A stretch of 64,000 nucleotides of DNA, taken from Isurus oxyrinchus. Lineage: Eukaryota. This document shows positions 1-64,000 of the stretch, in pieces. Under the pieces are notes generated by a model. That model did not search any database and had not been told where the DNA came from. It worked only from the letters and a program-made list of their open reading frames with translations. The first letter of the stretch is position 1, and the number at the start of each line of letters is the position of its first letter. The stretch spans positions 496,001 to 560,000 of the forward strand of contig JANJGN010000037.1 in NCBI GenBank assembly GCA_026770705.1. Direction: 5' to 3'. The position numbers and the translations under genes are program-made.

Positions 1-24
1 CCATAACCACTTGGCTATTTAGGC

Positions 25-127
25 AAGTTCTGTCGAAGGGTCATGAAGACTCGAAACGTCAACTCTTTTCTTCTCCGCCGATGCTGCCAGACCTGCTGAG
101 TTTTTCCAGGTAATTCTGTTTTTGTTT
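25..127 (+). mobile_element. Penelope-like element terminal (pLTR/tail) fragment inserted in the tRNA-like array
   Basis: Near-exact reverse complement of 3093-3192, the terminus of the RT+GIY-YIG element. Confidence 0.85.
26..64 (+). ncRNA. Minimal type I hammerhead ribozyme motif (core variant CUGUCGA)
   Basis: AGTT-CTGTCGA-A-GGGTC-atgaa-GACTC-GAAA-C-GTC-AACT: stem I AGTT/AACT, stem II GGGTC/GACTC, loopless stem III, GUC cleavage triplet. Matches the PLE-associated minimal HHR architecture. Confidence 0.6.
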
Positions 128-770
128 AGCATTGTTTTATAGTTTGCCATTTGTGAGATTTGAACTTTTGATCTTGGGGTTACAAACCAAGTACAATAAC
201 CATTTGGCTATTTAGGCCAAGCTATATCTCCCTGTAACTCTTTCGAGTACAGACACTTTTCCATCTGTTCCTATTCAGATGAAGTTACATAGTTTCATAG
301 TTTGCCATTGTGAGATTTGAACTTTTGAACTTGGGGTTGCATGCCCAGTACCATAACCACTTGGCTACTTAGGACAAGCTATATCTTCGTCTAGACCAAG
401 ACACTCAACCTCACTGTTAACCACCCGGCCAATCCATGTGTCATCCGCAAATTTACTAATCCAGGATGTAACTCTCCAGTTGGATACATCGCGTCTCTCA
501 GATCTTACACTCTCAACACCTTCGTGTGAGGAACAGGTTGGGCGGGAATTGGGTCTTTGTTGATTTGAGCAAACAGAGCAATGCAGCAATGAGAAGTTCC
601 TCACCCCCCGGCGGCTTGGGGAAGGATGGGACTCAGATATAGGAACCTGACAGGTGCTGCAAAAAGGAAAATCACATCGAATGTTTTAAAGCAGTGACGA
701 TGAATATGGAACTCAGAACCAGTTTTAGCGAATGCAATGGATTTCGTGGCCGAGCAGATCGTGCAGGAAT

Positions 771-853
771 GTCAGGGGTGCCGAGCGGTCTATGTCGCTG
801 CGTTCAAGTCACAGTCTCTTCTGGAGGCGTGGGTTCGAATCCCACTCCTGACA
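771..853 (+). pseudogene. tRNA-Leu pseudogene (Leu-CAG body, anticodon mutated to CAA)
   Basis: GTCAGGGGTGCCGAGCGGTCTATGTCGCTGCGTTCAAGTCACAGTCTCTTCTGGAGGCGTGGGTTCGAATCCCACTCCTGACA. Paralog of 35778-35860 with T8>G, D-stem and anticodon-stem mismatches and no adjacent T4. Confidence 0.85.
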
Positions 854-869
854 CTAATTCTCCTTCAGC

Positions 870-1170
870 AACTTCCAACCCGAGACATCCAGCACTTGGA
901 AGGAAAAGTGCAACAGATGCATGAAAACACCAACAGCAGCAAGCTCCCCTCCGAGCCACAAACCATCCAGACTTGGAACTGGATCGCCGTCCCTTCATTG
1001 TCGCTGGGGCAAAACCATGGAACCCCCTCCGTAGCAGCACTGTGGGTGTACCTACACCACAAGACCTGTTGCGGTTCAAGATGGCAGCTCATTTCCAGCT
1101 TCTCAAGGACAATTCCGGTTGGGTAATAAATGCTGGAGGAGCCATCGACGCCCAGATCCCGTGAAAAAAT
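870..1170 (+). mobile_element. 3' end fragment of CR1/Jockey-group LINE (family B)
   Basis: Homologous to 31725-32030 (cagcactgtgggtgtacctacacc ... aataaatgctgg ... atcccgtgaa). Confidence 0.75.
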
Positions 1171-1844
1171 AAAACAAAAGCTCTTGTTCACCGGAACACA
1201 GCTCATTTCACTGAACGATTTCAGCAACAGCTCCGAAATTTAATAAAACTCCCCAAACGACTTGAAAGGAGCTTTATCAAGCAACATTCGATATCGAGTC
1301 ACATATTTGGACAACTGAACAAAACCTTTCTAAAACTGATAGATTTGAAGGGGGAGTGAACTGGGGATGTTTCTAGAAGGAATTGCAGAGCTCAAGGCTC
1401 AGACAGCTGAAGATGTGGACGCTAATGATGAAACAATGAAAAGTGTAAATGAGCAAGAGGACAGAGATAGATTCAGAAAGAGAAAGGGAGATGTCTGGGA
1501 ACGGAACTGGAACTCCAGTTCAGCCAATGAGAAATCTCCACCTCAACCACTAATGTTCAGAGCCGCTCATTCCATGTGTCCAGTTGGAAATCTGTCTGAA
1601 GGAACATGCAGTCTGACAGAGCGCCTGTGATAATCCTCCACTATCTGATCTAAAGTTGTAACAGGAGCTGTTCATTACAGCTGTCTAAACCGCGATGGCC
1701 TTGATATTCAGTGGTGCAGATTCATATCATCATTTGAAATCTTTCTGAAAGCTGAGCAGACTGACTCTGTCAGCATCTTTAAAGGTTTTTGTTTTGTCCT
1801 GCAATAACCCACAGGGCAGGAAAGGCAGCTCGTTGTCCTTTGGT

Positions 1845-2043
1845 ACAAAAGCAAAATACTGCAGATGCTGGAAATCTGAAACAACGCCCGAAAATGCTGC
1901 ACATGCTCAGCACATCTGGCAACATCTGTGGAGAGTGAAACAGATTCACGTTTCAGGTCTTTTTGGTGCAAGTTCGCGCCCTGAAATTTAAACTGTTTCA
2001 CTCTTCACAATAATACCAGATCTGCGAAAGATTTCTAGCAATT
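1845..2043. mobile_element. Decayed fold-back pair of Penelope-like tails
   Basis: aaagcaaaatactgcagatgctggaaatctg...gtggagagtgaaacag...gtttcagg followed by its inverted counterpart cctgaaat...ctgtttcactcttcac...ccagatctg. Confidence 0.65.
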
Positions 2044-2068
2044 CATTGCGGGTAATTGAGCATCGTTA

Positions 2069-2142
2069 GGTTCTGTGGTTTAATTGGTTAAAACACCTGC
2101 CGAGTAAACAGGAGATCCTGGGTCCAAATCCCAGCAGAACCT
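2069..2142 (+). pseudogene. tRNA-Thr(AGT), probable pseudogene
   Basis: GGTTCTGTGGTTTAATTGGTTAAAACACCTGCCGAGTAAACAGGAGATCCTGGGTCCAAATCCCAGCAGAACCT. Vertebrate Thr-AGT body with paired acceptor stem, but U33>G, a C-A mismatch in the anticodon stem and B-box GTCCAA. Confidence 0.8.
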
Positions 2143-3092
2143 AACTTCGTTGGATTTCATCTGGGCAGTTGGGCGCTTGCTTTATAACAGGGCCAAATCT
2201 GGAATTTAAGGTTAAAATGGTCTCTCCTTTTACAGTGGACTATCTGCAAAGGCTTTAACAATGACAGGTTTTCCTTTCTGTGACCGTCGAAGAGACCTTG
2301 TGCAAGTTACGACACACAATGAGAAACTCTCCCCAGTGTGCCGCTACTGGAAGAGCTGAGCTCTATTCTATTTAACAATTGATGCTCGGAACATGAACAT
2401 CGAGATTTTGAAAAGACAAGGGGAACATCACTGGGTCAAAATTCAGACATCATCCTGGGAAATAAGTGGAAGAGAGATCAAAGCAGATTACTGCATGAAC
2501 ATTGGAACAAACAGTTTCTAAATCCTGTTTTCAGGGAATTCACTGAAAATCTCTGACTAACCTGTTTCCGACTCTGGTTAAAATACTGAATATTCTGCAT
2601 TTACATCGGGGCGGAAATTTGGTTTATAATTCATTTGTGAACAAAAGTATCGAGCGTTTAGGTGTTGTTAAGCTGGCAGCAGGTAACAATTTCAAGGAGC
2701 GATCCTTATGACCTGGTCAACACGTTCCAATTAACTTTAATCTTTCCCAAGGAGGGATATTAGGTATCACTCCAGGAAAATCCCAAAGCATTTGGGATGG
2801 ATGCACTACAAAAAATCAGGACTTTCAAAACACCTTAACAACCCACAATTCCTTCAAATGAAATGTGTTCGCTATTGCATTGGACCTAGAAACTGCTCTC
2901 AGCGTTAATCTCAGTGAGGCAGAGTGTGACTGTGTACCTGTCAGTGTGGAGGTGACCAGTTCGGGGTCACTATCGGCCGCTTCCAGCCGAGAGTAAGGCA
3001 CAATGCAAGGGGGATGTTTACCCCGGGCTTTGGAAGATATTGTCAGTCGGGAAAAGGGACATATCTAAAGGAACCAAATAATAAATCCCAGG

Positions 3093-4897
3093 ACAAAAAC
3101 AGAATTACCTGGACAAACTCAGCAGGTCTGGCAGTATCGGCGGAGAAGAAAAGAGTTGACGTTTCAAGTCCTCATGACCCTTCGACAGAACTTGAGTTTG
3201 AGTCCAAGAAAGAGTTGAAATACAAGCTGGTTTAAGGTGTGTGTGTTGGGGGCGGAGAGATAGAGAGAGGGAGAGGTGGGGGGAGGGTGTGGTTGTCTGG
3301 ACAAACAAGCAGTGATAGAAGTAGATCATCAAAAGATGTCAACGACAATGGTACAATAGAACACATAGGTGTTAAAGTTAAAGTTGGTGATATTATCTAA
3401 ACGAATGTGCTAATTAAGAATGGATGGTAGGGCACTCAAGGTATAGCTCTACTGGGAGTGTTTTTTTCATATAATGGAAATAAGTGGGAAAAGGAAAATA
3501 TTTATAATTTATTGGAAAAAAAGGAAGGGGGAAACAGAAAGGGGGTGGGGATGGGGGAGGGAGTTCACGACCTAAAGTTGTTGAATTCAATATTCAGTCT
3601 GGAAGGCTGTAAGGTGCCTAGTCGGAAGATGAGGTGTTGTTCCTCCAGTTTGCATTGGGCTTCACTGGAACAATGCAGCAAGCCAAGGACAGACATGTGG
3701 GCAAGAGAGCAGGGTGGAGTGTTAAAATGGCAAGCGACAGGGAGGTTTGGGTCATTTTTGCGGACAGACCGCAGGTGTTCTGCAAAGCGGTCGCCCAGTT
3801 TACGTTTGGTCTCTCCAATGTAGAGGAGACCATATTGGGAGCAACGAATGCAGTAGACTAAGTTGGGGGAAATGCAAGTGAAATGCTGCTTCACTTGAAA
3901 GGAGTGTTTGGGCCCTTGGACAGTGAGGAGAGAGGAAGTGAAGGGGCAGGTGTTACATCTTTTGCGTGGGCATAGGAGGGGGTTGAGGAGTAGGGGGTGA
4001 TGGAGGAGTGGACCAGGGTGTCCCGGAGGGAGCGATCCCTACGGAATGCCGATAAGGGGGGTGAAGGGAAGATGTGTTTGGTGGTGGCATCATGCTGGAG
4101 TTGGCAGAAATGGCGGAGGATGATCCTTTGAATGCGGAGGCTGGTGGGGTGATAAGTGAGGACAAGGGGGACCCTATCATGTTTCTGGGAGGGAGGAGAA
4201 GGCATGATGGCAGATGCGCGGGAGATGGGCCAGACACTGTTGAGGGCCCTGTCAAAGACCGTGGGTGGAAAACCTCGCTTAAGGAAGAAGGAGGACATGT
4301 CAGAGGAACTGTTTTTGAAGGTAGCATCATCGGAACAGATGCGATGAAGGCGAAGGAACTGGGAGAATGGGATGGAGTCCTTACAGGAAGCGGAGTGTGA
4401 GGAGCTGTAGTCGAGGTAGCTGTGGGAGTCGGTGGGTTTGTAATGGATATTGGTGGACAGTCTATCACCAGAGATTGAGACAGAGAGGTCAAGGAAGGGA
4501 AGGGAAGTGTCAGAGATGGACCACGTGAAAATGATGGAGGGGTGGAGATTGGAAGCAAAATTAATATATTTTTCCAAGTCCCGACGAGAGCATGAAGCGG
4601 CACCGAAGTAATCATTGATGTACCGGAGAAAAAGTTGTGGAAGGGGACCGGAGTAGGACTGCAACAAGGAATGTTCCACATACCCCATAAAGAGACAGGC
4701 ATAGCTGGGGCCCATGCGGGTACCCATAGCCACACCTTTTATTTGGAGGAAGTGAGAGGAGTTGAAGGAGAAATTGTTCAGCGTGAGAACAAGTTCAGCC
4801 AGACGGAGGAGAGTAGTGGTGGATGGGGATTGTTCGGGCCTCTGTTCAAGGAAGAAGCTAAGGGCCCTCAGACCACCCTGGTGGGGGATGGAGGTGT
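3093..4897 (-). mobile_element. Penelope-like retroelement, 5'-truncated (RT C-terminal half + GIY-YIG endonuclease + tail)
   Basis: ORF 3891-4733 has AMGTRMGPSYACLF and RYIND (RYIDD motif mutated). ORF 3565-3894 has NLVYCIRC..LYIGETKRKLGDRFAEH (GIY-YIG). The two are frameshifted relative to each other. Confidence 0.93.
3154..3192 (-). ncRNA. Minimal hammerhead ribozyme motif in Penelope tail
   Basis: Minus strand AGTT-CTGTCGA-A-GGGTC-atgag-GACTT-GAAA-C-GTC-AACT. Confidence 0.6.
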
Positions 4898-5537
4898 AAT
4901 AAATCCCAGGGCCCAGATTGGAGAATCTGCAGATTCCCCTTGGGAAAGTGAATCGGAGCAGAATGAAGGGTGAACAGTTCCACTGTCCAGAAGCGATGAA
5001 GACACAGCTCAGTCAGCCCGTCCCCCTCCATTCTCATGCTGGAACATTCCTCACAGGGAAATTGTTGAACCCAGTGAAATAAATCCTTGCAGCCGATAAT
5101 TTATACAACTGATTGAAGGAATGTCGAACTTGGTTACTAAGTGACGGTGAAAAGTTGAACATTTATTCCCTTCACCCAAACTGCGATGAAATGTGAACAT
5201 TTTTTTTCTCATTTTAAAAATAATTTGAAGGTCCTTGGTAAAAATGTTCAGTGTTTATGAGAGTGGGGTCTGGGTGAGCAGCTGGTGAGTGCAACAGGGC
5301 CAGTGCTGGATGCAAGAAGCTCCCGTCAGTGTGTGTGGGTCTGATGGAGCCGAGTGTTGGTGTTTCAATAAATCATGGAAATTCGCTCCAACAGTTGTTT
5401 TTTTCTTCATTTGATTGTAAACAACTTGAAATAAAGGGAATAAGTGCAGGGACTTTTGTGTATGTATTTCAGCTGCCATTGTCCAGTGGTTAAATTTTCC
5501 TCTAAAAATTCACTGGCTTTTTCGACGTTGAATTGAG

Positions 5538-7960
5538 TCATAGAAACATAGAAACTGGGAGCAGGAGTAGGCCATTCAGCCTTTCGACCCTGTTCCGCCA
5601 TTCATTATGGTCATGGCTGATCATCCAACTCGATAGCCTGCTCCCACTTTCTCCCCATACCCTTTGATCCCTTTCGCCCCAATAGCTATATCTAAGTTCT
5701 TCTTGTTTTGGTCTCAATTGCTTTCTGTGGTAACGAATTCCACAGGCTCACCATTCTCTGGGTGAATAAATTTCTATTGATCTCAGTCCTAATGGTCTAG
5801 CCCATATCCTCAGACTGTGACCCCTGGTTCTGGGCACCCTCACCATCCGGAACATAATTCCTGCATCTACCCTGTCTTGTACTGTTATAATTTTATAGGT
5901 TTCTATGAGATCCTCATTCTTCTGAATTCCAGCGAATATAATCCTAATCGACTCAATATCTCCTCATATGCCAGTCCGGCCATCCCTAGAATCAGTTGGG
6001 TAAACATTTGCTGCACTCCCTCTATAACAAGTACATCCTTCCTCAGATAAGGAGACCAAAACTGCACACAGTATTTCAGATGTGGTCTCACCAAAGTCCT
6101 GTACAATTGAAGCAAGGCATCCCTGTTCCTGTACTCGAATCCTGTGGCTCTGAAGGCCAACATACCATTTTCCTTCTAGACCACCTGCTGAACCCGCATG
6201 CTTACCTTCAGTGACTGGTGTACAAGGACATCCAGGTCTCGTTGCACATTCCCCTCTCAATTTATAGCCATTCAGATAATAATCTGCCTTCCTGTTTTTT
6301 GCTACCAAAACGGATAACCTCACATTTACCCACATTATACAGCATCTACCATGCATCTGCCCACTTCGTTCAGCTTGTCCAAATCACACTGAAGCATCTC
6401 CAAATACCCCTCAAAGCTCACCCTCCCACCCAGCCTTGTGTCATCTGAAAATTTGGAGATATTACGTTTAATTCCCTCATCTAAATCATTAATATATATT
6501 GTGAATAACTGGGGTCCCAGCACCGATCCCTGCAGTATCCCACTAAGCACTGCCTGCTACTCGGAAAAAGACCCGTTTATTCCTACTCTTTGTTTCCTGT
6601 CTGCCAAACTGTTTTCTATCCATCTCAATATGCTACCCCCAATCCCCTGCGCTTTAATTTTAGATGCCAACCTTTTCCATGGGACTTTGTGGAAAGCTTT
6701 ATGAAAGTCCAAATAAACCACATCCACTGGCTCCCCCTCATCAACTCTACTAGTTACATCCTTGAAAGATTCCAATAGATTTATCAAGCATGATTTCCCT
6801 TTCATAATTCCATGCTGATTCTGTCCGATTCTGCCATTGTTTTCCACGTGATCAGCTATTAAATCTTTTATAACAGACTCTGAAATTTTCCCCACAACCG
6901 GCCTCAGGCTGACTGGTCTATAATTCCCTGTTTTCTCTCTGCCTCCCTTTTTAAATAGTGGGGTTACATTAGTTAACCTCCGATGTATAGGAACTGTTCT
7001 GGAGTTTATAGAATCTCGGAAGTTGAGCACCAATGCATCCATTATTTCTAGGGCCACTTCCTTAAGTACTCTGAGATGTAGATTATCAGACCCTGGGGCT
7101 TTATCGGCCTTCAATCCCATCAATTTCCCCAACACCATCTCCCAACTAATACTGATTTCTTTCAGTTCCTCCCTCTCACTAACCCTGTGTTCCCCAACAT
7201 TTCTGGTATGTTATTCGTGTCCTCCATTGAGAAGACAGAACAAAAGTATTTATTTAGTTGGTCAGCCATTTCTTTGTTCCCCATTATAAATTCCCCTGTT
7301 TCAGTCTGTAAGTGACCCTCATTTGTCTTCACCAATATTTTTCTCTTCACACACCTATAGAAACCTTTACAGTCAGTTTTTATGTTCCCTGCAAACTTAC
7401 ATTCGTACTCTGTTTTCCCCTTCTTAATCAATCCCTTAATCCTCTATTGCTCAATTCTAAACTGCTCCCAATCCTCAGGTCTGTTGTTTTTTCTAGCCAA
7501 TTTGTATGCCTCTTCCTTGGATCTAATACTATCTCTAATTTCCATTGTAAGCCATGGATTGGCCACCTTTCCTGTTTTATTTTTGAGCCAGACTGGAATA
7601 AACAAATGTTGCAGTTCACCCATGCGCTCCTTGAATGTTTGCCATCGCCCACCCTCCATTATCCCTTTAAGTAATGTTTCCCAATCCATCGTAGCCAACT
7701 CACACCTCATACAATTGTAGTTTCCTTTATTAAGATTCAAGACCAAAGTCTCAGAATTAACTACATCACTCCTCAGCTTGAAGAATTCTATCATATTATG
7801 GTCACTCATCCCCAAGGGAACTCGCACAACCAGATTGCCAATTATTCTTTTCACATTACACGATACCCAGTTGAGGATGGCCTGTTCTCTCGTTGGTTCC
7901 TCAATGTATTGGTCCAGAAAAAACATCTCGTGTACACTTCAGGAATTCCTCCTGTACGGT
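5538..7960 (-). mobile_element. CR1 LINE (HER1-like) ORF2 fragment, decayed
   Basis: Minus ORFs contain QYIEEPTREQAIL, KAPGSDNLHLRVLKE, GNYRPVSL, VYLDFHKAFHKVP, QGSVLGPQLFTIYINDL and KFSDD. CR1 3' UTR with (TTCTATG) tail at 5538. Confidence 0.92.
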
Positions 7961-9673
7961 CCTGTGCCCAGAGGATCTGTTCAGTATTTTTAATTCTGTC
8001 TTATCATTTATCCTCCATTTCCACAGAATGCTGACACTGAAATTGCTCACATTCTCACTGTTGTTCTCTATGAAGCAGGTATTGTCTGCACGGTCTAATG
8101 GAGACATGCTCAGAGGGCTGTGCCAGAGGGTTTCTTTCAGGTTTTAGGCCTCTTTTGGTCCATTAGCAGCAACCAGATGTCTGCAGAGGAACTCAGAATG
8201 CCAAACCCCTCTTCTTAGGATGGACTTAATCAGGAGACAAAATCTTGGTTAAAGAGAGAATAAAAGGCCTGGGGATTTGGGCCGAGATTCCCGGAGCTTG
8301 TGGGAATAACACAAATCGGTGGAACAATATGTCATTCGCGGAATACGAGCTCGGGAGATTATCCAGTCCATGCTGGGGGACTGCGGGGAAGGAAGTTGTT
8401 TTGTCTGCCCATCCCAGCCGAATGTTGGTTGTTAAGCGGCGGTCAGACCCTGAGGGGAGGGTGAAAGTCCTTCACTGTGTTTGAAGGCTGTATATCAGAT
8501 CTTGGAGGTATCGCTGCTGTGTTCCCAGGAAGCGGGCGTCTCAGTCTTCGAGTGAAAAGCTTACATGGAGGACCGGCTTCTCAGTAAAAAACAAAACTGG
8601 AGATGTGGGACGTTAGAATCTGCTCAGCTCTGATTCACATTAATTCATTTTGTGTCCTGGAATAAACAAGTGGTTTGTAGCTGTCTATTATGGAAAGAAA
8701 TAGAACTCAGAAGATTCTGGCCAGTACCTTCACAATTTCCACTATTACATCCCACAGAATCTTCAGCTGCATCTCATTAAGTCCTAGAGGATTAGCAACA
8801 TTAAGCACCAGCAGTCCTTCTGGTAACTCTTTAACAAGCGTTATATGTGAAATGAGACATTTGCAAATTGTCGATGGAAGAAGTGAGCATTTTTATTGAA
8901 GAGGCATTAAAGGGGAAGAGGCAACCCTTTGAGATAAAGAAGTAGGGTTAGCAGGAATAAAAGTAGCAATAAGTGAAATGATGGGGGCAGGTTGTTATGG
9001 ACTGATCACAGATTTTCATATAATTATTTAACAGAGATTGAGAGTCCATTTTTTTCCTTGTCTTTGAGGAGTTTAACATTGAAGGAAGCCTATCTTCATT
9101 AAAAATGCATCATGATCTTAGTTTACAAAACAATGTGTGTAGATGGGATTCAAAGAATTAGAGGCATATCACATTATAATGTGAATTATATGATCCTGGT
9201 GAGGGCTAGGGAAAATCTTTGAGAGGAAAGGTAAGGCCGTGGAGGATGCGCAGTGGAGATTTACTGCAATGGTATCAGTGGTAGGGAGTCTGTATGTGCA
9301 TGGACAAAAAAGAACTGGGGGTGCTCTTCTTATCACCACGAATGTCAAGGGGAGATTTAACACAGGTATTTAATATCAACCCAGGTATATTTTTCAAACA
9401 CATTAAACAATAGTTTTGTTTTCAATTGACAGATGTTCAACAACTAATGAAGAGTTAATACATGCTAGAGGATTTTGCTTTTGTCATAATTTAATTTGTC
9501 AGAAAATGTTTCACATTGGTCCATTCCAAACAGTCCCTGACCTGATGTGATAGAAATTCCTTTCACTTACAGAAGCTGCATTTCCAACATTGCGCACCAG
9601 GCTGCTCATTCAGAAACTTCTTACCAAGTTTTCAAGGATGGAAAAAGGGTGTGAGACTGTGTTCTAAAACTCA

Positions 9674-9755
9674 GACAGGTGACTGAGAGGTTAAGGTGAT
9701 GAATTGCTAATCTGTTTTTTTTAAACACACATGGGTTCCAATCACATCCTTGTTG
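9674..9755 (+). pseudogene. tRNA-Ser(GCT) pseudogene
   Basis: GACAGGTGACTGAGAGGTTAAGGTGATGAATTGCTAATCTG-T8-AAACACACATGGGTTCCAATCACATCCTTGTTG. Ser-GCT homology with an internal T run and a damaged B-box. Confidence 0.75.
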
Positions 9756-10471
9756 TTAGCTTATTATTATTAATTAATTGTTTTGTTCTATTTCATTACA
9801 TTTTGCAGAAAATCGACCTGGAATCTGATGCTCATCAATACCTCACTGGAGATCCCAGATTTGTTCAGACTTCATCAAAATTGAGACTGGTAATTACAGG
9901 TCTTGAGCAAAATATTTCTAGAATGATTATAAAATAGGATTCATAAAAGGCAGCGAGATTTTCCGATCTCTGCGTTTACACTGGCTGAAAGAGTAATGGG
10001 AAAAATTAATGGTGATGGAGCAGTAACATAACATTATGCTTGGGGAACACATTTAGTTTGAAATTTTCTTGGTAAGTTTAGTGAGTGAGACAGTTTTAGC
10101 AAATGAACTTTAAAGTGAGGGGCCATCCAATTAAACCTATGAAAAATAGATCAGGTTGTTTAATTTTGTGGTGAGATGCTCAAAACTGTGGAGGAGCAGA
10201 GAGCCATTCACAGATATCATTCAAAGCCAGTGGACATGAAGGTTAAAAAAAGTAACTAGGCTAATAGAATATAAAGGGTTGGAACTCATGCTACAGTTAT
10301 ATAAAATCTGTTTAGAGCCCATTTAGATCACTGTGTTCAGTTCTGGACAGCACGCCTCAGGAAGGTTAGATTGCCCTTGGTGTGGGAACAGCAGAGTTTC
10401 ACCACAGTGATAGCAGGCTCAAATTGATGAGGAGAGATTGCAAAGACTAGCTTTGCAACGCTTTGAATCTC

Positions 10472-13400
10472 GAATTACACCTGCACAGGACAGGGACTGA
10501 TGTCCTAGGGGGAATATTTGCTAGAGTGGTTGGGGAGGGATTAAACTAAAATGGCAGGGGGCTGGGAACCTATGCAAGGAGTCAGAGAACGGGGAATTAC
10601 GGACAAGAACAAAAGACAGAAAGGGGAATATGATAACTGATGAGCAGAGATAACAAGGGCAAGAATCAAACAGGGCCTCAGTGAAAAATAGTGGGAACAG
10701 GAGAAGTAATGTTAAAAATACAAGCCTTAAGACTTTGTGCCTTAACGCGGGGAGCATTCACAATAAAGTGGATGAATTAACCGCACAAATAGATGTAAAC
10801 AGGTATGATATAGTCGGGATTATGGAGACATGACTGCACGGAGACCAGGGATGGGAACTGAACATCCAAGGGTATTCAGTATTTAGGAAGGACAGACAAA
10901 AAGGTAAGGGCGATGGATTTGCATTGCTGGTTAAAGAGCAAATTAATGCAATAGTGAGGAAAGATATTAGCTCCGATGATATGGAACCTGTATGGATAGA
11001 GCTGAGAAATGTTAAGGGGCAAAAAATATTAGTGAGGGTTGTGTATAGTCCCAAACTGTAGTGGTGACTTTGGGAATGTCATTGAACAGGAAATTAGAGA
11101 TGCATGCAATAAAGGCACATCTGTAATTATGGGTGACTTTAATCTGCATATAGATTGGGCAAATCAAATTAGTAATAATACCGTAGAGGAATTATTCCTG
11201 GAGTGCATACGGAATGGTTTTCTTCAGCAATACGTTGAGGAACCAACTCGAGAACAGGCCATCCTAGACTGGGTATTATATAATGAGAAAAGAATAGTTG
11301 GCAATCTAGTTGTGCGAGGCCCTTTGGGGATGAGCAACCATAATCTGATAGAATTCTTCATCAAGATGGAGAGTGACATAATTGATTCTGAGACTAGGGC
11401 CCTGAATCTTAATAAAGGAAACTGTGATGATATGAGGTGAGAGTTGGCTGTGATGGATTTGGAAACATTACTTAAAGGGATGGCAGTGGATAGGCAATGG
11501 CAAACATTGAAAAAGTGTATGGGTGAACTGCAACAATTGTTTATTACTGTCTGGCACAAGAATAAAACAGGAAAGGTGGTCAATCCATGGCTTACAAGGG
11601 AAATTAGAGATAGTATGAAATACAAGGAAGAGGTATACAAATTAGCCAGAAAAAACAACAGGCCTGAGAATTGGGAGCAGTTTAGAATTCAGCAAAGGAA
11701 GATGAAAGGATTGATTAAGAATGGGAAAACGAGTACGAGAGTAAGCTTGCGGGGAACATAAAAACTGACTGTAAATTTTCTATAGGCATGTGAAGATAAA
11801 AAGCTTGGTAAAGACAAATGTAGGTCCCTTACAGACAGAAACAGTGGAATTTATAATGGGGAACAAAGAAATGGTTGTGCAACAAAATACATACTTTTGA
11901 CAGTTCTGTCTTCACAAAGGAAGACACAAATAACATACCAGAAATGGTGGGGAACACAGGGTTTAGTGAGAAGGAGGAACTGAACAAAATCAGTATTAGT
12001 AGGGAAATGGAGTTGGGGAAATTGATAGGATTGAAGGCCGATAAATCCCCACTGCCTGATCATCTACATCCCAGAGTAATTAAGGAAGTAACCCTAGAAA
12101 TAGTGGATGCATTGGTGGTCATCTTCCGAGATTCCACAGACTCTAGAAAGTTCCTACAGATTGGAGGGTAGCGAAGGTAACCCCACTAATTAAAAAGGGA
12201 GATAGAGAGAAAACAGGGAATTATACACCAGTCAGCCTGATGTCAGTAGAGGGAAAAATTCTAGAGTACATTATAAAGGATTTAATAGCTGAGCACTTGG
12301 AAAACAGTGGGAGAAACAGAGAGAGTCAGCATGGATTTATGAAAGGGAAATCTTGCTTAACAACTCTACTGGAATTTGGTTTATTTGGACTTTCAGAAGG
12401 CTTTCGACAAAGTCCCACATAAGAGATTACTGTGTAAAATTAAAGCACATGGGATTGGGGGTAGTGTATTCAGATGGATAGAAAACTGGTTGGCAAACAA
12501 GAAACAAAAGGTAGGAATAAATAAGTGTTTATCCGAATGGCAGGCAGTGACTAGTGGGGAACAGCAGGGATTGGTGCTGGGACCCTAGCTATTGACAATA
12601 TATATTAATGATTTAGATGAGGGAACTAAATGTAGTTTCTCCAAATTTGCAGATGAGACAAAGGTGAGTGGGAGGGTGAGCTGTGAGGAGTGTGCAGAGA
12701 TGATTCAGTATAATTTGGGCAAGCTGGCTGAGTGGGCAAATGCATGGCCGATGCAGTATAATGTGGATAAATGTGAGGTTATCCAATTTGGTAGTAAAAA
12801 CAGGAAGGCAGATTATCTGGATGGCTGTAAATTGAGAGAGGGGAATGTGCAACGAGAACTCAGTGTCCTTGTACACCAGTCACTGAAGATAAGCATACAT
12901 GTGCAGTAGGCAGAAAATAAGGCAAATGGTATGTTGCCCTTCATAGGGAGAGAATTCGAGTACAGGAGCAGAGATGTCTTGCTGCAATTATACAGGGCCT
13001 TGGTGAGTCCACATCTGGAATATTGTGTGCAGTTTTGGTCTGCTTATCTGAGGAAGGAAGTTATTGCTTTAGAGGGAGTGCAGCGAAGGTTTACCAGACT
13101 GATTCCTGGGATGGCGGGACTGACATCTGAAGAGAGATCGAGTCGGTTAGGATTATATTCGCTGGAGTTCCGAAGAATGAGGGGGGATCGCATAGAAACA
13201 TATAAATTTCTCACAGGAGTAGACAGAGTAGATGCAGGAAGGATGTTCCCGATGGTGGGGGGAGTCCAGAACCATGGGTCACAGTCTGAGGAAACGTGGT
13301 ACAGCATTTAGCATTGAGATGAGGAGGAATTACTTCGCCCAGAGAGTGGTGAGTCTGTGAAATTCGCTATCACAGAATGTAGTTGAGGCCAAAACATTGT

Positions 13401-13552
13401 ATATTTTCAAGGTGTTAGATATAGCCCTTAGGGTGAATGGGATCAAAGGATATGGGGAGAAAGCGGGAGCAAGCTATTGAGATGGATGATCAGTGATTAT
13501 CATAATGAAAGGCAGAGCAGGCTCAAAGGGCCGAATGGCCTACTCTTAGTTA
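10472..13552 (+). mobile_element. CR1 LINE: end of ORF1, near-complete decayed ORF2 (APE + RT) and 3' UTR
   Basis: IMGDFNL, EEPTREQAILDWV, YLDFQKAFDKVPH, IYINDLDEG..KFADE and PHLEYCVQFWS, with multiple stops and frameshifts. Absent from the paralog at ~57820-57900. Confidence 0.93.
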
Positions 13553-13559
13553 CTTTACA

Positions 13560-14452
13560 TGATCAGTAAGTCCACAGATGACACGAAAATTGGTGGCATC
13601 ATAAATAGTGATTACAGACAATATAGATGGGCTGGTAAGGCAGGCAGAGCAGTGGCAAAAGGAATTTAATTGTGAGTTGAGGTGATGCATTTTGGGAGGG
13701 CTAACACAGCAAGGGAATACACAATGAGTAGTCAGACCCTAGGGAGCACAGAGGATCAGTGAGACCTTGACTTAAATGTCCATCAATCCCTGAAGGGAGC
13801 AGCACCGGTGAACAAGGTGGTTAATAAGGCAAATGAGATACTTGCCTTTATTAGCCAAGCATAGAATATAAGAAGAGCTATGTTGGAGCTGTATAAAATG
13901 CTAATTAGGCAATAATTGGAGTCCTGTGTGCAGTTCTGGTTAGCACACTACAGGAAGGATGTGATTGCACTGGAGATGGTGCAGAGGAGATTCACCAGGA
14001 TATTGCCTGGGCTGGAGCGTGTCAGCTATGAAGAGAGACTGTATAGTTGAGAGTTACTTTCATTAGAGCGGAGAAGGATGAGGGGGAGCTGAGAGAGGTA
14101 TACAAAATTATGTGGGACAGAGACAGGGTAGATATGAAGAAATGTTTTCCCTTAGCGGAGGTGTCAATAACCAGGGGACACAGATTTAAGCTAAGGGGCA
14201 GGAGGTTTAGAGGGAATTTGAGGAAAAAAGTTTTTACCTAGAGGGTGGTTGGAATCTGGAACACACTGAGGAGAAGGTAGAGGCAGGAAATCTCTCAACA
14301 TTTAATAAGTATTGAGATAAACACTTGGAATGCCATAGCACACAGACAATGGTCCAAGTACTGGAAAATGGGATTAGAATACATTGGTGCTTGATGGCCA
14401 GCATGGACACGATGGGCCAAAGGCCCTGATTCTGTGCTGTATAACACTATGA
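13560..14452 (+). mobile_element. CR1 LINE 3' fragment (second subfamily)
   Basis: gatgacacgaaaattggtgg ... tgtgtgcagttctgg ... gatgggccaaaggcc 3' UTR. Confidence 0.85.
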
Positions 14453-14931
14453 GAGACACTATTACCTCTTGTGCAGGGCGTCCTCAACAAGGAGGCAAAA
14501 CTTTAAAATTAGAACAAGGCCTTTCAGGGGTAATTTCAGGAAGAACTTCTTCACACAAATAATGGTGGAAATATTGAACTGTTAAGGTCAACCAAAAAAT
14601 TCCAAACTGAAGCTGGTAGCTTCTGTTTGGTAACTGCTTTAAGGATTTCGAAACCAAGCTGGGTAGATGGAGTTAAAATAAAAATGACTCATTAAATGGC
14701 ACAGCAGACATGAGGGAGAATAGTTTATTTCTGTTACTATATCCTGATCTTCATAATCCTGGACCAAGCAGGATTTCAAATTACCAGCCAGTCTGAACAC
14801 GTTGCCTGTTAAAATTAATTCCTCCACCCCCTCTTCAGAAAGAAAAAGACTAAATCTGTAGGAAACTGAAATGAGGAGTCGTGTACAGCGAGGGAGACAA
14901 ATACAAAAGTAAATCATTTAATAAAATAGTT

Positions 14932-15836
14932 TGTCATGAAAATATAATATTTTTCATAATATTATTGTGATTTATTGTAAAGGTAAGTTAATAGTGGGGT
15001 TTGGATTAGTTTCTCTGATTGAGTTTGTGTGTGTGGGAGGCTTTCCAATTTAATTCCAAACAGCTAGTCTGGAGCTTTTGTGTTATCTAGGTGTTACCTC
15101 GGTTTGAAATGCTAAATAAGTAAACATGGCTCAAGTTTTAGAATGTGAGGAGTGAAGAACATTTGCATTTTTAGGTAAAGCAGAGTAGTGAATTTCAAAG
15201 AGATAGTAAGGTGTTACACCTCACCATATGAAGGCTAAGCCAAACAGTGTGTTTATTTTTTCCAAAGATTACTGATAGCATGAGAGCTGTGAAAGGTTTA
15301 TATTATGGAGAAAGTAAAGTTGCAGATACATATTGGAACAATGGGATTTTCATTAAAAAACAGAGAAACATGTATAAAGGAACAAGGGTTATCTGTAAGC
15401 AAAAGTCATGCTACCAACAAGTGTGAAAAGCCTCCAACTACAAAGTACCAAGATGCTGTCTACAGGAACTGCAGTGAAGAAAACTTATTGTGAATCCCCC
15501 TGTCAAGGGTATTTTGTGCTTTGTCTGGGTCTGTTGAATCTATTTTGTATTACTGTTACCTTAATGGAGGTGTAAATGGGAGCTCGATTAATTAGGAGAT
15601 TTAGCAGTTATTATAGTAGAAATTTGAAGGCCCATACATGTGCTTAAAATATTTTACTTCTGTTAATAAATATTTACTTTAGTTTTGTAAAAAAAATCTC
15701 TGAGTCTTAGTGGGCTCATTACTACTGAATTCAAGGTATGAAATAAAGTACAAATTGCAAACAGTCATGGCAGCTGTTTTAAGTTTCCGTCTGGGATTTG
15801 AGCAGCTCAGCAGTTGCTATCCACTGTGCCATAAAA
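14932..15836. mobile_element. Solo LTR (Gypsy-like) with 4-bp TSD AGTT
   Basis: Termini TGTCATG...CATAAAA (decayed CATAACA). AGTT at 14928-14931 and 15837-15840. Empty site with a single AGTT at 60708-60711 in the paralog. Related to 59135-59976. Confidence 0.8.
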
Positions 15837-16859
15837 AGTTCAAAAACCATCAACATTGGAATCCTGTGAGGGAAAGTCAAGTTATTAGTGAGAACTCTGC
15901 TGAGAGAACTTCATTGGAGAGCAGAGAAATCTGGTGAAGAATCCAAGTAAATCGTTACCAGCGAACAAGTCAACATTCAAAACTGGATCAACTCGTGTGA
16001 AGATCAATGAGTAAAAGCTGAGAGCTCCGTGTATCCTCAGTTCATCAAGTAGAGATATTGTCTGGATAAAGCATTTTGTTTAGGACAGGATTCACTGAAC
16101 TGGGAGGAGCAGACAGCTCATTGCAGAACAAGTAAGTCCTCTCTAGATTTTCCATTGTAAACTTCCAGTTTGTTGAGACAATTAATTCAAATAAATTAGA
16201 ATTACAGAGCAAATGAATTGAAAATGCAAAAACAATCTTCACTTTGTGATAAATAAATTGTAACAATTAAATTACAAACAAGAAATTGAGTAACCTGCAA
16301 GCTCAGACACAGTGGGAATACGAGTGATGACTTTAAAACATGGATAAAAACAAAATACTGTGGATGCTGGAAATCTGAAACAAAGGCAAAAATCGCTGGA
16401 GAAACTCAACAGGTCTGACAGCATCTGTACAGAGGAAGACAGAGTTAACAGTGTTTGTTGAGAGTGGGGATTAGGTGTGTCTTATGTCTGTGCGTACGCC
16501 AAAACAGGCTGATCAGAAATGTCAGATGATCAATACATTAGAGAGCCAAGCAGCATACAGAAAGTAAAAAGGAGAGCTGAGAAAGGTAATTAGGTCCCCA
16601 GAGTGAGAGTGTATGAGAAAGGGTTAGATGGTAACACAAAAGAAAACACTGCAGGACGTTACCAACATATGGACAGTCACTGAAAGGGTCGGCAGATTAG
16701 GAGATCCTGTGGAGGCAGAGAGCATGGCTGAGGGATTAAATGAAAACATTTCATCTGTCATCACAAAACAAGTGGATGCTGCTAATGTCACAGTGAAGGA
16801 GCAGCTGCTGGAGAAATTAGATCGGATAAAAAAAGATAGAGGAGACAATTACAGGGTTG

Positions 16860-17700
16860 GTGGCGCTTACAGTAGAAAAGTCACACGATCCGGATGAGAT
16901 ACATCCAAGATTGCTGAGGGAAGGGTGCAAATAGTGGAGACTCGAGCCAGAATCTTTCAATCCTCCTCAGATATGGGAGTGAAGCCACAGAACTGCAGGA
17001 TGTTAATGTTACATCCGTGTTTAAAATGGAGAGGGATAAGCCCAGTAACTACAGACCAGTTAATCTAATGCTAGTCGTGGGGAAAGGTTTAGAGACAATG
17101 ATCCGGGACAAAATTCATTATCGTTTTGTAGAACATGGGTTGATAAATAACAACCTGTACAGATTGGTTAACAGAAAATCAGGGCTGAAATAGTTAATGA
17201 AGTTCTCTGATGAAGTTTTAGACAACATTGACCAGGGGAGTGAGGGTGACTGTGTGTGTCTGGCCTTCCACAGGGGATTGAAACTGTTCCACATAATAGA
17301 GAAGTTAGTAAAATTCCAGCAGGTGGGATCAAAGGGGCAGAGGCAGCATGGACACAAAACTGAATAAGGGACAGAAAGGATAAAGTAGTGGTGAGCGGTT
17401 GTTTTTCAGAGTGGGGGGGATTGAGTCAGATCAGCCGGCTGTTCTATTCCCATTCCCAGAGCTCTTGTAAATTTTAATAACTTCCAGCCTACATCCAAGA
17501 TTGCTGATGACACTAGGTTAGGTGATATGGTTAGTAGTGTAGGTGTGAACAGCAAGTTTCAAAGGCTCATTGACAGATTCAGTGAGTGAACAAAACTGTG
17601 GCTGATGGTGGTCAACATGGGAAAGAGTGAGATCATCCATCTTGGAGCAAAGAAAGATTAGAGAATTTCCTAAACAGTCAAAAACTTGGGACTGTGGAGG
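16860..17700 (+). mobile_element. Old CR1 RT fragment with internal deletions
   Basis: gataagcccagtaactacagaccagt (NYRPV) and gctgatgacac (ADD) motifs. Confidence 0.7.
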
Positions 17701-19840
17701 AGCTAAGGGTGAGTGAGGGTGAGAGCGGAGTGAGACTGAAGGATGGATAAAGAGCAGTGGCAGAGCAGCCCGAGAGCCGCAGTGAGAGAGAGAAGGAGAG
17801 AAGAGTGAGAGTGTTGGGGGGGATAAAGAGCTGTGAGGGAGGGGTTGGAGCAAACTGGCCATGTTTATAATAAATATCCAAAGCATGATAACAGGGGAAA
17901 GGAAGGGACTGGTTGGTTTGTGCCGATTTCTCTAAATTAGGGCACTGATTTAAACAAGGAGCTGGAAAATTAAACATTTCAATCAGGGTAAGTACAACAG
18001 TAGGTACAATTGTAATAAGAGTATTAGTGAGGGCAGATCGAGAGGCATTAAATAAAATTAACAATTTAAACAAAGTAATGATTAGATTCTAAAAGAGGAA
18101 ATAGGGGTTTATTTCGATCATGGATGGGCAGCTGTGACCTGTTGCTTGCAGTTCCTGCCCCATGTGGGAACCTCAGGCCACTTAATGAGTCTTGGGGGCC
18201 AATTGTATACAAATCTCTCCAGCTGCTTGAGTTCAAGCTCAGAATCTCTGAGCTTGAGGGGCAGCTGGAGTCACTGCAGAGAATCAGGGAGGATGAGAGT
18301 TTCCTGGATCGTATGTTCCAGGTGGTGAAAACCCCAAAGGGAAAGATCGAGTTCAGGAATGAAGATGGGTGGCCATTCAGAAGAGTAGGAACAGGCAGGA
18401 AATGCAGGAGTCTGCGGGGTGTGTGCCACTGTCAAACCAGTCCTCAGCACTGGAGACCGCTGGGAATGGTGACACCCTGAAGAACTGCAGTCAATGGGTA
18501 AGAATCTGCACAGGAGGGAAAAGTGAAGAGTAGAAATGCAGTTGTTAGAGCAGATCCCATAGACAGGGGGACAGACGGGCATTTCTGTAACCGTCATTGT
18601 GAGTCCCACATGGTGTGCTGTCTCCTTGGTGCCAGGGTAAAGGACATCACGGAGAAGGTGCAGCATATTCTGCAGGGGGAAGGGAGTGAGCCAGAGGTTG
18701 TCGTACACGTCAGTATCAATGATACAGGGAGGACAGGTATTGAGGTCCCACAGACAGAATATCAGCAGCTAAGGAGGTTGTTAAAAAGTAGGACCTCAGA
18801 GGCAGTAATCTCTGGATTACTATTACTGTGCCATGTGCTGGTGGGAGTAGAAATGTAAATATGTAAATGTAAATGTCAATATGTGGCTTAAGGCCAGTGC
18901 AGGAGGTGGGAGGGGTTCAGATTCGTGGGGCATTGGGGCCAGTTCTGGAACAGGAAACACCTATTTAAAAGGAACAGGTTGCACCTTGATAAGACTGGGA
19001 CCAATGTCCATGTGGGGAGGGTCACTCGTGTGGTTAGGGAGGGTTTGAACTAAGCTCACAGGGGCTGGGAATCAGTATATAGAAGTAGAAAAGAGGAATA
19101 ACTAGAGAAGGAAGTAGGAGCATATAAGATAGGAGTAGATGAAGAAGTTCTAAGAAGGATACAAGGAACTGTTTCGATTGTATGTTTGTAATCGCATAAT
19201 GCGTAGTGAATAACGTTGGTGATCTCAAAACACAAAGAGCCATGTGGGAAAATGATGTAGTAGCAACGATTAAAACGTGGTTTAAAAATGGTGAGGATCA
19301 GGTTCATATTCAAGGATACAAAGTGTTCAGGAAAGAGAGAGAGGAAAAAAGGGAGGTGTAGTGAGAGGGAGAGAGAAGCAAATCTGCAGGGAAATCACAG
19401 ATGTGTAAGAATGATAGAGTGGTGATATCTGGGGATTTCTGAAATGTGTTCAGAGGCACTTCCTCGACCAGAATGTTCTCAGTCCAGTTAGGAAGGAGGC
19501 ATTGCTGGATCTGGTGTGGGGAATGAGGTGGACCAAGGTTGGCCACCTGAGCCAAGTGTCTGTGGGTGAGCCCTTGGGTAAGAGTGATTGGTAGAGGATT
19601 AAGTTCAATGGGAGGGGAGGGGATTTAGCCAGGGTGAAATGGAAGCAGAGATTGAAAGGAAAAATTGTAACAGACCAATGGGTGATCTTTCAGGAGGAGA
19701 TGTTTCAGATACAGAGTAGGTACATTCCAATAAGGGGGAAAGGGAGGGGAACCAAAGCCAGGGCTCCTTGGGTGACGAGGAAGATAGAAAACATGATGAA
19801 ACAATGACGCACGTCAGATGAATTCTTCAAGTGTGAGCCA
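17700..19840 (+). mobile_element. CR1 5' region: 5' UTR, ORF1 (coiled-coil + SGNH esterase-like) and a strongly deleted ORF2
   Basis: LQLLEFKLRISELEGQLESLQRIREDESFLD and VCCLLGARVKDITEKVQHILQGEGSEPEVVVHV are typical of CR1 ORF1; APE remnants follow after 19170. Confidence 0.8.
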
Positions 19841-20594
19841 GGTCATTGTTATTGCACGAGAATGTGGAATTTACTCTCTCCCTGTCCATCGCTGTTACTG
19901 TATGGGGATGTAGAATTAACTAATCCCTGGTATCTGTCAATCTGTACGTGAGTGCATAATTAACTCTCAACCTGGCAGTCTCTATTACAGTGTTTCAGGG
20001 CAGAATCATGATAACTTTCTACCTAAATGTCTCCATAAGTCCATGTGAGAATGGATTTAATTTTGTATCTGCCAGCCTTTATTACTGCAAGCGAGTGTGG
20101 AATTAACTTCCCCTCAATCTCTGTTACTGTGTTTGAGTGCACAAATAACTCTTTGTTAGTTGGTCTGTGATCCTGTGTTTCAATGCAGAATTACTTCTCT
20201 ATCCATCTTTGTTAGTGTGAGAGAGGGTGGAATTAATTCTGTATCTGGTGTTCTTTATTAGTGTATGAGTGGGGCATTAATCCTTTGTTCACCGCTGTTA
20301 TTTCATGTGAGAGTGTAATTAACTGTCAGTCTTTGTTACTGCATATGAGGGCAGCATTAATCATTCTTCTTCTCTATTGTGTAAATGAAAGTAGAATTAA
20401 TTCTCTCTCCATTGTCTCTGTTACTTTGTAAGTGTGAATTAATTCTATATCCTGCAGTCTCCAATAATGTATTTTAGTATGGCAAAAACACACTGGAAAT
20501 CTCTGTTACTGTATGAGTGCAGAATTCACTCTCTGTCAATCTATAATAATGTGTAATTAACACTCTGTCCATCAGTCTCTGTTCTTGTTTGCAA

Positions 20595-22550
20595 GTGGGT
20601 GGCTTTCAGGTAAGCAAACTGCAACTAGTAGAGTGCCACAGGGATCAGTGCTGGGTTCTCAGCTACTTACAATCTATATTAATGACTCAGGTGAAGGGAC
20701 AGACCATCAACAAATTTTCAGAAAACACATAGATAGGTGGAAAAGCAGGTGGTGAGGAGGGCACAAAGTGTCTGCAAGAGGATACAGATACGTTAGGTGA
20801 GTGGCAAACATTTGGAACACAATGTGAGGAAAATGTGAGTTTTCTACTTTGATGGGAAGAATAGAAAAACAAAACATTGTTTAAAAGATATATATATTAA
20901 TGACCGAGACTGTGGGTGAGCTGGGCATGATTTCAAAATTTGCATACGATACAAAGATTGGAAATATTGTTAACTGTGAACTTAAAAAGGCCATAGACAT
21001 GTCGGGGAAAGGGCAGACAAGTGGCAGATGAAGTTCAATGCAGAAAAGTGTGAGATGATTCATTTTGGCAGGATCAATCTGCTGAGACAGTGTAAAATAA
21101 AGGGAGAGTCACTAAAGGAGGTGCAGGAACAGAAAGACCTCTGTGCATACGTACATAGGTCACTGAACATGGCAGGGCATGTTGAAGAGCAGTTAATAAA
21201 GCTTATAGTATCATAGGCTTTAATTACAGGGTCATTGAGGATAAGAGTAAGGAGGTTATGTTCAACTTGTATAAAACACTTGTTAGGCCTCATCTGGAGC
21301 ACTGAGTCCAGTACTGGGTGCCACGCTTGAGGAAGGATGTGAAGGTATTGGAGACAGTATAGGGGTGATTCACAAGAATGATTAGAGCGGTAAAGAATTG
21401 TTAGTATGAGGACAGATTGGAGAGGTTGGGACTCTTTGCCCTGGAGAAAAGAAGGCTGAGAGGTGTTCAAGATACTGAGGGGTATGGATGGGGCAAATAG
21501 AGATAAACTGTTCCCACTCAAGAGAACATCAAGAACTAGAGGGCACATGTTCAAAATAATTGGCAAAAGGAGAAAATGTGATGAGAAGATTTTTATTTCA
21601 CCCGGAGTGTGGTTGGAGACTGGAACAAACTTCCTGAAAGTGTGGGGGTGGCAGGTTTGATCGCCGTATTCTAAAACGAATTGGACTGCTGCCTGAAAAG
21701 AAAGAACGTGCAAGGATAGGGGGATAAAGCAAGGAAGTGGGTCTAGATAGAATGCTCTTTCAGAGACCCACTGCAGACCTAAGGAGCCGAATGGTCTTCT
21801 TCTGCACTGTGAAGATGCTGTGATACCGTCGAGAGAGACTACACAATGTTGCAGTACAGAGGGATCTGGGTGTCTTTGTACATGAATCACAAGAAGTTAA
21901 TGTGCAGCTGCAGCAAGTAATTAGGAAGGTAAATGGAATGTTGGCCTTTATTCCAAGGCAGGGTGGAATATAAAAGTAGGGAAGTCTTGCTACGACAACA
22001 GGTCATTGTTGAGATGACATGTGGAGCGCTGTGTAAAGTTTTGGTCTCCTTATTTAAGGAGGGATATACTTGCATTGAGGACAGTTCAGAGAAGTTTGAG
22101 TAGACTGATTCCTGACATGAAGAAGTTGTTTTATAAGGAATGTTTAAGCAGGTTGGGCCGATCCCCATTGGAGTTTCGAAGAAGGAGAGGTGATCTCATT
22201 GAAATATATAAGATTCTGAGGGTAGATGTTGAGAAGAATGTTTCCATTTATGGAGAAACTAGAACCAGAGGGCACAGTTTAAAAATGAACATCTCCCATT
22301 GAAGATGGGGATGAGAAGGAATTTATTTTCTTTGTAATTGAGAACCCTCGAGTGCAGTGGAGGGTGGGTGGTGTCATTGAATATATTCAAGTTGACTGGG
22401 CATATTTTTGATCTACATGAGAGTCGAGGGTTATAAGATGGATGGGAAAGTGGAATTGAGGCCACAATCAGATCAGCCATGGTCTTATAGAATGATGAAG
22501 CTGGCCCGATGGGCTGAATGGCCTCCTCCTGCTTCTCTTTCTTATATTTT
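20595..22550 (+). mobile_element. Nested CR1 3' fragments (20900-21830 inserted into an older copy)
   Basis: gtgccacagggatcagtgctggg, MKFNAEKCEMIHFG, and two CR1 3' UTRs at ~21780-21820 and ~22500-22545. Confidence 0.85.
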
Positions 22551-23744
22551 TAATTTGTCAGTGTGGGATTGACCCTGTCTGTTCATCTCTTTTGCTCTAT
22601 TTCTGTGTGGAACTAATTCAGTCTGATCTACATGTGAGTGTGGAATTCATTCTTTGTCCATCACTTACTGAATGTGAGTGTGCAATTTAAATCTCAGTCA
22701 GTCTCTGTTACAGTGTGAGAGTGTGGAATTAAATCTTTATATCAGTCCCAGTTAATGTGTGAAAGGGGAATTAACTCTCTATCGGTCAGTCTCTGTTACT
22801 GAATGTGAGTGTGGAATTAACTACAATCAGTCAGACTCTGTTACTGTAGGTGAGAGTGGATCAAAGTCTCCATGGGTCAGTCTCTGTTACAGTGTGAGAG
22901 TGTGGAATTAAATCTTTATATCAGTCCCAGTTAATGTGTGAAAGGGGAATTAACTCTATATCGGTCAGTCTTAGTTACTGTAAGTGTGGAATTCACTTTC
23001 ACAGTCTTTGTTAGAATATCTGTGAGTGGAATTAAGGACCTGTCAATTTCCATTAACGTTTTACAGAGGAATTAATCTACAATAATAGAGACTAAGAGTA
23101 ATTAAGACAGTTATTCCACACTCTCATATTAGTCTATGTTACTCTATGTGAGTGAGGAATAAACAAACAACTTAGCAGCCTCTGTTAGAGTGTGCAATTA
23201 ATTCTCTGCAAATCTCTCTTATTGCATATGAGTGTGAATCTCTATCATGTGTGTAAGTGCTGATTTAGCTTTCTATCCGGACCATGTTGGTTGCTGTACA
23301 AGAGTGTGAAATTAACTCTGCATGATAACCTGTTGCTGTCGGTAAATAAAATTAAGTTTGTCAGTTACTGTATTGGAGTGTGGAATTAATTCAGTGTCTG
23401 TCAGTCTCTGTTACTGCATCAGCCTATGGAAGTAACTCTCTTTCAGGCTCTGTTACTTCAAAAAAGTTAATTCCACATTCATCATCTGTCAATCTGTGTT
23501 ACTCTATATGAGTGAGGAATTAATTCTCTTTCGCTTAGTTTCTGGTACAGTCTGTGGGTGTGGAATTCATACTTCACATGTTAACCTCTGTAGCTGTACA
23601 TAGATGTGGAATTAATTCCATGTCTGTCAGTCTCAGTCATGCGGTGAGTGTGCTCTTCACTCTGTGTCAGTCTCAGTTACTGTGAGTGAGTGTGAAATTA
23701 AATTTCAGTCAAACTTGGTTGCTCTCTGTGATTGTGGAATTACC

Positions 23745-24810
23745 TGGTGAGGCCACAACTGGAGTTTTGTGTGCAGTTCTGGTCACCACATTACAGTAAG
23801 GACGTAATAGCTCTGGAGAGAGTGCAAGGGAGGTTTAGAAAAATGTTGCCAGGGTTAGAAAAGTGTAGCTACGAGGAGAGATTGGATAGGTTGGGATAAT
23901 TTTCCTTCAAACAAAGAAGGCTGAGAGGTGACCTGATTGAGGTGTACAACATTATGAGGGGAATAGATAGAGTGGGCAGGATAAAATTGTTTCCCTTGGT
24001 GGAGAATTCTAGAACAAGGGCACACAGATTCAAGATAAGTGGCAGGAAGTGTAAGGGGGACATGAGGAAGAACTTTTTACGCAGAGGGTAGTGCGTGAAT
24101 GGAATTTGCTGCCCAAGTTGGTGGTAGAGGCAGAAACTTTAAACTCTTTTTAAAAGTGCCTGGATCTACACCTAAAGTGCTGTAAGCTGCAGGGCTATGG
24201 GCCAGGTGCAGGAAGATGGGATTAGAAAGGGCACCTGGGTGTCCTCGGGCTGGCATGGACAAGATGGGGTGAATGGCCTCCTTCTGTTCTGTAAATTTTC
24301 TATGGTCCTATGGTTCTACCTTCCAGCCAAAGTCTGGTATTGGATGTGAAGTGGAATTAACTCTTTGTCTGAGTCCATTACTATATATGAGTTTGAATCA
24401 AAACTCTAATAATCTGCATTACTCTAAGTAAGTGGAATTAACTTTCTGTCAGTTTTTGTTACTGTGAGTGTGGCAGAGTAGACAGGAAGACTTTTTCCCT
24501 CACATTGTTAGAAAGAAATAGGACCAGAAGGCACAGATTGGAGGTAATTGGCAAAATAATCAATGGTATTATGAGGAAAAATCTTGTCATGCAGCGAGTA
24601 GCTGGGGAATATGACTGACAATTTGGGGGAGGCAGGTTCAATCGAAGCACTTGAGAGAGAGAATTGGATTATTATCCAAAAAGGAACAAAGTGCAGGTCT
24701 ATGGGGAACAGGCAGTGAAGTGGCATGAGGTGAATTGCTCCTTCAGATGGCCAGCATAGTCATAATGGGCTGAATGGCCTCCTACTGTGCTGTAATCATT
24801 CTTTGATTCA
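23745..24810 (+). mobile_element. Two CR1 3' fragments (23745-24318, 24470-24810)
   Basis: ggccacaactggagttttgtgtgcagttctgg; both end with gaatggcctcc-type 3' UTRs. Confidence 0.85.
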
Positions 24811-25335
24811 ATGATTTAACTCTCTGTCAATCTCTTTTACACTAAGTGTGGGTGGAACTAACTCTGTCACTCTTTGTTCATGTATGTAAATGTGAAATTT
24901 ACTTCCTGTCAATCTCTGTTACTGTACAAGAAACAGTTAATGACCTTGTGGCAGAAATCGTTGGGCACTCCTGTTCTTAAAAGTACTCATGTTTAAACCC
25001 ATCAATGTCTCCTCTCTCTGCTCCGCAATTCAAAGTCAGTCTACAAGAACATACCTTCAAAGAAAGTGAGGAATGACTTCCACGTCCGACATCCACCCTG
25101 ACGCAAAAGGGATCTGTATGTGTCAGTTTGTGTTTCTGGCCTCGGTTTTGTGAGCAAGACCAGCAATAATTCACGTGCAAAATCAGGTGGATACTGGGAA
25201 TCTGAAATGAGGAGAGAAAATGCTCGAAATCCATGGCAGGTCAGGCAGCATCTGTGGAAAGAGAAACAGAGATCACGTTTCAGGTCACTGACAGTCAGCT
25301 TGCAAAATTACACTTACTAACATCTGCTCGTGGAG

Positions 25336-25360
25336 GCTGCAGTTCCCACAATTCCCTGCA
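25336..25360 (+). promoter_or_regulatory. ZNF143/Staf-binding-site-like motif
   Basis: GCTGCAGTTCCCACAATTCCCTGCA resembles ACTACAnnTCCCAnAATnCnnnGC. Confidence 0.4.
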
Positions 25361-25469
25361 TCTCAGAAACCGCTCTATTCAACGTACTGACTTCCCCAGG
25401 CATTGAGAGTGTGCATGCTCCCCAGAGCCGGTCCTGTGAAATTCCGAGGTAGACCTTTTGCCACTGCCA

Positions 25470-25850
25470 CTTGTAAGCCAATCCCACCAACTTGCCTTTG
25501 TCCTTTCGAAGTTGTAACACTTTCTTCCTCACTGTTCACAAACACACCAAGTTTAATGTCAACAGCAAATTTTGAAATGGTACCCCGTGCACCAACATTA
25601 ACATATATCAGGAAGAGCAGCGGTCCTAACACCGACCACTATAAACATTCCTCCCATTATAAGCATTAGTCCAATCTGAAAAACAACCATTCACCACTAA
25701 TCTCTGTTTCCTGTCACTCAGCCAATTCCATATCCATGTTGCTCTGTCCCTTTTATTCCATGAGCTCTAACTTTGTTCACAAGTCTGTTGTGTGAGACTT
25801 TATCAAATGCCTTTTGGAAATCCATGTAAACCACATGAACAGCTTCACCC
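25470..25850 (-). mobile_element. CR1 RT fragment
   Basis: Minus strand LGPLLFLIYVN..ISKFAVDIKLG and tggatttccaaaaggcatttgataaagt. Confidence 0.75.
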
Positions 25851-26537
25851 TCCCCAACAGATCTGACTGCACTACAGCCTTGGCCCAAACATGGACAAAA
25901 CTGCTGAACTCAATGGGTGAGGTGACAGCGACTGTCCTTCATATCAATGCAGCATTTGACAAGGAAGACCATGACACCAGGAAAAACATAATTTCCCACA
26001 AAAAACCTCCTCACAGAACAGAGAACATCTTTACACTAGAGGAAATATCTTTATCGAACAGAGAAAACTTTTGCACACAACGGATCATGTTAACACAGCC
26101 GGGAGCACATTTGCACAACAGGGAAGCATTTTACACAACGACAGTGAGGATGTTTCAACGGCAGAATCACAGTTTCACCACAGATGGAACAGTTGTACAG
26201 CATAGAGCGCAGTTACGCAATAGGAATTACATTTAAAACAGGCCCTATCTTTATGCAGCAGGAAATACCTTTTCGTAAATGATCAGTTTCTCCATCGTAA
26301 TATCTTGCTGGTTTGCTCAGCACCTTTTCCTGTCAGCGATTGTGTTTATCCTGATAGTCTCTTGCTACTTTCCTGTGTGCATTTCTCTGTCTGGTACATT
26401 TGTGGTAGCGTAAGTGGTTTTGCAGAGCTTGGGTGAGCTTCCCAATAGTTGTGCTCTTGTTTAAAAAGTAATGAGGAAGTGAATAGGTGTTTGGCTTCCA
26501 AACAACGGTAATAGGCCTTAGAAAAATATTGCTTCGG

Positions 26538-26609
26538 AGGAGACTGGTGCGCAGAAGCATGCTGGCCTCCTAACCCAGCGATCAATGGATTGAAATCATA
26601 CTCAGTTTA
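26538..26609 (+). pseudogene. Initiator tRNA-Met pseudogene
   Basis: AGGAGACTGGTGCGCAGAAGCATGCTGGCCTCCTAACCCAGCGATCAATGGATTGAAATCATACTCAG versus the iMet consensus AGCAGAGTGGCGCAGCGGAAGCGTGCTGGGCCCATAACCCAGAGGTCGATGGATCGAAACCATCCTCTGCTA. Confidence 0.75.
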
Positions 26610-27504
26610 TTTAAATTCTCATTAACACCAAAAAAAAGAAAATTGGCTGCGACACAAAATCACCTCTGAATTTGCTTCATAATAAATTTACATCAGCTTC
26701 TTGCTTCCAGTAAACACTTCAATCTGTAACCAATCTCTCAACTTGTTTTATTTCACACACGGACGCAGAAGAAGTGCTGCAAAAATACACCAGCCGAGGA
26801 TTTCCCCTTTCTCTCAGCCCATTTCAGGCCATGGTCCGAACGGCCTTCCCTTGTTCTCTATCACTCTTATGATTATCGGAGTAACAAAAAAGAAAACAAA
26901 TATCTTATTTGGACCCAATATAGTGAAGTTTAGACATATTAGCTTCAGTATATCCGATCTACAGGACATCCTGCAGTAATTCCCGTGCTTATTTGGACAG
27001 CAGCGTCCTCCCTGAGACATGGACCATGAGAAGGACAAGATTATCAGCATAGCGGAAACAGCATCACGTCAAGACACTGATAATCATTATTCTGACAGAT
27101 ATGATCATTCATTCTTAATCAATTATTTAAAATATGGAATTCTATCCCCAATATCACCATGAACTGGGAAGGTTTCGTTCCTTCAGGTTTGCATTAGAGA
27201 CACTTCTGTGAGTGTCTCTGGTTAATGAATTGATGATGCACGGAGTTCTCAGCTTTTACTCATTGATCTTCACAAGATTTGTTCCAGTTTTGACGTTGAT
27301 TTTTCCTCTGGTGTCGATTTACTCGAATTCCTCACCTGATTTCTCTGCTGTCCAATGAAGCTCACTCAGCAGAGTTTTCAATAGTAATTTGATTTTTCCT
27401 CACAATACTTCAATCACCATGTTTTTGAACAATTTGTTTAAAAAATATGCTCACAGCCGGCTTCCAGGAGCAGCAATGTGATAAAGACGATATAATCTGT
27501 TATA

Positions 27505-27780
27505 AAGTGATTTTAATTGAGGAATGAATGTGGGCTCCGACACCATGGAATAATTCCCCCGCCCCTCTCCGAAATGCTGCTTGGTATACTGCAGCTGAGA
27601 AGGCAGAGGGCACCTCAATTTACCATATCATCTAAAAGCTGGCGCCACTAACAGTGAAGCATTTACTGATTACTGCACTCGAGCGTCAGCCTGAATTTGT
27701 CCTCAGGATTCTGGAGTGAGTATCGAACTCACAACCTCCTGATTGTAAAGAGCAAGAGAATAACTGACTGAATCATTATT
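27505..27780 (-). mobile_element. DeuSINE (SacSINE1-like) remnant; paralog ~37990-38220
   Basis: ctgagaaggcagagggcacctc...catctaaaagctggc...cagtgaagca...tactgcact...gtcagcct (Deu-domain-like) plus a tRNA-derived head (gaactcacaacctcctga). Confidence 0.6.
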
Positions 27781-28271
27781 CACAGCAAAGGAAAGACGAC
27801 AGAAGACATTTCACTCCAAGGAGAGGCTGAAGTAGATTGTTAGTTGAAGAAATGTCACAGGCAATGAGAGATAAACACCCACAGTTGAAAGAGACCGACT
27901 TTTTATCACGGCAGGGAGAGAGATTGTAGCATGAATTTCGACTCCCAGTGCTTATGGTCAGCGCCCCAGTACAAGCTGAATGGTTTGCACACTGCCCGCT
28001 AGACTAAAAAACGAAGCTAGAATTTTATTTAATCATCGTAAAATTTTCAATCAGATCGGCCCTGAAACATAGATATTCACGATAGTACAGGAAACGTCAT
28101 AACTTGTGTCTGATATCACAGCCTTAAATTCAGATAATCATGGAATGATTAGCGACATTATCCCGACACCACCTCCTCTGGAAACCTGGTCTCGGAACGA
28201 TTGCACCCATGATATCAGACATTTCTTCTGAGAAAAGCACCCCGTTCACGAAGAACCCGTTAATAAAGTGA

Positions 28272-28353
28272 CGACGAAGGCGGAATTCGAACCCTCGCGT
28301 GCAAAGCACAATGGATAAGTAGTCCATCGCCTTAACCTCTCGGCCACCTCATT
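28272..28353 (-). pseudogene. tRNA-Ser (GCT body) with anticodon ACT, probable pseudogene
   Basis: AATGAGGTGGCCGAGAGGTTAAGGCGATGGACTACTTATCCATTGTGCTTTGCACGCGAGGGTTCGAATTCCGCCTTCGTCG. A and B boxes intact; A1-C72 and T-stem mismatches; T at position 37. Confidence 0.8.
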
Positions 28354-28875
28354 GTGAGCTCTTTCCTATTAAACCTCCTCCTATACTGTTTTGCATCCAT
28401 GAACTGTTGAACTAAATGAACCTGCTTGTTTCAGGTCCTGAATAACCATCCAGGTATCTCATGTAGTTTGTCAATAAAATACATTTCCAATCACATCAGG
28501 TCGAAAGTGTAAATCGACTGATGTGAATCACTTCAACACTTCAACATGATATCCAACATGTTTCTAGACTGAGTGAAAACCCACCGCGGAAAGACCGAAA
28601 CATACATTCATCTGGAAGAATAAAGAAACCCCTTCCGGCTCAGTGAAAGTACCGGAACACAGCTGACATGTGGTCTTTCATTCAAGACTGTAACTGACAG
28701 CAATCAACATCCGACTGAACACACAAGGAGAAAGTTGCCGTATTCGATGCATTAGGAGAAACTTTGCGTTGGTTTTCTGTGTTGTGATTTATTCTCTGCA
28801 ATGATTTCCCGGATGTTCAAAGCTGGTCCTGATTTCCCAAACTGGCACCGCCTCGAGCACACGAATTAATGTATT

Positions 28876-28879
28876 AAAA
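28876..28879 (-). terminator. Pol III terminator (T4) of tRNA-Pro(TGG)
   Basis: TTTT 8 nt downstream of the tRNA 3' end on the minus strand. Confidence 0.6.
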
Positions 28880-28887
28880 TGCTGGGT

Positions 28888-28978
28888 GGGCTCGTCCGGG
28901 AATTGAACCCGGGACCTCTCGCATATTAATTTATTACAAACACCCAAAGCGAGAATCATACCCCTAGACCAACGAGCC
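28888..28978 (-). tRNA. tRNA-Pro(TGG) with 19-nt intron (28924-28942)
   Basis: Exon 1 GGCTCGTTGGTCTAGGGGTATGATTCTCGCTTTGGG (36 nt), intron TGTTTGTAATAAATTAATA, exon 2 TGCGAGAGGTCCCGGGTTCAATTCCCGGACGAGCCC (36 nt). The spliced 72-nt product matches the vertebrate Pro consensus except for one T-loop base. Confidence 0.93.
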
Positions 28979-29184
28979 AGCTGCCGCAGGAAAGGGTTTC
29001 AACATATCCTTTCATTGTCACCCACAGGAAATTAACAAACTGCGAAAAACTGTGGATGCTGGAAATCTTTTGGAATAAATTAGAAATCCCGGGGTCTACT
29101 CCAACCAGTATAATTTGACTTCAGTTTTGTTGGGTTTCTCAATGTCACACACTGCCACATCCTTCGGTATAGTCAACTGTAGTC

Positions 29185-29340
29185 ACTTGCAACTCACGCC
29201 TTGAGTTCGGTTCTTTTGTCCATATTTGGACCAAGGCTGCAATGAGGTCGGGAGCTGAGTTACCCTGGCAGAAACCAAACTGAGCTTCAGTGAGCTGGTG
29301 ATTGGTGAGTTAGCGCCACTTGATCGCACTGTCGAAGACA
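29185..29340 (-). mobile_element. Inverted RT fragment of LINE family B
   Basis: Reverse complement is homologous to 30760-30910 (cagtttgggttctgccagggccactcagctcc). Confidence 0.7.
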
Positions 29341-29344
29341 CAGC

Positions 29345-32030
29345 AATGTGGCTAACTCTTGACTGCTCTCTGAAATGGCCTACCAAGCCTCTCAGTTGTA
29401 ACAAATCACTACAAAGAGGTGGTGGCATAGTGATATGCAGTAGGGTGGCAGTAGCCTTGGGAGTCCTCAACATCGCCTCTGGACCCATTGATGTTTCATG
29501 GCATCAGGTCAAACATGGGCATTGAAACCTGCTGATTAACACGTACCACCCTCCCGCAGCTGATGAACCAATACTCCTGCATGTTGAACACCACTTGGAG
29601 GAAGCACTGAGGATGGCAAGGGTACAGAATGGCCTCTGGGTGGAGGGATTCAATGTGCATCACTAAAAGTGGCTCGGTAGCACCACGACTGACCCAGCTG
29701 GACAAGTCCTAAATGACATCACTGCTAGACTGGGTCTGTGGCAGGTGCTGAGTGAACCACCAAGAGGGAAAATCGTACTTGAGCTCATCCTCACCAATCT
29801 GCCGGCCGCAGATGCATCTGTCCATGACAGTATCGGTAGAAGTGACTATCGCACAGAAGTTGTGGAGACGAAGTCCCGCCTTCATACTGAGGATAGTTGC
29901 CATCATGTTGTGTTGCACTACCACTGTGCTACATGGGATAGATTTCGAACACACTTAGCAACACAAGACCGGACATCCATGAAGCCCTGTGGGCCATCAG
30001 CAGAAGCAGAACTTTACTCGAACACAATCTGTAAACTTATGGGCTGGCATATTGCCCACTATATCATTACCATCAGGACAGGTGATCAACCCTGGTTCAA
30101 TGAAGAGTGAAGAGGGCATTCCAGGAGCTGCACCAGCCTTACCTGATAATGAGTTGTCAACCTGGTGAAGCTATGATACAGGACTACTTGCATGCCAAAC
30201 AGTATGTGCAGCAAGTGATCGACAGAACTAAGTGATCACAGAGCCAACAGGCAGACCTAAAATTCGCAGTCCTGCTACATCCAGTCGGTAATGGTTATGG
30301 ACAATTAAACAATTCACTGGAGGAAGAGACGCCACAAATATACCCATCCACAATAATGGAGGACTTCAGCACATCAGCACAAGCGATAAGCATTTGTTAC
30401 AAGAAGTGCTGAGTGGATGATCCATCTCCGCCTCTTCCAGAGGTCCCCAGCATCACAGATGCCAGTCTTCAGCCAATTCTATTCACTCCACATGTTATCA
30501 AGAAACAGCTGAAGGCATTGGGTAGTGCAAAGGCTATGGGCCTTGACAATATACTGGAAATACTACTGAAGACGTGTGCCCCAGAACTTGTCATGCCCCG
30601 AGCCAAGCTTTTCCAGCACAGATACAACACTGGCACCTACCAGTCTATGTGGAAAATTGCCCACGTATTTCCTGTACACAGAAAGTAGGCCAAATCCAAC
30701 CCGGCCATATTAGTTCCCAATCAGTCGACTCTCGATCATCATTAATGTATTGGAAGGTGTCATCAATAGTGCTATCAAGCGGCACTTGCTTAACACTAAC
30801 CTGCTCACTGACGCACAGTTTGGGTTCTGCCAGGGCCACTCAGCTCCTTACATCATTACAGCCTTGTTTCAAACATAGGCAAACAAGCTGAAGTCCCAAG
30901 GAGAGGTGAGAGTGACTGGCCTTAACATCAAAGCCGGATTTGCCTGAGTGTGGCATCAAGGAGTGCTAGGAAAACTGGAGTCAATGGGAATCAGGTGGAA
31001 AACTCCATTAGTTTGGAGTCATGCCTAAGGCGTTCAGTCATCTCAGCTCCAGATATTACTGCAGGAGTTCCTCAGGGTAATGTGCTCGGCCCAGCCATCT
31101 TCCACTGCTTCATCAATGACCTTTCTTCCATCATAACGTCAGAGGTGGGGATGTTCGCTTATAATTTCATGATGTTCAGCACCATTTGTGCCTCATCAGA
31201 TACTGATGCAGTCCATATCCAAATGCAGCAAGACATGGACAATATCCAACCTTGGGATGAAAAATGACAAGTAACGTTCATGCCACATAAAAGCCAGGCC
31301 ATCTCCAACAAGAAAGAATTTAACCATTGGCCCTTGACGTTTAATGGTGTTACCACCATTGAATCGCCTGCTCCCAACACGCTGAGGGTTACTGATGACT
31401 AAAAACTGAACTGGGCTAGCCTTATAAACACTGTCGTTAGAAGGGCAGGTCAGTGGCGAGGGATTGTGCGACGAGTAACTCACCTCCTGACTCTCCAAAG
31501 CTTGTCAGGCATATATAAGGTACTAGTCAGGAATGTGATGGAATCGTCGCCAATTGCCTGGTGGAGTGCAGCGCCCACAACACTCATGAAGCTTGGCATC
31601 AACCAGGAGAAAGCTTCATTGGCACCACATCCATAAACATTCATTCCCTCCACCACCAACGCACAGTCGAGGAGTGTGAAGCATCTACAAGATGCATACA
31701 GGAATTCACTAAGCCTCCTTAAACAACACTTTCCAAACCCATGACCACTATGGTCGAGAAGGGCAAGGGAAGCAGCTGTCTCGGAACACCATCACCTGAG
31801 AGTTGCCCTCCAAGTCACACGCCATCTTTTCTTCGAAATATATCACATTTGTTCCACTATCGCTCCGTCAAGATCCTGGGACCCACTTCCCAGCAGCACT
31901 GTGGGTGTGCCTACACTACATGGACTGCAGCAGCTCAAGAAAGCAGCTGACCACCACCTTCTCAAAGGCAACTAGGGATGGGCAATAAATGCTGGCCCAG
32001 CCAGTGAAGTGCACATCCCGTGAATAAATA
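29345..32030 (+). mobile_element. CR1/Jockey-group non-LTR retrotransposon (family B), APE+RT ORF2, decayed
   Basis: EPPRGKIVLELILTN, GDQPWFNEE, KAMGLDNI..LKTCAPEL and GVPQGNVLGPAIFHCFINDL, with 3' tail cacatcccgtgaataaataaaa. Confidence 0.9.
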
Positions 32031-32194
32031 AAAGTTTTCCTGTCACCTTCTATCATTTATGAACATGCCCACAATTTCCCCCTGCTCTTGCACGCCCTTT
32101 GGGTGCACATTCTTTATTTGATGTTCCCTCTTTGCTTTCTTCCGACCACAATTAATCTTTTCATTTCCCTGGAAAAGGAAATCAACAGCAAAAA

Positions 32195-32760
32195 CGCTGG
32201 TTAGTCCACAGCTGGAATTTTGTGTACAGTTCCAGTCGCCACCTTACAGGAAGGACATAATTGCACTGTAGAGAGCACAGAGAGGATTTACAAGAATACT
32301 GCCAAAGATTGAAAATTGCAGCTACGAGGGAAGATTGGATTGGTTAAGGTTGTTTACCTTAGAACAGAGGAGGCTGATGGGTGACCTAATTGAGGTGCAC
32401 AAAATGGTGAGTGGCCTGGATAGAGTGGACAGTAAATACTTGTTTCCCCTCGCTGAGGGGTTAATTGTCAGGGAACGCAGATTTAAGGTCATTTTTGGAA
32501 GGATTAGAGGGGAGATGAGGAAAAACTTTTTCATGTAACAGGTGGCGAGCATTTGGATTTCACTGCCTGCACTGGTGATTGAGGCTGAAACGCTCAACTT
32601 ATTTAAAATGTACTTCGATCTGCATCTGGAGCGCTGCAAGGCTACGGATCAGGTGCTGTAAAGAGGGTTTAAAATGAATGGCTAGTTTCTTCTTCATCTT
32701 TCTTCTATCCAGCACAGACATGATGGGCTGAATCACCTCTTTCTGCGCAGTCACTTTTGC
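32195..32760 (+). mobile_element. CR1 3' fragment
   Basis: RLFTLEQRRLMGDLIEVHKM and a 3' UTR. Confidence 0.8.
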
Positions 32761-32996
32761 AGGGTTATGTGGTTCACTCTGCCGCTTAACCGCCCATTCC
32801 ACCAAGCTGCCCATGTCGTTTTGAAGTTCTACTGAATTTCTATAGCTCTTTACGCAACCACAGGACGTCCAAAAACATTTTACGGATGATGAGTACTTTT
32901 GAAATATAGTCACTGTTCAAATTGCTGAGATTTTGAACCGTCTGTTCATCAATGTCAGAAATTCCCATATTGGGATGGGGAACAAGTATCATTGGT

Positions 32997-33085
32997 GTAG
33001 ATCTGGGCTCAACCAATAGCATGTTAGACTTGCAGTCGGCACAAACAGGGACATTTGAAGATTGTGGGTTGGAATGCTTTGGATA
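32997..33085 (+). pseudogene. Heavily decayed intron-containing tRNA-Arg(TCT) relic
   Basis: gggctcaaccaatagcatgttagacttgcag[tcggcacaaacagggac]atttgaagattgtgggttggaat aligns to 53743-53833, and its upstream 32770-32970 is the inverted paralog of 53860-54070. Confidence 0.6.
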
Positions 33086-34589
33086 AGCATTGAAGAAAGC
33101 GAGCAAGAGGTTTATCAATATTCTCACAAAAGGGAAACTGCCGTCCCGAACTTCCTTCTATACAGGTCACTCCCCACTTTCCCATCTGAACCACTGAACA
33201 GGCGAAATCTCATCACCGTCTCAGGACAAAACAAAAACCTTTGAAAGATGCTGACCAGAGTCAGTCTGCTCAGTCCTCAGAATGATTTGAAATTGGACAT
33301 ATACAGCCACCACGGAAACTGCTTCCCATTACTGCACAGTCATCTTTCCAGAATGTTCCTGACAGACAGCTCAAAACAAGGATGATGTGAGTCTGCACCA
33401 CTGAATACCAAGACCAACACGGTTATCACAGCTGTAGTGACAAGCTCCTGTTACAGCTTTAGATCAGACAGTGGAGGATTTTCACAGGTGCTCTTTCAGG
33501 CTGCATGTTCCTTCAGACAGGTTTCCAACTGGATACATGGAATGAGCGACTGTGTGAACATTAGTGGTTCAGGGCTGATTTCTCACTGGCCGGACTGGAG
33601 TTCCAGTTCCTTTCCAAGACATTTCTCTTTCTGAATCCATCTCTGTCCTCTTGCTCATTTACAATTTGCATTGTTTCATCATTGGCGGCCAAGTTTTCAG
33701 CTGCCTGAGCCTTTAGCGCTGCAAATCCTTCTAGAAACATTCCCATTTCACTGTCCCCTTTAATACTCTCTCAAAATCAATCAGTTTTACTAAAGTTTTG
33801 TTCATTTGGCCAAATATCTGACTCGATGTCGAATGTGGCTAGATCAAGCTCCTTTGAAGTGCTTTGGGGAGTTTTGTTAAATCACGGTGCTGCTGCTGGA
33901 ATGGCTCGAGTTTGGATAAATTCACATCCAGCTTCAATCTTCTTAAAGATTCACCTTTATTCCCTCCACTTGCTTTGCATCGAAAAAACATCTCCTATGA
34001 GGTGTTCAAAATGATGACCAGTTTACTAGAGTAAATAAGGAGAAACTGTTTCCACAGACAGGAGGGTCACTAACCAGAGAACACAGTTTGAAGCTGATTG
34101 GGAAAAGAACCAGGAACGGGGTGAGTAGAATGTATTTTACACAGTGAGCTCATTGTGAAATGGAAGCTACCTGGGAGGGTGATGGAAGCAGATTAATTAT
34201 TAACTTTCAAAAGAGAGTTGGAGAGAAAAAAAAAACCTTGAAGGAAGGGAATACAGGACAATGGGGAAAGATCATGGATCTCGGAATAATTATATCACTC
34301 AATCAAATACCCACCACAGGCGGGATGAGCTCTTTCTGTCCTCTATCATTCTATGTTTCATGGATGGAAATCAGTCCTACATTCTGTAGAGCAGGAAGGG
34401 TGTGAGAAGCTGGCATGGGAATTGATCCCGTGGGCACAGAATGGAATCGGTAAAATTCTGTATTTTGTCAGGGAATCGCAACTGTGTAGATATGACTCTG
34501 TCTGTGTAAAAGTGGCTTGTTACCCATTCCAGATAAGTGACGGTTTGCTTAAAAGGGATGTGTTATCAGTCAATGAACAGGCTATAATA

Positions 34590-35490
34590 TAAAAACGGAA
34601 AATGCTGATAATACTCAGCAGTAACAGTGGAGAGAAAAGGAATTAAGGTTGGTGGCCCTTCATCTGAACTGAGGGAATATAGGAATGTAATTGGCTTGGA
34701 GCAAGGGACCAGTCCGGGTTTTGAGAAGAAGTTGAACAAAAGTGCAGGTCTGTAATGGTTTGGGGGCCTGGAGAGAGTAAATTACAAAAGGTTTCACGGC
34801 GCCAAAGCCAAAGGACTGGATCAGGCAAAAAATAAAATGTGGCTCCAGATGAGGTGAGAATGGCTAAAGATCAGCTGCCCAATTGCTAAGTGAAGGAATT
34901 AAATAAGAAACAGAAAATAAAATTCTAACCCTGAAAGAAATACATGAAACAAAAGGGAGGCTGAGTTTATAATTTAAAAATATTGAACTCGACGTTGAGG
35001 CCAGAAATGTGCAGGGTGAGGTGTTCTTCCTCGAGCTTATCTTATTCTTCACTGGAACACTGCAGCAGACCAAGGACAGAAAGGTCAGAGTGGGAGCACG
35101 GTGGAGAATTGAAATGGCAAGTGGCAGGAAGCTCAGTGTCAGGCTTGCGGATTGAACGGAGATTCCTCAAAGGATCACCCACCTAAAGCAGATGAGAACG
35201 TATTGCGGCAGCAAATGCAGCACATTAAACTGAAAGAAGAACAAGTGCATCTCTGTTTCATTGGAAGGAGTTTTTGAGGCCTTGGATAGAAAGGTGTCAT
35301 TGAAAGGGGAGGGGATATTGACTGAGTCAAGGATTTCACAGTGAGGGAGAAGGAAATGATGATCTCACCGGTCTGAAATGCTAGCTCTCTATTTCTCTCC
35401 ACGGATGCTGTATAGTTGTTGTGTGTTTCCAGCACTTTCTGATTGTTACTATTTCTGATGTTCAGCATTCGCAAGATGTTGCTTTTGGAC
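34590..35490 (-). mobile_element. Decayed Penelope-like 3' region (GIY-YIG end and tail) with an inverted tail at 35345-35490
   Basis: cttcactggaacactgcagcagaccaaggacaga is homologous to 3661-3693. Confidence 0.75.
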
Positions 35491-35771
35491 AGTTTAATTT
35501 ATGACCTGTTTTCAGGGGATCCGGTTGCCTCGAGTCTGGCTCGGCCAACCCCTTGAGAAGCTGGCAGTGAGCTGCCTTCTTGAACTGCTGCAGCCCATAT
35601 GGTGTAAGTACGTCCACAGCGCTGTAAGGGAGTTCCAGGATTTGAGAGCGCGATACAGTTCCAAGTCAGGATGGTGTGTAGCTCGGAGGGGAGCTTGCTG
35701 CTGTTCTCATGCATCTGCTGCTTTTTTTCTTCCAGGTGGTGGAGATCTCGAGTTTGGAAGGTGCTGAAGGT

Positions 35772-35775
35772 AAAA
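35772..35775 (-). terminator. Pol III terminator (T4) of tRNA-Leu(CAG)
   Basis: TCTTTT immediately after the discriminator base. Confidence 0.65.
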
Positions 35776-35777
35776 GA

Positions 35778-35860
35778 TGTCAGGAGTGGGATTCGAACCC
35801 ACGCCTCCAGAGGAGACTGCGACCTGAACGCAGCGCCTTAGACCGCTCGGCCATCCTGAC
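35778..35860 (-). tRNA. tRNA-Leu(CAG), intact
   Basis: GTCAGGATGGCCGAGCGGTCTAAGGCGCTGCGTTCAGGTCGCAGTCTCCTCTGGAGGCGTGGGTTCGAATCCCACTCCTGACA matches the vertebrate Leu-CAG consensus. Confidence 0.97.
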
Positions 35861-36839
35861 TCCGTTACTACTGCCTGCATAAATCGTTTTGAATTCCACA
35901 TTCATCGTCACTGCTTTCAAAAACTCGATGTGATTTTCCTTTTTGCAGCACCTGTCAGGTTCCTGTATCTGAGTCCCATCCTTCCCCAAGCCGCCGGGGG
36001 GTGAGGAGCTTCTCATTGCTGCATTGTTCTGTTTGCTCAAATCAACAAAGACCCAATTCCCGCCCGACCTGCTCCTCACACGAAGGTGATGAGAGTGTAA
36101 GATCTGAGCGAAGTGAAGTATCCAATTGGAGATTTACATCCTGCCGACAGGAATATCTCTCCACAGCTGCATTCGGACCTGTTGAATATTTCCAGCATTT
36201 CCTGTTTCTGATTTTGTGCCTTCATTACAGGAGATCTTTTTACTGACAATCCAAAGCTTGTCTCAGTGCAGCTCCAGGCACCGCTTTCCTGTGACCTTTA
36301 AAGTCGCTGTTTTCACACTCATCGCTCTGCGCCATGGCTTTCAACCCCCACCACCACCACCACACCTCCACCACCCCCACCCCCGCAACTCCCTCTCTGT
36401 CCCCGGTCCCCGCGCCCCACTACCGTCCCCTCTCCCGCCTGCTCAGCTCTCAGGTCGTCTTAGCGTTGTTTTTTTATCGGAATTCGGAAGGGCCCAGAGT
36501 CTGTGAGGGAATATAAGGGGTTAATCCACATTCACATACAGGGAACTGTGACTCTCTTAAGATGGACGGAAGTTGGTGTCCCTTCCAGATCCACTAAGAG
36601 GTCGAGTTACTGGAGCTGTGGGAATTTCTGCCATTTCTATCCCACAGTGAGTCGCGCCTCCCCGTTGGTCCGGCTGGGATGGTGATGGCTAAAGTGAGTG
36701 TCCGAGAAAGCGGGTCGTCCCCATGTCCCTCTTGGGCTTGTTTCCCCTCATCCAGCTGTAAGGGGGCGGGGGGTTGAGTTTGTGGGCTGGGGGCGGTATC
36801 TTGCTGGTTTGAGCACATTTCCCTGTCTCTCACTGTGTG

Positions 36840-38375
36840 TCCTGATCGTCTCTACTGCTTTTCTGTGTGTCTTTCTCTGCCTGTTGCATTCGGAGTGGTG
36901 TGAAGTACAATTGCGCAGCCAGGGTGAGCTTCCCAACACGTGTGCTCTTGATTAAAAATAAGTAACAAGTGAATATTTGCTTGGCTACGGTAAAGTATTC
37001 AGCGGCAGGAAGGAATTACGGCTCCGTCGCAGGGTGGTGCAGCGAAGCCCACAGCACAGAGGCCGATGAATCCAAACCAACTTCTGCTATTTTTGTTCTT
37101 ATTCAACCAAAAATAACCAGCGGTCTTCGGCCGAAAAACATACCTGGCTTTTTCTGTACAGTGAATTTGTATCAGCTTCTTACTCCCAGTAAACACTTCA
37201 ATCTGCAACCAACCTCTCAAATCGTTTTTATTCACACACCAGACAGAAGTAGTAAATGCTACAAAAATACACCAGCCCAGTATTTCCTCTTTCTCTCAGC
37301 CCATTTCAGGCCTTGTTCCGAATGGCCTTTCCTTGTTCTCCATCACCCCAAGATGATCTGAATAGAAAAAAATAACAAAACAAATCTCTTAGGCGGAAAC
37401 ATTGTTGAGGAGATTATAAATATTAGCTGCAATATGTCCGATCTACAGGACCCCCTGCATTAATTCCTATACGTATTTGGACAGCAGCGTCCTCCCTGAT
37501 ACATGTACCATCGAGAAGGACAAGCGTATCAGCATAACGGGAAGCATATCACGTCAATGACACCGTTAATCATTATTTGGACACCTATGTTCATTCATTC
37601 TTTCTCACTTAGTAAATATATAGAGCTCCATCCCCAATATCACCATGAACTGGTAAGGTTTCGTTCCTTCAGGTTTGCATTAGAGACACATTATACAAAA
37701 CACTCTGTGAGTGTCTCTGGTTAATGAACTGATGATGCGCGGAACTCTCAGCTTTTATTCATTGATCTTCTCAACAGTTTATCCAGTTTTGATGGTGACT
37801 TGTTCTCTGGTGTCGATTTACTCGAATTCCTCACCTGATTTCACTGCTGTCCAATGGAGCTCACTCAGCAGAATTTTCAATAATAACTTGTCTTTTCCTA
37901 ACAGGAATTCAGTCATCATGTTTTAGAACAATTTTTCAAAGGATTTGCACACAGTCAGCTTCCAGGCACAGCAATGTGATGAAGACAATATGATCTGTGT
38001 TGAATGTCTCCGACATCATGGAATAACCCCCCCGCCTCTCTCCAAAATGGTGCATTGGTATATTTTACGTGAGAAGGCAGATGGCAGCTCAGTTCAACAT
38101 ATCATCTAAAAGCTGGCACCAGTAACAGCAAAGAATCCACTAGAGCATGAGCCTGAATTTGTGGTCAGGATCCGGGAATGAGAACCTCCTCATTGTAAAA
38201 CGCAAGGGAGCAGCTGACTGAAAAAGACAGAAGAGATTGCACTCTGTAAGGAGAAGCAGAAGTAGATTGTTAATTGAAGAGGTGTCACAGACAATGAGAG
38301 TTAGACACCCACAGTTGAAAGAGACGGATGTTTTAATCATGGCAGGGATAGAGAGTGCAGCAGGAATTTCGATTC
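36840..38375 (+). repeat. Second copy of duplication unit C
   Basis: Collinear with 26340-27925. Confidence 0.9.
37028..37089 (+). pseudogene. Initiator tRNA-Met pseudogene with deletion in the anticodon arm
   Basis: CGCAGGGTGGTGCAGCGAAGC...CAGAGGCCGATGAATCCAAACCAACTTCTGCTA followed by T5; same position in the module as 26538. Confidence 0.7.
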
Positions 38376-39406
38376 CCTGTGTAGATAACAGAAAATGTTA
38401 ACTTTGAGTCAAATATTGGACCTGATAAGGGGTCAGAGACTGACTGACCTTAATGATAACAACTGTATCAGTCGGAGTCACACAGGGAGAGAGTGATCAT
38501 TTCTGATTCCCACTTGTCTCCCAGGAATGAAGCAGACAGCATTACAACATTGAGAATCTCAGAGTAAGGAAAAAAGGAAACTCTTCAACCAAGTCTCCCT
38601 TGGAAAAAAGGCAACATTTGCAGCGGTGTGTGAGTATTTTGGGTGCCTATATTATCTCCACTGCCTGGAAGATGTTATACTTCATTATCACATTTCACGT
38701 GAATTAGTAAAGATAGGACCAGGACTTCTTCAGCTTGAAATTCTAGAAGAGGCAAATATGTTTCACAAATTGTGTAATGTCCCACAGAGGGGTAATAAGG
38801 ATACATGACTGTTTCACTCATAAACCACAATTTAAACCAAAACCCCATTTTCCCTATCAGATGGATGTGAACAATCCAACCAGACTATTTACAACAGAAG
38901 CGGATTCTTACCCAGAGTCTTGGGATCAATATTAACCTCTCAAACAGGGTCTCTGAACCAGATTATATAATCATTGATCAGGTTGCTGCGGTGAGATGTT
39001 GCTGTGCACGTTCAAGCAGCAATCTCACTTACCAAGACACACCTCTGCTCCCGCACCATTGGACGTGAAGTTTTAGGTCTTCCTGAGGTTGCAAAATGTG
39101 GTGGAAAAATTCAAGTTCCTCCCTTCCTTCCACCCGCTGCCTCTCTTCCTCCAGCTCTGCCCTTCTCTAACTCCCCACCCCCCTCCCCTCTCCCTCGCTG
39201 TCTCCCTCCCTCTCTCCCTCCCCGACTCTCCTCCCCTTCCCTGCAACACCCCATCGCACCCCGCCCTGCCCGCAGCCCCTCTCTCTTTCAAATCTTACTT
39301 CCTATCTCTGGGGCCTGTTTTATCCCCAGGCTACCCACTAACCCCGGCCTCTGGGACTCTCAGGCCGGCCCGAGCTCCTTAACTGGCTCCATTCACAGGA
39401 AAAGTG

Positions 39407-39432
39407 ACTTCAGTTCCCACAATAACATCTGC
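39407..39432 (+). promoter_or_regulatory. ZNF143/Staf-binding-site-like motif
   Basis: ACTTCAGTTCCCACAATAACATCTGC, next to a pyrimidine/GC-rich tract. Confidence 0.35.
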
Positions 39433-41944
39433 ACTCCCTGTACCCCTCTACCCACAAAACTGAAATTCAGGTCAATGCTAACATGAAGACTGTGGGCTGC
39501 GGTTTCCACTCCTGCTGTTTGAAACAATTCGCTATATGTGTGTACAGTGAGCAGAAAGAAATTGCTGTACTTTGTAAATATTTCTTATTGAACTTACTGT
39601 TATTCTGCTTTAACAGGACTAGTTTGAATCTCATGATATATTGGCAAAACGATAAATGAATTGCATTTGAAATTTAACCATATCAGAAATTGCTCTAATA
39701 TTCAGTTGGTCTGAACTCCATTGGACTGATGAAAGATCAACTCCTGTGTCCAATCAGTAAGATATGCAGCCACCAAGAAAGAGGTTTAACGGAGAGGGGA
39801 AAGCCCTGTTGATTGGATTTGGTTATTGTTAACAAAATCATCATCGGACTGATTTTTCAGGATTAATATTCTCCAAAACTGATGGAAGAATTTGCAGCTA
39901 GGGAAATATAGAGAATGCAGGGGTGACAGGATTCTCTGTGTATCAGCAGCAGCTACCGGTAACTGACTGGTGGATGGGGTTCTAGTATTCAACAGGAAAT
40001 CGTTAATCGTGAGAGGAAAATGTTCTCAATAAAGGAATGAACCTCATTTCAGTTCTCTCCAGGTTTCGCTTTTCGTTATGAAGATGGGAGGAGAAATTAA
40101 CTTTGACTGTTAAGGAAAAATAGAGAGGGTGATGATTTGTTTGGTCCAGGATTAGGAAGATGTGAATATAGAAATGGACAGAGACTGTTCTCCACTCAAT
40201 CATGATCAGCTCATGACTGGTCTGTATTTGAACTTCATCCATCCACCGTGTTTTTATAATCCTTAAAAGAACAATCAAAACAAACAATCAAAAACTATCA
40301 AATGCAGTTCCGAAATGCTCGAATTGGCCTTCAGGTTCAAAACTACTTTGCGGGAGAGGGTTGCAGATTTGCACGGTCCTTTGTGTGAAGGAACCTTCCT
40401 GTTTTATCCCTTGATCGGTTTAGCTCAAATTTTAAGTAAGGCCCTCTTGCCTTGTTGAAATGGAGATCGTAAACTCAGCCCCAATTTCTCGCTCTCTCTC
40501 CTCACCATTCCAGCTGAATTTTTCTGCTCTCTGTAACTCTCGTTGGCCCTTGAGCTCCCTCCAGGAGCTGCTTGGTTCCAGAAATTAAATCACAACTCCG
40601 TTCCTTCATTTAAACCAATGACTGCTTCTTTAAGGAAGTTCTTCATCCCGATTTATTGAGTGATTTGTTGGAACATACGAACAAAGAGCAGGGGTTGGTC
40701 AAGAGGTTTTCCGAAGCTGCAGGGATAGGATCAGACTGCGAAACAATGCTTCATGATCCAGAATATAGCAGGACGAGACCGCGACAGATTGAGACTGATT
40801 AGACAGTGAGAAACAGTTTCTATTGGTGCAAGGCACCAGTTTTAAATGAACCAATGTGGACATGAGGATTCATCTTCCCTGAGTGGTGAGGATCTGAAAT
40901 TCACTGTCTGAGATATGTGCTAGAGGCAAAATAAAATCGGGGCTTTCATAGTGGAACTGGACAGCCACCTGAAGATAAAAGTTTACATGGCTATGGAGAC
41001 AGGGCTGGGGACTGGGATAGCTGAGTTTCTTTCGGAGAGACAGAGGACCGAATAGTCCCCTTCTCTGTTGTAGCTATTCTTTGTGTATGTGTGTGAGGTT
41101 CATTCAGTACCACTTTGTCTCTGGAACAGGTTTTGAGTGTGGAATTCAATGTTCATCTGTCGGTATCTGTGGATTAATTCTTTATTGCTTTGCCCCTGGG
41201 ACAGGATTTGTTTTCAGGATTAATCGTGCATCTGTCAGTTTCTGAGGATGTGCATGTGTGTATGATTCATTCTGTGTCATTCAGTCCACTGAATACTGTA
41301 AGAGTTTGCGATTCAATATGTATCAGTCAGTCACTGATGCCACGCCTGAGTTAATGAGTCATCCTGGGTCTCTCTGTCTTTTACTCAGAGTTTGGGTATG
41401 TATGTCAATCCCTGAGACACTTTGCAAATCTGGATTCATTCAACCCAGAATATACCTCACTGAAAGTGGGCCATTTGTTCTAACAGGTAAACTGCCTGAC
41501 AAGATCCTCCACCTGGAATACTTCATGTAACATTCTCTGTTTATCCCTGAAATTCATTCTCCCTCCTATACTTATCTAGCATTCCCTTAAATGCAGTTTA
41601 CTAATCGTCTCAGTAGCTCCAGGCAACAGTTGGCCTGTAACTGCTGCCGATTCAGTAGGAATAAATTAATTAATCGTGTTTCCTAAATTGTATTTCATAT
41701 TTGTATTTCTATGTCTGCCCCATCACATCACATCACAAATTCCTCACATTGACTTGTTTCCGCAACACCGACAATGTGAATTTTTACCGCTCCGTTGCGG
41801 CCAGTAGATGGCAGCACATTCTGATATAGTAGTTGACAGATCAGAGACAACAAAGGATACTTGTTCATATTATTCGGGAAGGGACAGTTGTAGAAATACT
41901 ATGGATGGAGATGACCTCTTCTTATATGTATTATGTAACAAGCA

Positions 41945-42785
41945 GTGGTTACCGTCTGTCCCTCGATACGAGGATGACATCCACTCAGGGCCGTGAGTTT
42001 CTGCCATGGGCCTTCATGAGAGTGAACAGGCCGATTTTCAGCCCACAGACCTTTGGACACGTGGGGACAGGGTGTCCCGCGAGGTAGTGAGATCCAAAGT
42101 GCAGGATTTGCTTCCTGTTACTTCTTCTTAGCCGCCGTTCTGCCTCATCATTAAGACCCTGGGGACTCACAGCGTGCTGCAGCTTGGGGGACACGTTTTG
42201 GTCATTTTGAATGGTGAGAAGCAAGCTCCTCACAGTCATTAATATGAATGCTGCAGCGTTTGAATTAACGTTTCAGAGTGTCTTTGGAGCATTTTCTAAA
42301 TCCTCCCCTGGAATGTTTTCCATTTGAGAGTTGAGGAAACAGGACTTGGCGGATGCGACGCTTTTCGATTATCAGGACACAGTGTGCACTCCATCCAAGT
42401 TAATTTTTCAGAAACAAAAACAAAAATACTTGGAAAAGATTAGCAGGTCTGACAGCATCTGCGGAGAGGGATACAGTTAACATTTCGAGTCCGAATGACT
42501 CTTCATCAGTTGATCAGTCATATGGACTCGAAACGTTAACTGTATGCCTCTCCGCAGATGCTGTCAGACGTGCTGAGTTATTCCAGGTATTTTTGTTTTT
42601 GTTCTACATTTCCAGCATCCACAGTATTTTGCTTTTATCTTAAGTTTTCAGGAGTTTGGCCTGAATGCTGATGGAGTTGCCTTCAAGAACGACACCACAG
42701 TTTGTTCGGCAGTGCTCCCACGGAACCTGGAGGGTGCAGCGGAGACATTGCGGATGGAATTTATCTACCGCTCTTATGAATCCCC
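41945..42785 (-). mobile_element. RTE-clade LINE 3' fragment, interrupted at 42412-42639
   Basis: Minus translation LGWSAHCV..RRIRQVLFPQLSNGKHSRGGFRKCSKDTLK resembles the RTE C-terminus (LRWAGHV..GKRSRGG.RKR.KDTLK). Confidence 0.75.
42412..42639. mobile_element. Fold-back insertion of two inverted Penelope tails, 12-bp candidate TSD
   Basis: Arms 42412-42509 and 42517-42604 are reverse complements. Flanks TTAATTTTTCAG (42400-42411) and TTAAGTTTTCAG (42640-42651). Confidence 0.8.
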
Positions 42786-43009
42786 GATGCAAAGTAGTTA
42801 TAACGATGCATTCGACCCGTCAGCCTATGTCTTGTTTGTGAGAGCGAGACACATACTCATCTATACTTCTCTGCTCCATTTTCCCTGAATTCAGCCTCCC
42901 AGAATCTTTCATAATTTTAAAGACCTGTATGAGACCAATCCCCAGCCTTCATTCTTCAAGGGAAAAGGTAGACATCCTGAGAATCATGTCGTTTATCACT
43001 TGTTTATTT

Positions 43010-43335
43010 TTTCATAGTGTATAGGCGTCTTTTGTAAGACCAGCATTTGTTGATCATCTCACATTATCCTTGAAGTTACGAGTGAAGCAAATTACTGTGG
43101 GTCTGGAGTCACATGTAGGGCAGGCAAGGGAAGGGCGGATGATTTCTTTCCATAAAGGTTTTCCGTGAACCGGGTGGGTTTATACTACAATCGACTATAG
43201 TTTCATAGCTGCCATTACTGAGCCGAGATCTTCATTCAAAATTTAGGAATATTTTAATTTAAATCTGCTCTGTTGGGATTTAAACCCGTGCCCGCAGAGA
43301 TTAGCCTGGCACCTCTGTATTGTTAGTGCAGTGAC
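43010..43335 (-). mobile_element. tRNA-headed SINE remnant sharing the family-B LINE tail
   Basis: gtgggtctggagtcacatgtagg core, gggatttaaacccgtg..attagcctgg head, ccagcatttgttg tail. Confidence 0.55.
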
Positions 43336-43602
43336 AGCAGATTCAGCTAATGATCGAGACGCTTCATGAGAAGATTGGAATTCTCCCAAAGCATTTTATT
43401 AAACCGATTGATGAACAGCTTTTGTTCCAATTGAACACATCAATCATTTAACGAACCTGATCAGATAAACAAAACAAGTTAGAAATTGAGAAGAGCAGAC
43501 ATTTTGAGAAAGAGCCCTGCCATGTTAGGAAGGAAACGCAGAACCTTCAGCTGACGAGTGAGACCGCGGTTTTCAGGAAGTTAAACGGATTTCTATATAA
43601 TA

Positions 43603-43692
43603 CAATCACGACAGGACTCGAAAGTGCAATCTTCTGATAACCTCTTCAAATACCACCGAAATTAGACGCCTTATCCATTAGGTCACACGGTC
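43603..43692 (-). pseudogene. tRNA-Arg(TCG) with 17-nt intron (43639-43655), probable pseudogene
   Basis: GACCGTGTGACCTAATGGATAAGGCGTCTAATTTCGG[TGGTATTTGAAGAGGTT]ATCAGAAGATTGCACTTTCGAGTCCTGTCGTGATTG. Arg-TCG body with broken T, anticodon and acceptor stems. Confidence 0.82.
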
Positions 43693-44367
43693 CGATACGA
43701 TGCTGGAACAGATGCTAGTGTCATGTAAATAAATATCGTGGTTGTATATTTTTTCAGCCCGATTTTTGGATGATCCGCTGAATCCCAGATCCATGGCCTC
43801 AGGGTCTGAGTTCGCCTCTGTGTCTTTCGTTGGAAAATAAGAATTGGGAGATCGGGAACGCGGTTCCTATTGTCCGCACCCTCTCCTCATCATTCTCTTG
43901 CAGTGTTTTGAATCTCTCTCACTCTCTGCCTCGTGGCCTCCCCTCAACCGCTGCTAAATTCCAGAAAATAAACCACAGAACAGCCCCTTCATATAAACCA
44001 AGAACAAAGGAAGCCGTTCTTCCCGAATTAATGAGCAATTTGATCGCAGGTTCCGACATGTTAAGGCGTTAGTGTCAGAGAGAGAAACTTCTACGATGGT
44101 GCGAATTTCGGAATTGGGGGAGGGGGAGGGGTGTGGGGGCGTTGGGGCTCAGTCAAAAAACAAGGCGCTTCCGGAGTGAAATTAGGAAACATCTCTCTCA
44201 GCAAAGAGGACTGAAATTTCAGAGATCCCATCGGGAAACAGCACTTTAATTTTAAATCTCAGTTTTAAAGACTTGTATTCGTCAAATATATGATGGGTAA
44301 GCGAGAAAATGTGTATTTATCTGTCCCGGAACTTTCATACGTGAGACATATTGAAGACATTGAGTGA

Positions 44368-44437
44368 TGCATTCACTGTAATCGAACCCAGGTTTCTTTG
44401 ATGAAAAATAGGAATTCTACCCCTGAATCACCAATCC
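44368..44437 (-). pseudogene. tRNA-Gly-derived pseudogene
   Basis: GGATTGGTGATTCAGGGGTAGAATT...CCTGGGTTCGATTACAGTGAATGCA versus Gly GCATTGGTGGTTCAGTGGTAGAATT...CCCGGGTTCGATTCCCGGCCAATGCA; anticodon arm decayed. Confidence 0.7.
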
Positions 44438-44954
44438 GCCCATCATGCTGAAATCAATGTATTTCCCTAACTACAAGATCACTGCACTAAAACAGAAAGC
44501 AAACTGAAAGTAACCTGAAGGAAATAAAATAATTTAGGAACTGTGATGCTGTTACAGAATAGGCAACTTCGGGTATCTATTCCGAGTTTCTCACGCCCTA
44601 TTGACGCATTGTGCTCCTGATCCAGCAATGCACAGGGTTGGACCGATTTCATAAATTTTAAACTATTTCCTAATCTGATTATCAAAGTATCACTTCCCTT
44701 ATCATTGATCTACAGTCCCGCATTGTTCAAATCCCACGTCTGGAATTCGGTATTTTTAATCACTCCACAGACAGAACTGTCAAGAGAGTTTAGAGAAAGT
44801 AAATAAAGATGAATTGTTCCTACTGGCTCAAGGGTCAGTGACCAACCAGGGCAGATTTTAATTCATTTGAAAAGGAACCAAAGACAACGTGTGGAAAAGA
44901 TTTTCTCGTAATAAATTGTGAGCATTTGGATGGACTGCATAATCGGCAGGCAAA

Positions 44955-45250
44955 CCCATGATTGCTATCATCTGGAAATGTAAAGGCAGCAGACACATGG
45001 GAACACCAACACGTGGAAGTTCCCCTCCAAGCCGCACGTCATCCTGAATTGGAAATAGATAGCCATTCCTTCACTGTCACTGGTTCAAAATACTGGAACG
45101 CCCACTCTAACAGCACAGAGGGTGTACCTACACCACAGGGGCTGCAGCGGTTCAGGATGGCAGCTCACCGCCAGTTTCTGAAGGGCAATTGTGGATGGGT
45201 AATAAACGCTGGCCTAGCCAGCGATGCCTAAATCCCATAAATAAATAAAT
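44955..45250 (+). mobile_element. LINE family B 3' fragment
   Basis: Homologous to 31735-32030. Confidence 0.75.
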
Positions 45251-46247
45251 CAGCACCCACAATATTTTTGTTGTTGTTGTTGTTATTTCTGTGTAAGTGT
45301 TTACCTGGATAAGGAAACAGGTTCTGATCAGCCCTTTGACAGACAGCCGGTATTGCGTCTATTAAGCCTGCGAGATCAGACTCCAATGTGTGCAGGGAAT
45401 GAGGTAGAGTGAGAAGGAGGGAACATCCTGAGTTGGATTGATTTTTTTCTAAAATAAAACAAAGGTTTGTTTCTCTTCAACTGTTTTGACAACCACAAGA
45501 TTTCAGAACGACACGTGACAACCACTGGGGAACTTCTCAAGTGTGTTCGGCATTTTAATGTAGGAAATTGCTGAAATTTCCAACCGTTTGTTTCACATTG
45601 TCAGGCTGCATGTTGCTTCAGACAGGTTTCCATCTGGACACATGGAGTGAGCGGATTTGTGAACGTCAGTGGTTCGGAGGGAGATTCCTCACTGGCCAGA
45701 CTGGACTTCTGGTTCCGTTGCTTAGCATCATCTTTTCGTTTTCTGAATCCAGTTCTGGTCTCTGACTCATTCATATTTTTAATCGTGAAACTGGGTTTAT
45801 CTTGGCGTTACAGATCTAAGATAATTGGTAAAAGAATAGCAAATGCTGTCTTTCTGTCTCCCCTTACACAAGTTTACAATTCATAGTGCTGAAGACCAAT
45901 AAGTAGCCAAGCAAAATGTGAGCAGAATGTAAAGTGTCTGTTAAGGAATAAAGATAGGTTGAGATGGTGGACAGAAGTTTGGTAGATACAATAATGTTGG
46001 GATATGTGAGGATCACCAATTTGGTGGGGTAGATAAAAAATACTAATAATCTTTAAATGAAGGGAAATGGCAGAATTCTATGCTCCCGTGAGACTTGGGT
46101 GTCCTTGTACATGTATCACAAAACAAAGCTAGGTTGCAGGTACAGCAGGCTGTTAGGAAGGCTAATGAGGTGTTGGCCTTAATTGCAAGGGAAATGGAGT
46201 ATAAACTCGGACATTCTTGTGATAACTGAAGAGGGCGTTGATGGTAC

Positions 46248-46769
46248 AGAACTTAAGAGTATTGAGTCTGGAAGGCTGTAAAGTGCCTAGTTGGAAGATG
46301 AGGTGTTGTCCTCTAATTCGTGTTGGGCTTCACTGGAACAATGTAGCAAGCCAAGGACAGACATGTGGGCAAGAGAGCAGGGTGGAGTGTTAAAATGGCA
46401 AGCGACAGGGAGGTTTGGGTCACACTTGTGGACAGACCGCAGGTGTTCTGCAAAGCGGTCACCAGTTTACATTTGGTCTCTCCAATGTAGAGGAGACCGC
46501 ATTGGGAGCAACGAATGCAGTAGACTAAGTTGGGGGAAATGCAGGTGAAATGCTGCTTCACTTGAAAGGAGTGTTTGGACCCTTGGACAGTGAGAAGAGA
46601 GGAAGTGAAGGGGCAGGTGTTGCATCTTTTGCATGGGCATGGGGAGGTGCCATAGGTGGGGGTTGAGGAGTAGGGGGTGATGGAGGAGTCGACCAGGGTG
46701 TCACCTCCCCATGCCCACAGAAAAGATGCAACAGCTGCCCCTTCACTTCCTCTCTGCTCACCATCCAAG
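46248..46769 (-). mobile_element. Penelope-like GIY-YIG fragment with terminal inversion (46702-46769)
   Basis: Highly similar to 3590-4020; minus translation CKRCNTC..NLVYCIRCSQCGLLYIGETK. Confidence 0.9.
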
Positions 46770-47099
46770 TAACTACATCAGTTAGGTTCAGATGGATGTG
46801 GCATTATGAGCTGTTAAATAATTCCGTTAAATGATGGCCAATTGCCATAGGAAGGTGGGATTAGAAAGGGCACCTGGGTGTCCTCGGGCTGGCATGGACA
46901 AGATGGGCCGAATGGCCTCCTTCTGTGCTGTAATTTTTCTACAGTTCTATTTATATGAATGTTTTGTTCCAGGAAACTGCCACTTAGTCACATCCTGCCC
47001 CAGGATATTGCAACACTTACTGCCCTGAGAAACTCATTTAGACATTTGCTGCTCACCAATTGATCATAGCCTTCACTAACATCCCTGATTCTTTATGGG

Positions 47100-49790
47100 A
47101 TCATTGAATCACAGAACATAATGAGAACATTCGGCCCGTCTGGACTCGGCTGGCCGTCTGAACGAGTAGCTCACCTGCTGCCACTCCACACTCATTTCCC
47201 TGTAACACTGCTCATTTTTCTTTTCAGATCAAGATCAAATTCCCTTTTGAAAACCTCAATTGTCCCTGCCTCCAGCACACTCTCAGACATTGCATTCAAC
47301 ATCCTAAACACATGCTGCAAGAAAAACAATTCCTTATGTGGTAATTGCTTTTTTTGGAAATTAAATCTGTGTCCTCTTGTTCTGGCTCATTGCTTCAATG
47401 GAACAGTTAAACTGTATTTACTCTGTCCACACACCTCGTGATTTTGAATACCTCTATCAAATCTCCTCTCCATCTCCCTCTCTTCAAGACACACGTTCCC
47501 AACTTCTCCAATCATTCAATGTGAATTAATTCCTCATGCCTGGAATCTTGTGATTTTTTTCTGCAATCTCACTAATGCTTTCACATCCTTGTTCACTTGT
47601 GGTGCACAGGATTAGATACGAAACTCCAGCTGAGGCCGAAGCCGTGTTTTCTACAGGCTTCACATAACTTTATTGTTTTTGTACTACATGCTATATTGAT
47701 GAAGCCCATGACGTTGGCTGTTTTACTGGTCATTCTTTCAACCTGTCCTGTGATGATAAATGATTTATGCACATATAGAGCCACATCCCTCTGTTCCCGC
47801 AATCCCTTTAGAATTGTAACCTTCATTTCATGATGCCTCTCCCTGTTCTTCCTACAAAAACGAATGACACCAGGATACTCTGCAATAAATTTCACCTGGT
47901 AATTATCCGCCCATTCCATCAACATTTCTAAATCCCTTTGGAGTTCTACACTATCCTCCTCACAGTTCACAGTGCTTCTAACTTTTATATCATCGGCAAA
48001 TGTTGGAATTGTGAGCTCGCAACAAGATCTGGCTGATGAATTACAGGAAGGGCAGGGGCCCTGACACTGGATATAAGAAGTAGGAACAGCAGTAGACCAC
48101 ATGGCCCATTGTGCCTACCCTGCCAGTCGATGATGTCATGGTTGACCTTGGGCCTCAACTCTATTTTTCCATCAGTTCCTGATATCCCACAAGTCCCCGA
48201 GAGACCTGGGGAGCTCCATAAGATAACTTTCTCCAGTCTAAAATGCAACAGTTCACCACAAATCTTTGGTTCCCGTTACTCAGCTCATTTCGTATCAGTG
48301 CTGCTATTGTCCCTTCTATTCAATGAGCTCTAACTTTCCTCAGAAGTCTTTTGGCCATCACTTTATGCAATGCATTTTTCAAGTCCATTTTAATCACGTC
48401 AAGGGCTTCACCCTCATCAAAATCCTTTGCTGTCGCATCAAAAAAATCTAACTGAAGTTAAGTAACTCGATTTGTTCTTACCAAATTGTTAGGGAGTAGA
48501 GAGGTTTAACTAAGTTATACTGCTATTTGCAATTGTTAGGAATGAGTTTTAGCTTTAAAGTTTAAGTTTGATTTGTATTTCTGTATGTGTGTTAAGAAAG
48601 GTTAAATGCAGTCTTAGTTTCATTTTAAAAAGGTGCTTGCATTTCTAATCAGGTTTACGACTTAAGAATTTAAGCAAACACATCAGTAGAAGAATTGGGC
48701 TGTTGCCTAGCAACAGGGTGGCAGAGAGGCAGGTCCCTCCCACAGACACACACACAGGAGAGAAACTGCAGTTTTGATTTGGAAGCTGCGGACTCGGTTG
48801 GTTTTTGAAAGTTGCTGCCAAGAGAGACTGGAAAAGGGGGCAGATAGTTAGTCCCAAGCGAAAAAAAATGCCAAAATCCAGGGGCTGGAAGAGGGGAACG
48901 TCCAAAACAGACCTTCTGGTCAAAGGAAGGATGGGAACCTGGAACAGGTCCTGTTAATGAATTTAAGAGGAGGGGCAGAGGGAACGGCTTCAATCGTCGT
49001 GTGAAAGGTGGAGTGCAGTGAAACTGGTTGACTCACGGCTTGACAAGCTTCTGTGGGGAGTTGAAGAGAAATCCATAGCATCTGGTTATGGTGGTATCTG
49101 TCACTTGGTTTCAGGGTCTGGCCTGCCTTACCACAGAGCACCTATTGATACATGGATTGTGTAATTACTTTGGAAATTAAAGAATAAACTAGATTTTGCA
49201 ACTTGCGTTATCCTTACAAATTTGTCTCCACTTGTAAAGTTATAATTGAGGGTGAAAGAGTATTGTAGCATGGTTCATCTTTTCTCGTTGAATAAATGTT
49301 TTATTTATTTTTTTGCTAAAAGTTGATCAGCTGACTCCTGTGACTGTTCAGTAGCTAGTTTCCACGTATTTAAACAAACAAATAGAAGTTAGAATCTATC
49401 AAGCTGGGCTCCACTTTGGGTTGAGGATCGTCCCGGGGTAATCTCAGCTGGGACCATAACATAATCCATGCTGGTTTTACTTATTAATGTGCATTTTCCC
49501 GAGGTAATTTTCAAGTTGTCGGGAATTTTCCTTTCTGAAATGTAGCTCACCACCCAGGTTAAACTGGCTGCCTTGTTGTTTCTGGGCTTATCCTTAGATA
49601 TTTGTTTGAACAAGGATGTTACAATAGCAATTCTCCACTCCGCGGTCACCACCGCGAGTCTAAGGAATATTGAAAAATTGTGGCCAGCATCCCTGTAATT
49701 CCTGCTTTCCTCCCTCAGTATTCTGGATGCACCTCGTCTGTGTCTGGTACTAAATAACTTTAAGTCTGTATCAAATCCCTTCTCCTCAAA
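47100..49790 (-). mobile_element. Old CR1 fragments interrupted by a solo LTR
   Basis: FADDIKV..VNCEEDSVELQRDL on the minus strand; 3' UTR at ~47105. Confidence 0.75.
48487..49461 (+). mobile_element. Solo LTR (975 bp)
   Basis: TGTTA...TAACA termini, AATAAA at ~49291, flanks AAAT/TAAT; it splits the CR1 sequence caaat|ccatgctgg. Confidence 0.8.
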
Positions 49791-50213
49791 TTGTTTATTA
49801 CCTTTATACTAAAATATCGATCGAGGTGAAACGGCTCACTTTCTGCTCAGTACAATTCCTGGATTACAAACAAAATATTATCAAATCAAATTCACACTAT
49901 GGGGCGACCAGACCTGGCCGTCTCAGAGAAGTTTACAATTCTCTCAGAGAATACAACAGCTGAATGCTTTCATCCAGAAAATGGGGTTGTCTAAGTAGTA
50001 TGTTCGGGTAACATTACAGTGCGATCAAGTGGGCAATTGTTTTTTTTTTTCAATTGCCTTCATTTCCTTCATGTGTGTTTCATTGATGAGTTCTCTGCAA
50101 TGGTGGGTCCAGTTCCCAAACTTACCCCTGATATAAGCAAACCGCTCTACCTAGACCGCAATGAGTTTTAGGCAATGCACTGGGCGATTTACACGACAAA
50201 TAACAACACGTGA

Positions 50214-50300
50214 GAGCTCGCCTGAGATTTGAAAGAGACCGCTCACATTCTCACTTATGAAACGTCCCATAGCGAGAATCACACGGTGAGACCAATAATT
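50214..50300 (-). pseudogene. Decayed intron-containing tRNA-Pro(TGG) (intron ~50248-50265)
   Basis: TTGGTCTCACCGTGTGATTCTCGCTATGGG[ACGTTTCATAAGTGAGAA]TGTGAGCGGTCTCTTTCAAATCTCAGGCGAGCTC; shares its 3' flank with 50685. Confidence 0.75.
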
Positions 50301-50684
50301 TAACTGAATGTATATAACTCAGCCAATATAGACATTCATTTGCACCCAAAAGATATCAGCCATTCTTTCAGAGCGCTCTAGGTAAAAGAGAACATTGAAG
50401 AAATACACCAGGCAGTGTGTAGGCCAGGCAGTATCCATGGAGACGGCAAGAAATCTCAAGTTTCAGTTACACTCATTCTCTTCTTGGGATAAATTAACTC
50501 ATTCTCTTATGAGGATAAATTAACCGTCCGATTACATGAGCAACAGTTTCTTCATTTACTCAACGTGTTTTGCAGGAATAATTTCGTTATCAGGACTTCT
50601 CAGGTTCTAAAAACTCGCCCGGGTGTAAGTTAAACCCGCCTTTTCCCTCTTAAAAAAACATGCATCACAAGTGATAACACACGA

Positions 50685-50774
50685 GAGCTCGTCCAGGATT
50701 TGAACCCGGGACCTATCGCACGATCATTTTACGAAAACCCCGAAGCGAGAATCATACCTCTAGACCAACGAGCC
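50685..50774 (-). tRNA. tRNA-Pro(CGG) with 18-nt intron (50721-50738), possibly impaired
   Basis: Exon 1 GGCTCGTTGGTCTAGAGGTATGATTCTCGCTTCGGG, intron GTTTTCGTAAAATGATCG, exon 2 TGCGATAGGTCCCGGGTTCAAATCCTGGACGAGCTC. C27-T43 mismatch and two G-U pairs; T7 at 50652-50658. Confidence 0.82.
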
Positions 50775-50869
50775 TGCCACAGGTAAGTGAGATAACCGCT
50801 ATGTGCATTCATTGTCCTCCAGATTGCGTCAACCCTCCTTTGCGTTTCTGTCGTAACACCAGAAAACAA

Positions 50870-50955
50870 TTGAGAATTACGCCTCATGGCAGGCAGCAGC
50901 GTGGACAGTGAAAGAGTGTTCACGTTTCAGGTCGATGACATTTCATCAGAACTCA
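50870..50955 (-). mobile_element. Penelope tail fragment with hammerhead core
   Basis: Minus strand AGTT-CTGATGA-AATGTCATCGACCT-GAAA-C-GTG-AACA: canonical CUGAUGA core but degenerate cleavage triplet. Confidence 0.65.
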
Positions 50956-51429
50956 GCAATGCGAGATTTGTGATAAGTTTTAGACTAACTTTTGACACCG
51001 AGCTGGAACAGGAACTCCGCACCCACTCAGTCTGCCGGTGCGTGCGCCGTTCCTCCCACCGCTGACGTCCTCGTTGTTCACCCGTTGACGGTCGCCAACT
51101 TGCTGCCTCCCACTCACTCGCCTGCTCCCGAATGTCAGGTGCACAGACACCAAACCTTTCCCGCCTCGCTCGCTGCGCTACATGCCAACCCTTATGCCGC
51201 ACAGCTCGCTACCCGACTACCAAGCCGCTCACCTCCCACTCTGCACTTCCCTCCTGACCCATTTCGCCGCCCATCTCACCACAAGAACTGAGGAGATGGT
51301 GACATCAGAACAGCAAGTGAGGCGCTGAGGGGTAGGGAGCAGGCGGAGGAGCGGGAGGTTACTGAGGCGCCGAGCAGTACGGCAAGAGAGACGGTGAGCA
51401 CGACAGGGACAGCAGTGCCGAGAGAGGCA

Positions 51430-52410
51430 CACAAGAACAAGAACACGAAAATCAGGAGCAGTAACAGGCCATTCAGCCCCTCGAAGCTGCTCCAACATGG
51501 CTAATCTGAATGTGGCCTCAACTCCACTTTCCTGTCTGCCCCCCATAATTCTTTACTCATTCTTTTGTCAAATATATCTCCAACTCAGCCTTGAACATTT
51601 TCAATCACCCAGCCTCTCTGGGGAAGACAAATCTACAGATTAATGTCCCACTGAGAGAGAGAGAGAAAGAAAAAACAAATTACCTTCTGTCAGTCTGAAA
51701 TGGGAGAGCCCGATCATTTTAAACTGAGTCACCTGATTGTAGAGTCCTCCACAAAAGGAAACATAGTCTCAGCAGCCACCCTGTCAAGTCCCCTCAGGAT
51801 TTTATATCTTTCAATAAGATCACCTCCCATTATTCAAAACTCCAATGGGTATAGGTCCAACCTCTTTAACATTTCCTCAAAAGAAAACCCTTGCATTCCA
51901 GGAACCAGTCGACAGAATCTTCTCTGACCTGCTGTAATGCAATTATATGCTTTCTTAACTAAGGAGACTAAGACTGTCCACAGTCCACCAGATGCTGCCT
52001 CACCAACGCCCTGTATGACTTTGGGGAAACTTCCATAATTATAAACTTGATTCCTTCTGTAATAAACCCCAATGTTCCAGTCGCCTTATTAATCACTTGC
52101 TGCATCTCTAAACCAACTTTTTGAGGTTCATGAACCAGGACCCCCAGAACCCTCTGCACTGTAGGGTTCTGCAGCATTTCCCCATTCACATGATGTACTG
52201 CTTTTAAATTCTTCCTGCCAAAGTGGACAAGTTCACATTTCCCATGTTATTCTGCATCTGCCAATTATTGTCTACTAAGCCAACCAACCTAAATCGCTCT
52301 GCACACTCTATATGCCCTTTTACTACAGTGAAGCAGAAACAAAGGACCCGTTGAACAGTTCTGCGAGTTCCTTGTTTTCCATTATTAATTTTCCAGTCTC
52401 ACCATCTATA
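51430..52410 (-). mobile_element. CR1 3' fragment(s)
   Basis: caagaacacgaaaatcaggagcagtaacaggccattcagcccctcga tail; YRALVRQHL on the minus strand. Confidence 0.8.
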
Positions 52411-53099
52411 GGACCAACATGCACTTAAAGAAATATTTATAAACATTTATGGACTGAGTTCCGGATCGGGAGTGGTCCAGCGAGCGGAACACAGCAAAAA
52501 CATGGTTCACTTCGGGCTGAGTTTGTTCTGCACCATCTCCGCTACTGAAAGTGACTTGTAGCGTCACCGGATTTGACGTCACAGACACTGAAATTCCACG
52601 TGTGGAGCGCGTGATCTCTGCTGTTCCGGTGACAACAAACTCAACCAAAAGGTCTTTCCCATGTGGACCAATGTGAGAACATCCCGGGAAGTTTACATTT
52701 ACCCCTCCTGCCGTGGACGCTCCGCCAATGCCTCTGACTCTGATCTTGAGTCAGAAACTTGGGACAGATCCCAAACAATTAGCTTGCTAGATGCCCAGGA
52801 AAGGTTAAATAGTTTAACTTCTTGTCTATCATCTGGGTTATTGCGCAATCGAATCCTCAGTCGCCCCGAGCCGACCACCTGACCTCTCCGCGGATCTCCT
52901 GACTGGCTCCCAACCCGTATGTTGACGCGGTCAGGCACTTAAACCATCAGACCCACCTACGCACTCACTCACCAAACTCATTCACTCATCCAGCTATTTA
53001 ACTACACACGTCACTCACCTAAACATTCATTCAGTCACTAGCTCACCCAGTTAGTCATCTATTCGCTCCCGCACAGTCAATGACTCGATATTTAACCTA

Positions 53100-53600
53100 C
53101 CAGAATATGGTAGTTAATGTTGTAAAAAGGGGCCATGTACTTTAGTTCCATGAACCTGCCGCTGGGTTTAGATGTCCTACCACCTTCAATGATTTATCTC
53201 CATAAACACCCAAGTCCCACTGCTTCTCCACCTCCCTAAGAGTTGTACCCTTCACTTTATATTCTCTTTGCAAGTTCTTCCTCGCAAACCTCTCACCATT
53301 GAACTTCATCTGCCACCTGTCTCCCCATTTCCACCAACAGGTCCAAGTCCATTTCAAGTTCTACATTATCCTCCACACTCTCCACAATGCTTCCAAGTTT
53401 TGTATCCTCCGCAAACGTTGAAATGTTGTCCTGGGCACAAAGGTCTCGGTCATTGATATTTATCAGGAACAGCAAAGGTCCCAACCCTTCCGCCAGGCCG
53501 AAAAACATACATTTACCACCAACCTCTGTGTCCTGCCAATCAGCCAATTCTGTATCCTTGTCGCGTGGAAGCGGCTCTGCTCCTTTTGCCACCTGTTTCA
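53100..53600 (-). mobile_element. CR1 RT fragment
   Basis: LGPLLFLININDRD..ISTFAEDTKLGSIV. Confidence 0.75.
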
Positions 53601-53736
53601 CTCTTGGTGGCGAGTTTTCTTCTGTTAAGTGGTTCAGATTGGAAAGTGGGACGTGACTGGATTCAGCTGTACAGAGAGGGGTTGGTGACGGCAGTTTCCT
53701 TTCTCCGATGAACCAGTTGCTGATTTGCTTTTATCT

Positions 53737-53741
53737 AAAAA
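53737..53741 (-). terminator. Pol III terminator (T5) of tRNA-Arg(TCT)
   Basis: ATTTTT directly after the tRNA 3' end. Confidence 0.7.
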
Positions 53742-53742
53742 T

Positions 53743-53833
53743 CGACTCTGGTGGGACTCGAACCCACAACCTTTGAATTCCTTTTCCAACAGCAGCTAGA
53801 AGTCCAACACGCTATCCGTTGCGCCACAGAGCC
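53743..53833 (-). tRNA. tRNA-Arg(TCT) with 18-nt intron (53779-53796), intact
   Basis: GGCTCTGTGGCGCAACGGATAGCGTGTTGGACTTCTA[GCTGCTGTTGGAAAAGGA]ATTCAAAGGTTGTGGGTTCGAGTCCCACCAGAGTCG, the standard vertebrate intron-containing isotype. Confidence 0.95.
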
Positions 53834-54019
53834 CAGCACACATACAGCTCATTTCTTATTCTACATAAGGGAATTTCTGACATTGTAGAACAAAACGTTC
53901 AAACGGTCAGCAATTTCCTACATTTGAACAATGACGACATTTCAAGAGCACTCATTGCCTGTGAAGTGTTTTGGACGTCCTGTGGTTGTGAAAAGAGCGA
54001 TAGAAATTCGAGTGAAAGA

Positions 54020-55005
54020 GCAGTTTCCTTGAAAAGGACATATTCAAGCTGGAAAGTAGGGAGGCTGAATTGTTTTGCAGAGAAGGGTGAGGTGACTCAT
54101 TTTGGTCGGAAGAACACGGGGAGAAAAGAGAAAATAAAGTTCCAATTCCAAAGACGGTGCCGGAACAGCGGGAAATGATGTCCATCTGCTTAAATCATTG
54201 AAGGCGGCAGTGCAGGTTGAAATAATCATTCATGAAGCATACAACATCCTCGGCTTTATGAATGGGAGCATAGATTACAAGAGCAAAGCCGTTGTTTTGA
54301 ACTTGGAAAAGACAGTATTTCGGCCACAGCTGGAGTATTGCGCCCAGTTCCGGGCATCACACTTTCGGAAAGATGTGAAGGCATTGGAGAGGAAGCAGTA
54401 AAGTTTCACGAGAACATTTCGCGGCGAGGAACTTAAATTACCTCGATACATTGTAGCGGTAGGGGACTTTTACCTTGGAGACGAGGAATTTGAGAGGAGA
54501 TTTCTTAGAGTTCTTTGCAGTCCCGAGTCTTCTGGACAGAGGGTGGGTGATGATTTGGACATGGGCTGCTTCAGTATCGGAGGTGTTGAAAATGATGCTG
54601 AACACTGAGCAATCATTAGCGAACATTCCCAATTCTGCTGGAAGGAAGGTCAATGTTGAAGCAGCTGAAGATGGTTGGGCCTAGGACACTACATCGAGGA
54701 ACTCCCGCAGTGATGTCCTGGAACTGGGATGATTGATCTCCACAACCACAATCATCTTTCTTTGTGCTGGGTATGACTCCAACCAATAGAGAGCTCCCCG
54801 CCCCCCGTCCCACCACCAGCCCTGCCTCTCCCCAGCCCACCACCAGACCCGCCCTTTCCCCACCCCGCCACCCCACCACCACCGCCCCCCCCCCCCCCCC
54901 TTCGATTCTCATTGTCTCCAGTTTTGCTGGGGATCCATAATGTCACACAGTCAAATGCTGCCTTGATGTCAAGGGCAGTTACTCTCACCTCACCTCTGGA
55001 GTTCA
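54020..55005. mobile_element. CR1 fragment (+, 54020-54500) followed by a family-B LINE RT fragment (-, 54540-55005)
   Basis: RPQLEYCAQFRASH on plus; ALDIKAAFD and GVPRCSVLGPTIFSCF on minus. Confidence 0.75.
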
Positions 55006-56289
55006 GTTTGCGTTGGAGGACGAGCGGAATCAGGTTGTTTTGTTTGCCCACCCAAGCTGAATGTTGGGCTTGAGGTGGCGATCAGATTCGGAGGGGAGAG
55101 TGACAACGTCTCACTGAGTTTCAAGGTTGCAGATCAGACCTTGGCGGGATTGCTGCTATATTCCCAGGACGTGGTGATCTCATTCTTAGAGCAACACACT
55201 TACACTAAGGACAAGTTGCTCCATGTAAAATAAAATGGAGATGTGGGATGTCAGAATCTGTTCAACACTGATTCACTTTTATTCATTTCTGCATCCGAGA
55301 GTAACACAGTGGTTTGTAATTGTAAATAAATAAATACAATTCAGAAGATTCAGTCCAATACCTCCACAGTTTCCACTATTACAGCCCTCAGCATTTTCAG
55401 ATGCATTCCATCTGGTCCCACTGACTTATCAACATTTAGCACAGCCAGACCTTCTCGTATCTCTGCTTTAACACCAGTTATATGTTAAAGAAGTCATTTG
55501 CAAATTGCCAATGGAGGATTTGTGCCCTCTTATTGAAGAGGGTTTAAAGGAGAGGAGCGAAGCATTTGTGCTGAAGAAGTGGGATCAGTGAGAATAAAAG
55601 TAACAATAAGTGGAGTGAAGGGGGCGGGCTGTTCATGGGCTGACTGGAGAATTTCATTAGGATTTATTCATTGCAGATTGGAAGGTCATTTTTCCAAATC
55701 TTTAAGGAGATTAATGTTGAAAGAAGCCTGTCTTCATCTATAAGGAATCATTTGCTAAGTTATAAAAATAATATGGAGAGATAGGATTCAAAGAATTGGA
55801 CGGGTATCACGTTGTAATGTGGAAGCCCTTGGTGAGGGCTTGGGAAGACCTTAGGAAGAACACCAAGTCCTTGCAGAGGGTGCAGTGGAAATGGGATCAA
55901 TGGTGAGGGATTCCATATGTGGATGGGCTGAAAAATAAAAACTGGAGATGCTCTTATCAGAGAGAATTTTAAGGGGACATTTAGTACAGATATTTAAGAT
56001 TAGCCGATGTATTTAATATCAGCCCAGGATTTCATTTCTTATACACATTAAGCAATAGTTTTTCCATTGATGGACTGTTTGAAAACCAATGAGTAGATAA
56101 AATAAATAAATCATGAGGAAATGTTTCACACTGCTCCATTCCAAACAGTTCCTGACTTGACGTGATAGATTTTTTTCTGCTTACTAGAGCCGCATTTCCA
56201 ACATTACACACCTGGCTGCACTTTCAGAACCTTCTTGCCAACTCTTCATGGCTGGAATAAAGGATACAAGACCATGACTTAAAGGTAGG

Positions 56290-56362
56290 GTCGGCTCTGT
56301 GGGGATGTCAAGGTGAGGGATTGTGAAACCATTGTGCTTTTCACACGTGGGTTCGAATCAAG
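56290..56362 (+). pseudogene. tRNA-Ser relic (paralog of 9674)
   Basis: tcaaggtgagggattgtgaaaccattgtgcttttcacacgtgggttcgaatc keeps the Ser variable arm and the B-box; 3' acceptor strand lost. Confidence 0.6.
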
Positions 56363-56454
56363 TTATTGGATAGTTTTACTTAATTGCTTCTTCCTGTTTG
56401 AGTAGGTTTCACATAAGAAAGGCCTGGAATTGAATCGTTGTCAATGTCTCACTG

Positions 56455-57210
56455 GAGGTGACAAGTGGCAAGTAACAGTTGCGTCACACAAGTGTCAGGC
56501 AATAATCATCTCCAAAAAGTAAGAATCCAACTATTACCTTGATGTTCAATGGCATTACCATCATTGAATCCCCCACTATCAACATCCTGGGAGTTACCAT
56601 TGACAAGACACTGAACTGGAATAGCCATATAAATATAATGGCTGCAATAGCAGGTCAGAGGTGAGGAATCATAAGATGAGTAACTCACGTCCAGGCTCCC
56701 CAAAGCCTGTCCACCATCTACAAGGCACAAGTCAGGAGTGTAATTGAATGCTCCCCACTTGCCTGGATGAGTGCAGCTCCCACACCACCCAAGAAGCTTT
56801 ACAGCATCCAAGACAAAGCAGCTCGCATGATGTAGACCACATCCAAAAAAATTCACACCCTCCACCACCGACGCACAGTAGCAGCAGTGTGTACCATGTT
56901 CAAGGTGCACTGCAGGAACTCACCAAGGCTCCTTCGACAGCACCATCCAGACCTTGGACCACTACCAGCAGATAGATGGGAGCACAACCACATGGAAATT
57001 CCCCTTCAAGCCATGAATTGGAAATATATTGCTGTTCCTTCAATGTCGCTGGTAAAATACCTAGAACTCCCTTCCTGACAGCACTGTGGACATACCTACA
57101 CCACATGGACTGCAGAGGTTCAAGAAGGCAGGTCACCACCACATTCTCAAGGGCAATTAGGGATGGGCAATAATTGGTGTCCAAACCAGCGAAGCCAAAA
57201 TACATAGAAT
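56455..57210 (+). mobile_element. LINE family B 3' fragment
   Basis: Homologous to 31260-32030; absent from the paralogous position ~9850. Confidence 0.85.
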
Positions 57211-59134
57211 GATTTTTTTAATGGAATATTTCAGACTTGATCAAAATTGATACTGAACGATTACAGTTATTTACCTAGGTTTTGCTAGAATGATGAACAA
57301 AAAGGATTCAGGAAAGGGAGCAGGGCTTTTCCTTCACTTTCATTCTTCAGATTTACAGTGGCTGAAAGAGCAGCTGGAAAAGTTAATGGCGATGGAGTAG
57401 AAAAAAATAACATTGTCCTTGCGGAAAACATTTAGTTTGATATTTTCTTGATAAGATCAGTGAGTGAGCAAGTTTTCACAAATGAGCTTTAAAGTGAAGG
57501 GCCATCTAATTAAACCTATGAAAGATAGAATTGGTTGTTTATTTTTGTGGTGAGATTCTCGAAACTGTGGAGGAGCCGAGAGAGATGAACAGACATCATT
57601 AAAAGCTTGTGGATAGGAAGATAAAAATAATATCTAAGACTAATAGAATACGAAGTATTGGGAATCATATTACAGTTATATAAAACCCTGTTTAGTTCAA
57701 TGCGTTCTGTTCCTGACAACAGAACTGAGGGATGTTAGATTGGCCTTGGAGTGGGGGCAGCAGAATTTCATCAGAGTGATAACAGATTCAAATGACGAGG
57801 ACAGATTGTAAATAATAGTATTGTAATACTGTGAATATAAGAGACTAAGGGGTTATCCAACTGAAATGTTTACAGTGCTTGAATGAATTGACAGGGTAGA
57901 TAGAGAGAAACTGTTACCTCTGGCGTGACGGGAGTTGGGGGCCGGGGGTAGTGGTGGTGCACTCAACAAGGAGGCTTAACCTTTACATTAGAATGAAGCC
58001 TTCCAAAGGTAATTTCAGGAAGTACATCTTCACACAAAGGATGGTGGAAACTCCTTCCCCCAAACAACTGTAAAAGCTTGGGTCTACCGAAAATTTCCAA
58101 ACTGAAAATGATAGCTCTTGTTTGTTAAGTGTTTTAAGGATTACAAAACGAAGAGGGATAAATGGAGCAAAAAGACAGACCAGTCATGAGTTCAGTAAAT
58201 GGTAGGACAAACCTGGGGGAAGAATAATTTACTTTTGTTTCTCCACCCTGAATTCATAAAGAGAAACTAAGTCTGGAAGGAACTGAAATGAGGTGTCATC
58301 ACTTGTTGGTCCCATTATTCTCTCAACATTGACAATCTCTAGTGCTGAGCTACAATTCCATACACAGCTCGTCTCCCAGGAAATCCTGCAGGAAGAAAAT
58401 TATCCTCGCCAACCTGCGTTTCCCACATTTTACCAGCTGCCAATCCTTTGAACAGCATTTGGAAATTGAAATTGGTCTATTGCCTAACTTCCATGGTGAT
58501 TTTGGGAATAGTCAGCAGGGGAGCAGAATTAGAAAGCAGTTGTTTTTCTCTCTGTTAATATTGTCTCAATATCGACATGCCTCATTCATTGGATGGAGAA
58601 GTGAGCTTTTATTAATCCTGTAATGAAAAAACCTGTTCCATGTTACAAACATTTTCTGTGTTTTTTTTAAAATATCAGATGACAATTTCTCATTGAAACA
58701 CAGTAAACTGCTCCCAGGTACTTTCATGGGCGTGTGAAACAAGACAATTCCAATTTCCGCACATAATGAAGCCAAGCGGGAGGAGATACCTGTATCTCAA
58801 TGATCAGATATTGGAGTTGATGAAGAATGCTTTCTGAAGATCAGTTGTGTTCTTTTGGAAATCTGGAATGGGTATGGTTTCCTATATTAAACGTTGACCC
58901 TTCCATTAGTTCTTTACGTGCAGCTGTTTTTGGTCGTGTTATTGAGTCAGGGATGTTGGTCAGGGCAGCAAGAGAAATCACTGTGCTTCTTCAATAGCGC
59001 TGGGAAATCTTTCATCTCTTTAAAAACCTGCCACCAGTTATTGCTAGATTAGCCAGGAGTGGTACACCGAGGATATTCACTTATTGAAATCAATGCTTTA
59101 CACAGAAAGCATTAGTTCCTGTCAAGCAAGTATA

Positions 59135-59976
59135 ACAGTTTCATAATATTTTTTTCTGGTTTATTGTGAAGTAATCTTATGGGGTCAGTATAGTTGGGTC
59201 TGTCTGTGTGTAACTCATCAAAAGAAGCTGGGTGCTTGACATGCTAATGAGTAAACATGGAACCTGGATTAGCATGTAAGGTGTGAAAGGAATTTGCATT
59301 TTTAGATAAATGAAGGGATATTTGGATTTCAACGGTATCTCAATCTGTTTTCAACTAGCCAGATAAGCAAGGCTAAGGAACATGTCTATTTTTCCCAAAG
59401 ATTACTGGAAATAGTGGCAACATGGGGTTTTTTTATATTGTGAAGAAGATACAATTCCATCGACATCTGGGTCTATAGAATTTACATATCAAGAAGAGAG
59501 AAACATATATAAAGGAGAATTAAATGATATGTTCAAAAAGGCCATGTAAGATCTAACAGGAGTGTGTGAAATGGCCTCAATGAAGCCTTCAGCATTTTTG
59601 TGTAAGTCTGCTGTCTAACTAAACGGGAGTTGAAGAAAAGCCATATGGCATTCCATTGTCCAGGATATTGTGTTAACTTGCTGAATCTGCTTTAATTCCA
59701 AAATCTATTTCAGACCTTAAAGGGTGTGTAACTGAGGGGGTCAGGTTAATTAGTAACTTTGAGGAGTTTTTATACTGCTATTTGTAGTCTTATGCATGTG
59801 CTTGACATCTTTATTTTTAATATTATTATTTTTTTAATTTCTAAATGTCCTGGCAGGCATGTTGCTTCTGAATTCAGTGCACACATCTCGTAATAAATAC
59901 AAATGCAAAACCCTTGTGACAACACGACCAACTATCCCTCTTGGATTTGGTCCATACATTCTGCCACGTCATAACA
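59135..59976. mobile_element. Solo-LTR-like element related to 14932-15836
   Basis: Shared blocks atgctaa..agtaaacatgg, atttgcatttttag and ccaaagattactg; ends CATAACA. Confidence 0.6.
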
Positions 59977-62189
59977 GTCCCTCACACACCCTGATCAATT
60001 AACACCTGTACCCTTTATAGCTGATGGATTTCTTGACATTTTGAGTCCCACCTGAGTTGAGTATTAAGTCAGATTTCATGCTTTCTGGAGCAAAACTGAA
60101 TGTGATTCAGTGAAAAGGAATAGACACTTTCTGTCAGAAAGGGGCAGCTAATTTCTGCACAGGAAACACCCAGAAACAACAATGTGAACCTGCTTTGGGA
60201 TGATGATTGAGTGTTCGGGGCCATAACTCCAATGCTCGTGTGTCTTCAGCACAGCGCAATGGGGTCACTTTGGATAAAATAAGAGGTTGGGCAGGGCCTT
60301 GTTTATCATCATTTTTTAAGGGCTGCACCTACAATCGTGCAGCCGTCCCTCAGGACTGTACTGGAGTGTCAACCCTCTTTCTTAGACACAAATTCTGGCA
60401 CAGGTTTTGGGGACATAAACTTATTTTTCAAAGGCAAATGCGACCGAATCAGCCCCAGTGAAACAAATCGCCCAATCCACAGCTACAGGACTGGGGCAAT
60501 TATGAGGTCATCCCCCGGCAGGTCACGTGACAGTTGGGACCACAATGCATCACCACCAGGTTTGTGACTTGATTCAAACCCAAAATCCTGTCACAATGAC
60601 TTTTCAAATAAATATGTCGTCGACTTGCCAACACAGCAGTAACACTTTCTGCCTAACCATGAGGAGAGCTAGGGAGACATGTATAAAACTAAATGCTTTA
60701 ATAAAATAGTTCGAAAATCATTTAGGCTGAAATTCTGTGAGGAACAGTCAAGTTATTATTGAGAACTCTTCTCAGAGAACTTGCTTGGACACGAGAGAAA
60801 TCAGGCAAAGAATCCGAGTAAATCGACACCAGCAAACAAGTTGCCATCAAAACTGGATCAACTCCCGTGAAGAACAATGAGTAAATTCTGAGAGCTCCGT
60901 GCATCATCAGTTGACCAAGTAGAGATATTGCCTGGATAAAGCATTCTATTCAGGACAGGATTATTGAACTGAGTCGAATACACAAGACTTTGCACAACAA
61001 GTCAGTCATCTCTAGATTGAATTTGACAACTTCCAGTTTGTTGCAAGATGAAATTCATATAAATTATAATTACAGTACAAATGAGTTGAAAATTCCAGCA
61101 CAAACGTTGCTTTCAGGTGAATTAAGTGGGACAATGAAATTACAACCAAGAACTCAATTGACCTGGGAGCTCAACACAGAAAAAGTTAATTGCAGAGTGA
61201 AGAGTTTATAATGTGGATTTGTTGAAAGTGGAGAGTAGGTTTAGAGGGGGAATGAGTTGCTTTGTAAATCAAACCGAGAGACAACAGCAAAGATACAAGC
61301 AGGAAGGGGCAGAACATTCTAAATAACGAAAACTTTTATTAAACAGGCAGCTCATTTCAGTGTAATATCGGGACAGCTGAGAGCTGTTGACTACACATCC
61401 TGTGCTGTGTTGGAAATCCAAAAACAGGCTGATGATAGATGTCAGATTCATAATAAATTAGGGAACCAAGCGGAATACAGGAAGTGCAGAGCAGAGCTCA
61501 AAAAGTTAACTTGAACAGCAGAGAGAGTGTATGAGAAAATATTAGCAAGTAACACAAGGTAACACTGAAAGCTCTTAACAACAAATGAACAGTCACTGAA
61601 AGGGAGGCTGTGGAGGCAGAGGGGATGGCTGAAGCTCTACATGGCAGGAGACATTAAATGGCGAAAGAATTGGTGCTACATGGAAAAAGGGAGAAGTAAA
61701 GGAACAAGTAACAAAAAGCTGAGATGTGTCGAAAAGAGGTGTGAATGGAAAAATGAGGAGCAGCTGCCAACCGAAAGCAAACACAACAGAAAAATGAGGT
61801 TAAAACCAAATGTGAAAAAAGGAGTCAAAATGGGGACAGAAGTTACAGTTTGAAGAAATTTAGAGATTTGAACAGCTGTAGGTCATTCAGCCCTTCGAGT
61901 CTATTCAGCCATTAAACACGATCATGGCTGATCTGATTGTGCCCTCACCCCCACTTTCCTGCCTGTGTCCCGCAACCCTTGACTCCCTCATAGAATCTGT
62001 GCAACTCAGCCTTGAATATATTCAATTATCGAGCCTGCACTGCTCTCTGGGGAAGATAATTCAAAGGCCAATGATCCACTGAAACTAAATTACTTCTCAT
62101 CTCCATCGTAAATAGGGGACCCATTATTTTATAAACTGTGTCCCCTAGTTCGCACTGCAAGTGTAATTCTTAGTACAGTTGTGATTGTT

Positions 62190-63670
62190 TATTAAGTGTT
62201 GTCCAATTGCGGAATGAGAGCATGGAGTAATGAACTGCCTGGTGGAGTATATGGTAGGATTTGTCCTCATGGTTCACTGTGTGCACGTATACATGGGTTG
62301 TCAAAGACCCAGAAAAGTGATGTCCCTTTACATCTTATCCCATCATTGACTGATTCTTCACAATATGAATTGGCCAAATGGCTGAGTGAGTTGCTGCAAA
62401 CAGTTCTGAGCAAGTTTTCCACATACATGGTGAAGGGATTCTTCTCCTTTGTGAAGCCCATACAGGACTTGCATATTGATAGCAATGCCGTTTGCATGTG
62501 CTTGTTGCTTGTTTGACTTTGCTAGCCTCTTGATTAATGTACCACTCAAGGAAGCCATTCACATATGCACCATGTCATTATTTCATGATGATCTAGTCTC
62601 ACTGCCATTGTCTGAATCTGTATTCAATGAACATATGAACTCAAAACAAAAACAAAAACAATATGAACTCAGCAACCCATGCAGTTCATTTCACTTTTAA
62701 TGGCACCATGTATGCCCAAAGAGATAATGTTGCCATGGGACACCCTCTAGGCCCAGCTCTTGTAAACATCTTTGCACATTTCCACGAGAAATGTATCTTC
62801 AGGAAATGATCCCTAAAATCCTATCCCTTTCCTTTTTCTCATACACAAATTACACGTTTTCTATATCTGCATCTGCAGCTACATGTAAAACATTCCTGTG
62901 ACACCTTAATGGGCTCTAACCGGTTCTATTCTCATTGAAATTGACCAGTCAAACGAGCCCCCTTTCCTCAATGTACTATATGAGAAATCTGCCAATGCAT
63001 TCTCTACTACTGTCTACTGCTAGCTCAATGCCTCTGTTGGGATTCCTACAGTTCCATGCGGTATAAGATAGGTCTTGTCGGCAAACGGATAGGTAGGGAC
63101 CAGGCCATTTGCTAATCATGCAACATGATGCCAAAATCAGGCACTTCAAAGCTAGCTTGCGGAATAATGGCTCCATCGATCAAATAATTGCTCACTGTAT
63201 ATCACACAAACTCATCAATGGGTCTAAGCCCGTTCTGAAAAGTCTGTTCTGAAAAGTGGCCAGTCTACCTCACATAACCCTGGAATGGCTGATATCTCAG
63301 AAATGTGAACAATTAATAAGCTACCCATTTCACAATGCTACTATGCAGTAGCAACACGAGTGGCATTCTCCACTAACAGGTTGCTGCTGTCAAGACTAAA
63401 ACTATGTTCTGCCAACAACACAAATACCTAATGTTGTATATGAATTTCAGTGTCAGTGTGACGTGAGGTCTGTGGCCATATGCCCCAATGGCTGTTGGGT
63501 CGTACCAAACAGCTTAGGTCTTCAGCTCCTCACAACAGGCAAGGTACTGAGCATACTCACCAAGATCCTGCTTGAAAAGCTCATAACATAGTGTCCAACA
63601 TTGGGTGTGATTTCACAGAAGGACAATACTTACTGACCAATGCCTATTGTGCTAAGAATTACACGAACAT
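62190..63670 (+). mobile_element. Old Penelope-like element of a second family (RT + GIY-YIG), decayed
   Basis: IHGLSKTQKSDVPL, FDFASLLINVPLKEAI, gttgccatgggacaccctctaggcccagct (VAMG.PLGPA) and aatgttgtatatgaatttcagtgtcagtgt (NVVYEFQCQC). Confidence 0.8.
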
Positions 63671-63671
63671 C

Positions 63672-64000
63672 TGTTATGATCCCGGCTGATGGTAAAAGTG
63701 GATAAGTCAGTTTCCGGAGTGAAACCTGGCTTGATAGAACGCAACATGTGTAGGATGTGGGAAAAGTTTCTGAAGAAATTCACAGGTATTTGCTCATGAA
63801 CTTTGAACACAAAGAATAAAATATTTATCAAAACAGGAAAAACAAACTACATTAACCAGACAAAACAGTCAGAAAGATCACAATACAAACAAAAGAAAAT
63901 GATTCAATTTCTCAATATTCCTTTGCCCAGCAATATCTTTACAGATGGATAAACCAGTGAAGAGTTACCACGGGCTTGTCACAAAGGCTTCTTTGTTGGG
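63672..64000. mobile_element. Possible LTR terminus, running off the window
   Basis: Abrupt start TGTTATG, like the other LTR termini here, interrupting the PLE. Confidence 0.35.

What the first reader, a model, noticed from the sequence alone, without database searches (positions are those of the whole stretch)
28888..28978. Intact intron-containing tRNA-Pro(TGG) in a vertebrate-type genome
Seen: two 36-nt exons matching the vertebrate Pro consensus are split one base 3' of the anticodon (37/38) by a 19-nt AT-rich insert. The antepenultimate intron base (A) can pair with U32, the anticodon-intron pair used by TSEN, and a T4 terminator follows. Established: well-supported vertebrate intron-containing tRNAs are Tyr-GTA, Ile-TAT, Leu-CAA and Arg-TCT; Pro-TGG introns are known from yeast. 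Inference: a lineage-specific extension of tRNA splicing to proline tRNAs, possibly yielding new intronic circular RNAs or intron-dependent modification. I cannot verify whether this has been published.
Basis: partly seen in the sequence, partly recalled or inferred. Interest (0 to 1): 0.85.

Follow-up and report, generated by a model that had tools for sequence, protein, structure and literature searches.

The report
Intron-bearing proline tRNA gene in shark
A structurally intact proline tRNA gene interrupted by a 19-base intron at the usual tRNA-intron site sits in a shark tRNA cluster beside related copies with the same kind of insert, which is unusual for an animal, but whether it is transcribed and spliced could not be tested here.

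Summary
On the minus strand at 28888-28978 lies a tRNA-Pro(TGG) gene with two 36-nt exons and a 19-nt insert (17 of 19 A/T) between positions 37 and 38. ARAGORN calls it and Rfam tRNA scores it 47.8 bits, E 4e-7. A T4 run follows 9-12 nt downstream.

It is not a one-off. The window also holds a Pro(CGG) gene with an 18-nt insert at the same site (39.6 bits) and a decayed third copy.

Between the two good copies the exons are 66/72 identical. The intron (12/20 columns) and upstream flank (47/87) are far more diverged. This argues for long selection on the exons, and so for removal of the insert.

Splicing was not shown.

A 2025 paper says introns are "essentially absent" from metazoan tRNAs other than Tyr, Ile-UAU, Leu-CAA and Arg-UCU. 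[quoted passage not shown]

The scan had noted further intron-bearing Pro copies on other DNA of this genome.

Verdict: a probable new member of a known kind, of moderate interest.

The parts
28943..28978 (-). 5' exon of tRNA-Pro(TGG), tRNA positions 1-37 (36 nt, no position 17); holds the A-box region and the anticodon
28924..28942 (-). 19-nt intron at the canonical 37/38 site, 17/19 A/T. Its third-last base A can pair with U32.
   Evidence: ARAGORN i(36,19); Rfam insert; read; the centroid fold leaves both junctions unpaired
28888..28923 (-). 3' exon, tRNA positions 38-73 (36 nt), with intact anticodon-stem, T-arm and acceptor 3' strands
28876..28879 (-). TTTT run, a candidate Pol III terminator 9-12 nt downstream of the gene
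   Evidence: read
29009..29019 (-). Upstream motif GACRATGAAWG, 31-41 nt before the gene, shared with Pro(CGG) and Leu(CAG) genes of the window. A candidate upstream promoter element (inference).
   Evidence: 3 exact matches in 64 kb, all upstream of tRNA genes
50685..50774 (-). Paralog tRNA-Pro(CGG) with an 18-nt insert (50721-50738) at the same site. It has one C-U mismatch in the anticodon stem and two G-U pairs, lacks an anticodon-intron pair (U32 against U), and a T7 run lies downstream.
   Evidence: ARAGORN i(37,18); Rfam 39.6 bits; read
50213..50302 (-). Decayed third Pro(TGG)-type copy with an 18-nt insert at the same site. The 5' acceptor strand is lost and there is no Rfam match.
43603..43692 (-). 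Arg(TCG)-type tRNA relic with a 17-nt insert at the same site (pseudogene-grade)
   Evidence: Rfam 16.4 bits, below the 29 gathering score; ARAGORN only at the lowered threshold
53743..53833 (-). Canonical vertebrate-type intron-containing tRNA-Arg(TCT), used as the in-window comparator; C32 can pair with the third-last intron base G
   Evidence: Rfam 54.3 bits; ARAGORN i(37,18); read

Best explanation
This is a functional nuclear tRNA-Pro(UGG) gene of a shark that carries a genuine protein-spliced tRNA intron.

Inferred pathway: RNA polymerase III transcribes a precursor of about 100 nt from the internal A and B boxes, perhaps helped by the shared upstream motif, and stops at the T4 run. The tRNA splicing endonuclease (TSEN) measures from the mature body to the 37/38 site and uses the U32-A pair with the third-last intron base to cut the 3' junction. 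RTCB ligase then joins the two 36-nt halves into a 72-nt tRNA-Pro.

Shown here: the gene anatomy, the family of copies with inserts at the same site, and the excess conservation of exons over intron and flank.

Inferred, not shown: transcription, cleavage and ligation.
For: 1. The tRNA body is intact: Rfam 47.8 bits, E 4e-7, with all acceptor, anticodon and T-stem pairs standard. ARAGORN agrees.

2. The insert lies exactly at the canonical site. U32 can pair with the third-last intron base A. Both junctions are unpaired in the centroid fold, which keeps the acceptor, anticodon and T stems.

3. The in-window canonical Arg(TCT) intron gene has the same layout: an 18-nt intron with a C32-G pair.

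4. A second Pro gene (CGG, 39.6 bits) and a decayed third copy carry 18-nt inserts at the same site.

5. Between copy 1 and copy 2 the exons are 66/72 identical: 5' exon 34/36, 3' exon 32/36 counted by eye. The intron is 12/20 aligned columns and the 80-nt upstream flank 47/87. Fisher tests give p 0.0018 for exon against intron and 8e-8 for exon against flank; intron against flank is not different, p 0.80. A disabling insert would have let the exons decay like the flank, as they did in copy 3 (24/37).

6. The 3 exact matches of an 11-nt upstream motif in 64 kb all lie 31-49 nt before tRNA genes, namely both good Pro copies and an intact intronless Leu(CAG) gene.

7. A TTTT run follows the gene.

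8. [quoted passage not shown]
Against: - There is no RNA evidence at all.
- No orthologue from another species was seen.
- Only this copy has every feature. Copy 2 has a C-U mismatch in the anticodon stem and no anticodon-intron pair (U against U). Copy 3 and the Arg(TCG) locus are relics. The scan's notes call one further Pro copy elsewhere a 'relic'. The family may therefore be mostly dying.
- Intron homology between copies is weak on its own: 14 of 500 shuffles reach the c1-c2 score, 138/500 for c1-c3 and 91/500 for c2-c3.
- The upstream similarity may partly be a shared motif rather than common descent, which weakens the flank as a neutral yardstick.
- Concerted evolution with intronless Pro genes could keep the exons alike without selection on this locus.
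- The fold z-score is unremarkable (-1.5), and beyond the single U32-A pair the intron pairs poorly with the anticodon loop (my reading).
- Published surveys find introns essentially absent from other metazoan tRNAs and treat isolated predictions as low confidence.
Confidence: 0.58

Rival explanations
1. This is a dying or dead tRNA-Pro gene lineage. An ancestral Pro gene took an 18-19-nt insertion in its anticodon loop, was copied within the tRNA cluster by segmental duplication, and the copies are decaying. Copy 1 merely looks intact, either because it is the least decayed or because its exons were patched by conversion from working intronless Pro genes. No splicing takes place.
For: - Of the 4 loci in the window with non-canonical inserts, 2 are clear relics: copy 3 has no Rfam match and Arg(TCG) scores 16.4 bits.
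- Copy 2 has stem defects and no anticodon-intron pair.
- The scan's notes call another Pro copy a relic.
- No RNA evidence exists.
- Surveys say such introns are essentially absent in animals.
Against: - Copy 1 has no structural defect in 72 nt, while the flank and intron shared with copy 2 are near saturation.
- Copy 2 also keeps 39.6 bits.
- Conversion from intronless genes that spanned both exons would have removed the insert.
- The insert keeps its length (19, 18, 18 nt) and exact site in all three Pro copies.
- The upstream motif and terminator are retained.
Confidence: 0.3
2. The locus is transcribed by Pol III but serves something other than decoding. An unspliced or half-processed tRNA-like RNA could give small RNAs, or the gene could act as a TFIIIC-bound chromatin boundary in the cluster. 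On this reading the exons are kept for promoter and folding reasons only.
For: - Internal promoter regions, the upstream motif and the terminator are intact.
- The Squalomix preprint speculates that shark tRNA loci may regulate genomic readout.
- Introns change the insulator activity of yeast tRNA genes (passage from PMC4090602).
Against: - Conservation covers all stems, the anticodon loop and the acceptor end, not only the A and B boxes.
- Nothing in the window points to a special chromatin role.
- No RNA data are available.
Confidence: 0.1

Closest known systems
Saccharomyces cerevisiae tRNA-Pro(UGG) genes (10 intron-containing genes; PMC4090602, passages seen)
   Same: Same isoacceptor and the same canonical 37/38 intron site. 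The intron is short and removed by the protein endonuclease-ligase pathway.
   Different: Fungal, not animal. In yeast every gene of the family has the intron and splicing is shown by experiment. Here only the gene structure is known, and it is unknown whether intronless Pro genes coexist. No sequence relationship between the introns was tested.
Vertebrate intron-containing tRNA genes: Tyr-GUA, Ile-UAU, Leu-CAA, Arg-UCU (PMC10275265; PMC12530127), with an Arg(TCT) example in this window at 53743-53833
   Same: Same gene layout: an 18-19-nt intron at 37/38, position 32 able to pair with the third-last intron base, and a T-run terminator. The presumed enzymes, TSEN and RTCB, are also the same.
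   Different: The anticodon is UGG (Pro), outside the four families in which metazoan introns are reported to be prevalent. No intron-dependent modification is known to me for tRNA-Pro.
[quoted passage not shown]
   Same: Same animal group and the same general phenomenon. tRNAscan-SE predictions with score 50 or more include many intron-containing loci in shark genomes.
   Different: The passages I saw give no isotype, no Pro or Arg(UCG) example, no exon-versus-intron comparison and no expression data. The figure was not visible to me and supplements were closed.
Lineage-specific tRNA intron gains in yeasts, e.g. Lachancea tRNA-Ala(UGC), and Leu(CAG) by anticodon switch (PMC4090602 section 18, read)
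   Same: An isoacceptor carries an intron in one lineage but not in its relatives. The intron can spread to a sister anticodon by a single anticodon change, as seems to have happened here between Pro(TGG) and Pro(CGG).
   Different: Those cases are fungal and rest on whole-genome comparisons across species, which I could not do here.

Membership tests
Eukaryotic nuclear tRNA gene with a canonical protein-spliced intron | Complete cloverleaf tRNA body once the insert is removed | tested here: met
   Rfam RF00005 gives 47.8 bits (gathering 29), E 4e-7, model 1-71. Acceptor, anticodon and T stems are all standard pairs. ARAGORN agrees.
Eukaryotic nuclear tRNA gene with a canonical protein-spliced intron | Intervening sequence between positions 37 and 38, one base 3' of the anticodon | tested here: met
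   ARAGORN reports i(36,19). The Rfam alignment puts 22 letters where the model has 3 in the anticodon loop. The sequence was read. A one-base shift is equally possible because T flanks both ends.
Eukaryotic nuclear tRNA gene with a canonical protein-spliced intron | Anticodon-intron (A-I) base pair between position 32 and the third-last intron base (named as critical in PMC10485636) | tested here: met
   U32 and A at intron position -3, read. The MFE and centroid folds do not form this pair on their own, so it is possible rather than predicted.
Eukaryotic nuclear tRNA gene with a canonical protein-spliced intron | Splice junctions in single-stranded stretches next to the anticodon helix | tested here: met
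   In the centroid structure the anticodon stem is formed and both junctions are unpaired. The overall z-score is only -1.5.
Eukaryotic nuclear tRNA gene with a canonical protein-spliced intron | Pol III signals: internal A and B boxes and a downstream T run | tested here: inconclusive
   TTTT lies 9-12 nt downstream. The conserved D- and T-loop positions of the Rfam model are present. The box consensus itself is recalled and was not scored by any tool.
Eukaryotic nuclear tRNA gene with a canonical protein-spliced intron | Precursor is made and spliced to a mature tRNA | not testable with these tools
Eukaryotic nuclear tRNA gene with a canonical protein-spliced intron | Exons conserved more than the intron among family members | tested here: met
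   For c1 against c2: exons 66/72, intron 12/20 columns, upstream 47/87 (plus an eye count). Fisher p 0.0018 and 8e-8. This rests on only two good copies.
Canonical metazoan/vertebrate intron-bearing isoacceptors (Tyr-GUA, Ile-UAU, Leu-CAA, Arg-UCU) | Anticodon is one of these four | tested here: not met
   The anticodon is TGG, Pro. It works like these genes but is not one of them.
tRNA pseudogene or tRNA-derived repeat | Broken stems, a sub-threshold model score, a lost terminator or a SINE-like tail | tested here: not met
   None of these applies to 28888-28978. They do apply to copy 3 (no Rfam match) and to the Arg(TCG) locus (16.4 bits).

The most novel reading that the evidence does not exclude
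Sharks underwent a datable, 'modern' gain of a tRNA intron in a vertebrate. An ancestral proline tRNA gene acquired an intron of about 18 nt. The intron then spread through the Pro family by duplication and an anticodon switch (UGG to CGG), and a similar event hit Arg(UCG). As a result, a substantial part or all of proline decoding in these animals depends on the tRNA splicing endonuclease. This would break the reported rule that metazoan tRNA introns are confined to Tyr, Ile-UAU, Leu-CAA and Arg-UCU. It would also give a vertebrate system for asking how and why tRNA introns are gained.
Probability: 0.2. Interest if true: 0.75.

Novelty: new member of a known kind. Interest (0 to 1): 0.5.

Why it matters
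Why eukaryotes keep tRNA introns, and how a tRNA gene can gain one, are open questions (PMC4090602 section 18; PMC12168002). Current surveys hold that animal tRNA introns are confined to four isoacceptor families.

A working intron-bearing proline tRNA family in sharks would add a new natural substrate class for vertebrate TSEN. It would also offer a case of intron gain, and of spread to a sister anticodon, that can be dated by comparing shark, ray and chimaera genomes. [quoted passage not shown]

If the loci turn out to be dead, the finding instead warns that the shark counts of intron-containing tRNA loci are inflated by insert-bearing relics.

Tried and rejected
RNA and cross-species evidence:
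- The look-up of sequencing runs listed 20 holders, none on record as RNA. They belong to two coded organisms, A with a share of about 0.5 and B with about 0.29.

Taxon:
- The protein-atlas search on a reverse-transcriptase ORF said only Eukaryota, with Chordata or Arthropoda commonest.
- The label 'shark' comes from earlier agents' notes and my recollection of such retroelement ORFs. No test of mine supports it.

Literature (10 of 10 searches used):
- Searches found no paper naming an intron in a vertebrate tRNA-Pro gene.
- One search was badly designed (any 2 of 6 terms) and returned nothing relevant.
- The review by Schmidt and Matera (2020) is not held.
- PMC2888827 holds nothing on shark tRNA introns.
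- Figures were not visible and supplements were closed. The isotype tables behind Fig. 3A of the Squalomix preprint and Fig. S7 of PMC12168002 may already list Pro introns, and so may GtRNAdb itself.

Method point: whole-window Rfam scans missed the Pro(CGG) gene, which a local scan scores at 39.6 bits. ARAGORN at a lowered threshold (103 calls) is mostly noise and was not used for counts.

Rejected readings:
- A SINE or retroposed mature tRNA is ruled out, since an insert is present and a terminator lies 9 nt downstream.
- A chance match is ruled out (E 4e-7).
- Arg(TCG) arising by anticodon switch from the intron-bearing Arg(TCT) gene is ruled out, because the two bodies differ.

Full report
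1. Observation.

ARAGORN finds a tRNA-Pro(tgg) at 28888-28978 on the minus strand. With intron search switched on it reports a 19-nt intron after the anticodon. The Rfam tRNA model matches the same 91 bases over its full length at 47.8 bits (gathering score 29, E 4e-7), with 22 letters where the model has 3 in the anticodon loop.

Reading the strand gives this layout:
- 5' exon 28943-28978 (36 nt)
- insert 28924-28942 (19 nt, 17 A/T)
- 3' exon 28888-28923 (36 nt)
- TTTT at 28876-28879

All pairs of the acceptor, anticodon and T stems are standard, and one D-stem pair is flagged. Position 32 is U and the third-last intron base is A, so the anticodon-intron pair named as critical for TSEN (PMC10485636, passages) can form. 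In the centroid fold the three long stems form and both junctions are unpaired, although the energy is not unusual (z -1.5). The claim that the exons equal a vertebrate Pro consensus was not tested by any search.

2. Context.

With introns allowed, ARAGORN's default threshold gives 7 tRNA genes in the 64 kb. They include:
- Arg(TCT) at 53743-53833, a canonical vertebrate-type intron gene (54.3 bits), with an 18-nt intron and a C32-G pair.
- Pro(CGG) at 50685-50774, with an 18-nt insert at the same site.

Whole-window Rfam scans missed the Pro(CGG) gene, but a local scan scores it at 39.6 bits. It has a C-U mismatch in the anticodon stem, two G-U pairs and no anticodon-intron pair.

About 400 nt downstream of it lies a third, decayed Pro-type copy (about 50213-50302), again with an 18-nt insert at the same site. 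It has no Rfam match.

An Arg(TCG)-type locus at 43603-43692 also has a 17-nt insert there but scores only 16.4 bits.

The 5' half of the Pro gene matches only 2 places in the window at 3 or fewer mismatches. No intronless Pro gene is therefore present in this window.

Earlier notes of the scan list two more insert-bearing Pro loci on other pieces of this genome. I could not see or test them.

3. Is the insert tolerated or disabling?

I compared copy 1 (TGG) with copy 2 (CGG):
- 5' exons: 34/36 identical, one of the two differences being the anticodon.
- 3' exons: 32/36, counted by eye.
- Introns: 12 of 20 aligned columns with gaps; 14 of 500 shuffles score as well.
- 80-nt upstream flanks: 47 of 87 columns; 0 of 500 shuffles score as well.

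Exons are significantly more alike than the intron (Fisher p 0.0018) or the flank (8e-8). Intron and flank do not differ (p 0.80).

The simplest reading is an old duplication of a gene that already had the insert. Intron and flanks then drifted while the exons stayed under selection. For a tRNA this implies the insert is removed. Copy 3 shows what relaxed selection looks like (24/37 in the 5' exon).

Caveats:
- There are only two good copies.
- The introns are short.
- Part of the flank similarity is a motif also found upstream of an unrelated Leu(CAG) gene.
- Concerted evolution among tRNA genes is known (PMC4090602 section 18).

4. Mechanism.

By analogy with the Arg(TCT) gene in the same window, and with the human TSEN literature, I infer the following. 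Pol III transcribes the gene. TSEN selects the splice sites by distance from the mature body plus the U32-A pair. RTCB ligates the halves. None of these steps was observed.

I worked beside that part from then on. No RNA run held the locus (0 of 20 holders).

5. Comparison with what is known.

- Human introns occur in Tyr-GUA, Ile-UAU, Arg-UCU and Leu-CAA genes (PMC10275265, passages).
- About 7% of predicted animal tRNA genes have introns (PMC12168002, section 12).
- Yeast tRNA-Pro(UGG) genes all carry introns (PMC4090602, passages).
- Lineage-specific gains, and spread by anticodon switch, are documented in yeasts (section 18).
[quoted passage not shown] The passages I saw give no isotype detail.

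In ten full-text searches I found no paper naming a vertebrate tRNA-Pro intron. Figures and supplements were not visible, and GtRNAdb itself could not be consulted.

6. Verdict.

The locus has the features of a real intron-containing tRNA gene and belongs to a small family with inserts at the same site. Two members still score as tRNAs and have exons conserved well beyond intron and flank.

Function as a spliced tRNA-Pro is the best explanation (about 0.58). A decaying insert-bearing lineage is the main rival (about 0.3).

It is a new member of a known kind: the canonical tRNA intron in an isoacceptor and animal group where it is not described by name. The phenomenon has been partly anticipated at the level of total counts. 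That the genome is a shark rests on earlier agents' notes, not on a test of mine.

Noticed in passing
window 29009-29019, 35899-35909, 50806-50816 (all minus strand); 696-706 (+) with 1 mismatch: An 11-nt motif, GACRATGAAWG, has 3 exact matches in 64 kb. All lie 31-49 nt upstream of tRNA genes: Pro-TGG, Leu-CAG and Pro-CGG. A 1-mismatch copy lies 65-75 nt upstream of the Leu-CAA-like gene. With 1 mismatch or fewer there are 11 matches against 6.3 expected (4 of 100 shuffles reach 11), so only the exact matches are telling. It may be a shared upstream Pol III element of this tRNA cluster.
   Followed up: partly
window 771-854 (+) and 35778-35860 (-): The 'tRNA-Leu(CAA)' at 771-854 has no intron and no Rfam tRNA match at the gathering score. 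It aligns with the intact Leu(CAG) gene, flanks included, at 87% mean column identity. It is therefore a decayed Leu(CAG) paralog with an anticodon change, not a member of the intron-bearing Leu(CAA) family.
   Followed up: partly
window 28270-28354 (-): A Ser-type tRNA-like gene with the unexpected anticodon ACT lies 530 nt downstream of the Pro gene. Rfam scores it 33.6 bits with four non-standard pairs. It is probably a pseudogene.
   Followed up: no
window 43603-43692 (-): An Arg(TCG)-type tRNA relic has a 17-nt insert at the canonical intron site. Rfam scores it 16.4 bits, below threshold. Its body differs from the intron-bearing Arg(TCT) gene, so this is a separate insert-bearing lineage.
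   Followed up: partly
window 50685-50774 (-): Method point: the Pro(CGG) gene was missed by both whole-window Rfam scans but scores 39.6 bits when 701 bases are scanned alone. The speed filters can therefore lose intron-bearing tRNAs in window-wide scans.
   Followed up: yes
window 46589-46763 and 42454-42562 (both strands): Sub-threshold matches to plant and insect microRNA precursor models occur on both strands: MIR1858 at 56 and 46 bits, mir-999 at 38 and 35 bits. This suggests long palindromic hairpins, perhaps MITE-like repeats.
   Followed up: no
window 3891-4733 (-), 6557-7138 (-), 7444-7926 (-), 11039-11440 (+), 12931-13311 (+): Fragmentary retroelement ORFs are present. The nearest Atlas clusters of the ORF at 6557-7138 carry the reverse-transcriptase domain PF00078. 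The tRNA cluster is thus embedded in decayed non-LTR retrotransposon copies.
   Followed up: partly

Follow-up and report, generated by a model that had tools for sequence, protein, structure and literature searches.

Most tRNA-Pro genes in this shark genome are interrupted between positions 37 and 38 by a short insert. We consider it probable that these inserts are true tRNA introns which were gained in this fish lineage, are transcribed by Pol III, are removed by predicted TSEN endonuclease cleavage and RTCB ligase joining, and were amplified in tRNA arrays. "Gain" is judged here against the intron families listed for mammals and against general background on other animals. According to this explanation, one or a few intron-bearing genes would have been duplicated into large segmentally repeated arrays, in which the anticodon would have switched at position 34, and seven or eight intronless genes would have kept up the housekeeping supply of tRNA-Pro. 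Taken together, the sequence features make it likely that tRNA-Pro and tRNA-Arg(TCG) possess a functional canonical intron family, splicing being inferred. Two tRNA-Pro copies at positions 50214..50774 of the window (the whole analysed stretch of 64,000 nucleotides) had been flagged by a sequence-only reading; they are of minor weight, one being dead and the other marginal.

The number of intron-bearing genes was determined with an exact tRNA-Pro pattern, which required the insert site 37/38 and allowed lengths of 8–35 nt, over the 4.98-Gb assembly. This census revealed 83 intron-bearing matches, namely 78 loci and five retrocopies, with 50 distinct introns and all three Pro anticodons (39 TGG, 26 AGG and 18 CGG). 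The number is a lower bound; the CGG copy of the window itself fails the exact pattern. Since the reversed control pattern gave no match in the same genome, the family is not a product of chance, and the proposal of a family rather than a one-off insertion holds genome-wide. The insert lay between N37 and N38 in all 83 matches, a site fixed by the search pattern itself. Its length was 17–20 nt in 82 of them and 12–20 nt overall, which lies within the range of short tRNA introns (approximately 12–60 nt). Intronless tRNA-Pro genes numbered seven by the exact pattern and eight when up to three mismatches were allowed. The seven exact genes have perfect exons and close T-runs and cover AGG, CGG and TGG. 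Thus, splicing is not required for the formation of mature tRNA-Pro.

The best members of the individual lineages were compared, using 43 exon positions outside the search pattern. Exons were 91–100% identical between lineages, introns 25–68%, and flanks were unalignable or only weakly alignable. Exon divergence therefore does not equal intron divergence, the outcome that would have spoken for a set of pseudogenes, and the age that had been proposed for the family is borne out.

Four array contigs hold 75 of the 83 matches; the others are three dispersed genes (L004, L005 and L008) and the five retrocopies. Based on their flanks, the 78 loci form four subfamilies (28, 20, 15 and 10 members), two stragglers that align to two of these subfamilies, and three singletons. 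Three of the four subfamilies contain mixed anticodons on shared flanks, which indicates switching at position 34 after duplication. In BLAST searches that scored 40 candidates, the flagged pair and the tRNA-Pro locus at 28888 gave 41 and 42 matches, or approximately 40 units apiece; locus and unit counts may be raised by haplotype duplicates. A copy on contig C50 is 100% identical to that of the window over 801 nt and is either a recent duplicate or a haplotig. In C50:530001-1230000 a 28888-type locus and a CGG locus return together, 21.9 kb from each other, roughly every 700 kb; the array is thus built of very large segmental repeats. The dispersed L004, L005 and L008 are whole tRNA genes with near-perfect exons and unalignable flanks. 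L004 and L005 are located on contig C13. L008 (C21:97929262-97929353), a Pro-CGG gene with a 20-nt intron, has a perfect 4-bp anticodon-intron helix and no T4 within 80 nt downstream.

Like the vertebrate introns spliced by TSEN and RTCB, the Pro inserts as a family are short, lie at 37/38, vary in sequence among members and can pair through their third-last base with position 32 (available text of PMC10275265 and PMC10539383). For human and mouse only the families Tyr-GTA, Ile-TAT, Leu-CAA and Arg-TCT are named in the available text of PMC10275265 and PMC11472047. In contrast, the shark isotypes are Pro-AGG, Pro-CGG, Pro-TGG and Arg-TCG, none of them GTA, TAT, CAA or TCT. Further differences are that intron-bearing and intronless genes coexist for each isotype, that most copies reside in multi-megabase arrays and that U·U occupies the anticodon-intron position in one subfamily. 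The presumed mechanism is the known one; what is new is the range of isotypes for a vertebrate. Among the openly available papers, abstracts and excerpts, none was found that deals with intron families of tRNA-Pro or tRNA-Arg(TCG) in vertebrates. Presumably, the automatic annotation of GtRNAdb or RefSeq already lists these intron-bearing genes. The available text of a shark preprint (bioRxiv 10.1101/2025.06.08.657570) describes clustered tRNA arrays and numerous tRNA loci with introns, and reports that sharks have many copies of tRNA-Sec versus one in non-sharks. The present genome shares all three features, with more than 20 strong tRNA-Sec copies, most of them in tandem arrays with a period of about 2.8 kb (C6:165.70-165.73 Mb and C4202). 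Unlike the present analysis, that text leaves the isotypes unnamed and tests neither pairing nor selection nor transcription; a breakdown may be given in Figure 3A or the supplements of the preprint.

It is conceivable, if rather unlikely, that the introns are functional but ancestral, i.e. that intron-bearing Pro and Arg-TCG genes existed already in early vertebrates, were kept and amplified here and were lost in mammals. The three dispersed genes are indeed old, as their flanks are unalignable and their introns no more alike than background in spite of near-perfect exons. Gain and loss of introns are both documented in yeasts (PMC4090602), and same-site Pro introns are common in non-animal eukaryotes: according to the available text of PMC13079951, all ten Pro-UGG genes of S. 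cerevisiae carry introns, of 30–33 nt, and metagenomes yielded at least 125 intron-bearing tRNA-Pro genes with a non-animal type of acceptor stem (L250-L370; 119 of 121 loci parsed, 52 of 64 parts scanned). The metagenome genes are probably fungal; at least 113 of the at least 125 listed have the anticodon AGG, and many of their introns contain a CCCT motif. Fungal Pro introns have isotype and site in common with those of the shark and differ in acceptor stems and intron sequences, and this comparison gave no evidence of shared ancestry. Against an ancestral origin stand the absence of Pro and Arg-TCG from the human and mouse families named above and, as a weak negative, the absence of this genome's GGCTCGT acceptor end from the at least 125 metagenome hits listed. 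To our knowledge, the Pro genes of flies and bony fish are intronless as well.

Signs that favour transcription of the intron family came from the five retrocopies (L001, L002, L003, L006 and L007), which are located on large chromosomes. Each has kept the intron, carries three T at the position of the parent's T-run and is joined to a tRNA-like repeat of about 140 nt. They start at or near the tRNA 5' end with 0–7 leader bases identical to the parent, except for the 5'-truncated L002. L007 is flanked by a 6-nt direct repeat, and L003 consists of a U6 copy (identified by Rfam), a pre-tRNA-Pro and the repeat. We read the five retrocopies as retroposed unspliced precursors, which would point to germline transcription of intron-bearing Pro genes. 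The available text of PMC6789731 describes chimeric retrocopies of U6 and LINE-1, insertions in which a Pol III RNA stands fused to the 5' side of a retroelement RNA. L003 shows the same arrangement of a Pol III RNA 5' of a repeat; the shark chimeras differ in their 3' partner, the repeat of about 140 nt, and in the captured RNA, an unspliced pre-tRNA. This repeat may also be used for a census of germline Pol III transcripts.

Two further chimeras are 5' fragments fused to the repeat, which end inside the intron approximately 2 nt (L373, AGG) and 5 nt (L374, CGG) before the 3' splice site and could be cleavage intermediates or random breaks. None of the repeat-fused 5' fragments ends at T4 or G37, and among the retrocopies there is none whose end falls precisely on a splice site. 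A search by exact pattern for chimeras with a Pro 3' end recovered only L007 again. No intronless copy with array-specific bases, as expected for a spliced product, was present among the eight intronless genes found. Four of the seven chimeras derive from the subfamily with U·U at the anticodon-intron position; the chance of this is about 0.07 by hand calculation if the subfamily gave a quarter of the precursors, and this is only a hint that its precursors linger.

The flagged CGG copy belongs to this U·U subfamily. ARAGORN with introns allowed identified tRNA-Pro(CGG) at c[50685-50774], i.e. 50685..50774 on the minus strand, whereas the Rfam search of the window placed it below the gathering threshold. 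The gene comprises a 5' exon (50739..50774, minus strand; positions 1–37, with G16A), an 18-nt intron after G37 (50721..50738, minus strand) and a 3' exon (50685..50720, minus strand; positions 38–73, with G43T, C63T and C72T). The reported 18-nt insert at 37/38 is confirmed, as is that of the neighbouring copy (50248–50265). The exons had been called near consensus, and this is generous: only four of 72 positions differ from an intronless CGG gene, yet one of the changes, G43T, disrupts the 27-43 pair. Compared with the intact body expected for TSEN recognition, the mature part contains C27·U43 and two G·U pairs. The third-last intron base (position −3) is U, which mismatches U32, so that the pairing base reported missing is indeed absent; this is a trait of the whole subfamily. 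The intron bases −4 (A), −5 (G) and −6 (U) are able to pair with U33, C34 and G35.

An intronic T4 is present at 50734..50737 (minus strand), and the predicted TTTT/AAAA hairpin was seen in the modelled fold of the anticodon arm of L061, a paralogue with the same intron. The T4 had been proposed as a premature Pol III stop. As an absolute stop it is ruled out, since two retrocopied precursors of the CGG subfamily (L002 and L007) bear the T4 and extend past it. Their 3' end corresponds to the downstream T-run, which in the window's copy is a T7 located 26 nt 3' of the gene (50652..50658, minus strand) and likely the Pol III terminator. The proposed attenuation remains plausible from the loss of the U32 partner across the subfamily. 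Because its subfamily lost the U32 pair and its own anticodon-stem pair is broken, the window's CGG copy is likely a fading one.

The second flagged copy, at 50214..50301 (minus strand), is a dead tRNA-Pro pseudogene with an 18-nt intron remnant (50248..50265, minus strand). The decay that had been described was evident: 12 of 36 positions of the 5' exon are changed, U33 is lost, and the T arm has a 2-nt deletion; the copy lacks an intact mature body of the kind recognized by TSEN. Neither ARAGORN at its default threshold nor Rfam called the copy, though it is readable at c[50214-50301]. Its alignment with the CGG locus extends over 276 nt (59% identity, E 1e-11), of which about 190 nt lie upstream, and the best match of its 3' flank is the CGG subfamily. 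It is an old tandem duplicate of the CGG locus and thus not independent evidence, and the view of the pair as two independent anticodon families is rejected. Its TGG anticodon may have arisen by CpG decay of CGG. As the copy is equally decayed in 30 of 30 aligned paralogues, it died before the array expanded.

The GTTT..TAA..TGA likeness between the two flagged inserts is real, and its source is direct duplication. The echo claimed for the intron at 28924 fell away: subfamily representatives are 47% identical, inside the 25–68% range of unrelated introns. A common ancestry of all introns based on the GTTT..TAA motif is rejected, this likeness not exceeding background.

The tRNA-Pro(TGG) gene at c[28888-28978] (28888..28978, minus strand), called by ARAGORN with introns allowed, belongs to another array subfamily and is the best candidate for a functional Pro copy in the window. 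It has a single exon difference (A59T), a U32:A pair and a T4 9 nt downstream; the mature tRNA body is intact here and in many paralogues. Its 19-nt intron (28924..28942, minus strand) has A at −3 in 30 of 30 aligned paralogues. ARAGORN also found an Arg-TCT gene at 53743-53833, whose 18-nt intron belongs to an ordinary mammalian-type family. Further tRNA genes of the array are located at 771-854, 2068-2143, 28270-28354 and 35778-35860; they are, in this order, an intronless Leu-CAA resembling the Leu-CAG copy, Thr-AGT, a Ser with the atypical anticodon ACT, of which a 700-kb array stretch contains four more, and Leu-CAG.

A described hallmark of tRNA introns is that their third-last base pairs with position 32 (available text of PMC10275265 and PMC10539383). 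In 70 of the 83 Pro matches the base at −3 could form this pair with U32, being A in 65 and G in five; in the other 13 it is T. The pair is possible in six of seven lineages. The frequency of A at other intron positions is 24%; as evidence, the A at −3 is weakened by shared ancestry and a mutation bias toward A/T. The base at −4 is a purine in 83 of 83. The dispersed L005 (AGG) and L008 (CGG) form four pairs with the anticodon loop, the base at −5 matching position 34.

Arg-TCG provides a complementary case, in which the −3 base follows position 32. A 17-nt intron at 37/38 was found in 34 of 35 exact tRNA-Arg(TCG) matches (e.g. L239-L249; L238 is intronless); all 34 have G at −3, facing C32, and the next base is variable. 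A pattern for the remaining Arg-NCG anticodons retrieved a single gene, which belongs to the TCG intron family and has a shifted anticodon; ordinary ACG and CCG bodies may not match this pattern. In the 700-kb array stretch ARAGORN identified 41 tRNA genes. Introns were confined to those with Pro-type, Arg-TCT-type or Arg-TCG-type bodies and were absent from Cys, Gly, Leu, Met, Phe, Thr, Trp and true Ser genes.

In the CGG subfamily −3 is T in 28 of 30 aligned paralogues, and the pair with Y32 is lacking in the flagged copy and its subfamily. The adjacent pairs U33-A, C34-G and G35-U are kept in 27–30 of 30, with G at −5 in 30 of 30. Minimum-energy folding of whole genes yielded no cloverleaf, and the fold used is that of the arm. 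In it, the three bases at the 3' end of the intron can alternatively pair with the anticodon, an arrangement that would distort the 3' bulge. Splicing was blocked in reporters from fly and human when the anticodon-intron position was unpaired, with C-C and not U-U as the tested combination, and A-U pairs at this position reduced splicing in the fly reporter (PMC6614914). The U32:A pair of most Pro introns is accordingly a weak one. We think it rather probable that this putatively transcribed subfamily, having lost the U32 pair, would be spliced poorly.

Evolutionary rates were determined as non-CpG parsimony steps per column. For each locus, 30 paralogues were aligned, namely those that scored best when the entire 800–900 nt region was searched by BLAST, irrespective of tRNA quality; p-values take columns as independent and ignore gene conversion. 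The TGG subfamily showed 0.48 steps per column in exons, 1.35 in the intron, 1.21 in the 40 nt upstream and 0.50 in far flanks (exon versus intron p = 4e-4). The corresponding values of the CGG subfamily were 0.67 in exons, 1.58 in the intron, 1.42 in the inner 20 nt upstream, 1.17 in the trailer and 0.48 in far flanks (exon versus intron p = 0.004). Introns thus evolved 2.4–2.8 times faster than exons in both measured subfamilies, whereas the dead copy showed 0.31–0.42 throughout and 0.31 in its intron. Fast inner flanks and introns with slower exons are the pattern of active tRNA genes (available text of PMC6130373). Slower exons than introns could also arise without selection, via folding or factor binding.

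Such data may be viewed differently: the copies may be transcribed passengers of segmental duplication which yield little or no mature tRNA and whose exons are alike owing to internal promoters or gene conversion. This we regard as improbable. It would agree with exons that were not slower than far flanks within subfamilies (p = 0.92 and 0.076) and with the decay of about half of the array paralogues, only 12 of the 30 best-scoring CGG and 16 of the 30 TGG paralogues having two or fewer exon differences. The persistence of a whole subfamily lacking the U32 pair, the dead copy carried in about 40 units and the retrocopying of only unspliced or intron-truncated forms fit as well. On the other hand, the exon identity of 91–100% includes the acceptor stem and non-promoter positions and extends across lineages with unalignable flanks. 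Subfamily-specific exon bases (A16 and T59) persist, contrary to conversion by intronless genes, and −3 follows position 32, with A or G opposite U32 in Pro and G opposite C32 in 34 of 34 Arg-TCG genes. Clustered changes in the anticodon arm, intron and T arm of L119, L120, L123 and L124, paralogues of 50685-50774 with close flanks, suggest gene conversion from another tRNA gene or mutation bursts.

An assembly artefact or a tRNA-derived SINE, suggested by near-identical units in array contigs and by the tRNA-like short repeat fused to seven copies, is highly improbable and largely refuted by 50 distinct introns, by whole cloverleaves followed by T-run terminators, by flanks shared over hundreds of bases where a SINE would have its tail, and by contigs from two independent studies (organism B) that span the dead-copy insert at about 99% identity. 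B may be the source species, as may organism A, in which there was read depth at the dead copy and no bridging contig among those listed. The SINE candidate was rejected on the distribution of the matches: 75 of the 83 are array members whose flanks are shared, the dispersed L004, L005 and L008 are whole genes, and only five chimeras look retroposed.

How eukaryotic tRNA genes gain introns is an open question (PMC4090602). Three questions become testable in this vertebrate, namely gain versus loss, the effect of an intron on an otherwise identical tRNA and the strictness of the anticodon-intron pair rule; its genome combines intron-bearing and intronless genes that share an anticodon, seven diverged intron lineages, subfamilies with switched anticodons and exon bases by which tRNA from the arrays can be told apart. 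A bolder reading, which we offer tentatively and hold to be rather doubtful, is that sharks doubled the vertebrate tRNA-intron repertoire through a gained and anticodon-switched Pro intron and through Arg-TCG, and that the arrays supply most of the germline tRNA-Pro. If this were true, germline tRNA-Pro would depend on TSEN, new circular intron RNAs would be released, and the U·U subfamily would represent a naturally occurring substrate whose splicing dispenses with the classic anticodon-intron pair.
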